NCBI GenBank assembly: GCA_003170115.1
Contig: PMZS01000282.1
Coordinates: forward strand, 1 to 32,820
DNA: 32,820 bases
From: Spirochaetaceae bacterium
GTDB taxonomy: Bacteria > Spirochaetota > Spirochaetia > SZUA-6 > Fen-1364
Reading direction: 5' to 3'
Shown: positions 1-32,820 of the stretch, piece by piece
Numbering within the stretch: the first letter of the stretch is position 1
Layout of the letters: each line of letters opens with the position of its first letter
Position numbers and translations under genes: made by a program
The notes under the pieces: model-generated
What the model was told of the DNA's origin: nothing
The model's database searches: none
The model's input: only the letters and a program-made list of their open reading frames with translations

Positions 1-1
1 C

Positions 2-1156
2 GACCAGACCCGGGCCGAGGTGCTGGAGAAGAGCCTCGCGGAGGTGTTCGAGAGCGTCGAAAAGAAGCCGATCCCGTATGCGACCCCCGAGATCAAGTCG
101 GAGGAGGCCCTGGAGCTGGGCAAGGACTTCTCCTTCGAGGTGATCTACGACACGTACCCCGCGATCGAGCTCGGACCGTACCTGGGGCTCGAGGTCGACC
201 AGCCGGAGTGGGAGATCACGGACGAGGACCTCGGACGGGAGCTCAAGGGGATCCAGGAGCAGAACGCCCTCTTCACGGACAAGGACGAAGGCGTCGTGGA
301 GACCGGCAACATCGTGAACACCGACTACGTCGAGCTGGACGAGTCGGGCGCCGAGAAACCCGGCACGAAACGCGAAGCGTTCGTGTTCGAGGTCGGCACC
401 GGCTACAACGTCTACAAGGTCGACGATGAAATGCTCGCAATGAAGAAGGCGGAGACCAAGCTCGTCACCAAGACCTTCGCGGAGGACTTCGAGACGAAGG
501 CACTCGCGGGAAAGACGGTAATGCTTCGAATCACGCTGAACAGCATCAAGGAGAAGAAACTCCCCGAGATCAACGACGAGCTCGCGCAGGACATCAGTGA
601 GAAGTTTCAGACCCTGGATGACCTGAAGGCGGACATTCGCAAAAAGCTCGAGGATGCGGTGAAGTCGGCGCTGCGCTCGAAGACGATCACACGGGTCCTC
701 GATTCAGTCGTGGAGACGAGCACGATCCCGCTCCCTGCTTCAATGGTAGACTACCAGCTGGAGGCCATGTGGCAGGACTACGCCAACCAGCTCCGCATCG
801 ACGAGAAGCGGCTTGCCGCGCTTCTGGAGCAGCAGGGCAGGAGCGTGGAGGACGTGCGCAAGGAATGGTTGCCGTCCGCCGAGAAGCGGGCTCGGCTTCA
901 GCTTGTGGTCTCCGAGATCGCCAGGAAGGAAGGGATCGGCATCGAGGACAGCGACCTGGATGCGGAGATCGCGAAGATGGCGGATGAGCGCAAGGTCACG
1001 ACGGCCGAACTGAAGGAGAGCCTTGCGAAGAACAAACTCGAGGACTACATGCGGAGCAACCTCCGCATGGACAAGCTGTACGACTTCCTCCTTTCAAAAA
1101 CCAAGCTCCGGCTGTCCGAAAAGCGGAAAGTATTGGACATTCTCCAGGGGAATTAG
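2..1156 (+). CDS. tig: Trigger factor (5'-truncated by the window edge)
   Basis: Frame is open from position 2. FKBP-like central domain and C-terminal chaperone region (LPEINDELAQD, TLDDLKADIR, AEKRARLQLVV). Lies directly upstream of clpP-clpX-lon, the classic gene order. Confidence 0.95.
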   Translation, partial: DQTRAEVLEKSLAEVFESVEKKPIPYATPEIKSEEALELGKDFSFEVIYDTYPAIELGPYLGLEVDQPEWEITDEDLGRELKGIQEQNALFTDKDEGVVETGNIVNTDYVELDESGAEKPGTKREAFVFEVGTGYNVYKVDDEMLAMKKAETKLVTKTFAEDFETKALAGKTVMLRITLNSIKEKKLPEINDELAQDISEKFQTLDDLKADIRKKLEDAVKSALRSKTITRVLDSVVETSTIPLPASMVDYQLEAMWQDYANQLRIDEKRLAALLEQQGRSVEDVRKEWLPSAEKRARLQLVVSEIARKEGIGIEDSDLDAEIAKMADERKVTTAELKESLAKNKLEDYMRSNLRMDKLYDFLLSKTKLRLSEKRKVLDILQGN

Positions 1157-1163
1157 GTACCAT
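1134..1163 (+). promoter_or_regulatory. Possible sigma70-type promoter for clpP-clpX-lon
   Basis: TGGACA (1134-1139), 18-nt spacer, TACCAT (1158-1163) in a locally AT-rich patch 31 nt upstream of the clpP ATG. Confidence 0.35.
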
Positions 1164-1194
1164 TAAGGATGAATGAAACAGAGGCGGAACTTCG

Positions 1195-1815
1195 ATGAAT
1201 GAGATGGACACCAACCTCGTCCCCATCGTCATCGAGCAGACGGGACGCGGGGAGCGGTCGTACGATATCTATTCCCGGCTCCTGAAGGATCGCATCGTGT
1301 TCGTGGATGGTGAGATCTACGACGTGAACGCGGACCTCGTGGTGGCACAGCTCCTGTTCCTCGAATCCCAGGACCCCGAGAAGGACATCCATCTCTACGT
1401 GAACTCGCCGGGCGGCACGGTGACCGCGGGGCTTGCCATCTACGATACGATCCAGTACATCAAGCCGAACGTGCAGACCATCTGCATCGGCCAGGCGGCA
1501 TCCATGGGCGCCCTGCTCCTTGCCTGCGGCACCCACGGCAAGCGCGTGGCCCTGCCCTCATCGCGCATACTCGTCCACCAGCCGTGGGGAGGAGTCTCGG
1601 GCCAGGCCGTGGACATCAGCATCCAGGCACGGGAGCTGGTGCGCATCAAGAAACTGATCGTCTCCTACTTCGCGGAGCATACGGGCAAAACCGCCGAAAT
1701 CGTCGAAAGGGATCTCGAGCGGGACTACTACATGTCCGCCGAGGAAGCCCTGGAGTACGGGCTCATCGACAAGATCCTGAAACGGGGAAAGAATGGCGAA
1801 AACCCCCAAAAGTGA
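1195..1815 (+). CDS. clpP: ATP-dependent Clp protease proteolytic subunit
   Basis: [15 protein letters not shown] and YVNSPGG motifs; catalytic Ser (GQAASMG), His (ILVHQP) and Asp (ERDYYMS). GAGG RBS upstream. Confidence 0.97.
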
Positions 1816-3046
1816 CGGTTTCAAGGTCTGCTCCTTCTGCGGGAAGAGCGCGGATGTCGCCCGGCGGCTGATTGCCGGCCCGGGCGTTTTCATCTGCGAC
1901 GAATGCGTGAACGTCTGCAAGAAGATCCTGGACGAGGAGGAAGAAAACCTCTCCCTCGAGTTCACGGAGGACATCCCCAAGCCGCGGGAGATCAAGGACT
2001 ACCTGGACCAGTACGTCATCGCGCAGGAGCAGGCCAAGAAGGTGCTCTCCGTCGCGGTCTACAACCACTACAAGAGGATCGCCCTTGGTCACAAGGTGCA
2101 GAACGAGGTGGAGCTGGAGAAGTCCAACGTCCTGCTCATCGGCCCGACGGGGACGGGGAAGACCCTGCTGGCCCGGACCCTGGCGCGCAAGCTGAAAGTG
2201 CCCTTCGCCATCGCGGACGCGACCACCCTCACCGAGGCCGGCTACGTCGGTGAAGACGTGGAGAACATCCTCCTGAAATTGATCCAGAACGCCGGCAACA
2301 ACATTTCCGCCGCCGAGCGCGGCATCGTCTACATTGACGAAATCGACAAGATCGCGCGGAAGAGCGGGGACAACCCGTCCATCACTCGCGACGTGTCGGG
2401 TGAAGGCGTGCAACAGGCGCTGCTGAAGATCGTGGAAGGGACGGTGGCCTCCGTTCCGCCCCAGGGAGGCCGCAAGCATCCCAACCAGGAGATGCTGCGA
2501 ATAGATACGACCAACATTCTCTTCATCTGCGGCGGGGCCTTCGTCGGCCTGGACGGCATCGTGGAGCAGCGGACGATCGCGCATCCGATGGGTTTCGGCT
2601 CGAACCCCAAGGGCGCCGGGGAGAAAGACCTCCTTGCCCTGTACTCCCAGCTGCAGCCGGACGACCTGATCCGCTACGGCCTCATCCCCGAGTTCGTCGG
2701 GCGCCTGCCCATTGTGGTTCCCCTGGAGGAGCTGGATGCCGTTGCGCTCCGCCGCATCATCACCGAGCCGCACAACGCCGTCCTCAAGCAGTACCAGGCC
2801 TCCTTCAAGCTGGACGACGTGGAGCTGGAGTTCGAGGAGCGCGCCATTGATGCCATCGCGCGAAAGGCCATTGAGCGCAAGACGGGTGCGCGGGGCCTGC
2901 GTGCCATCGTGGAAGCGCTCATGATGGACATCATGTTCGACATTCCTTCCATCAAGGGAGCGAAAAAGGTGATCATCACGGAGAGCGTGGTCACGAGCGC
3001 GGAGCGGCCCGAGATCGTCCTGTCCGGCCAGAAGAAAACCGCGTAG
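1793..3046 (+). CDS. clpX: ATP-dependent Clp protease ATP-binding subunit ClpX
   Basis: N-terminal C4 zinc finger (CSFC...CDEC), Walker [13 protein letters not shown] pore loop, Walker B YIDEIDK, RKH loop, ClpP-docking loop MGF. Overlaps clpP by 23 nt. Confidence 0.98.
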
Positions 3047-3057
3047 CCGGCCTTCTC

Positions 3058-5670
3058 ATGAAACTGCTGCAGAAGAAGCACGAGCTTTTCATGGTTCCCC
3101 TGAAGGATCTCGTCGTGTTCCCCCGGATGATCGTCCCCTTTTTCGTCGGGCGTCGGCGCTCGGTGAGAAGCGTGGAGGAGGCCGGCCGGCTCGGACGACC
3201 TCTTTTCCTGGCGGCCCAGAAGAAGACCGCCGTGGAGGAACCGGGCGAGCGCGACGTAAACGCGGTCGGCACCATCGCGCGCGTGCTGCAAATGACAAAG
3301 ATGCCGGACGGCAAGCTCCGGCTGCTCGTGGAAGGGCTGGAGCGCGCCGCCGTGGTGAAGTACACCGAGACGCGCGACTGCCTCCAGGCGGTGGTGCGGA
3401 CGCTCCGCCCGGCACCCGAGGTGACGCCCCAGCTCGCCGCGCTCATGCGGACGGTCCTCACTCAGTTCAGCCAGTACAACGAGGTGGCAAAGAAGGTGCC
3501 CGCCGAGGCAGTAACTGCCATCGAGTCCGCGGAAGGTCCGGACCTCCTCGTCGATCTGGTGGCGGGAAACCTCCCCCTGAAGCTCGAGCAGAAGATGGAG
3601 CTTCTCTCCCTGGAGGACGTGAAGGAGCGCCTGGAGCGCTGCGCCGCGATCGTGGGCTCCGAGATCGAGCTGGCCAGCCTCGAGCAGGAGATCACGGGGA
3701 AGGTCCGACGCAAACTGGAGAAGACGCAGAAGGACTACTTTCTCAATGAGCAATTGAAGGAGATCCAGAAGGAGCTGGGCGCCGAAGGGGACGATCCCAC
3801 GGGGGCCAAGGAGCTCGAGGAGAAAGTGAAGGCGAAGGGCCTGCCGACGGAGGTCGTGGAGAAGTGCCAGAAGGAGCTGAAGAGGCTGGGACGGATGCAG
3901 CCTCTTTCGCCGGAGTCGGCGCTGCTGCGCACCTACCTGGAATGGGTGGTGGATCTGCCCTGGAAGGAAGCCACCGCCGACAACCGCGACATCGAGCGCG
4001 CGCGGCAGATACTGGACGAGGACCACTATGACCTGAAAAAGGTGAAGGAGAGGATCCTGGACTTCATCGCCGTGCGGCAGTTGAAGAGCCGGGTAAAAGG
4101 TCCCATCCTCTGCTTCATCGGGCCTCCCGGAACGGGCAAGACGTCCCTGGGCAGGTCAGTCGCGCGCTCGCTGGGCCGCAGCTTCGTGCGCGTCTCCCTC
4201 GGCGGCGTGCGCGACGAGGCGGAGATCCGCGGGCACCGCAAGACCTACGTGGGCGCCCTCCCGGGAAAGATCATCCAGTCCATGCGGAAGGCGGGCTCCC
4301 GCAATCCCGTTTTCCTTCTCGACGAGATCGACAAGATGAGCTCCGACTGGCGCGGAGATCCCGCCTCCGCCCTCCTGGAGGTCCTTGACCCCGAGCAGAA
4401 CCACACCTTCATGGATCACTACCTCGAGGTTCCATACGACCTGTCCAATGTCATGTTCATCACCACCGCGAACTCCACCCACAACATTCCCTATCCTCTG
4501 CGCGACAGGATGGAGGTGATCGAGATCTCGGGATACACCGAGTTCGAGAAGGAAAAAATCGCGGAGAAGTTCCTCGTGCCCAAGCAGATCCAGGAAAACG
4601 GACTGGAGTGGGCCGACATCGTGTTCCAGCGTTCCGCGATCATGCGGCTCATCCGCGCGTACACCCTGGAAGCCGGGGTGCGCAACCTGGAACGGGAGAT
4701 AGCCAACATTCTGCGCAAGATCGCGCGCGAGGCGGTGAAGAGCGGCGCGACCACACCCGCGCCCATTTCGGTGCCCGCTGATCCGACCGCGGACGCGGTC
4801 CCTGATGACGCGGCTGCCACGCCAGCTGCCACGGCCGGTAGCGCCGCACCGGCAGCCCTCCCGCCTGGCCCGTCGATTGGCGACGATAAAGAGCCGCCTC
4901 TTCCCACGGCGGATTTCAAGGTGGTGGTGAGCGGCAGGTCCGTGGAGAAATACCTGGGCAAGGAGAAGTTCCAGGAGAGCGCTTTCTCCCAGGACGTGAC
5001 GCCGGGACTCGCCTACGGCCTTGCCTGGACGGAGCTGGGGGGACAGCTTCTGGCCGTCGAGGTGGCGATCGTGGCGGGCAAGGGCGAGCTCACCCTCACG
5101 GGAAGCCTCGGGGACGTGATGAAGGAGAGCGCGCAGGCGGCGCTCACATTCCTCCGCGCGCACCACGCGGCCCTCGGGATCACGCCGGACTTCACGAAGG
5201 ACCGCGACATCCACATTCATGTTCCCGAAGGCGCGATACCCAAGGACGGGCCGTCCGCCGGCATCACGCTTGCCGCCGCGCTTCTTTCGGCCGTGGCAGG
5301 CGCAGCCGTCGCACCAGGCTTCGCCATGACCGGAGAAATCACGCTCACCGGCCGCATCCTGCCGATCGGCGGGGTGAAGGAAAAAATGCTTGCCGCCCAC
5401 CGGTACAAGATGACGAATGTCCTCCTGCCGAGGCGGAACGAGAAGGACCTTGAAGAGATCCCCCCGGAAGTGATGCACCAGCTCCATTTCCACTTCGCGG
5501 ACTCCGTGCTGGATGCGCTGGCGATTCTTTTTCCGCACAGGAGCTTTGATGCGCAGGAGACACCGCACCCGGAGGGTGTCGTGGACGCGCTCCGTCGGGA
5601 CGTTCCCCTCGTCTCTGACGCCCCTGGGGTCCCCGCAGTCGAACCGGCCCTGGACCAGCCCTTGCTGTAA
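3058..5670 (+). CDS. lon: Lon protease (endopeptidase La)
   Basis: LON N-domain, Walker A GPPGTGKT, RGHRKTYVGALPG, LLDEIDK, catalytic PKDGPSAG Ser and GGVKEK Lys. Confidence 0.97.
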   Translation: MKLLQKKHELFMVPLKDLVVFPRMIVPFFVGRRRSVRSVEEAGRLGRPLFLAAQKKTAVEEPGERDVNAVGTIARVLQMTKMPDGKLRLLVEGLERAAVVKYTETRDCLQAVVRTLRPAPEVTPQLAALMRTVLTQFSQYNEVAKKVPAEAVTAIESAEGPDLLVDLVAGNLPLKLEQKMELLSLEDVKERLERCAAIVGSEIELASLEQEITGKVRRKLEKTQKDYFLNEQLKEIQKELGAEGDDPTGAKELEEKVKAKGLPTEVVEKCQKELKRLGRMQPLSPESALLRTYLEWVVDLPWKEATADNRDIERARQILDEDHYDLKKVKERILDFIAVRQLKSRVKGPILCFIGPPGTGKTSLGRSVARSLGRSFVRVSLGGVRDEAEIRGHRKTYVGALPGKIIQSMRKAGSRNPVFLLDEIDKMSSDWRGDPASALLEVLDPEQNHTFMDHYLEVPYDLSNVMFITTANSTHNIPYPLRDRMEVIEISGYTEFEKEKIAEKFLVPKQIQENGLEWADIVFQRSAIMRLIRAYTLEAGVRNLEREIANILRKIAREAVKSGATTPAPISVPADPTADAVPDDAAATPAATAGSAAPAALPPGPSIGDDKEPPLPTADFKVVVSGRSVEKYLGKEKFQESAFSQDVTPGLAYGLAWTELGGQLLAVEVAIVAGKGELTLTGSLGDVMKESAQAALTFLRAHHAALGITPDFTKDRDIHIHVPEGAIPKDGPSAGITLAAALLSAVAGAAVAPGFAMTGEITLTGRILPIGGVKEKMLAAHRYKMTNVLLPRRNEKDLEEIPPEVMHQLHFHFADSVLDALAILFPHRSFDAQETPHPEGVVDALRRDVPLVSDAPGVPAVEPALDQPLL

Positions 5671-5682
5671 GGAGGGGCCTTC

Positions 5683-6873
5683 ATGAAGTTCGCCCGAAGG
5701 ATGTCGTCGGTCCATCGCTCGTTCATCCGTGAAATCCTGAAGGCCGCCGTCGATCCCGGGATCATTTCCTTTGCCGGAGGTCTTCCCAACCCGCGATTCT
5801 TTCCCGTGCGCGAGCTGGAGGAGGCGACGAGGAAGGTGCTGTCCTCCGACGGGGCTGCCGCTCTGCAGTACGCGACCACCGAAGGGTTTCCCCCGCTGAG
5901 GGAAATGATCGCCGCGCGTTATGCGGCGCGGGGAACCCGGGTGCGTCCTGAAGAGGTGCTGATCCTCAACGGCTCGCAGCAGGGGCTGGACCTCGTTGCC
6001 AAGGTATTCGTGGACCCGGGGGACGTGGTGCTGGTGGAAAGCCCCTCCTACCTCGCCGCCCTGCAGTGCTTCGGTTTCTTTGAGCCCCGGTTTCTGCCGC
6101 TGTTCATGGACAGTGACGGGGTCTGCGTGCGGGAGCTCACCGCCGCCCTGCGGGACGCGGAGCCGAAGCTCTTCTATGCCATTCCGAACTTCCAGAATCC
6201 CTCCGGCATCAGCTATTCACGGGAGCGGCGCCGCGAGGCGGCGAGGCTCCTCGCGGGCTCCTCCACGGTGCTGGTGGAAGACGACCCGTACGGGGAGATC
6301 CGCTTCATGGGAGAGGACCTGCCCTCGATCCGCGCCTGCATTTCGGAGGCCGGATCGACCGATTCATCGGTTCTCCTGGGAACGTTTTCCAAGATCGTCT
6401 CTCCCGGCGTGCGCCTGGGCTGGATCGTCGCCGGCACGGAGATCATGGAAAGGCTCGTGGTGGCCAAACAGGCTGCCGACCTTCATTCCAACGAGCTCAC
6501 CCAGCGCATCGTGCACCGCTACCTCAGCGACAACGATGTGAACGCTCATATCCAGCGGATCCGCGATGCCTACAAGCGTCAGCGCGACCTGATGGTAAGC
6601 GCGGTGAAGTCGCTCTTCCCCCCGGACGTGAGCTGCACGGAACCCGAGGGCGGGATGTTCCTGTGGATGACGCTTCCCCAGGCGGTGTCCGCCATGACCT
6701 TCTTCGAGAGGTCCCTCGAACGGAAGGTCACTTTCGTGCCCGGGGCCGCGTTCTTCACCTCGGGCGGCGGGGAGAACACCCTTCGGCTGAATTTCTCCAA
6801 TTGCGACGAGGCGATGATCGATGAAGGGATGACGAGGCTCGCACGGGTCTACTCCCAGATGCCGGGAGCTTGA
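5683..6873 (+). CDS. PLP-dependent aminotransferase class I/II (LysN/2-aminoadipate transaminase-like; substrate unknown)
   Basis: IISFAGGLP, PNFQNPSG, VEDDPY, PLP-lysine motif GTFSKIVSPGVRLGW and LRLNFS. No N-terminal HTH, so not MocR. The AAGGAGG RBS overlaps the lon stop. Confidence 0.9.
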   Translation: MKFARRMSSVHRSFIREILKAAVDPGIISFAGGLPNPRFFPVRELEEATRKVLSSDGAAALQYATTEGFPPLREMIAARYAARGTRVRPEEVLILNGSQQGLDLVAKVFVDPGDVVLVESPSYLAALQCFGFFEPRFLPLFMDSDGVCVRELTAALRDAEPKLFYAIPNFQNPSGISYSRERRREAARLLAGSSTVLVEDDPYGEIRFMGEDLPSIRACISEAGSTDSSVLLGTFSKIVSPGVRLGWIVAGTEIMERLVVAKQAADLHSNELTQRIVHRYLSDNDVNAHIQRIRDAYKRQRDLMVSAVKSLFPPDVSCTEPEGGMFLWMTLPQAVSAMTFFERSLERKVTFVPGAAFFTSGGGENTLRLNFSNCDEAMIDEGMTRLARVYSQMPGA

Positions 6874-6922
6874 TCAACACCCCTGCAACCCATAGGATAG
6901 GGTTCGCTCTGGAGGCCGGTCT

Positions 6923-8683
6923 CTGAGACTCAGAAGCATACGCTCGAAGCTGCTTTTCTCCTTCGTCTCGGTGATCCTGCTCCCGCTCCTTACGCTTGGA
7001 ATTCTCGGGCCCTACATCTCGGCGCGAACGATAGAGAGCGAAGCCACAAGCCACACCGTGCAGCTCATCCGCCAGGTGACGCGGAACATCGAGTTCTACG
7101 TGCGCCAGACGGAAAGCATCATCTCCATTGTGGATGCCAACCCCGACGTGCAGGCGTTCATGTCGTTCCAGGGGTCTTCGCAGCCCTTCTCCCCGCGGGC
7201 CCAGGCAGCGGCCCGGCAGCTCCTGAAGTCGATCTCCGACGCGCATCCCGAGATCGCGGGAATCCTCGTGGTGAGCGCGGACAATCGCCCCCTGAGCAAC
7301 GAGATCCAGCCGATCACGCGTGATCCGCTCACCGACGAGAGCTGGTACAGGAAGGCGGTGGACAACCAGGGCACCGTGCAGCTCCTCCCCCGACCCATCG
7401 GCAGGAACCTGCGGAGCAGCCACGAGTACAGCGCCGACGAGGTGGTCTCCATTGTAAAGGCGGTCGTGGACCCCGGCTCGGGGCAGGTCCGGGGCGTCGT
7501 GCTCATCGACATGCGCCTGAAGGTCGTGGAGGCCATCTTCGACGACATGACCATCGGTCTGGGCGGATTCCTCTTCATCGAGGCGCCGGGCGGAGCCATC
7601 GTGTACACGCCCGTGAACCCCATCGTCTACCGCGTGCGCGACGAGTGGCTGGACACCCCGCGCACGAGCAGCGTTCGGCGCATCAAGGGGGAGGACTACC
7701 AGATCGTCTCCCAGGGCTCCGATTACACTCAATGGAAGACAATCGGAGTTTTCCCCCTGAACGAGATCATGAGCCAGGTGAGCACCATCCGCTATTACTC
7801 CCTGATCATTGCCGGAGTCACCGTGCTCGTGGCGCTCATTGTCGCGGTCTTCTTCACGAGCGGTATCGCGCGGCCGGTGATCGAGCTTCGGTCTCTCATG
7901 AAGGAAGCGGAGGAGGGCAACCTCGGGGTCAGGTTCGAGGGTCGGCAGGAGGACGAGATCGGCTATCTCGGCAAGAGCTTTAATACCATGATCGAGGAGG
8001 TCCAGAAGCTCATCGACATGGTCTACCGCGAGCAGCAGAGCAAGCGGGAGGCTGAGCTGAAGACCCTCCAGGAGCAGATCAAGCCCCATTTCCTCTACAA
8101 CACGCTGGACACCATCCAGTGGATGGCGCAGGAGCACGGCGCCCAGGACATCGTGAAAGTCGTCGGCGCGCTCACCAGCCTCTTCCGCATCGGTCTCTCG
8201 CGCGGCAAGGAGATGATCCGCGTGGCCGACGAGATGGAGCACGTCCGCAGCTATCTCATCATCCAGAAAGCGCGCTACGAGGACAAGTTCGACTTCACGC
8301 TCAGCACGGACGACGAGGTCCTCTCCTGCATGGTGTTGAAGCTCACCCTCCAGCCGCTCGTGGAGAACGCGATCTACCATGGCATCAAGGAGCGTCGGGG
8401 CCATGGCTTCGTCCGGGTGGAGGCGCTCCGCCGCGACGGGATGCTCGTCCTTCGCGTGAGCGATGACGGGGTGGGGATGACGCCGGCGAAGCTCGAGGAG
8501 GTGCGTGCCCTCCTCAGCGTCGTCCATCCGCACGGCGCCGGGCTCGAAGGCTACGGGGTTCACAATGTCCACGAGCGGATCCAGCTCTCCTTCGGCACGC
8601 GTTACGGCCTGCGCTTCGAGAGCGCACCGGACCGCGGCACCACCGTGGAGATCCTCCACCCGCTGTTGACCAGCGAGGAGTAG
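6923..8683 (+). CDS. YesM/LytS-family sensor histidine kinase (TM-dCache-TM-HAMP-His_kinase-HATPase)
   Basis: H-box EQIKPHFLYNTL, LQPLVENAIYHG, DDGVGM, GYGVHNVHERI. Start moved from the track's GTG 6971 to in-frame CTG 6923, which has GGAGG 7 nt upstream and restores the RSIRSKLLFSF segment leading into TM1. Confidence 0.92.
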   Translation: MRLRSIRSKLLFSFVSVILLPLLTLGILGPYISARTIESEATSHTVQLIRQVTRNIEFYVRQTESIISIVDANPDVQAFMSFQGSSQPFSPRAQAAARQLLKSISDAHPEIAGILVVSADNRPLSNEIQPITRDPLTDESWYRKAVDNQGTVQLLPRPIGRNLRSSHEYSADEVVSIVKAVVDPGSGQVRGVVLIDMRLKVVEAIFDDMTIGLGGFLFIEAPGGAIVYTPVNPIVYRVRDEWLDTPRTSSVRRIKGEDYQIVSQGSDYTQWKTIGVFPLNEIMSQVSTIRYYSLIIAGVTVLVALIVAVFFTSGIARPVIELRSLMKEAEEGNLGVRFEGRQEDEIGYLGKSFNTMIEEVQKLIDMVYREQQSKREAELKTLQEQIKPHFLYNTLDTIQWMAQEHGAQDIVKVVGALTSLFRIGLSRGKEMIRVADEMEHVRSYLIIQKARYEDKFDFTLSTDDEVLSCMVLKLTLQPLVENAIYHGIKERRGHGFVRVEALRRDGMLVLRVSDDGVGMTPAKLEEVRALLSVVHPHGAGLEGYGVHNVHERIQLSFGTRYGLRFESAPDRGTTVEILHPLLTSEE

Positions 8684-8687
8684 GGCG

Positions 8688-9893
8688 ATGTGGAAGGTCA
8701 TGATCGCTGACGATGAGCCGAAGATCCGCCGCGGGCTGCGCACCACGATCGAGCGCATCCGGCCCGACATGAAGGTGGTGGCGGAGGCCGAGGACGGCGA
8801 GATGGCCCTCGCCCTCGTCCAGAAGGAAACGCCGGACATCCTCCTGATCGACGTCCGCATGCCCTTCCTGAACGGCCTCGAGCTCATAGAGAAGATCAAC
8901 GGGATCCTGAGCGACTGCATCATCATCGTCGTGTCGGGTCATGACGAGTTCGAATACGCGCAGCGTGCCCTGCAGCTGAAGGTGTTCGAATACGTCCTGA
9001 AGCCGGTGCCGCAGGAAGTGCTCGCCAACGTCCTCGCCCGGGCCGAGGAAGCCCTCACCGAATCGCGCCGTCAGCGGCATTACGTTTCGTGGGCGCACGA
9101 GCAGCTGGAACGCAACATGCCCCTGCTCCGCGAGCAGTTCCTTCGCGACTGGGTGCGCGGACGGCTCTCTCCATTGGAGCTCGCCGAGCAGGCGGGGTTC
9201 CTGGGCATGGAAACCTCCGGACATCTCGCGATGGCCGTGATCCACGTGGCCGAGCGCGCGGTGGCCACGGCGCCGTCCGAGGAGCGGGATCGCCGTCTCG
9301 CCCTCTACGCGGTTCGCTCCGCAGTGGATGAGGCATTCGGCGAGTTCACGCCGAGGTGGGTCTTTCTCGACGACCATGACAATATCGTCGTGCTTGCCCG
9401 CTCCTCCGGAGGCCAGGCCTGGGTGGAGGCGGCATCCCGAACGGAGGCGCGCGTGGTCCCCTCGCTCTGCCAGGCGTTGATCGTCGCTCAGGCTGCGGTG
9501 GAGGATGCTCCGCACGGCGTGCCCGAGGCGTACGACGCGCTGAGCGCCGAGATCTCGGGGAAAGGAAGCCATCGAGGCCTCGTGGTCCTTGCCCAGCGCT
9601 ATATCGACGCCCACTACGGGGAGCCGACGCTGTCCCTGGAGGAAGTGGCTTCCTCCGCCCAGATCAGCCCGGGGTACCTCAGCCGGCTCCTGAAACTGGA
9701 GACGGGCTTCTCCTTCGTGGACTACCTGACCCGGGTGAGGATCAACAAGGCGGTGCAGATCATGAATGATCCGTCGGTCAAGGTGTACGAGGTGGCGGAG
9801 GCCGTCGGGTACCAGAGCCAGCATTATTTCAGCCGCGCGTTCAAGCGGGTGTTCGGCCGGCCGCCGGTCGAATACCGCAAGGGCGGCGCATGA
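8688..9893 (+). CDS. YesN-family response regulator (REC + C-terminal AraC HTH)
   Basis: VMIADDE, phospho-acceptor DILLIDVRMP, YVLKP, AraC signature SFVDYLTRVRINKA...VAEAVGYQSQHYFSRAFKR. Confidence 0.95.
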   Translation: MWKVMIADDEPKIRRGLRTTIERIRPDMKVVAEAEDGEMALALVQKETPDILLIDVRMPFLNGLELIEKINGILSDCIIIVVSGHDEFEYAQRALQLKVFEYVLKPVPQEVLANVLARAEEALTESRRQRHYVSWAHEQLERNMPLLREQFLRDWVRGRLSPLELAEQAGFLGMETSGHLAMAVIHVAERAVATAPSEERDRRLALYAVRSAVDEAFGEFTPRWVFLDDHDNIVVLARSSGGQAWVEAASRTEARVVPSLCQALIVAQAAVEDAPHGVPEAYDALSAEISGKGSHRGLVVLAQRYIDAHYGEPTLSLEEVASSAQISPGYLSRLLKLETGFSFVDYLTRVRINKAVQIMNDPSVKVYEVAEAVGYQSQHYFSRAFKRVFGRPPVEYRKGGA

Positions 9894-11746
9894 GAGCTCG
9901 TCTGCCTCGCCTCCTCGTGCTCCCACTCCTCGTTCTGCTCGCGACCTGTCGGCCTTCGGGACACGACGCGACTGCGTTCGACTACGTGATCGGCGTCTCC
10001 ATGGCCAACCTTACCGAGCCCTGGCGCATCAACATGAGGGACGAGATCAATGCGGAGGCTGCGCACCACGCCAACCTCCGCATCGTGTTCACCGACGCGG
10101 CGGACTCGAACAGCCGCCAGATCCAGGACGTGCACACGCTGCTGAGCTCCGGCATCGACCTGCTCATCATCTCCCCGAACGACTCGGAGGCTCTCTCGCC
10201 GGTGATCACGGAGGCCTACCACCGGATCCCCGTCGTCCTCCTGGACCGGTCCGTGATCGGGTTCGACTACACCCTGTTCATCGGCCCCGACAACCGGCTC
10301 ATCGGCAAGCAGGCCGGCGAGTACGTCACGGGGCTCCTGGGAGAGAAGGGCGGGAAGGTCGTCGAGATCATGGGCCGGTCCGGCTCCCCCCCGGTGCTTG
10401 ACAGGAGCGTGGGCTTCCGGGACGCCATTTCGCCCAGCCGGTCCATCACCATCGTGGGCACGATTGTCGCCGATTGGCTGCGCGACAAGGCGGAAGACGA
10501 GCTGAGCGCGTGGCTCAAGAGATACGGGCGCGTCGACGTCATCTTTGCCCAGAACGACGCCATGGCCGAAGGGGCGCGCCGGGCGGCCGAGAAACTGGGG
10601 ATCAACGGCATCCGCGTGGTCGGCATCGACGGGCTGCCTGGACCGGATGGCGGCATTGAGCTGGTGCGAAGCGGAGCCCTCTCCGCGACGTTTACATGCC
10701 CGACGGGCGGCAAAGAGGCGATCATCTATGCAATGGACATCCTCCACCACGAGGAGGGTATCCCGAAGAAAATGATACTTCGGACCTCCCTGGTCACGGA
10801 GAAGACCATCGAGAGCGGCGCCTTGGGCGCCCCCGCGCGGCCGCGCCTTTCCCCCGATCATCGCATCGTGCTGGGTTTCGCCCAGACCGGCGCGGAGAGC
10901 AACTGGCGCCTGGCGAACACGGATTCCATCAAGACCGCGGCGCGGCAGGCCGGGATCGACCTGGTCTTCGTCGACTCGGAAGGGCAGCCGGAGAAGCAGA
11001 TCGCCGCGGTGAGGTCATTCATTGCGCGCAAGGTGGACATCATCTCCTTTTCTCCGATCGTCGAGTCGGGGTGGGAGCCGGTGCTCCGCGAGGCGAAAGC
11101 CGCGGGAATACCCGTGTTCCTGTCCGATCGCACCGTCGACGTGAAGGACGAGTCCCTCTGGACGACCTTCATGGGCTCGGACTTCCTGGAGGAAGGGCGC
11201 CGCGCCGCGAGGTGGCTCATCAACTACATGAAGACCGACGCACCGGTGAACATCGTGGAGCTGCTGGGTACGATTGGCTCGGCGCCGGAGATCGACCGGA
11301 CGCTGGGGTTCAAGGAGATGCTGAAAGAGCATCCCAACTACCGCATCATCGTGTCGGAAAGCGGCAATTTTGAACGAAGTACCGGCAGGGAGGTCATGCA
11401 GCAGATCCTGCAGGAACTTGTGGCAAAGGGTCAGAAAATGGATGCGCTCTTCGCGCACAACGACGACATGGCAATCGGCGCGATCGCGGCCATGGAGGCC
11501 TGGGGAATCAGGCCCGGCAAGGACGTGGCGATCGTGTCGGTCGACGGAATCCGCGATGCGTTCACCGCGATGATTGCCGGAAAGCTCAACTGCTCCGTAG
11601 AGTGCAACCCGCTGCTGGGTCCCCAGCTCATGAAGGCCGTCAAGGACTACATGGCCGGGAAGGACCTGCCCGTGCGCCTCATCACCTCGGAGGGCGTATA
11701 CCCCGCCGCGGTGGCGCGCACCGTGCTGCCGAGCCGCAAGTACTGA
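9890..11746 (+). CDS. Tandem two-domain periplasmic sugar-binding lipoprotein (type I PBP x2; C-terminal domain YtfQ-like)
   Basis: Signal peptide ending LLATC (Cys20). Two complete Peripla_BP-type repeats (IFAQNDAMAEGA; LFAHNDDMAIGA...ECNPLLGPQ). ATGA overlap with the regulator. Confidence 0.9.
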   Translation: MRARLPRLLVLPLLVLLATCRPSGHDATAFDYVIGVSMANLTEPWRINMRDEINAEAAHHANLRIVFTDAADSNSRQIQDVHTLLSSGIDLLIISPNDSEALSPVITEAYHRIPVVLLDRSVIGFDYTLFIGPDNRLIGKQAGEYVTGLLGEKGGKVVEIMGRSGSPPVLDRSVGFRDAISPSRSITIVGTIVADWLRDKAEDELSAWLKRYGRVDVIFAQNDAMAEGARRAAEKLGINGIRVVGIDGLPGPDGGIELVRSGALSATFTCPTGGKEAIIYAMDILHHEEGIPKKMILRTSLVTEKTIESGALGAPARPRLSPDHRIVLGFAQTGAESNWRLANTDSIKTAARQAGIDLVFVDSEGQPEKQIAAVRSFIARKVDIISFSPIVESGWEPVLREAKAAGIPVFLSDRTVDVKDESLWTTFMGSDFLEEGRRAARWLINYMKTDAPVNIVELLGTIGSAPEIDRTLGFKEMLKEHPNYRIIVSESGNFERSTGREVMQQILQELVAKGQKMDALFAHNDDMAIGAIAAMEAWGIRPGKDVAIVSVDGIRDAFTAMIAGKLNCSVECNPLLGPQLMKAVKDYMAGKDLPVRLITSEGVYPAAVARTVLPSRKY

Positions 11747-11748
11747 TC

Positions 11749-11770
11749 GGCGCCCCTCGTACGGGGCGCC
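11749..11770 (+). other. Perfect 8-bp stem-loop immediately after the sensory operon (no U-tract)
   Basis: GGCGCCCC-tcgtac-GGGGCGCC. Confidence 0.6.
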
Positions 11771-11787
11771 ATCCCTGTCTACGCTCG

Positions 11788-11845
11788 AAAAGTGCACAAA
11801 ATAGCTGAATAGTCTAAATACCGCGACCCGAGAGTGTGCTACAAC
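11788..11845 (+). promoter_or_regulatory. Candidate activator-dependent promoter with putative AraC/YesN binding site
   Basis: AT-rich, 10-bp-phased imperfect repeats AAAAGTGCAC/AAAATAGCTG/AATAGTCTAA (11788-11817) run up to the expected -35 position. Extended -10-like TGcTACAAC at 11837-11845; no recognisable -35. Confidence 0.45.
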
Positions 11846-11890
11846 CAGAGGTGGATTCACACTCGTGGAAGTGAACAGAGGAGCACAATC

Positions 11891-12526
11891 ATGCGGCAGA
11901 TCCTTCGCGGGGCGGCGGTACTCCTTCTTCTGATCGCGGTGGCGGGAGTCGGCGCTGCGCAAGCGAAAGCGGGTACCCTGAAGTGCGTGGGGATATACTC
12001 GGAAACCAGCGACGGCTCCATCAGCTACAGGGTCGGCACCGGTGACTGGGTCGTTGTCAAGGTGGGGGACACGATTCCCGCCAACGCCGAGATACGGGTC
12101 AACGTGGACAGGGACTGGATAGAGGTCACGCCGGCCAGCAATTCGAACGCCGTGTACGAAATTCACGGACCCGACTCGGGGGAGATCATCAAGAAAGTCA
12201 CCGACATTCTGAAGGGCAAGCCGAAACTGGTCAGTTTCCCGAAACCAAAGGGGGCGACGCCCGACGCGAAATACAAGGACAAGCTGGTCGTTGTGCAGTA
12301 CCTCGGGAGACAAGTGTACATGACCCCCGATGGGGACGAAAATGACATCCAGTACGGCGATGTGCTGGACATCAAGGGGAAAGTAAGGATCATCGCCATC
12401 AACAACACCATCAATCTCATGAACGCCAGCGGAAAAGTGACCACCGTCATCGGTCCGCTGAATTTCGATGTGGAGAAGGTGCTGACGAATCAGCAGCTTT
12501 ACAAGTACTTGAACGTCCCGAGATGA
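11891..12526 (+). CDS. Hypothetical secreted beta-rich protein (211 aa) with an internal two-fold repeat
   Basis: AGAGGAG RBS before ATG 11891 (preferred over the track's GTG 11834). Sec signal MRQILRGAAVLLLLIAVAGVGAAQA. Coding-like codon pattern. No family recognised with confidence. Confidence 0.8.
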   Translation: MRQILRGAAVLLLLIAVAGVGAAQAKAGTLKCVGIYSETSDGSISYRVGTGDWVVVKVGDTIPANAEIRVNVDRDWIEVTPASNSNAVYEIHGPDSGEIIKKVTDILKGKPKLVSFPKPKGATPDAKYKDKLVVVQYLGRQVYMTPDGDENDIQYGDVLDIKGKVRIIAINNTINLMNASGKVTTVIGPLNFDVEKVLTNQQLYKYLNVPR

Positions 12527-12544
12527 TCGGGGTGAAGGAGGCAA

Positions 12545-12589
12545 ATGCGAAGGAAGAAAGACGTACAAGAGCGCCCGTCGGGTATCTGA
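12545..12589 (+). CDS. Possible 14-aa small ORF / leader peptide MRRKKDVQERPSGI
   Basis: Preceded by TGAAGGAGGC, the same 10-mer that precedes ytfQ, but with only a 3-nt spacer after GGAGG. The stop codon lies within a hairpin. Confidence 0.25.
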   Translation: MRRKKDVQERPSGI

Positions 12590-12688
12590 CGGGATTCGGG
12601 AAATGAGTTCCAAGGGTTTTCTTTATCGGTTCATCCTGATGAAGAAAAGAACCGCACTAGAGGCAAGAGTTCTTTTGAAGGAGGCTTT

Positions 12689-13663
12689 ATGAAGCGCTGG
12701 GGAAAAGTCCTGGCTCTCGTCGCCGTGGCGATGGTGGTGGTCTCGGTGGCCGCAATCGCCGCTCCCAAGACTTGGGTCGTGGGTTTCACGCAGGTCGGGT
12801 CCGAAAGCGAATGGAGAACCGCTGATACCATTTCCGTTCAGGATTCGATCACGAATGATCCCACCCTCGTGATGGTGTATTCCGATGCACAGCAGAAACA
12901 GGAGAACCAGATCAAGGCGATCCGCTCATTCATCCAGCGGAAAGTCAACGTCATTCTTTTCACCGCAATTGTTGAAACCGGGTACGGTACCGTTCTCCAG
13001 GAAGCCCAAAAGGCCCACATTCCAATCGTCATGATTGACAGGCCCGTTGCGAAGGAGGACATGCATTACGTGCTCACCATCATGGGGTCTGATTTCATCA
13101 AGGAAGGCGAAAAGGCAGGAAATTGGCTCGCCAAGTACCTCAAGGACAATGGCATCGATGACGGAAGCACGCCGATCGACATTGCCGAGCTCCAGGGGAC
13201 CACTGGCGCGGCTCCCGCCATTGACAGAGCTCAGGGTTTCCGGAACATCGCGAAAGATCATCCCAACTGGCAGATCAATCACTCTCAGGACGGCGACTTC
13301 ACCTCCTCCCAGGGGAAGCAGGTCATGGAAGCCTTCCTGAAAGCCGACCCGAAAATCCAGGTGCTCTTCGCGCACAATGATCAGATGGCACTCGGCGCCA
13401 TCCAGGCAATCAAGGAAGCCGGCCTCCAGCCCGGCAAGGACATCATCATCATCGGCATGGATGCAGTGAAGGGCATGTTCCAGGCGATAGTCGCCGGTGA
13501 GGCGAACTGCACCATCGAGTGCAACCCACTGCTCGGGCCCCAGGCCGTGCAGGCAATCCATGATCTCAGGGCCGGGAAGAAGCTTCCCGCCCGCATCTGG
13601 ACGATCGAGAGCCAGTTCGACGCGACAAACGCTGCGGCGGCATTACCGACCCGCCAGTACTAA
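12689..13663 (+). CDS. ytfQ: Sugar ABC transporter substrate-binding protein, galactofuranose-binding YtfQ-like
   Basis: VGFTQVGSESEWR, DAQQKQENQIKAIRSFI, GSDFIKEG, ELQGTTGAAPAIDR, IECNPLLGP. Strong AAGGAGG RBS. Non-lipoprotein signal peptide. Confidence 0.88.
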   Translation: MKRWGKVLALVAVAMVVVSVAAIAAPKTWVVGFTQVGSESEWRTADTISVQDSITNDPTLVMVYSDAQQKQENQIKAIRSFIQRKVNVILFTAIVETGYGTVLQEAQKAHIPIVMIDRPVAKEDMHYVLTIMGSDFIKEGEKAGNWLAKYLKDNGIDDGSTPIDIAELQGTTGAAPAIDRAQGFRNIAKDHPNWQINHSQDGDFTSSQGKQVMEAFLKADPKIQVLFAHNDQMALGAIQAIKEAGLQPGKDIIIIGMDAVKGMFQAIVAGEANCTIECNPLLGPQAVQAIHDLRAGKKLPARIWTIESQFDATNAAAALPTRQY

Positions 13664-13691
13664 TCTCGAGAAGTTCTGAACTTTGAATGAT

Positions 13692-13723
13692 GCAGGACCA
13701 CTCGCACTCAGGGGTGGTCCTGC
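13692..13723 (+). other. Strong intercistronic stem-loop after the SBP gene (likely mRNA stabiliser or partial terminator)
   Basis: GCAGGACCAC (13692-13701) / GTGGTCCTGC (13714-13723) form a perfect 10-bp stem, extendable by TTGAA/TTCAA. Confidence 0.7.
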
Positions 13724-13780
13724 CTTCAATCAGGCCTTACGTCACCTCCGCCGCGGTGCTCAGCGGCTTCCGGGCGGGAG

Positions 13781-13808
13781 TTGACGAACCGCAGGGCTTG
13801 CTTATCAT
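13781..13808 (+). promoter_or_regulatory. Possible internal sigma70 promoter upstream of the ABC ATPase
   Basis: TTGACG, 16-nt spacer, TATCAT. Confidence 0.4.
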
Positions 13809-13852
13809 GTGTCGCAAGAAGCCGCGGGGTACCGCAGCGAGGAGGCGTGGGA

Positions 13853-15379
13853 ATGCCCGAAGAAATGCCCGTCCTGTCGATGAAAAGGATCACCAAGGTA
13901 TTTCCGGGCGTGAAAGCCCTTTCCGCGGTGGATTTTCGCCTTTTCAAAGGAGAGGTTCACGCCATCATGGGCCAGAACGGCGCCGGAAAATCGACGCTGA
14001 TCAAAGTGCTCACCGGTGTGCACGAGCAGGATTCCGGCGAGATACTGCTGGAAGGCAAACCGATCCGCCCGGATTCCCCCCTCGCCGCACAGAAGCTGGG
14101 AATCAGCACCGTGTACCAGGAAATCAACCTCTGCCCGAACCTGTCGGTCGCGGAAAACATCTTTGCCGGCCGGCAGCCCACGCGTTTCGGAGGCATCGAC
14201 TGGAAAGAGATGACCCGGAGGTCGGAAGAGCTCCTGAAGCGGCTGAACCTCGTCATCGACGTCACCCAGATCCTCTCGTCGTACTCCATCGCAATTCAAC
14301 AGCTTGTGGCAATCGCCCGGGTCCTGGATATTTCCTCCAAGATCCTGATCCTCGATGAGCCGACTTCCAGTCTCGATGAGACCGAAGTGGAACAATTGTT
14401 CAAGGTCATCAGGTTTTTGCGTGATGAGGGACTGGCCATCATCTTCATCACTCATTTCCTGGACCAGACCTACCAGATTTCGGACCGGATCACGGTCCTG
14501 AAAAACGGGGAGTTCGTCGGGGAGTTCAGGACCGAAATGCTCCCGAAACTGGATCTGATCGCCAAGATGCTCGGCAAGGAATTGTCCGAGTTCAGCTATG
14601 CCGCGGATAACGATCAAAGAAAAAGGGCGTTCGCAATTGCCGGCAAAGATGCAAAAAACGTGCTCAATGTGAAGGACCTCGGACTGCGCGGTTCCATCGC
14701 GCCCTTTGACCTGAATCTGAACGAAGGCGAGGTCCTCGGATTGGCCGGACTCCTGGGTTCCGGCAGGACGGAAATGGCGCGGCTCATTTTCGGCATCGAC
14801 GGCGCCAACCAGGGTGAAATCCAGGTCAAGGGAAAGAAGGCGGCCATCAACTCCCCCAGGAGCGCAATGATGGCCGGGATGGGATTCTGCTCGGAGGACA
14901 GGAAGAGCGAGGGTGTTTTCGCAGACCTGACCGTCCGGGAAAACATTATCCTGGCCCTGCAGGCCAGGAACGGAGTGTTCAAATACATCACGACGAGAAA
15001 GCAGCTGGAGATCGCCGATGAAATGATCAAGTCTCTGGCAATCATGACCCCGAGCGCAAACAACCGGGCCAGCCAGCTCAGCGGAGGCAACCAGCAGAAG
15101 GTGATGCTGGCGCGATGGCTTGCCACCAGTCCGATCATCCTGATCCTGGATGAGCCCACGCGCGGCATCGATGTCGGAGCAAAGCTGGAGATCATGGAGC
15201 TGATCCTGAACCTGAGCAGGCAGGGGATGGGCGTCATGTTCATTTCCTCCGAGTTTGAAGAGGTGGTCCGATGCAGCAGCCGGATCGCCGTCCTGAAAGA
15301 CAAGGCAAAGATCGCGGAATTGAACGGAGAGGACATGAACGAGAGCAGCATCATGCGGACGATCGCGGGAGGGAACTAG
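13853..15379 (+). CDS. ytfR: Sugar ABC transporter ATP-binding protein (CUT2, two fused NBDs), YtfR-like
   Basis: GQNGAGKSTL, ILDEPTSSL, GLLGSGRTE, LSGGNQQKV, LDEPTRGIDVGAK. GGAGG 7 nt before ATG 13853. Confidence 0.92.
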   Translation: MPEEMPVLSMKRITKVFPGVKALSAVDFRLFKGEVHAIMGQNGAGKSTLIKVLTGVHEQDSGEILLEGKPIRPDSPLAAQKLGISTVYQEINLCPNLSVAENIFAGRQPTRFGGIDWKEMTRRSEELLKRLNLVIDVTQILSSYSIAIQQLVAIARVLDISSKILILDEPTSSLDETEVEQLFKVIRFLRDEGLAIIFITHFLDQTYQISDRITVLKNGEFVGEFRTEMLPKLDLIAKMLGKELSEFSYAADNDQRKRAFAIAGKDAKNVLNVKDLGLRGSIAPFDLNLNEGEVLGLAGLLGSGRTEMARLIFGIDGANQGEIQVKGKKAAINSPRSAMMAGMGFCSEDRKSEGVFADLTVRENIILALQARNGVFKYITTRKQLEIADEMIKSLAIMTPSANNRASQLSGGNQQKVMLARWLATSPIILILDEPTRGIDVGAKLEIMELILNLSRQGMGVMFISSEFEEVVRCSSRIAVLKDKAKIAELNGEDMNESSIMRTIAGGN

Positions 15380-15380
15380 C

Positions 15381-16403
15381 GTGACATCCTGGAGATCCCT
15401 GAGTCGCACCAAGATCGTGTGGCCCCTCATTGCCCTGGGGGCTCTCCTGCTCTTGAACCTGTTCTTCACGCCTCACTTTTTCCGCCTGGAGATCAAGCAA
15501 GGGCACCTGTACGGCAACCTGATCGATATTCTGAAGAATGTCGCCCCGATCATGCTGCTGTCCATCGGCATGACGCTGGTCATCGCGACGCACGGAATCG
15601 ATATTTCCGTCGGTTCCGTCGTGGCGGTATCTGCCGGTGCCGTCGCGATTCTCATAGGGGGTGACCTCGCCGGGCACCCGAAGTACCCCATCGCCGTGGC
15701 GATGATCGCGGCGTTGCTGGTGTGCACCGCCGCGGGCATGTGGAACGGGATGCTGGTATCACGGGTCCGCATGCAGCCCATCATCGCGACACTGATCCTT
15801 TTCGTCGCGGGCCGCGGCATCGCGATGGTGTTCACGAATGCAATGGTCATCTGGCTCTACGCAAAACCGTTTGCGATCCTGGGCCAGGGATATGTGCTGG
15901 GCATCCCCTTCTCGATCTACATAGTGGCATTCGTGCTCCTCTTGACTTTCATTTTCACCAGAAGGACCGCGGTCGGGATGTTCATCGAGGCGGTGGGTAT
16001 CAACCCGACGGCGGCCCGGTTCTCCGGAATCAACGCAAAGAATATCCTCTTCTGGGTCTACACGTTCAGCGGGCTTTGCGCGGGTATTTCCGGGCTGATC
16101 GTGTGTTCCACCGTCATGAGCGCGGACGGGAACAACGCGGGGAACCTGTACGAGCTGGACGCCATCCTGGCCGTCGTGCTGGGCGGCACCTCTCTGAACG
16201 GCGGCAAGTTTTACCTGTTCGGGAGCATCGTCGGCGCCTTGATCATCCAGACCCTCACCACGAGCATCTACGCGATCGGCATTCCGGCCGACGTTTCCCC
16301 GGTCGTAAAGGCGTTTGTCGTGTGGGCCGTCTGCCTGATGCAGTCCGAGAGGTTCAGGACCAGGATCGTACGGGTGTTCGTCAGAAAGGGGTTGTCGGCA
16401 TGA
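15381..16403 (+). CDS. ytfT: Sugar ABC transporter permease, YtfT-like
   Basis: GHLYGNLIDIL, GIDISVGS, QPIIATLILFVAGRGIA, ADGNNAG, ELDAILAVVLGGTSL; multiple TM segments. Confidence 0.88.
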   Translation: MTSWRSLSRTKIVWPLIALGALLLLNLFFTPHFFRLEIKQGHLYGNLIDILKNVAPIMLLSIGMTLVIATHGIDISVGSVVAVSAGAVAILIGGDLAGHPKYPIAVAMIAALLVCTAAGMWNGMLVSRVRMQPIIATLILFVAGRGIAMVFTNAMVIWLYAKPFAILGQGYVLGIPFSIYIVAFVLLLTFIFTRRTAVGMFIEAVGINPTAARFSGINAKNILFWVYTFSGLCAGISGLIVCSTVMSADGNNAGNLYELDAILAVVLGGTSLNGGKFYLFGSIVGALIIQTLTTSIYAIGIPADVSPVVKAFVVWAVCLMQSERFRTRIVRVFVRKGLSA

Positions 16404-17422
16404 GCAGGAAACTCTTCGCCAGCTCCCGAAACCTTCCCATCCTGGTCACCCTCGGATTGTTCATCGTCATGTTCGGATTGGGCTCCATCGCATTCCCCGG
16501 GTTCTTTTCGATTCAAAACTTTCTCAACCTTTTCATCGACAACTCGTATCTCCTGATCCTTGCCGTGGGGATGACGTTTGTGATCATATCGGGAGGCATC
16601 GACCTGTCCGTTGGATCCATGCTCGCCCTGTCCGGGATGGTCTCTGCGAGCCTGCTGGAAAAGGCTCACATGAGCCCCCTGTTCGTGATACCGATCGTGC
16701 TCCTCATGGGAACGGCGCTGGGTCTTTTCATGGGGTACCTGATCCAGGCCTTCGACCTTCCGCCATTCATCATTACCCTTGCCGGGCTGTACCTGGCGCG
16801 AGGCCTGTGTTACGTCGTCAGCCTCTTTACCATCTCGGTCAAAAACAATTTTTTCCAGGCCGCGGCGCATGCGCAAGTCAATATCATCGGCACCAATTTT
16901 CTTTCACCGGGAGCGTTGATCGCGATCGGAGTGGTCCTGATTGGGTTTTTTGTCTCGCGCTATACGAAGTTCGGCAGGACCGTCTACGCGATCGGGGGCA
17001 GCGAGCAGTCCGCCCTGCTGATGGGACTTCCGGTCGCACGCACCAAGATCGCCACCTATGCCTTGAGCGGCTTCTGCTCTGCGTTGGGCGGGATTGTGTT
17101 CACATTCTATACGCTCTCCGGGTACGGGTTGAACGGAAAAGGCATGGAGCTGGACACGATCGCGGCGGTCGTCATTGGCGGAACCCTGCTGACCGGGGGC
17201 GTGGGGAACCTCTTCGGGACGCTCCTCGGCGTGCTGGTCTATGGGATCATCCAGGTGCTGATCGTCTTCCAGGGCACACTCAACTCCTGGTGGACCAGGA
17301 TCGTGATCGGGTTCCTGGTGTTCGTCTTCTGCGTTCTGCAGAGGCTGTTCGAGGCGAGAAAGGGCGCAACGTTGGGACGGAACACTGCCCGCGAGCCCGC
17401 GAAAGCCGCGGCGGGACGTTAG
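16400..17422 (+). CDS. yjfF: Sugar ABC transporter permease, YjfF-like
   Basis: ATG 16400 overlaps the ytfT stop (ATGA). FVIISGGIDLSVGS, FGRTVYAIGGSEQSALLMGLPV, ELDTIAAVVIGGTLLTGG, GTLNSWWTRI. Confidence 0.9.
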   Translation: MSRKLFASSRNLPILVTLGLFIVMFGLGSIAFPGFFSIQNFLNLFIDNSYLLILAVGMTFVIISGGIDLSVGSMLALSGMVSASLLEKAHMSPLFVIPIVLLMGTALGLFMGYLIQAFDLPPFIITLAGLYLARGLCYVVSLFTISVKNNFFQAAAHAQVNIIGTNFLSPGALIAIGVVLIGFFVSRYTKFGRTVYAIGGSEQSALLMGLPVARTKIATYALSGFCSALGGIVFTFYTLSGYGLNGKGMELDTIAAVVIGGTLLTGGVGNLFGTLLGVLVYGIIQVLIVFQGTLNSWWTRIVIGFLVFVFCVLQRLFEARKGATLGRNTAREPAKAAAGR

Positions 17423-17440
17423 GCCCAGTCGGGAGGTCTT

Positions 17441-18301
17441 CTACAGCTCGACGTCGATCCAGCCCCTGCGGGTGAGCTGGCGCTGGGCACGGTAGCCCGC
17501 GCCGCGCAGGAGCTGGACTGCCTCCGGGAACTTTCCGTCGATCTGCTCGGGACGATGCGCGTCAGCGTTCACCATTACGGGGATGTCCATGCGGCACGCT
17601 TCCCGCAGGATCCAGGGTGACGGGTAGAACGACCCGCTTGTGCCGCGCACCACGCCGCCCGTGTTGATCTCCATCACGCATCCAGATTCCCGCACCGAGT
17701 CCAGCGCGAGCTTTACTGCGGCGCGGTACCATGCGTCGTCCTCGCTGAAGAACTGCCCGTCGCGGTTGTTCTTCTTCACCACGTCGAAATGGGCCACGAT
17801 GTCAGGGGCGGCCGTTTCCGCCATCGAGGCAAGCAGCCGGTAGTAGCGCTCGACCAGTCCCCGCGCGTCCCCGCCAAACCCGTGTTGGACGGCGTCCTCC
17901 ATTTCCTCGAGGGGACCGTCCACGGTCCAGGCGTGGTCGCCATCGGAAGGACCGATGAAGTGCACCGAACCGATGACGAAATCCAGCCCCAGCCCTCTGA
18001 TGTCTCGGTGCACGGGCGAGATCATGCCCGGGATGAAATCCGCCTCAATTCCAAGAAAGACCTCGAGGCGCCCTCGGTAGCGCTCCTTCACTTCCCTGAC
18101 CTCGTGAAGGTAGCTTTCCAGACGTGTGGCGGGCATTGTCCAGTCGGTGGGAAAGGGCACGACGTTGTGCCCGGAAAATCCCAGCCGGGGCATACCCTTC
18201 TTCAGAGCTGCCTCGGCGTACTCTCGCGGCTCCCCGTGGCCGTCGCAGTGATACGTGTGCGTGTGATAGTTGCCGATGCCGGGTTTCATGCCTTCCGCCA
18301 T
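17441..18301 (-). CDS. PHP-family phosphatase, histidinol-phosphatase HisK/HisJ-like
   Basis: NYHTHTYHCDG, GFSGH, IGSVH, AHFDVVKK, MEINTGG and NADAH metal ligands. Start uncertain (ATG at 18307, 18301 or 18289). Confidence 0.85.
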   Translation of the reverse strand: MAEGMKPGIGNYHTHTYHCDGHGEPREYAEAALKKGMPRLGFSGHNVVPFPTDWTMPATRLESYLHEVREVKERYRGRLEVFLGIEADFIPGMISPVHRDIRGLGLDFVIGSVHFIGPSDGDHAWTVDGPLEEMEDAVQHGFGGDARGLVERYYRLLASMAETAAPDIVAHFDVVKKNNRDGQFFSEDDAWYRAAVKLALDSVRESGCVMEINTGGVVRGTSGSFYPSPWILREACRMDIPVMVNADAHRPEQIDGKFPEAVQLLRGAGYRAQRQLTRRGWIDVEL

Positions 18302-18334
18302 GGGCATGAAGATACTCTCTCCCGCCGCCCCGGG

Positions 18335-19621
18335 CTACAGGTCGAGCATCACCGCGCCCGCCGTACGGATGGAGAGGGCATGGCAGGAGGCCGGGCCGAA
18401 CACCACCCGCATGCCGGAGAGGTACTCCGCCAGCATCGTCGCGGGAACGAACGCGAGGATCGTCCCGGCGAAACCGCCGCCGTGCACCCTCCACGCCCCG
18501 TTCTCCCCGAGGAGGATTTCACTCAGGGCAAGGGCGATGGGAACGCCCTGCTGGTCGACGGACTTTGTCGAGTAGCAGTTCTGGAGGAGGGTCCATGAGC
18601 TGCGGCCGCTCTCATTGACGAGCCCGAGGAAATCCGCAAACCTGCCCTCTTCCAGCGCCTGGACCTGCCGGTCCACGCGTATGTCGTCGGCGTAGAAATG
18701 CAGGGCCCGGAGGATCGCGCGATCGCTTACCTTTCCGCGCAGAAGGGGCAGCGCGGCCAGGACGCGCTGCCGGGAGACGTCCCGCAGGACGCTTCCTCCG
18801 AAGTATCCCGACACGTCTTTCATTTCCTGCTTCACCGCGGCGTACTCGTCGGTGAGATCGGCATGGCTGCCTCCCGTATCGACAATGACCGGCACGTACC
18901 CGCTTCCACTGAAGTCCGAGCGTACGGCCCTCACCCGGGGATGGGAAAAATCCTGAAAGTCGATGGTCACGAACCCGCCCAGCGCGCAGGTGGTCTGGTC
19001 CATGAGCCCGCATGGCTTGCCGAAGTATTCGTTTTCCGAAAACTGGGCGATGAGCGCAATCTCGACGCCGCCGATCCCGCCTCCGTTGGCGAAGTGGTTG
19101 AGGATCGTCGCAACGAGCACCTCGTACGAAGCCGACGAGCTGAGGCCCGAGCCTTTCAGGACGTCACTGGTCACGCATGCGCAGAATCCTCCGACCGAGT
19201 GACCGGTGTCCCGCGTCCTGGCCGCCACGCCCCTCGTGAGAGCCGCCGCGGTGCCGAGCTCCGAAACCTTGCGCGCCAGGTCGTCGATGCGGATCTGATG
19301 GCGCGGGTATCCTTCGCTTTCGATTGTGATGCGGCCATCCGAGGTCGGCGCGGCGACGGCGATTGCATCCAGATCCACCGCCGCGGCGAGCACCCGGCCG
19401 CCATTGTGATCGGTGTGGTTGCCGCAGATCTCCGTACGGCCGGGCGTGCTGAAAAGGCGGGTACCCTCCACGTGTGGGAAGGAATCCTCGAATCGTTCAA
19501 GAAGCCCTCGATACCGGGCTTTCTGTCGATCAGCCGCTCCCGGCCTTGCCCCGTACAATGATTCGAGCACTTCCGCTGCTTTCCCGCCTTCAAGCGAATT
19601 CCCCAGCGTTCCGGCATTCAT
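18335..19621 (-). CDS. galK: Galactokinase-family GHMP kinase
   Basis: PGRTEICGNHTDH, GSGLSSSAS ATP loop, GKPCGLMDQ, RVHGGGFAG. Start set at ATG 19621; the track's longer ORF runs antisense to the neighbouring gene. Confidence 0.82.
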   Translation of the reverse strand: MNAGTLGNSLEGGKAAEVLESLYGARPGAADRQKARYRGLLERFEDSFPHVEGTRLFSTPGRTEICGNHTDHNGGRVLAAAVDLDAIAVAAPTSDGRITIESEGYPRHQIRIDDLARKVSELGTAAALTRGVAARTRDTGHSVGGFCACVTSDVLKGSGLSSSASYEVLVATILNHFANGGGIGGVEIALIAQFSENEYFGKPCGLMDQTTCALGGFVTIDFQDFSHPRVRAVRSDFSGSGYVPVIVDTGGSHADLTDEYAAVKQEMKDVSGYFGGSVLRDVSRQRVLAALPLLRGKVSDRAILRALHFYADDIRVDRQVQALEEGRFADFLGLVNESGRSSWTLLQNCYSTKSVDQQGVPIALALSEILLGENGAWRVHGGGFAGTILAFVPATMLAEYLSGMRVVFGPASCHALSIRTAGAVMLDL

Positions 19622-19774
19622 GGACGAAGTGAAACACGCCGGCGGGCACAGGGTCCACCCTCCCGGGGCTGCAATCCCGCGGCGGGGGCCTGGCTGGATG
19701 TGGCCGTCGGGGGTTTCCGGCCGTACCTTATCTTCATGGCCGCGTCCCCAGGGGATGCGGAAAGGAGGTATCGC

Positions 19775-20389
19775 ATGAGCATGAGTCGTGGGAAGGGCCG
19801 TGCGGCCCTTCTGATTTCGATCATACTTCTTCTCGGAGCGGCTGCCATGGGCGGATTCGCGCAGGCAGCGGCCACTTCCCCGGTGAGCGGCACAATCGTG
19901 TCGATCAACGGGACAAATGTCATGCTCGCCCTTGCCGACAAGACGCAGAAGACCGTCGCGCTCCAGGCGAGCACCCTCGTCCTCGAGCGGGACGCGGCGG
20001 AATTGAATCAGATCCAGACCGGCGACGCGTTGGCCGTGACGTCGCGCCGATCCGGAATGGATCTGATTGCGACCAACATCAACATCTTTTCCAGGGAGAT
20101 GTGGAACGTGGTGCGCAAGGGCCAATGGCCGATGGCCACCGGAGAGATGATGACCAACGCGATGGTGAGCGAGTATGCGCAGGGCATGAGCGGGCACACG
20201 CTTACCATGAAGTACGCCGACGGAACATCCACTATCACGGTGCCGGACGGGATCCCGATCCACCGCCTTGTGAGCATGCGGCCTGCTGATCTCACGGCGG
20301 GCATGCAGATCGTGGTGCGCGGCACCGCCGGTTCGGACGGCATCCTGAAAGCGGCGTCCATCAGCTTCGACGGACCCGCGAAGAGCTAG
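19775..20389 (+). CDS. Exported protein with two OB-fold-like (DUF5666-like) repeats
   Basis: AGGAGGT RBS and signal peptide. Two similar repeats (GTIVSINGTNVML...IQTGDALAV...LIATNINI; GHTLTMKY...LTAGMQIVVRG...LKAASISF). Confidence 0.75.
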   Translation: MSMSRGKGRAALLISIILLLGAAAMGGFAQAAATSPVSGTIVSINGTNVMLALADKTQKTVALQASTLVLERDAAELNQIQTGDALAVTSRRSGMDLIATNINIFSREMWNVVRKGQWPMATGEMMTNAMVSEYAQGMSGHTLTMKYADGTSTITVPDGIPIHRLVSMRPADLTAGMQIVVRGTAGSDGILKAASISFDGPAKS

Positions 20390-23076
20390 CCCACACCGGG
20401 CCTCTTCGCGAATCCCCTGAGCACCGTGGGCAGTATTCCGCCGTTGCGGTAGTACTCGAGCTCCACGGCGGTGTCGATGCGCGCGAGAACAGAGAAGGTC
20501 TTCTGCCTCCCCGACGAATCTCGCGCGACGATACCGATGTCCTGGCCGTGCTTCTCCGCCGCATCGATCTCGTAGATCTCTTCTCCCGTCAACCCGAGGC
20601 TTTCCGCGCTCTCCCCCTTGCGGAACTGCAGAGGAAGAACCCCCATGCCGACGAGGTTCGAGCGGTGAATCCGCTCGTAGCTCTCCGCGATCACCGCACG
20701 CACACCGAGCAGGATGGTGCCCTTTGCGGCCCAGTCACGCGAGCTCCCCGAGCCGTACTCCCTGCCCGCGATCACCAGGAGGGGGACCTTGTCCGCCGCG
20801 TACTTCTTCGCCGCATCATAGATGGCGAGCTGCTCTCCCGATGGGAGATGACGGGTGTACCCGCCCTCGACCCCCGGCACGAGCTTGTTTCGGATGCGGA
20901 TGTTGGCGAACGTCCCGCGGATCATCACCTCGTGATTGCCCCGGCGCGATCCGTAGGTGTTGAAATCATCCTTCTTGACGCCATGCTCCACCAGCCATCG
21001 CCCTGCCGGGCTTCTCTCGGGAATGTTCCCCGCGGGAGAGATATGATCGGTGGTGACCGAATCCCCGAGGCAGGCCAGAACGCGCGCGCCGCTGATGCGT
21101 GGAACCGCGGGGGGCGTGGCGGAAATTCCCTCGAAGAACGTCGGCTGTCGAATGTATGTCGATTCGCGGTCCCAGTTGTAGCGACGGTCCTGCGGAGTCC
21201 GCACGCTCTGCCATGCTTCGTCACCGGTGAAAACGCTCGAATAGACGGTGCGGAACATCTCCGGGGTGAGGTTTTTCAGGAGCGCGGCATCGATTTCGGC
21301 GAGGGTGGGCCAGATCTCCCGCAGATAGACGGGATTATCGCTCCTGTCCCGACCGACGGGCTCAGTCGTCAGGTCGATCTCCATGGTGCCCGCCAATGCG
21401 TAGGCGACAACCAGTGGCGGGGAGGCGAGGTAGTTCGCTTTCACCTCGGGGTGGATCCTGCCCTCGAAGTTCCTGTTGCCCGAGAGCACGGAGACGACCG
21501 TCAGGTCCCGCTCCCTGATTGCGGCACTGATCACGGGCTGCAGGGGTCCTGAGTTGCCGATGCATGTCGTGCACCCGTAGCCTACGAGGTGGAAGCCCAG
21601 CGCTTCGAGGTAGGGGCTGAGACCGGCCTGATCGAGGTATTGCGTGACAACCTTTGATCCCGGTGCGAAGCTCGTCTTCACGGAGCCGGGGACCCGCAGC
21701 CCCAGCTGTACCGCCTTGCGCGCCAGGAGTCCCGCGGCGATCATCACGGCGGGGTTCGACGTGTTCGTGCAGCTGGTGATCGCCGCGATCACCACCGCGC
21801 CGTCGCGCAGCGTTTCCCGGGAGCCCGCCACTTTCACCTCGACCTCGCGAACGGGCGAGTCCTGCGTGGTCGCCGCGAGGCGCCAGGAGCCTTTCGCGAG
21901 GGACAGAGCAATCCTGTCCTGCGGCCTCTTCGGACCGGCGATGGATGATTCGACGCTTGCCAGGTCGAGCTCGAGGACGGTGGAGTATTCCGGCTGCGGT
22001 GCATCGGCGCTTCGGAAGAGCCCCTGCTCCCGGCAGTAGCGCTCCACCAGATCCAACAGGTCGGCGCTCCTGCCGGTGAAACGCAGGTACTCCAGCGTCT
22101 TCTCATCCACGGGAAAAAAGCCGGCGGTCGCCCCGTATTCCGGAGACATGTTGCTGATGGTTGCCCTGTCCGCCACGCTGAGGGAGGCGAGCCCCGGGCC
22201 GAAGAACTCGACGATCTTGTCCACGACGCCGAACTTCCGCAGGGATTGCGTGACCGTGAGCACGAGGTCCGTGGCGGTCACGCCTTCGCGGAGGCTGCCG
22301 GAAAGGCGCATCCCCACGACCTCGGGTATGAGCATGTACAGGGGCTGCCCGAGCAGGGCGGCCTCTGCTTCGATCCCCCCGACTCCCCAGCCCAGGACGC
22401 CGATCCCATTGATCATGGGAGTGTGTGAGTCGGTGCCCACGAGCGTGTCGGGGAATGCGAAGGGTACTTTTTCTCCCTCAACCTTCCTGGCCTGGATGAC
22501 GGTTGCCAGGTATTCGAGGTTCACCTGGTGCACGATGCCCGTGGCGGGCGGCACGACCCGGAAATCGGCAAACGTCCCCGCCCCCCAGCGGAGGAATTCG
22601 TAGCGCTCCCGGTTGCGTTTGAACTCGAGCGAGGCGTTGCCCGCGAGTGCGCGGGATGAGGCGTAGAGGTCCACCTGGACGGAATGGTCGATGACAAGGT
22701 CCACCGGAATCATTGGATTGATCCGCTGCGGGTCACCCCCGAGCGCGGCCATCGCGTCTCGCATGGCCGCAAGGTCAACGATCGCGGGGACGCCGGTAAA
22801 ATCCTGCATGATGACGCGCGCCGGCTTGAAAGGGAATTCCCGGCTCTTCGATTCATGCTCCTGCCAGGCGCACAGGGACCGCACGTCATCCTCCTTCACG
22901 TCGAAGCCGTTCACCTGGCGGAGAACGGACTCAAGGAGGATCTTGAGGGAGATCGGCATCCGGGAAATCATCCCCAGCCCCTGAGCTTCGAGCTTCTGGA
23001 GGCTGAAAAATTCGAAGCGTCCCTGCGCGGTTTTCAGTGTGCTCCGCGTGCCAAAAGGAACATGCGAATGTGACAT
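20386..23076 (-). CDS. acnA: Aconitate hydratase A
   Basis: QDFTGVP, VIDHSVQVD, GTDSHT, [4Fe-4S] Cys in AITSCTNTSNP and GYGCTTCIGNSG, YGSGSSRDWAAKG. GAGGAG RBS before ATG 23076. Confidence 0.97.
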   Translation of the reverse strand: MSHSHVPFGTRSTLKTAQGRFEFFSLQKLEAQGLGMISRMPISLKILLESVLRQVNGFDVKEDDVRSLCAWQEHESKSREFPFKPARVIMQDFTGVPAIVDLAAMRDAMAALGGDPQRINPMIPVDLVIDHSVQVDLYASSRALAGNASLEFKRNRERYEFLRWGAGTFADFRVVPPATGIVHQVNLEYLATVIQARKVEGEKVPFAFPDTLVGTDSHTPMINGIGVLGWGVGGIEAEAALLGQPLYMLIPEVVGMRLSGSLREGVTATDLVLTVTQSLRKFGVVDKIVEFFGPGLASLSVADRATISNMSPEYGATAGFFPVDEKTLEYLRFTGRSADLLDLVERYCREQGLFRSADAPQPEYSTVLELDLASVESSIAGPKRPQDRIALSLAKGSWRLAATTQDSPVREVEVKVAGSRETLRDGAVVIAAITSCTNTSNPAVMIAAGLLARKAVQLGLRVPGSVKTSFAPGSKVVTQYLDQAGLSPYLEALGFHLVGYGCTTCIGNSGPLQPVISAAIRERDLTVVSVLSGNRNFEGRIHPEVKANYLASPPLVVAYALAGTMEIDLTTEPVGRDRSDNPVYLREIWPTLAEIDAALLKNLTPEMFRTVYSSVFTGDEAWQSVRTPQDRRYNWDRESTYIRQPTFFEGISATPPAVPRISGARVLACLGDSVTTDHISPAGNIPERSPAGRWLVEHGVKKDDFNTYGSRRGNHEVMIRGTFANIRIRNKLVPGVEGGYTRHLPSGEQLAIYDAAKKYAADKVPLLVIAGREYGSGSSRDWAAKGTILLGVRAVIAESYERIHRSNLVGMGVLPLQFRKGESAESLGLTGEEIYEIDAAEKHGQDIGIVARDSSGRQKTFSVLARIDTAVELEYYRNGGILPTVLRGFAKRPGVG

Positions 23077-23162
23077 GTCTTTCTCCTCGGGATGAATATA
23101 CATGAGGCAGGGACGCGAATGCCACCTCCGCCGCGGTTCCCCGCGGCTGCGGTGGCCGCCCA

Positions 23163-23191
23163 TTGCCAATACGGGCCAATTGCTCTATCAT
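23163..23191 (+). promoter_or_regulatory. sigma70-type promoter for the DUF151 gene
   Basis: TTGCCA, 17-nt spacer, TATCAT, 20 nt upstream of ATG 23212. Confidence 0.6.
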
Positions 23192-23211
23192 TGAAGCCGA
23201 GAGTATTGAAG

Positions 23212-23823
23212 ATGCTGGTCCCCGCCGAGGTCTGGACAGTGGCAAAAGCCGAACAGGGCAACGCAGTTCTCGTCCGGCCGCTCGGCCTGGATGTGGCGGT
23301 TCCCATATTCATCGCTCCGCTGGAGGCGCAATCTATCCTGATCGGCCTGGGCAGCGTGAAGATGCCCCGCCCGCTCACCCACGACCTTTTCATCTCCGTC
23401 CTGGAAAGTCTCGAGTCTTCCGTGAATCGCGTGGAGATCACCTCCCTCAAGGACAGCACGTACTACGCAAAGCTCATCCTGGAGTCGGCAGGTTCGGAGA
23501 TCGCCGTGGATGCGCGTCCGTCAGATTGCCTTGCGCTCGCGGTCCGGGTGAAATGTCCGATCTACATCGACGAGGCCGTCGTGGACGAAGCGGGGATCTC
23601 GGTGAAGATGGTGGAGGAAAAGAACAGGGAGCTGAAGCAGTCCGATGTCGCCCACCAGGTCGTGGAAGAGAGTGGGACTCCGCAGATGTCCGATACCCCG
23701 ACACTTCCCTCGGAATCCGAGATGGGCAATCTCAAAAAGCTCCTGGACAGCGCGATAGAGGAAGAGAACTACGAGGAAGCGGCGCGGATCCGGGACAGGA
23801 TCAGGGATCTGGAAAACACCTGA
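23212..23823 (+). CDS. Bifunctional nuclease (DUF151/DNase-RNase) family protein with C-terminal UVR motif
   Basis: VPIFIAPLEA, PRPLTHDL, DARPSDCLALAVR; C-terminal UVR motif LDSAIEEENYEEAARIRDRI. Confidence 0.9.
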   Translation: MLVPAEVWTVAKAEQGNAVLVRPLGLDVAVPIFIAPLEAQSILIGLGSVKMPRPLTHDLFISVLESLESSVNRVEITSLKDSTYYAKLILESAGSEIAVDARPSDCLALAVRVKCPIYIDEAVVDEAGISVKMVEEKNRELKQSDVAHQVVEESGTPQMSDTPTLPSESEMGNLKKLLDSAIEEENYEEAARIRDRIRDLENT

Positions 23824-23858
23824 CCTTTGCCGGGCTCCCGCGACGGAGGCCGGGGCGT

Positions 23859-24557
23859 CTATTCGGGACCGATAGTGGTTCCCACGAAATCCCTTCCGGC
23901 GAGGATCCCTGAAAGATTTTCCAGGTTTCTGCCCTCGGCGAATATCACCCTGATGTGGGACTCCGCGGCGGCACGGGCCGCCGTGGGATCAAACGGCGTG
24001 TTCTTCCCCGGGCTCCACTCGTCTCCGACAATCGCGATCATCTCCTTCCACGTCAGCCGGTCGACCGGCTTCGCCGCGGGGTTTTTCTTCGGATCGTCCG
24101 AATACACCTTGGCAATGTTGGAGAGGTTGATCACGGTCCCGGCCGAGAAACGCCGGGCGAGGACGACGGCGTCGTTGTCCGTGGAGAAACCGGGCTTCCA
24201 GCCCGCCGCCACCAGGATCCGGCCGGCGAATACCGACACCGCCGAGGGGTCGGTGACGAGGTCCTCCACGCACCACGGGCGCAGCATGCGCCGCAGGAGC
24301 TCGCCGTTCACCCGCGTCGCGGCCACGCCCACCCAGTCCAGGTCGTCGCTCCGCGCCTCGGGGATGACCTCGCGCAACGCGGCCTGATAGTCCCGCGCGA
24401 GGCCGCCGCCGCCGCACACGATGATGAGCTTCGCGCGCGAGTCCGCTGCCAGTCTTTCTTCGACGAGGCGGAAGAAACCCTTCAGGAAGGCGGTGTCGAC
24501 CCCCCGGGGCGCGATGATCGAGCCGCCGAGAGAGATCACGGTCACAGAATCGGGCAT
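23859..24557 (-). CDS. pyrH: UMP kinase, archaeal/spirochaete type
   Basis: VISLGGS, IVCGGGGLAR, DWVGVAATRVN, GWKPGFSTD, VYSDDPKKNP, PFDPTA. Start at ATG 24557. Confidence 0.9.
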   Translation of the reverse strand: MPDSVTVISLGGSIIAPRGVDTAFLKGFFRLVEERLAADSRAKLIIVCGGGGLARDYQAALREVIPEARSDDLDWVGVAATRVNGELLRRMLRPWCVEDLVTDPSAVSVFAGRILVAAGWKPGFSTDNDAVVLARRFSAGTVINLSNIAKVYSDDPKKNPAAKPVDRLTWKEMIAIVGDEWSPGKNTPFDPTAARAAAESHIRVIFAEGRNLENLSGILAGRDFVGTTIGPE

Positions 24558-24563
24558 GTTTCC

Positions 24564-24569
24564 ACTATA
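24564..24569 (-). promoter_or_regulatory. -10 box of a probable leaderless pyrH transcript
   Basis: TATAGT on the minus strand, 6 nt before the ATG; no convincing SD. Confidence 0.5.
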
Positions 24570-24621
24570 AAATATTTTCACCACGCGCGCCATCCCGGGA
24601 AACCGCGACTGCGCTCACGGC

Positions 24622-24650
24622 TTGCAAAACATCACGCCTCGGTCTATATG
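24622..24650 (+). promoter_or_regulatory. Probable promoter of the serA-like gene (leaderless geometry)
   Basis: TTGCAA, 17-nt spacer, TATATG, then 6 nt to ATG 24657. Confidence 0.45.
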
Positions 24651-24656
24651 TGGTCC

Positions 24657-25613
24657 ATGGGTAAGAGAAAGGTTTTCATCGCTGATACGCTGGCAACTGA
24701 AGGGATCGAGGAGTTCGCGTCGTTCCCCGATCTGGAGCTCGTCGTGAAGACAGGGCTGTCCCCGGAGAAGCTCATCTCCGAGCTGGGGGACGCTGTCGGC
24801 CTGGTCGTGCGCTCTGCCACACAGGCCACGCGGGAGGTCATTGCGTCGGGCACCGCGCTGAAGGTGATCGGGCGCGCCGGGGCAGGCGTGGACAACATCG
24901 ATGTGAAGGCGGCTTCAGAACGCGGCATCGTGGTCCTCAACACCCCGGGGGCAAACGCGGAAGGAGCGGGGGAGCTCGCCGTGGCAATGATGTTCGCCCT
25001 CGCGCGGGACCTTGCGCGCGCGGATGCGACGATGAAAGCCGGAAAGTGGGACAAGAAGAGCTTCACCGGCTGCGAGCTTCGCGGAAAGACCCTCGGCCTT
25101 GTCGGAATAGGCAATGTGGGCAGCGTCGTGGCCCGGTGCGCGGTGGGGATCGGCATGAAGGTCATCGCCTGCGATCCGTTCGTCGCCCCGGAAAAAGCCG
25201 CGGCCCTCGGACTGCGCCTTACGGATTTCGAGGAGGTCATCCGGACCTCGGATTTCGTCTCCCTGCATTCACCCCGGACGGAGCAGACAAAGGGGCTTTT
25301 CAACGCCCCGACCTTCGCGAAGATGAAGAAGGGCGTGTTCCTCGTGAACTGCGCGCGCGGGGGCATCGTGGTGGAGAAGGACCTCATTGCCGCCCTGGAC
25401 AACGGCATCGTGCGCGGCGCGGGAGTCGATGTGTTCGACAAGGAGCCGCCGGAGGATTGGGCGCTCGCGAAGCACGCCCGTGTCATCGCCTCTCCGCACA
25501 TCGGGGCTGCAACGGCCGAGGCGCAGGTCAACGTGTCGGTCATGATCGCGCGCCAGATCGGCGCGTACCTCACCCGGGGCGAGATTGTCAACGCGGTCAA
25601 GGCAGGCGCCTGA
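24657..25613 (+). CDS. serA: D-3-phosphoglycerate dehydrogenase-like D-2-hydroxyacid dehydrogenase, short form without ACT domain
   Basis: VVRSAT, IGRAGAGVDNID, GLVGIGNVG NAD motif, VNCARGG, DVFDKEP, catalytic SPHIGAATAEAQ; 318 aa. Confidence 0.8.
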   Translation: MGKRKVFIADTLATEGIEEFASFPDLELVVKTGLSPEKLISELGDAVGLVVRSATQATREVIASGTALKVIGRAGAGVDNIDVKAASERGIVVLNTPGANAEGAGELAVAMMFALARDLARADATMKAGKWDKKSFTGCELRGKTLGLVGIGNVGSVVARCAVGIGMKVIACDPFVAPEKAAALGLRLTDFEEVIRTSDFVSLHSPRTEQTKGLFNAPTFAKMKKGVFLVNCARGGIVVEKDLIAALDNGIVRGAGVDVFDKEPPEDWALAKHARVIASPHIGAATAEAQVNVSVMIARQIGAYLTRGEIVNAVKAGA

Positions 25614-25641
25614 GGAGGGCCGCCGAACGGCCGCGTGACCC

Positions 25642-25650
25642 GGGCGCGGC
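25642..25650 (+). repeat. Left copy of 9-bp direct repeat (putative target-site duplication)
   Basis: GGGCGCGGC, identical to 25831-25839. Confidence 0.7.
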
Positions 25651-25830
25651 GGGTGCGAATTTATTTTGTTGGTAGTGCGCTTGACCGCAGGAAGGCGCCG
25701 GCTCATATTTCCACGCAAAAGCGCGAAGAATGCCAGGCCCAGCGCCGTTTTCCGTCGAAGGATGCCATATCTCGAATGTCAGGCCGGCGCCTTCCTGCGC
25801 TGTGCCTACCAACATTTTGAAAGTGCTCCC
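25651..25830. mobile_element. 180-bp non-autonomous IS derivative (MITE-like)
   Basis: In-register imperfect terminal IRs starting GGG (17/25 identical, including TGTTGGTAG). Perfect 17-bp subterminal IR (25686-25702 / 25783-25799). Flanked by 9-bp direct repeats; no transposase. Confidence 0.7.
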
Positions 25831-25839
25831 GGGCGCGGC
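25831..25839 (+). repeat. Right copy of 9-bp direct repeat (putative target-site duplication)
   Basis: GGGCGCGGC, identical to 25642-25650. Confidence 0.7.
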
Positions 25840-25846
25840 CCCGTTC

Positions 25847-25875
25847 TTGTCGAAGTCTCCACGGGGGGATACACT
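25847..25875 (+). promoter_or_regulatory. sigma70-type promoter for the UVR-motif gene
   Basis: TTGTCG, 17-nt spacer, TACACT; GGGAG RBS and ATG 25894 follow. Confidence 0.6.
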
Positions 25876-25893
25876 GAAGGCGGGAGCGGGACG

Positions 25894-26658
25894 ATGAGCG
25901 CAGATATCACGGACATCCTGCGGGAGTGGGAGTTCGACTCGGACAACCAGATCCGCATCATACAGGCCGAGGACGGGCGCCAGGTTCTCCAGGTGCGCCA
26001 GCCCATGGGCATCGAGCAGTACGAGCTGGACGGCCGACCGGACGGCAAGAAGCCGTTCGGCCGGGAGTCCGCGCTGGAGGAGTTCCAGGCGCGCCTGGAA
26101 AGCTACCGCACGGCGCACGGCGGCGAGGAAGGGTTTGCCCTCAGCCACGAGGACTTTGCCGCCCTGCAGGGCGAGGGAGTGCTCTTCTATTTCCGCTACC
26201 TCGTGCTGTTCCAGATCGGCGATTTCATCCGCACCGCGCGGGACACCGAGCACAACCTGAATCTCTTCGCGCTGGTGGAGAGGTTCATCGACAGCGACGA
26301 TGACCGCAAGGAGCTTCTTCAGTACAAGCCCTACGTCGTGCGGATGAACGCCATCGCGCGCGCCATGATCTCGCTTCACAAGGAGATGAAGAGCGCGGCG
26401 GAGGACATCCTTTCCAGCGCGATCTCGGCGATCGAGGACATGCACGACATCGACACCCCCGCCTTCCAGTTCGAACGGGTGAGATCACTGAACTATCTCA
26501 AAGCGACGCTGAAGCAGATCCACGAGAAAAAGGGATCTGCCGCCGACTCGCTGAAGGTCGAGCTGCAAAGCGCGATCGACGACGAGGACTACGAGCGCGC
26601 CGCGGCGCTGCGGGACCGGATCCAGGAGCTGGACGTGAAGGAGCCGCAGGAAGAGTAG
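25894..26658 (+). CDS. Uncharacterised protein with C-terminal UvrB/UvrC (UVR) motif
   Basis: MSADITDILREW...LQVRQPMGIEQYELDGRPDG; C-terminal LQSAIDDEDYERAAALRDRI. No helicase or nuclease motifs. Confidence 0.85.
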   Translation: MSADITDILREWEFDSDNQIRIIQAEDGRQVLQVRQPMGIEQYELDGRPDGKKPFGRESALEEFQARLESYRTAHGGEEGFALSHEDFAALQGEGVLFYFRYLVLFQIGDFIRTARDTEHNLNLFALVERFIDSDDDRKELLQYKPYVVRMNAIARAMISLHKEMKSAAEDILSSAISAIEDMHDIDTPAFQFERVRSLNYLKATLKQIHEKKGSAADSLKVELQSAIDDEDYERAAALRDRIQELDVKEPQEE

Positions 26659-26661
26659 CGC

Positions 26662-26681
26662 GCCGCGGGTCTGCCCGCGGC
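26662..26681 (+). other. 8-bp GC-rich stem-loop after the UVR gene (possible terminator; no U-tract)
   Basis: GCCGCGGG-tctg-CCCGCGGC, 3 nt after the stop codon. Confidence 0.5.
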
Positions 26682-26687
26682 CTGAGC

Positions 26688-26716
26688 TTGCCGCTGTCCC
26701 CGCGCCCTGTTATTCT
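26688..26716 (+). promoter_or_regulatory. sigma70-type promoter with extended -10 for cupin-TPR
   Basis: TTGCCG, 17-nt spacer ending TGt, then TATTCT. Confidence 0.65.
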
Positions 26717-26735
26717 GGGCGGCGGGAGAGATTCC

Positions 26736-27083
26736 ATGATCAGGAAAAACCACGAAATGGAAAAAGAGGTGAGGGAGAAAATGCGCGACGGAACCGGCTC
26801 CGTCGAGGTTCTCCACATCTTCCGCAGCAGGGAGCTGAAGGGCAGGACGCGACTGTTCGCGCGGCTGCTGCTGCCGGCCGGCAGCTCCATCGGGTTTCAC
26901 CGGCACGAGGGCGAGGAGGAAATTTTCTACATCCTGTCGGGAACGGGCGTGGTCAGCGAAGGAGGCCCTGCCGCCTCCGTCGGGCCGGGGGACGCCGTTC
27001 ACACCGGGGACGGCGCGGGTCATTCCATTGCCAACCCGGGTCCCGGACCGATGGAGCTGCTCGCCGTGATACTCGTGTACTGA
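26736..27083 (+). CDS. Cupin-domain protein (TM1287-like, metal-binding)
   Basis: GSSIGFHRHEGEEEIFYILSG and GDAVHTGDGAGHSIAN cupin motifs. GGGAGAG RBS before ATG 26736. Confidence 0.88.
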   Translation: MIRKNHEMEKEVREKMRDGTGSVEVLHIFRSRELKGRTRLFARLLLPAGSSIGFHRHEGEEEIFYILSGTGVVSEGGPAASVGPGDAVHTGDGAGHSIANPGPGPMELLAVILVY

Positions 27084-27096
27084 GAGACGGCAGAGG

Positions 27097-29556
27097 ATGC
27101 TCTTTTTCCGGCGCCGACGACCCTTTGAGCGTCTTTCCACCTCGTTCCGCTGGCTGGAGCGGAAACCTTTCCCGACGGCGCGCGAATCCTCGTATGCCGC
27201 GGGGTACGAGGGCCGCGCCTACGTTCTGACCCTTCAGAAGGACAGCGTGTTTGCCTGGGAAACGATTGCGCCGGAGCGGCGGTTCACGGAGTTCATCCTC
27301 GAAGCGGAATTGGAACAGGATCAGGCGAACGGGCATTCCGCGGCCGGGGTGATCTTCCGACACGTCAACGATGAGAACTTCTACTCCTTCCTCCTGTCGT
27401 CACGGGGAAATTTCCGTGTAGACATCCTTTTCAACAACCACCCGATGACGCTCGTCGACTGGACCCACGTCCCCGAACCGGACCCCGAGCGGACGTCCGG
27501 GGCGGCGGCGAACAGGTTCCTGCGCGTCATCGCGCACGGGTCCAAGCTCTCGTTTCACGTGGACGAAGAATGGGTGGCCGAGGTGGAAGACGAGATGCTC
27601 CCCGAGGGGAGCATCGGCTTCGCCGCGCAGAACTTCGCCGGTTCGGGTCGGGGCGTATTCAGGTTCCGACGTCTCCTCCTGGATGCGCGCCCCCTCGTGG
27701 TGGAACGGGAGCACCTGCGTTCGTGGTACTACGGTCCCGTATCTCCGGCTGCGCGAGTGAGGCTGGCGGAAACGCACTACGCCTCCGATAACTTCCGGCC
27801 CGCCGCCGTGCAGCTGCGCAAGGGGCTCAAGGACCGTCCCGGGACGCCGAGGGAGCACTTTCTCCTGGCGGAGTGCTATATGCGGCTGTCGCTGTACGAG
27901 GACGCGCTGGCCGAGGTGGACCTTGTGCTCGCGGCGCAGCCCGCGCACGCCGAGGCGAGGCTGGAGAAGGCCAATCTTCTGTACCTCGCGCAGAGGCTGC
28001 TCGAAGCGCGCGATACGCTGCAGGAGGGAATTGCCGACGGGTCGATTGCCAGGAGCGCAGGCGCGTGGAACCTCCTGGGAAACGCGGAGTACGGCCTGGG
28101 CAACTGGGAGAAAGCGGTGGAGGCGTATCGCATGGCCGCGGACCTGCAACCGGAGATGCCTCTTTTTGTCCAGAATGCCGCCCGAGCCCTCGAACAGGCC
28201 GGCCGCCGGGAGGAGGCCGTCCAGTTCTATCTCCGAGCCGCCCGCGGGTTGTTCGCCGAGGAAGCCTTTGACGAGCTCTCCCTTGTCGTGCCGCGCGTGC
28301 GCAGCCTTGCCCCCGAACACCCCGAGGTCCTCGCGCTGGAAGCCAAGATGCTCTATCGCGAGGGGAAGACCCAGGATGCATTCACGATCCTCCAGCGTCT
28401 CGAGGATGAAGGGAGCGCCGACAGCGCCGTGCATTACCTTCTGGGGATCATCCTCACCGGCAGGGGAGCGAGGGCCGAGGCCCTGCCGCGCTTTTTCCGT
28501 GCCGCGGCGCTGGAGCCGGAGTTTCCTCTCTACCAGTTCCGCCTCGCGGAGACCCTGCACCTGCTGGGAAGCGATCCCCGGGAGCCGCTTGCGCGCGCGC
28601 GCAGTCTCGCGCCATTGGACCCCTGGGTGAACAACCTCGAGGGGCAGCTCCGCATGGAGGCAGGGGATCCTGGCGGAGCCGTCGGCTTCCTGCGCGTCGC
28701 ACGCGACGCGGCTCCCGGGGAGGAAATCATCTGCCTGAACCTCTCGGAGGCGCTTGCCCGCAGCGGCCGTGGCCCGGAGGCCCTCGAGGCTGTGGACGCG
28801 TTCGTGCGAGGCGCCGGAGAAAATGCGCAAACCTCGAACCAGCGCGGGAACATCCTGGCGGTCATGGGAGACAAGCAGGGCGCGGTGCGTGAATACGAGA
28901 AAGCCATCCGCATGGATCCCGAAACCCCCGCCTACAAGGAGAACTGCGCGGCGGCGTGCATCGAGCTGGACATGGTGCACCGAGCGGAGGAACTTCTCGC
29001 GCAGGTCGAGCCCGATCACCCTTCGGCGTCGGTCTACAACCTGCTCGGCCAGGTCGCCGCGCTCAAGGGCGAACGGGCGCGCGCAGAGCTCGCCTACTCC
29101 GCGGGGCTGCAGCGTGAGCCCGGCAATCCCGACATCTCGGTGAACCTCGCTCTCCTGCAGCGGGAGAGGGGCAGGCACGATGCCGCTCGCGACTTGCTGC
29201 TCTCCGTCCTCTCCGCCCATCCCGGACATGTGCGCGCCCGCTCGCTCCTGGATCGGATCAGGGCCGAGCGCGAGCAGCGGATCCAGTGCGCGACGTGCGG
29301 CAGGGAATGGTGGGCCCCGCGTGAGCTGCCCGCCCAGCCCGCCATGCGCGTGCGTGGTGAGCCTCCCGCAGAGGCTCCGGCCGGCCGTTGTCCGGCCTGC
29401 AGGAAGGTGTACTGCGTGGGATGCGCCTCGGCGCACCTCCGGGAAATGCGTTTCTACTGCCCTGATGACGGGGAGCTTCTCAAGCTCTCCGATGACTCAC
29501 TGAAATGGCTGCTCACGCGCGCCCTCGAAACACCTTCGAGTACCTCCTCGCCTTGA
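27097..29556 (+). CDS. Tetratricopeptide-repeat protein with N-terminal DUF1080/ConA-like beta-sandwich and C-terminal Cys-rich zinc finger
   Basis: N-terminal AAGVIFRHVNDENFYSFLL...GSIGFAA; many TPRs (AWNLLGNAEYGLGNWEKAVEAYRMA); C-terminal CxxC clusters. Confidence 0.85.
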   Translation: MLFFRRRRPFERLSTSFRWLERKPFPTARESSYAAGYEGRAYVLTLQKDSVFAWETIAPERRFTEFILEAELEQDQANGHSAAGVIFRHVNDENFYSFLLSSRGNFRVDILFNNHPMTLVDWTHVPEPDPERTSGAAANRFLRVIAHGSKLSFHVDEEWVAEVEDEMLPEGSIGFAAQNFAGSGRGVFRFRRLLLDARPLVVEREHLRSWYYGPVSPAARVRLAETHYASDNFRPAAVQLRKGLKDRPGTPREHFLLAECYMRLSLYEDALAEVDLVLAAQPAHAEARLEKANLLYLAQRLLEARDTLQEGIADGSIARSAGAWNLLGNAEYGLGNWEKAVEAYRMAADLQPEMPLFVQNAARALEQAGRREEAVQFYLRAARGLFAEEAFDELSLVVPRVRSLAPEHPEVLALEAKMLYREGKTQDAFTILQRLEDEGSADSAVHYLLGIILTGRGARAEALPRFFRAAALEPEFPLYQFRLAETLHLLGSDPREPLARARSLAPLDPWVNNLEGQLRMEAGDPGGAVGFLRVARDAAPGEEIICLNLSEALARSGRGPEALEAVDAFVRGAGENAQTSNQRGNILAVMGDKQGAVREYEKAIRMDPETPAYKENCAAACIELDMVHRAEELLAQVEPDHPSASVYNLLGQVAALKGERARAELAYSAGLQREPGNPDISVNLALLQRERGRHDAARDLLLSVLSAHPGHVRARSLLDRIRAEREQRIQCATCGREWWAPRELPAQPAMRVRGEPPAEAPAGRCPACRKVYCVGCASAHLREMRFYCPDDGELLKLSDDSLKWLLTRALETPSSTSSP

Positions 29557-29580
29557 CAAAGCCGACCGCATCGTTAGTAT
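29553..29580 (+). promoter_or_regulatory. sigma70-type promoter for the lolA operon
   Basis: Consensus TTGACA overlapping the TPR-gene stop, 16-nt spacer, TAGTAT. Confidence 0.55.
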
Positions 29581-29590
29581 GGGGTGAGCC

Positions 29591-30271
29591 TTGAACCGAA
29601 ACGCCACATACCTACTCATTCTCTGTCTCCTCGTCCCTCTGGGCGCCTCTGCGCAGTCCACGGACATGGTGTCGGCGGAGAAGTTCTTCGCGAACCTCTC
29701 TGCCAGCTACGGCATGGTCAAGGATTACGAGGCGAACCTCACGATCACGCAGGGCAAGGCGGTTTCGCGGGGGAAAATCTCGTACAAGTCCCCGCTGTAC
29801 CTCTTCATCCGGTTCGACGAACCGGCCAACCAGGTGATCTGCTTCGACGGGGAGAAGCTGACCGTCTACCTCCCCAACGAGCAGGTCGTGCTGCAACAGA
29901 GGTACAAGAAAAAGACTCCAAACCAGATTGAAGCGCTCGCCACAAGCCAGGGCCTGGCCCTGCTGCAGCGCAACTACTCCATTGCCTACCTCACCGGTCC
30001 CGCCGCGGTTCCCCTGGAGGAGGGCTCGAAGGAGATGGTGGTGAAACTGAAGCTCGTCGCCCGGGGAACCACGAGCTACAGCCAGATGATCATCTCCGTG
30101 AAGGACTCTCTCGTCCGCCGGGTGGAAGGTACGCAGTCCAGCGGAGACAAGGTGGTCATGGATTTCGCGGGCATCCGCACCAACCAGGGGGTGCCCGATT
30201 CCCGGTTCGTCTACGACGCCCCGCCGTACGCGAACGTCATCCAGGACTGGCTCTTCGATCCGGAGCAGTAG
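29591..30271 (+). CDS. lolA: Outer-membrane lipoprotein carrier LolA-family protein
   Basis: Signal peptide; GKISYKSP...IRFDEPANQVICFDGEKLTVYLP; NQGVPDSRFVYDAP. TTG start. Confidence 0.85.
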   Translation: MNRNATYLLILCLLVPLGASAQSTDMVSAEKFFANLSASYGMVKDYEANLTITQGKAVSRGKISYKSPLYLFIRFDEPANQVICFDGEKLTVYLPNEQVVLQQRYKKKTPNQIEALATSQGLALLQRNYSIAYLTGPAAVPLEEGSKEMVVKLKLVARGTTSYSQMIISVKDSLVRRVEGTQSSGDKVVMDFAGIRTNQGVPDSRFVYDAPPYANVIQDWLFDPEQ

Positions 30272-30276
30272 GAAGC

Positions 30277-31383
30277 ATGGAATCGATCGGTGAAAAACTT
30301 CGGCTTGCCCGCGAGCGCAACAACCTGACAATCGACCAGGTGGCCCGCGAAACCCACGTCGCGAAGCGCTTCCTGAAGGCGTTGGAGGATGAGGACTTCG
30401 CGGCCTTCCCCGGCGAGACCTACGCAATGGGCTTCCTGCGCAGCTACTCCGAATATCTCGGTCTCAACGCGGAGGAAATCGTCGGGATCTATCGCAACAT
30501 CAAGATCCAGGAGCAGCCGCTGCCGATGAACGAGCTGCTCGAATCCAAGCCCCACCTGCCGCCGCTGCGGATCATCATCTTCGCGGTTGCCGCGGTTCTC
30601 GCCCTCGCGGCCGTGGGTTATCTCGTCTACCGGGCGACCGCCCGGGCCGCCGGCCCCGCCGCCGCGGTGCAGAAGCCCTCGCAGTCGGCGGGCACGGATT
30701 TCGTCTTCCAGGACGAGGTCCGCACGCAGTGGTTCTCGCAGGGGGATGCCATCTCCGTGCCGTACGGTGGAAAGAGCTACAGGATCGTGGTATTCGCCAT
30801 TGGCGACACGCTCACCTTGAAGGTTCCCGGCGGGACTCTCGACATGGGCCTGGGCAAGGAGAGGTACATCGACCTGGACGGGGACTCCACTCCTGAAATC
30901 CGCATCGTGTGGAACGACGTGGACCGCGGCTCTCCGCAGAAGCGGGTGAACCTCGGCCTCTACCGTACATCCGGCCAGACCGTGGCGAACGCTGCGGCCG
31001 ATGCGTCCACCGCAATCCCCACCGCCGGGTCGGCGACGCCGGCCGTGCGCTCCGACACTTTCAAGCCTGTCACCGTCGCGCAGGCTGCGCAGGCAGGGCT
31101 CTTCACGCTGGACTTCACGTTCAAGAACGACTGTCTCTTCCGATACCTCGTGGACGCCGGCGACCGCGGGGACCGCTTCTTCCAGAGGGGCGAGCAGTTC
31201 ACCATCGATACCGCACGGAAGCAGGTGACGATCTGGCTGTCGAACGCGGGAGCGGCACGCATGCGCGTGCAGGGCAGGGATTTCGAGCTGGGCGATCTCG
31301 GAGAGGTGGCCACACGCAGGATCGCGTGGCGGAACGACACGGGGTCCGGCGGGTATGTCCTCGAAATCACTCCCCTGTACTGA
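30277..31383 (+). CDS. RodZ-like membrane protein (N-terminal HTH_25, single TM, extracytoplasmic domain)
   Basis: SIGEKLRLARE...FLKALEDEDFAAFPGETYAMGFLRSYSEYLGL; TM IIIFAVAAVLALAAVGYLVY; late LSNAGAARMRV resembles DUF4115. Lies upstream of rimO. Confidence 0.82.
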   Translation: MESIGEKLRLARERNNLTIDQVARETHVAKRFLKALEDEDFAAFPGETYAMGFLRSYSEYLGLNAEEIVGIYRNIKIQEQPLPMNELLESKPHLPPLRIIIFAVAAVLALAAVGYLVYRATARAAGPAAAVQKPSQSAGTDFVFQDEVRTQWFSQGDAISVPYGGKSYRIVVFAIGDTLTLKVPGGTLDMGLGKERYIDLDGDSTPEIRIVWNDVDRGSPQKRVNLGLYRTSGQTVANAAADASTAIPTAGSATPAVRSDTFKPVTVAQAAQAGLFTLDFTFKNDCLFRYLVDAGDRGDRFFQRGEQFTIDTARKQVTIWLSNAGAARMRVQGRDFELGDLGEVATRRIAWRNDTGSGGYVLEITPLY

Positions 31384-31400
31384 GCCCGGCTTCCGGCACG

Positions 31401-32702
31401 ATGGACGCTGACGCTTCCACCCGCCGCGCCTTCCATGTCGAAAGCCTCGGATGCGCGAAGAACCAGGTCGACTCGGAGCGCATGATTGCCTCTCTCGTTC
31501 GGGCGGGGTGGCGGCTGGCCGCGGCGCCTGACGAGGCGGACGTCCTCATCGTGAATACCTGCGGTTTCATCTCCTCCGCAAAAAAGGAATCCATCGAAAC
31601 GAGCCTCGAGCTGAAACAGCGGTACCCTGGCAAGAGGGTGATCATGGTCGGCTGTCTCACCGAGCGCTATGGGGAAGACCTCGCGCGGCAGCTGCCCGAG
31701 ATCGATGGCTTTCTCGGCAACAGGGATCCGTCGCTGATCCTGGGCCTCCTTTCCACGGAGGGGAATCGCGGGAGTCGGAATCTCTACGAGCGCTCCCACC
31801 TCCTCTCATTTCCCGGAAGCGCCTACTTGAAGATCGCGGAAGGATGCGGGAATCGCTGCACCTACTGCGCCATTCCTCTCATCCGGGGAGACCTTGCCAG
31901 CCGGCAGCCCTCGGAGATCGTCCAGGAGGCGAAGCAGCTCCTCGATCGCGGCATCATGGAGCTGGTCTTGATCGCGCAGGACCTCGGCTCCTACGGGCGT
32001 GACCTCGGCGGGCACTGCACGCTGCCGCGCCTGCTGGCCGATCTCTCGGTTCTCCCGGGCGATTTCTGGGTGCGGCTCCTGTACATTCACCCCGATCATT
32101 TCCCGAGCGGCATTCTCGACATCATGGCACGCGACCCTCGATTCCTGCCCTACTTCGACCTGCCTTTCCAGCACGCCGCCCCGCGGGTACTGCGGGCGAT
32201 GGGCAGGCGTGCCGACCCGGAGGCGAATCTCTCCCTTCTCACCCGGATCCGCGAGAGACTGCCCGGCGCGGTCATCAGGTCCACGTTCCTCCTGGGCTTC
32301 CCCGGTGAGACGGAGCAGGACTTCGAGGAGCTCCTCTCCTTCCAGTCCCGCGCCCGGCCCGACTGGCTGGGATGCTTCACGTATTCGCGGGAAGAGGACA
32401 CCCCGGCGTACGCGATGCGCGGCAGGGTGACGAAGGCGGTGGCCGATGCGCGCAAGGCTCGGGTCGAACAGCGTCAGGGCCCTCTCACCGAGCAGGCCCT
32501 GGAGGCCCACGTCGGAAGGACGCATGACGTTCTCGTGGAGGAGAGGGTCGAAGGGGAGGAGCTGTCCCTGGGACGCGCGTACTTCCAGGCTCCCGACGTT
32601 GACGGGCTTGTCGTGGTCAGGCGCAGCCTGCAGCCAGGGACGCGCTGTGCGGTCCTCATTGACCGGCGCAACGGCGTCGATCTCGAAGGGTCCCCCGCGT
32701 GA
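31401..32702 (+). CDS. rimO: Ribosomal protein S12 methylthiotransferase
   Basis: UPF0004 motifs SLGCAKNQVDSE and VNTCGFI; radical-SAM KIAEGCGNRCTYCAIP; TRAM GRAYFQAPDVDG. Start at ATG 31401. Confidence 0.93.
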   Translation: MDADASTRRAFHVESLGCAKNQVDSERMIASLVRAGWRLAAAPDEADVLIVNTCGFISSAKKESIETSLELKQRYPGKRVIMVGCLTERYGEDLARQLPEIDGFLGNRDPSLILGLLSTEGNRGSRNLYERSHLLSFPGSAYLKIAEGCGNRCTYCAIPLIRGDLASRQPSEIVQEAKQLLDRGIMELVLIAQDLGSYGRDLGGHCTLPRLLADLSVLPGDFWVRLLYIHPDHFPSGILDIMARDPRFLPYFDLPFQHAAPRVLRAMGRRADPEANLSLLTRIRERLPGAVIRSTFLLGFPGETEQDFEELLSFQSRARPDWLGCFTYSREEDTPAYAMRGRVTKAVADARKARVEQRQGPLTEQALEAHVGRTHDVLVEERVEGEELSLGRAYFQAPDVDGLVVVRRSLQPGTRCAVLIDRRNGVDLEGSPA

Positions 32703-32820
32703 GCGAAGAGCCCGGCTACTTCGCTGCCCTGAACCCGGAACAACGGGCGGCCGTGGTTCACTCGGGGTCTCCCCTGCTGATTCTCGCCGGGGCAGGATCG
32801 GGCAAGACGCGCGTGATCAC
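32699..32820 (+). CDS. UvrD/PcrA superfamily 1 DNA helicase (3'-truncated by the window edge)
   Basis: Not in the ORF track. GTG overlapping the rimO stop reads MSEEPGYFAALNPEQRAAVVHSGSPLLILAGAGSGKTRVI (Q motif plus Walker A). Confidence 0.9.
   Translation, partial: MSEEPGYFAALNPEQRAAVVHSGSPLLILAGAGSGKTRVI

Follow-up and report, generated by a model that had tools for sequence, protein, structure and literature searches.

A proposed three-component sugar sensor with a two-module binding lipoprotein beside a CUT2-type importer in a Spirochaetaceae bacterium

Results

Genes and features of the locus

The window, by which we mean the whole analysed stretch of 32,820 nucleotides from a Spirochaetaceae bacterium (contig PMZS01000282.1, assembly GCA_003170115.1), contains genes for a histidine kinase, a response regulator and a two-module lipoprotein, followed by a hairpin, an operator-like block, a gene for a secreted 211-aa protein and the four genes of an importer, all in the same orientation (Table 1). 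All parts were found on the + strand where an earlier note on this DNA had placed them, and its guess of a spirochaete as probable host fits the closest loci, which come from Spirochaetia, Spirochaetaceae and Rectinemataceae genomes with protein identities of up to 91%.

Table 1. Positions of the features in the window and the evidence for each
Feature	Position	Strand	Evidence
Sensor histidine kinase, YesM/LytS type	6923..8683	+	Pfam, translation
Response regulator, YesN type	8688..9893	+	Pfam; 4-nt gap after kinase gene
Two-module binding lipoprotein, 618 aa, proposed kinase co-receptor	9890..11746	+	Pfam, lipobox, AF2
N-module, RbsB/BT1754-like binding domain	9977..10840	+	Solved-structure matches, complex model, tree
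C-module, GafA/YtfQ-like furanose-type binding domain	10841..11746	+	Solved-structure matches, tree
G+C-rich hairpin after the sensor operon	11745..11773	+	Fold energy; 8 G-C pairs, without a U tract
Operator-like block CGAAAAGTGCACAAAATAGCTGAATAGTCTAAATAC, 36 nt	11786..11821	+	Alignment, genome pattern search, weight matrix
Extended -10-like element TG-C-TACAAC	11837..11845	+	Intergenic alignment, partly conserved
Secreted 211-aa protein, first gene of the importer operon	11891..12526	+	Start context, signal peptide, AF2
Soluble binding protein of the importer, YtfQ/GafA-like	12689..13663	+	Pfam, NCBIfam
ABC ATPase, YtfR-like, two ABC_tran domains	13781..15379	+	Pfam, NCBIfam (686 bits, cut-off 850)
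Permease, YtfT-like (BPD_transp_2)	15381..16403	+	NCBIfam (304.3 bits, cut-off 535)
Permease, YjfF-like (BPD_transp_2)	16400..17422	+	NCBIfam (434.9 bits, cut-off 363)

The kinase has the domain order TM1, periplasmic dCache_1 (about residues 34-290), TM2, HAMP, His_kinase and HATPase_c, with Pfam matches to dCache_1 (4.5e-21, at 19-259), HAMP, PF06580 (6e-26) and HATPase_c (3.1e-12). As in the kinase of a three-component sensor, the TM segments visible in the translation flank the extracytoplasmic domain, which is present as a single copy in the genome. The gene probably starts at CTG 6923, because residues S5 and R7, encoded upstream of the first in-frame ATG/GTG/TTG codon (GTG 6971), are nearly invariant among 27 kinase homologues and because a GGAGG lies 7 nt 5' of the CTG, as it also does in L001, L002, L007 and L013. 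The regulator consists of a REC domain, a GGDEF-like middle domain and an AraC-type HTH, with Pfam matches (Response_reg, 1.4e-26; GGDEF_2; HTH_18, 1.4e-21; HTH_AraC, 2.4e-16) that assign it to the YesN type. The tight coupling previously described for the three sensor genes is confirmed: the kinase stop codon (TAG 8681-8683) is 4 nt away from the ATG of the regulator gene (8688), whose stop overlaps the lipoprotein start as ATGA (9890-9893).

The lipoprotein is indeed two-headed, with two Peripla_BP_4 stretches (Pfam, 3.4e-85) arranged as the N-module (about residues 30-305), a linker (about 306-326) and the C-module (about 327-618), and its AF2 model has a pLDDT of 88.3 and a pTM of 0.83. 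Its signal peptide ends with LLATC (lipobox, Cys20), whereas that of the importer's own binding protein is plain and lacks a lipobox cysteine. Being coupled with the regulator gene and distinct from the importer's protein, the lipoprotein is a dedicated binding protein of the sort that characterizes three-component sensors. The best solved match of the N-module is 2x7x, annotated as 'sensor protein' (7.6e-59), which we take to be the sensor domain of BT1754, and RbsB follows at about 1e-29. Judged by the positions that we take to contact ribose in RbsB, whose aligned residues are kept in the N-module, a ribose-type pocket appears to be retained, so this module is more than a mere adaptor.

The C-module matches 6hyh, 6hbd and 6hb0 at 2.7e-96, over module residues 4-301 and therefore over its full length, as well as 5ocp (4.9e-77) and 2vk2 (3.2e-73), and the 6hbd residues Glu28, Trp31-Arg32 and Asp105-Arg106 have identical counterparts in the alignment. 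Scored against the NCBIfam model of YtfQ (NF041827), the fused lipoprotein reaches 388 bits over two stretches and stays below the cut-off of 510. As the closest solved relatives bind L-arabinofuranose, D-galactofuranose and L-fucofuranose, the galactofuranose-type ligand previously suggested is among the candidates, but it is just one of several. With regard to the importer, all four genes are present and their best-scoring NCBIfam models are YtfQ, YtfR, YtfT and YjfF; the complete ytfQ-ytfR-ytfT-yjfF importer of the earlier note stands to this extent, although only YjfF reaches its curated cut-off, the binding protein scoring 306.5 bits against the 510 of NF041827. ATG 13853 is more likely to be the start of the ATPase gene than 13781.

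An operator-like block precedes the importer operon

The hairpin reported after the lipoprotein gene was recovered with a fold energy of -21 kcal/mol (z -3.35), which 1 of 200 shuffled sequences equals, and it could possibly be a terminator or an RNA end. Without a U tract, it does not appear in the output of the terminator scan, and the alignment of intergenic regions shows no conservation of its sequence. The promoter-like region that had been described next is borne out more strongly than the note could show: the 36-nt block, made of two similar half-sites (AGTGCACAAAATA and AGTC-TAAATA), is conserved across 18 aligned intergenic regions. A sigma-70 consensus scan gave no promoter at 11786-11845. 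A search of the 4.08-Mb genome gave a single match to the corresponding pattern and 0 to the backwards control, and a weight matrix applied to 42 loci not used to build it (732 kb) gave 30 matches of at least 25 bits against 0 for the reversed matrix. Moreover, 26 of the 32 matches of at least 20 bits are situated in front of a CUT2 importer operon, 5' of its first gene; among them are those of five Paenibacillus loci, some 52 nt 5' of the ATPase gene. The block precedes the importer operon irrespective of the side on which this operon lies. We propose that the AraC-type regulator binds to this block and that the block overlaps the -35 region; the extended -10-like element may belong to the promoter of the importer operon.

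The secreted protein travels with the importer

The gene of the secreted protein most likely starts at ATG 11891 and not at GTG 11834, since an AGAGGAG lies upstream of the former and the encoded signal peptide ends with AQA|KA. That this secreted protein has no recognisable family agrees with the previous description, as it had no match in Pfam, NCBIfam or PDB sequences, and its relatives form 48 clusters among 1.84 billion representatives. The AF2 model (pLDDT 85.3) has two beta-rich domains, and residues 128-200 resemble a 'cell surface anchoring domain' (5ix9; Z 9.1, rmsd 2.4, 72 aligned residues; Z 4.3 for the next row). The gene is present as a single copy in the genome.

The earlier note had allowed for this protein as an extra, fourth component of the sensor. 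It might, for instance, modulate the receptor-kinase complex, an idea that its periplasmic or secreted nature and the place of its gene right behind the sensor genes in 23 loci would favour. We nevertheless regard it as highly improbable, and no link to the sensor was found. The gene is located downstream of the operator-like block and travels with the importer, beside which it stays despite a 2.5-kb insertion in L018, while in L022 another copy stands at the head of a second importer of a different sort. Furthermore, its presence coincides with a single clade (18 rows, support 100) of importer binding proteins, and it is absent from L047 and from the loci classed B, C and D, the exception being L017 (class B), in which it is frameshifted, which means that the sensor module exists without it. 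The best reading is that the secreted protein belongs to the regulated importer operon and not to the sensor.

The sensor genes are conserved as a unit

The gene-neighbourhood survey proposed in the earlier note covered 59 related loci fetched with the fused receptor and bore the arrangement out: the fused N+C protein is encoded directly 3' of the regulator gene in 47 of them, from two phyla and including Spirochaetota and cultured Paenibacillaceae, and the kinase gene lies 5' of the regulator gene wherever the contig extends that far. Next comes the secreted protein in 23 of these 47 loci and a transporter binding protein in 13; in 7 loci, from Paenibacillaceae, the importer is found 5' of the kinase gene, and 4 are cut by the contig end. 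The importer is downstream in Spirochaetota and upstream in Paenibacillaceae while the order of the sensor genes is constant, and in L052 the sensor is present with no importer within 10 kb. Another 8 loci (Bacillota, Synergistota) combine a kinase, a regulator and a single N-type binding protein with an importer that has its own N-type binding protein. The window's own family has one copy in 20 of 25 genomes, and in 7 of the 7 high-quality ones. At the level of sequence, the sensor module is conserved across phyla.

A FastTree tree of 141 binding-protein modules (10 of the initial 151 were left out as shorter than 260 aa), in which support values are SH-like only, grouped the sensor N-modules in one clade (55 rows, support 97) and the sensor C-modules in another (43 rows, support 100), both separate from the binding proteins of transporters. 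The fused sensors form a group of their own (support 91), and the single-module ones diverge below it. According to this tree, each sensor module is of single origin, apart from the transporter binding proteins. In L019, L025, L029 and L030 the C-module shares no more than about 30% identity with the binding protein of the importer next to it, so the sensor protein is not in all loci a paralogue of the importer's binding protein.

A complex model places the N-module on the kinase

We predicted the complex of receptor residues 28-618 with kinase residues 34-290 (1:1) in three runs, with 3 controls. The runs scored 0.78, 0.80 and 0.78 against 0.00 for the best control, a mark that 116 of 157 solved complexes attain, as do 2 of 215 mismatched pairs; the runs share at least 98% of their contacts, with partner pLDDT values of at least 83. 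The earlier note had suggested modelling the dCache domain with each of the binding modules, and the outcome differed between them: all confident receptor contacts are within the N-module (predicted docking face, residues 28-89 and 197-199), and the C-module is left free and without a role. On the kinase side, 27 residues are contacted, of which R133, G160, R161, Y236 and R237 are invariant across 27 homologues and V231, N232 and V235 nearly so. The contacted stretches fall within the motifs RDPLT, RPIGRN and VYxPxNxxVYR, which, in a 19-row alignment, are retained by all kinases adjoining N-type sensor proteins, fused or single, from three phyla, and are missing from the single paralogous YesM-type kinase found in L044 and L045. 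The model thus predicts that the lipoprotein docks on the periplasmic domain of the kinase through its N-module. Complexes of binding proteins with tandem-PAS kinases, such as LuxP-LuxQ, have been solved (excerpt of PMC8050422), and fold likeness to them could account for part of the score; no solved complex with a sequence relative of the kinase sensor domain was found among the 13 matches of the kinase to solved structures.

One might also consider that the lipoprotein serves transport only, giving the importer an additional, double binding protein and with it a wider substrate range, while the kinase senses directly through its dCache domain. Source annotations do name it an ABC-type sugar transport substrate-binding protein, and direct binding of small ligands is common for dCache domains (excerpt of PMC8050422), so that the dCache domain of this kinase might have a ligand of its own. 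We find this explanation very unlikely: the lipoprotein gene shows translational coupling with the regulator gene, is parted from the importer by the hairpin and the operator-like block, and stays with the kinase and regulator genes when the importer changes side. In addition, the complex model holds against controls that score 0.00, and its contacts on the kinase fall in motifs that occur together with N-type sensor proteins.

A dual use, in which the lipoprotein signals to the kinase and also delivers sugar to the YtfT/YjfF-like permeases (for instance, the N-module serving the kinase and the C-module the permeases), is unlikely in our opinion, despite several points that speak for it. The C-module is closely related to genuine transporter binding proteins, including the importer's own (44% identity), it is free in the complex model and in most loci its conservation exceeds that of the N-module (82% against 68% in L015, for instance). 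Besides, ChvE, GltB and a chitin-oligosaccharide binding protein take part in both signalling and transport. A review lists binding proteins that have the two roles (table in PMC8050422, in excerpt). On the other hand, every complete locus already has the importer's own binding protein, the clade of the sensor C-modules includes no transporter binding protein, and there are four loci in which the importer next to the sensor is only a distant relative (permease identities of 34-37%) yet the C-module is still 62-75% identical.

Discussion

We favour, with a probability of about 60%, a three-component sugar sensor of the XylFII-LytS-YesN or CuaDSR kind, equipped with a two-module co-receptor, that switches on a CUT2-type importer. 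The membrane-anchored lipoprotein would be a dedicated co-receptor of the kinase, its RbsB/BT1754-like N-module docking sideways on the periplasmic dCache domain and its GafA/YtfQ-like C-module adding another sugar pocket, one of the furanose-binding type. Occupancy by sugar would alter the receptor-kinase complex, the kinase would phosphorylate the YesN-type REC-AraC regulator, and the regulator, bound to the operator-like block, would activate the operon for the secreted protein and the YtfQ-like, YtfR-like, YtfT-like and YjfF-like proteins. The earlier proposal of a sensor that depends on a binding protein and is wired to the adjacent importer is supported by the gene order, the separate origin of the modules, the complex model and the operator-like block. 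The logic of having two pockets finds no explanation in this reading.

Several systems are comparable. The XylFII-LytS-YesN sensor of Clostridium beijerinckii controls an adjacent sugar ABC importer. In Geobacillus stearothermophilus, AraP-AraS-AraT, composed of a sugar-binding lipoprotein, a kinase and a regulator, senses arabinose and induces an ABC importer, AraP being a single-module binding protein as opposed to the two-module receptor described here. XylFII-LytS and other pairs of binding protein and kinase are a precedent for the present system, which shares with XylFII-LytS-YesN a Peripla_BP_4 protein dedicated to signalling, a PF06580-type kinase and a REC-AraC regulator (PDB 5XSJ; excerpt of PMC8050422). 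The analogy drawn by the earlier note appears sound as regards the kind of sensor, but the sensor domain of C. beijerinckii LytS is a TarH-like four-helix bundle (table in PMC8050422, in excerpt) whereas it is dCache_1 here, and XylFII has a single module. The sensor domain and the two-module binding protein rule out membership in XylFII-LytS-YesN proper, and 5XSJ was absent both from the receptor's 60 best matches to solved structures and from the kinase's 13.

CuaD-CuaS-CuaR of Ruminiclostridium cellulolyticum is at least as close an analogue. There too a lipoprotein binding protein, distinct from that of the importer, is encoded beside a two-TM HAMP kinase and a YesN/AraC regulator. CuaD-CuaS-CuaR induces the operon of the ABC importer next to it, and CuaD binds the kinase and raises sensitivity, although CuaSR senses cellobiose even without CuaD (excerpt of PMC10384115). 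In the same excerpt, CuaD is a single-module protein of 410 aa specific for cellobiose, in contrast to the two CUT2-type monosaccharide modules of our receptor, and the extracytoplasmic part of CuaS has no predicted domain, as opposed to dCache_1. The name order of CuaD-CuaS-CuaR also differs from the order kinase, regulator and binding protein seen here.

As to the single modules, BT1754 is a fructose-sensing hybrid two-component system of Bacteroides thetaiotaomicron (excerpt of PMC3404733). As the closest solved relative of the N-module, it uses a binding-protein fold for signalling and not for transport, and it has an AraC-type output. A hybrid sensor of this type is ruled out, since the binding domain of BT1754 lies within the kinase polypeptide whereas the N-module is part of a separate, fused lipoprotein and the kinase has a dCache domain of its own. 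Like the importer's binding protein, the C-module aligns over the entire length with GafA/YtfQ (PDB 2VK2, 5OCP, 6HBD/6HBM/6HYH); both keep its Glu, Trp-Arg and Asp-Arg at positions that can be checked, and the importer has the same four-gene make-up as YtfQRT-YjfF (GafABCD; excerpt of PMC10191376). The C-module differs from GafA/YtfQ in being fused behind another binding module and in belonging to the sensor clade. With its fused two-module co-receptor, the sensor would be a new version of a known kind of sugar-sensing system in bacteria.

Organization of the gene cluster

We put at roughly six in ten the probability that the cluster encodes a three-component, binding-protein-dependent sensor in which a lipid-anchored receptor (a 618-aa binding protein made of an N-module and a C-module) would dock on a dCache histidine kinase through its N-module, the C-module would offer a second, furanose-type pocket and the regulator would switch on the importer operon from a conserved operator-like block. 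The window is one entire contig of a 4.08-Mb, 92%-complete genome, and the eight genes lying between positions 6923 and 17422 are all co-oriented (see the table). The tight coupling of the first three genes proposed in the earlier note was borne out, as the kinase and regulator genes are separated by 4 nt and the regulator and receptor genes overlap as ATGA. The hairpin that it placed after the receptor gene is also present; it has no U tract and was not flagged by the terminator scan. The note had further named a ytfQ-ytfR-ytfT-yjfF importer, and four such genes do exist, but only the YjfF-like permease reaches its NCBIfam equivalog cut-off, so that YtfQRT-YjfF-like is the fair name.

Features of the cluster and its surroundings in the window
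Feature	Position	Strand	Domains or properties
Histidine kinase, YesM/LytS-type	6923/6971-8683	+	dCache_1, HAMP, His_kinase (PF06580), HATPase_c
Regulator, YesN-type	8688-9893	+	REC, GGDEF-like, AraC HTH
Receptor (binding protein, 618 aa)	9890-11746	+	Two Peripla_BP_4 modules, lipobox LLATC
Hairpin	11745-11773		-21 kcal/mol, z -3.35
Operator-like block	11786-11821		
Secreted protein, 211 aa	11891-12526	+	No family match
Spacer, 162 nt	12527-12688		Structure not unusual, z -1.0
Importer binding protein, YtfQ-like	12689-13663	+	
Importer ATPase, YtfR-like	13781/13853-15379	+	
Importer permease, YtfT-like	15381-16403	+	
Importer permease, YjfF-like	16400-17422	+	
PHP-domain protein and GHMP kinase (642 aa)	17441-20263	-	Convergent to the importer
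ORF, 249 aa	23163-23912	+	No Pfam match
ORF, 239 aa	31806-32525	-	No Pfam match

The kinase most likely starts at the CTG at 6923, which has a GGAGG 7 nt before it; CTG and GGAGG also occur in four related loci (L001, L002, L007 and L013), and 27 homologues show almost no variation in the residues that precede the first GTG codon (6971). The window has no Rfam match at the gathering score and contains no glycoside hydrolase gene. The neighbouring genes gave no clue to the substrate, the upstream ones being housekeeping (trigger factor, ClpP, ClpX, Lon and an aminotransferase), and the downstream PHP-domain and GHMP/galactokinase-like genes are both retained only in L001 and L027. The GHMP kinase bears a galactokinase signature at residues 256-430 and its N-terminal ~250 residues have no assignment. 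Relatives of the 249-aa ORF adjoin an aconitase gene in L005, L006, L008 and L014 (46-51% identity).

The fused receptor in related loci

Fused proteins of this kind are abundant. A homologue search gave 929 at E <= 1e-10, the best 120 of which range from 538 to 629 aa in length and from 68 to 98% in identity. One genome per species was scanned, and the 59 loci obtained were surveyed by tblastn with the window proteins. In this neighbourhood survey, of a kind that the earlier note had suggested, a fused protein directly follows the regulator gene in 47 of them. It is followed by a 211-aa-type protein and the same importer in 23 loci (Spirochaetota), directly by an importer binding protein in 13 and by the contig end in four; the other seven (six plus L047) have the Paenibacillaceae order ATPase-permease-permease-binding protein-kinase-regulator-fused protein. 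L017, counted among the 13, really has the order with the 211-aa-type gene, which is frameshifted there. Eight loci from Bacillota and Synergistota carry a kinase, a regulator and a single N-type binding protein together with an importer that has its own N-type binding protein, and the last four are truncated within the N-module (L011), broken or rearranged (L022 and L027) or a fragment (L059). Within the window's own family, the system occurs as one copy in 20 of 25 genomes and in all seven high-quality ones, and both the N-module type and the kinase sensor domain are single in the window's genome.

Two survey results count against the three-component reading: the neighbouring importer is only distantly related in four loci, and one locus has no importer nearby. 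In L019, L025, L029 and L030, a conserved sensor and operator precede an importer whose binding protein is distant (clade branch length 1.84, ~30% identity to the C-module), and one sensor type may thus control unrelated CUT2 importers. Several cluster genes are in pieces and in different frames in four metagenome-assembled genomes (L017, L024, L027 and L033); because every gene is affected alike, these frameshifts look like assembly or sequencing errors rather than decay.

Receptor modules and predicted docking

The two modules share 26% identity. Residues from about 30 to 305 make up the N-module, which is RbsB-like; its best solved relative is the 'sensor protein' 2x7x (7.6e-59), which we take to be the periplasmic part of BT1754, a fructose sensor of Bacteroides. 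The sensor domain of BT1754 is described as binding monomeric fructose (PMC3404733). The C-module (about residues 327-618) matches the furanose-binding GafA/YtfQ proteins (6hyh/6hbd/6hb0, 2.7e-96; 5ocp, 4.9e-77; 2vk2, 3.2e-73). These proteins are reported to bind L-fucofuranose, D-galactofuranose and L-arabinofuranose (6hbm), galactofuranose being the ligand given for E. coli YtfQ (PMC10191376). The AF2 model of the whole receptor is confident, with a pLDDT of 88.3 and a pTM of 0.83, the linker being less so. Across 27 homologues there is little or no variation at the GafA-site Glu, Trp-Arg and Asp-Arg positions of the C-module, or at the N-module positions aligned to what are presumably the sugar contacts of RbsB, so both pockets look functional. 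The idea of the N-module as a degenerate adaptor was rejected on the conservation of these presumed contacts. That both pockets look live while the logic of having two is unexplained counts against the three-component reading. The importer's own binding protein is 44% identical to the C-module. A receptor that signals to the kinase and also feeds the importer seems improbable to us.

The complex was predicted with the mature receptor (residues 28-618) and the periplasmic domain of the kinase (34-290) and scored 0.78, 0.80 and 0.78, the best of three controls giving 0.00. Among solved complexes, 116 of 157 attain this mark, as do 2 of 215 mismatched pairs; these counts are approximate, as custom alignments were used here. 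The runs agreed in at least 98% of their contacts, with a pLDDT of at least 83 for the partner. Fold-level likeness to LuxP-LuxQ could have helped this score, and no solved complex with sequence likeness to the kinase sensor domain was found. The model supports binding of the receptor to the kinase and falls short of a demonstration. Of the two heads that the earlier note would have examined on the dCache domain, the N-module docks in the model (residues 28-89 and 197-199) and the C-module makes no confident contact; a 1:1 model that gives this module no role counts against the three-component reading.

On the kinase side, the 27 contact residues fall at 131-133, 157-172, 226-239 and 252-255; R133, G160, R161, Y236 and R237 among them are invariant, and V231, N232 and V235 nearly so, in 27 homologues. 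The contacts touch three motifs, RDPLT, RPIGRN and VYxPxNxxVYR, which in a 19-row alignment are kept in all kinases encoded beside an N-type sensor protein, fused or single, across Spirochaetota, Bacillota and Synergistota; a paralogous YesM-type kinase of L044 and L045, effectively one paralogue as control, does not have them. The database names of the receptor homologues, where given, are mostly ABC sugar-transport binding protein, and the R. cellulolyticum CuaSR pair, described as perceiving its sugar without CuaD (PMC10384115), was counted against the three-component reading. A receptor serving transport only, beside a kinase that senses directly, is in our opinion very unlikely.

A tentative elaboration, to which we give rather less than even odds as a whole, is a two-input co-receptor. 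Its N-module would be permanently docked, and ligand-driven closure of the furanose-type module would be passed on via the N-module or would act on the other protomer of the dimeric kinase. One kinase would so respond to two sugars, or to one sugar in two ring forms, with AND/OR logic, and the design would have arisen once, when a GafA-type module joined an older single-module sensor, and spread between Spirochaetota and Bacillota.

Origin of the fusion

In a FastTree phylogeny of 141 modules (10 of 151 fell short of 260 aa and were left out; all support given is of the SH-like kind only), all 55 sensor N-modules form one group (support 97), sister to N-type transporter binding proteins, and all 43 sensor C-modules likewise fall together (support 100), among transporter binding proteins of the GafA/YtfQ-like type. 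The fused sensors group with a support of 91, and the single-module sensors diverge below them. If the root is placed on the transporter side, the topology is consistent with a single addition of a GafA-type module behind an older single-module sensor.

The operator-like block

The block, CGAAAAGTGCACAAAATAGCTGAATAGTCTAAATAC, lies in the spacer that follows the receptor gene, has two similar half-sites and is conserved in 18 aligned regions, with a partly conserved TG-N-TACAAC 3' of it. Its degenerate pattern has one match in its own genome and none when read backwards, and a weight matrix from the 18 sequences gave 30 matches of at least 25 bits in 42 other loci (732 kb), against none for the reversed matrix. 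At 20 bits or more, 26 of 32 matches precede the leading gene of a CUT2 importer operon, among them the one in front of a second, different importer in L022; in five Paenibacillus loci the block lies ~52 nt before the ATPase gene, the importer being on the other side of the sensor. Of the remaining six, those in L010 and L052 precede the kinase gene, that of L011 precedes a gene of no assigned identity, that of L035 is at a contig end, and the others are extra copies in an insertion (L018). The block would overlap a -35 position, which matches the expectation for an AraC-type activator, and we infer that the regulator binds it. A sigma-70 consensus scan did not find a promoter at the block region.

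In the window there is no block copy before the kinase gene. Block-like copies 81 and 139 nt before that gene in L010 (position 6838, 41 bits) and L052 (position 6714, 20 bits), respectively, hint at autoregulation in these two loci. The 2.5-kb insertion of L018 (11866-14430), between the receptor gene and the 211-aa-type gene, contains copies at ~11968 and ~13001, which suggests that this locus has additional regulon members. In L022 (6927-12610), a block (58 bits) and a second 211-aa-type gene stand, on the opposite strand, at the head of another, different CUT2 importer, whose binding protein shares 31% identity with the C-module.

The secreted 211-aa protein

This protein has a cleavable signal peptide, is 59-84% identical in an 18-sequence alignment and is represented by only 48 clusters among 1.84 billion representatives, mainly in Spirochaetota according to the Atlas. 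It has no Pfam, NCBIfam or PDB sequence match, and a Foldseek search of the PDB had no match at E <= 0.001. In its AF2 model, which is confident (pLDDT 85.3), VIA-align matched residues 128-200 to the 76-residue 'cell surface anchoring domain' 5ix9 (Z 9.1, rmsd 2.4, 72 aligned; next row Z 4.3), and the N-terminal domain gave weak matches (Z <= 4.3) to beta-gamma-crystallin- or CBM-like rows. A FecR identity was rejected, as the Atlas lead of 0.79 is at chance level and the FecR domains of two distant matches (P0163 and P0171) sit outside the aligned stretch.

The earlier note had counted this protein as a possible fourth component of the sensor, and its gene does lie within the cluster. Nevertheless, the gene is downstream of the operator, and in L018 and L022 it stays beside the importer. 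Its occurrence goes with a single clade of importer binding proteins (18 rows, support 100), and it is absent wherever the importer belongs to another clade. We regard the sensor role as most unlikely and take the protein to be a periplasmic accessory of the importer operon that is specific to its lineage.

Significance of the system

Binding-protein-dependent kinases are a kind of system that is already known. AraPST of Geobacillus is reportedly one of them. CuaD-CuaS-CuaR (PMC10384115) and XylFII-LytS-YesN with other binding-protein/kinase pairs (PMC8050422) are described cases. In the open-access papers searched, we found no description of a kinase co-receptor built as a fusion of two binding modules. 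What is new is a co-receptor made of two different monosaccharide-binding modules, together with its probable single origin and broad distribution, a predicted split of roles in which the N-module docks on a defined dCache patch, a common operator-like block and an extra secreted protein in the operon.

Few binding-protein-assisted kinases have been worked out, and the signal path from occupancy to the dCache kinase is still treated as an open question in PMC8050422. This receptor family represents a natural dissection, with one chain that combines a docking module and a further ligand module, and also offers single-module relatives, a defined kinase patch and a defined operator. As cultured Paenibacillus strains have the system, every step is testable. 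The finding would be less important if both modules just bind one same sugar with no interplay. Hundreds of proteins labelled 'ABC-type sugar transport substrate-binding protein' are probably sensors, and furanose-type sugars are pointed to as signals for peat and soil spirochaetes.

Follow-up and report, generated by a model that had tools for sequence, protein, structure and literature searches.

A 180-bp MITE with ISKra4-type ends placed 16 nt upstream of a promoter in a peat Spirochaetota genome

Results and Discussion

A 180-bp element lies between a dehydrogenase gene and a conserved promoter

We examined a stretch of 32,820 nucleotides (the whole of which we call the window; GenBank assembly GCA_003170115.1, contig PMZS01000282.1, forward strand) from the genome of a Spirochaetaceae bacterium (G000), a 4.08-Mb assembly of 405 contigs that is 91.7% complete. 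At the locus considered here, an ORF with dehydrogenase domains is followed by a gene whose product ends in a UVR motif, and between the two lies an element without any gene of its own (Table 1). The dehydrogenase ORF stops 29 nt before the left copy of a 9-bp duplication that flanks this element on both sides. Another gene nearby (23092-23820) also ends in a UVR motif and carries a bifunctional nuclease domain in addition.

The terminal inverted repeats of the element are identical at 17 of 25 positions when the left end is set against the reverse complement of the right, a match reached by 5 of 200,000 random 180-mers from the same genome. Farther in lie two 17-nt subterminal arms that are 100% complementary, and the 9 nt on either side of the element are identical. 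Its right end is separated by 16 nt (25831-25846) from TTGTCG, the -35 hexamer of a promoter that precedes the UVR-motif gene. A preliminary description of this DNA had claimed ends in register at 17/25, a perfect 17-bp subterminal inverted repeat, a perfect 9-bp flanking duplication and a right end at 25830 placed 16 bp from TTGTCG-17-TACACT; reading the window by coordinates returned the same counts and spacing throughout. The G+C content of the element is 56%, against 62% for its genome. Shorter than ~500 bp, lacking a transposase gene, and bounded by terminal inverted repeats and a duplication, the element has the generic properties of a MITE.

Table 1. Features at the MITE locus, in coordinates of the window.
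Feature	Position	Strand	Details
Upstream ORF, D-isomer 2-hydroxyacid dehydrogenase domains in last 310 codons	23955..25613	+	Pfam PF02826, PF00389
Left copy of 9-bp target-site duplication	25642..25650		Identical to 25831-25839
180-bp MITE	25651..25830	+ (orientation of parent IS, left to right end)	Full copies elsewhere; no Rfam match
Left terminal inverted repeat, IRL type	25651..25675	+	17/25 with right end; left-end form common to same-genus ISKra4 elements
Sigma-70-like promoter motif inside MITE, TTGACC-17-CATATT (predicted)	25681..25709	+	Points at downstream gene
Left arm of perfect 17-bp subterminal inverted repeat	25686..25702		Complementary to right arm, also across subfamilies
Right arm of 17-bp subterminal inverted repeat	25783..25799		Complementary to left arm
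Right terminal inverted repeat, IRR type, terminal C	25806..25830	+	Promoter-facing end; kept in every copy
Right copy of 9-bp target-site duplication	25831..25839		Identical to 25642-25650
Host promoter	25847..25875	+	-35 TTGTCG 25847-25852, 17-nt spacer, -10 TACACT 25870-25875; kept in 9/9 aligned relatives
Downstream gene, 254 aa, C-terminal UvrB/UvrC (UVR) motif	25894..26658	+	Pfam PF02151, 28.5 bits

The dehydrogenase and UVR-motif genes are adjacent in 19 of the 20 other genomes of the genus, and none of these 19 syntenic genomes has a match to the MITE between the flanks. We aligned the nine better-scoring of the 19 loci (leaving out L047, L049 and L051-L058); all nine lack the MITE and keep the promoter hexamers together with their spacing. 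Because the hexamers are kept in every aligned relative while the DNA further upstream varies, we take them to be a real, conserved promoter; conservation of the UVR-motif gene among the relatives begins at its ATG. The preliminary description had predicted an empty site in related strains, and the MITE is indeed absent from all nine aligned relatives, but none of them carries the exact sequence foreseen, since the upstream part has diverged. Contigs of runs X10, X11, X15 and X16 on 25400-26100 contain no joint that skips the MITE; contigs drop rare variants, so that this result is uninformative on absence. In two relatives (L042 from G016 and L043 from G001), the spacer that separates the dehydrogenase gene from the conserved promoter contains short tandem repeats of ~22 nt.

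The MITE recurs at unrelated loci within a single genus

Matches to the MITE were found in 4 of 61 related genomes (the window's own included), all belonging to one of the 24 genera represented, and within that genus 3 of the 20 other genomes carry copies, at other loci. The window's own genome has a second full copy, 93% identical (G000:C21:4628-4807), and a solo right end of 41 nt (G000:C199:2643-2683). One full copy, 88% identical, lies on contig C20 of G013, while the copy in G010 is truncated by a contig end; a metagenome contig of the G010-type locus (L124) carries a copy that is 96% identical over 186 nt. G016 has two full copies of a sister subfamily, 179 bp in length and 68-69% identical, as well as several MITE ends, each exactly 127 nt away from the end of a contig, as is typical where a repeat breaks a short-read assembly. 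Scanning with a right-end pattern gave 10 matching public metagenome contigs, six of them with full copies from four distinct loci (one being the C21 locus of the window's genome), and 10 matches in species-representative genomes, where related records are titled Spirochaetia or Spirochaetota MAGs. Copies occur in peat metagenome contigs. A pattern match in an Actinomycetota MAG (L140) was rejected as fortuitous, since no element accompanies it.

Alignment of eight full copies separates two subfamilies, five copies being of the window type and three of the G016 type. All eight are nearly invariant over the outer ~25 nt at the left end and the outer ~35 nt at the right end, and in the subterminal arms the differences between subfamilies fall at matching positions of both arms, so that the arms are still complementary. 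The window copy and the copies of G013, the G010/L124 locus and L127 each have a perfect 9-bp duplication of their own, in keeping with the earlier expectation that further copies would carry different duplications. Four of the eight aligned full copies (G000:C21, L125 and the two from G016) lack a duplication; the G016 pair may be assembly chimeras between repeat copies.

Because it recurs, the MITE is more than a chance palindrome. The 180-bp form stands with the same interior at no fewer than five unrelated loci, at 85-96% identity, and this indicates that the short form itself has spread. The preliminary description had named as incompatible with its reading a single, syntenically conserved copy with covarying stems or an Rfam hit and with no empty allele; the MITE is multi-copy, has no Rfam hit and shows no syntenic conservation. 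The MITE is mobile, being multi-copy and present in some and absent from other close relatives.

Four solo right ends (C199, L026, L128 and L132) were considered as ends of a common longer element; we rejected this because only 30-52 nt are common to them and the upstream DNA is unrelated. Each of the four starts near the inner arm of the subterminal repeat, and that of L132 closely follows a large serine-recombinase-like ORF. To the left of the C21 copy, an AT-rich flank and the DNA beyond it (L002 1681-2300) match no other genome of the genus, so the MITE there sits at a synteny break; the same junction is also present in an independent metagenome contig (L129).

Right ends of the MITE and of related insertion sequences lie 16 nt from -35 hexamers

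We then collected the junctions of the MITE and scored the adjoining DNA for -35-like hexamers. With duplicate records counted once, and with L132 (no flank) and L140 (spurious) dropped, the set comprises 17 right and 10 left junctions, all distinct. TTG occurs at offset 16 in 6 of the 17 right junctions (binomial p = 1.2e-8, at a genome TTG frequency of 1.0%) and in none of the 10 left junctions. When the window copy is excluded, the count is 5 of 16 (~5e-7, by hand calculation). The distance noted at the window copy is thus shared by other copies, as the preliminary description had anticipated. The remaining 11 right junctions have TTGAC at offset 8 (three), TTGAC at 22-23 (three) or neither (five). 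The offset-8 junctions (L022, L127 and L128) form a minor class with a strong TTGAC; in L127 the 9-bp duplication overlaps this hexamer. In L126, an 8-nt duplication of the element's own right tip restores the 16-nt distance.

The same distance marks the full-length insertion sequences (ISs) whose ends resemble those of the MITE and which are described below. For the ISs we used 35 full-length copies from seven genomes and took their boundaries from comparisons among the copies of each genome. Outward from the right junction, TTG is found at offset 16 in 19 of the 35, as against 0-3 at any other offset between 0 and 44, and a 5/6 match to TTGACA stands at offset 16 in 14. At the left junctions TTG is found at offset 16 in 5 of 35. 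In one full G008 copy (contig C35; L030 1373-1500), 16 nt separate the left end from the -35 of a tRNA-Thr promoter.

One orthologous promoter has been struck twice independently, by the right end of the MITE in the window's genome (G000:C21:4628-4807, L002) and by the left end of a full-length IS in G016 (contig C279, L060); both insertions lie 16 nt from the same TTGACA, and the promoter is kept, without insertion, in four other relatives. At three MITE sites of G016, the promoter is conserved and empty in the window's genome.

A promoter-like motif inside the MITE

In a consensus scan of 25400-26100, the motif inside the MITE was the only promoter-like site, with 9 of 12 matches where 0.1 such sites were expected in shuffles. 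It is kept in the five window-type copies (one of them with a single change in the first hexamer) and degenerate in the three G016-type copies. From an RNA library (run X16), a 247-nt contig covers 25797-26043 and bridges the right end of the MITE and the start of the downstream gene. This contig is compatible with transcription from the MITE into the gene, with the qualification that such libraries can hold DNA and that the contig shows neither start nor strand.

These observations allow an extension of the MITE reading, in which co-option has turned the element into a mobile promoter or a regulatory cassette and each insertion adds an upstream promoter. Being the sole promoter-like site of the region, conserved throughout the window-type copies, and made co-directional with the targeted promoter by the fixed orientation of the element, the motif lends itself to such a role, and the bridging contig from run X16 agrees with it. 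The degenerate motif of the three G016-type copies argues against such a role, the motif may instead be the former promoter of the parent's transposase, and the RNA-library contig could derive from DNA and gives no start or strand. We regard the extension as tentative and, on balance, rather unlikely.

Candidate partner insertion sequences point to a probable ISKra4 origin of the MITE

A pattern generalising both ends of the MITE found three sites in G008, all of them copies of a 1491-bp IS with 9-bp duplications and a single 452-aa ORF. The ORF product matches Pfam UPF0236 and scores 203.4 bits against the NCBIfam ISKra4 model (cut-off 205) and 87.4 bits against the ISLre2 model (cut-off 200). 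Seven further transposases, two from the same genus (one of them from G016, the genome richest in the MITE) and five from closed genomes of the order, score 206.5-230.5 bits against the ISKra4 model, all above the cut-off; across all eight partner transposases, the ISLre2 model gives 43-91 bits. Transposase matches occur in 34 of 92 genomes of the order, and in the window's own genome (91.7% complete) a protein search and the family model gave 0 matches to an ISKra4 transposase. Perfect 9-bp duplications flank 28 of the 35 full-length IS copies, and four more copies have 8-bp repeats by eye. Two IS copies on one contig (L099 and L106, G065:C4) have ~310 nt of identical left flank, which indicates that they were inserted into or beside another repeated element.

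The scores of these transposases point to ISKra4, which is sister to ISLre2/TnGBS, as the parent family. The preliminary description had seen a Mutator-like, promoter-targeting element, and this holds; its suggestion of the ISLre2/TnGBS group has to be replaced, since the partner transposases score as ISKra4. The ISs of the same genus have left and right ends of the same two types as the MITE: counted by eye, the right end of the MITE matches that of the G016 IS at 21 of 25 positions, and its left end matches that of the G008 IS at 19 of 25. When two MITE copies were compared by BLAST with 20 IS-bearing loci, no IS proved to share the interior of the MITE, the similarity extending over the last 24-30 nt only. 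The transposase-bearing parent with the same ends that had been predicted has its nearest counterparts in same-genus ISs with matching ends, but as the likeness is confined to ends of ~25 nt, the exact parent was not found.

The ISKra4 group was defined within the prokaryotic Mutator-like transposases as p-MULT 4 by Guerillot et al. (2014; PMC3942029); its inverted repeats measure 18-39 bp and have a terminal C, and its direct repeats measure 8-9 bp. In the same paper, predicted sigma-A promoters peak 16 nt from the right end of ISLre2/TnGBS elements, a similar but weaker signal is seen on either side of 13 ISKra4-group ISs, and the transposase is proposed to read the RNA polymerase initiation complex, with the asymmetry of the ends setting orientation (PMC3942029). 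The MITE has the ends characteristic of p-MULT 4 (inverted repeats, a terminal C and a 9-bp duplication). The group's further hallmark, a sigma-A promoter 13-17 nt from the junction at more than 20% of sites, is seen at 6 of the 17 MITE right junctions, scored by us as a match to TTG or TTGACA and in PMC3942029 by the promoter predictor PPP.

Likenesses and differences can be set out against the two groups. ISKra4-group ISs and the MITE have in common ends that start with G and finish with C, a 9-bp duplication and a sigma-A-type -35 at 16 nt, whereas the ISs are 1.4-1.7 kb long with a transposase and the MITE is 180 bp long without one. The MITE junctions at this distance are all right-end-to-promoter (6 versus 0), whereas the 13 published ISKra4 ISs show both orientations (PMC3942029), and the hosts of the MITE, Spirochaetia/Spirochaetota, belong to a phylum outside the list given in that paper. 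ISLre2 elements and the conjugative TnGBS elements (p-MULT 3) resemble the MITE in inserting upstream of -35 boxes, at a distance of 15-17 nt, with the right end on the promoter side; they differ in that the partner transposases score 43-91 bits against their cut-off of 200 and that the family is described mainly in Firmicutes (PMC3942029).

Taken together, we put at about 0.9 the probability that 25651-25830 is a MITE without coding capacity that has retained nothing of an ISKra4-family IS (p-MULT 4) but its left-type and right-type ends. Points that count against this reading are the interior not shared with any IS, the agreement of the ends at no more than 19-21 of 25 positions, the 11 right junctions without TTG at offset 16, the four full copies without a duplication and the lack of an empty-site joint among the contigs of the four runs. 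The alternative that fares best against this assignment is a MITE derived from some other family that makes 8-9-bp duplications (IS256 or another Mutator-like group), for which the ISKra4-like ends and the promoter distance would be coincidental. Only ~25 nt per end resemble ISKra4 elements, and 8-9-bp repeats are common to all p-MULT families (PMC3942029), both of which would suit such an origin. The asymmetry of left and right ends, however, matches that of same-genus ISKra4 elements, the offset-16 signal of the MITE (6/17, p = 1.2e-8) mirrors that of the ISKra4 copies, and IS256 insertion is reported to be random (PMC3942029); judged by this comparison with the ISKra4 elements, we consider another family very improbable.

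MITEs usually originate by internal deletion, and the element might accordingly have formed in place, when a full-length IS lost its interior, and never have been mobile as a short element. The recurrence of the same 180-bp form at five or more unrelated loci, together with the 179-bp sister subfamily, leaves this scarcely credible. Least probable of all, to the point of being negligible, is a native, immobile structured RNA, terminator or regulatory hairpin of the intergenic region: the MITE does fold into one long hairpin on either strand (-108.2 kcal/mol on the + strand, z = -3.55) and its paired arms change together between subfamilies, but the hairpin is expected of any element with long inverted ends, co-changing arms are expected of two binding sites of one transposase, a permissive E-value scan of 25400-26100 against Rfam gave a best E of 0.56 (top five at 11.8-18 bits against gathering thresholds of 40-82), a terminator scan found no terminator-like site, none of the nine aligned relatives has the element at this locus, and copies with 9-bp duplications of their own stand at unrelated loci.

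A minimal derivative that keeps the promoter-upstream habit

We see in the element a new MITE family from peat Spirochaetota, most probably of the ISKra4 group, with the published habit of its parents of inserting 16 nt upstream of promoters. The preliminary reading of a non-autonomous, promoter-targeting element, possibly of a new MITE family, agrees with its multiple copies, its 16-nt register and the lack of a transposase of its own. Promoter targeting by the ISKra4 group was already published in 2014 (PMC3942029), in a paper where the word MITE has 0 occurrences. A literature search outside ISfinder found, in the texts that it covered, no description of a short (MITE-type) derivative of the ISKra4, ISLre2 or TnGBS families.

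We propose that an ISKra4 transposase supplied in trans would bind both ends of the MITE and cut the target with a 9-bp stagger, and that the site would be chosen by reading the promoter or the promoter-bound RNA polymerase/sigma factor, as in the model for TnGBS, ISLre2 and ISKra4. The difference between the two ends would fix orientation, and the MITE would thereby bring its own promoter-like motif to a position ~165 nt upstream, in the same reading direction. Because the core promoter and the short leader are left intact, the insertion is probably near-neutral.

Promoter homing, as in TnGBS, ISLre2 and ISKra4, places these transposases among the few in bacteria that read a functional landmark and not a sequence. 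As the 180-bp MITE keeps both the 16-nt register and the orientation, its two ends alone, with the enzyme in trans, would carry the needed information, and the MITE offers a minimal substrate for tests of the targeting mechanism. It also provides a practical marker for annotation, each copy indicating by its right end where a promoter is likely to lie in the genomes of uncultured peat Spirochaetota. A familiar counterpart is provided by the Correia elements of Neisseria, small palindromic, non-coding intergenic repeats with promoter-like motifs and presence/absence polymorphism. Correia elements have short fixed target sequences and, to our knowledge, no fixed promoter distance; the MITE, by contrast, is placed by promoter geometry.

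Candidate excision scars

At the G010/L124 locus, the MITE copy is bounded by a 9-bp duplication, and a TTGACA stands 16 nt away. The orthologous site in the window's genome (G000:C307, ~15,750-15,790, minus strand, L144/L145; corresponding to the reverse complement of L124 6567-6746) lacks the MITE and has both 9-nt copies in tandem. Each of the two copies is identical to the duplication of the occupied allele at 8 of 9 positions, the second starts 16 nt from the same -35, and the right flank is 91% identical to the occupied allele over 500-600 nt. In the more distant G016 (L147), a single 9-nt copy stands at the orthologous site, 16 nt from the same -35. On the simplest reading, the MITE was inserted in a common ancestor and exactly the MITE was then lost at C307.

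A second candidate lies at C56:37504-37521 (minus strand), where a perfect tandem 9-mer has its second copy starting 16 nt upstream of a TTGACG; the orthologous site in G010 has one copy of the 9-mer, and no occupied allele is known. A third candidate, C244, was rejected because G009 has the same length there.

Tandem 9-mers could also arise from an aborted insertion, in which the staggered cut is filled in and religated. A genome-wide scan of 333 perfect tandem 9-mers showed no enrichment of a following -35-like hexamer at offset 16, with 3-4 cases there and 0-5 at other offsets. The window's own genome (91.7% complete) gave no match to Ku (Pfam PF02735), which leaves a Ku-based route of resealing without support. 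Moreover, circular intermediates of the superfamily carry off flank sequence and would not predict a scar of this kind, according to PMC3942029. Overall, we consider the scar reading possible but less than probable.

A broader proposal is that the family cycles into and out of promoters: transposition in trans would place the MITE 16 nt upstream in one orientation, with its motif directed into the target gene, and excision would leave both 9-bp copies behind. We think such cycling unlikely, more so than either the scar reading or a regulatory role for the internal motif. If it is true, promoter-upstream regions carry heritable 9-bp scars and movable upstream promoters, and if the scar by itself is real, it bears on the question of cut-and-paste transposition by Mutator-like elements in bacteria.

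Eukaryotic non-autonomous Mutator-like elements (Mu1-type elements and MULE derivatives) belong to the same transposase superfamily and make 9-bp duplications; their short forms are moved in trans, and their excision leaves a footprint. They differ from the MITE in their long terminal repeats and in having no known -35 targeting. The cases here that resemble a MULE-type footprint are a strong one at C307 and a moderate one at C56.
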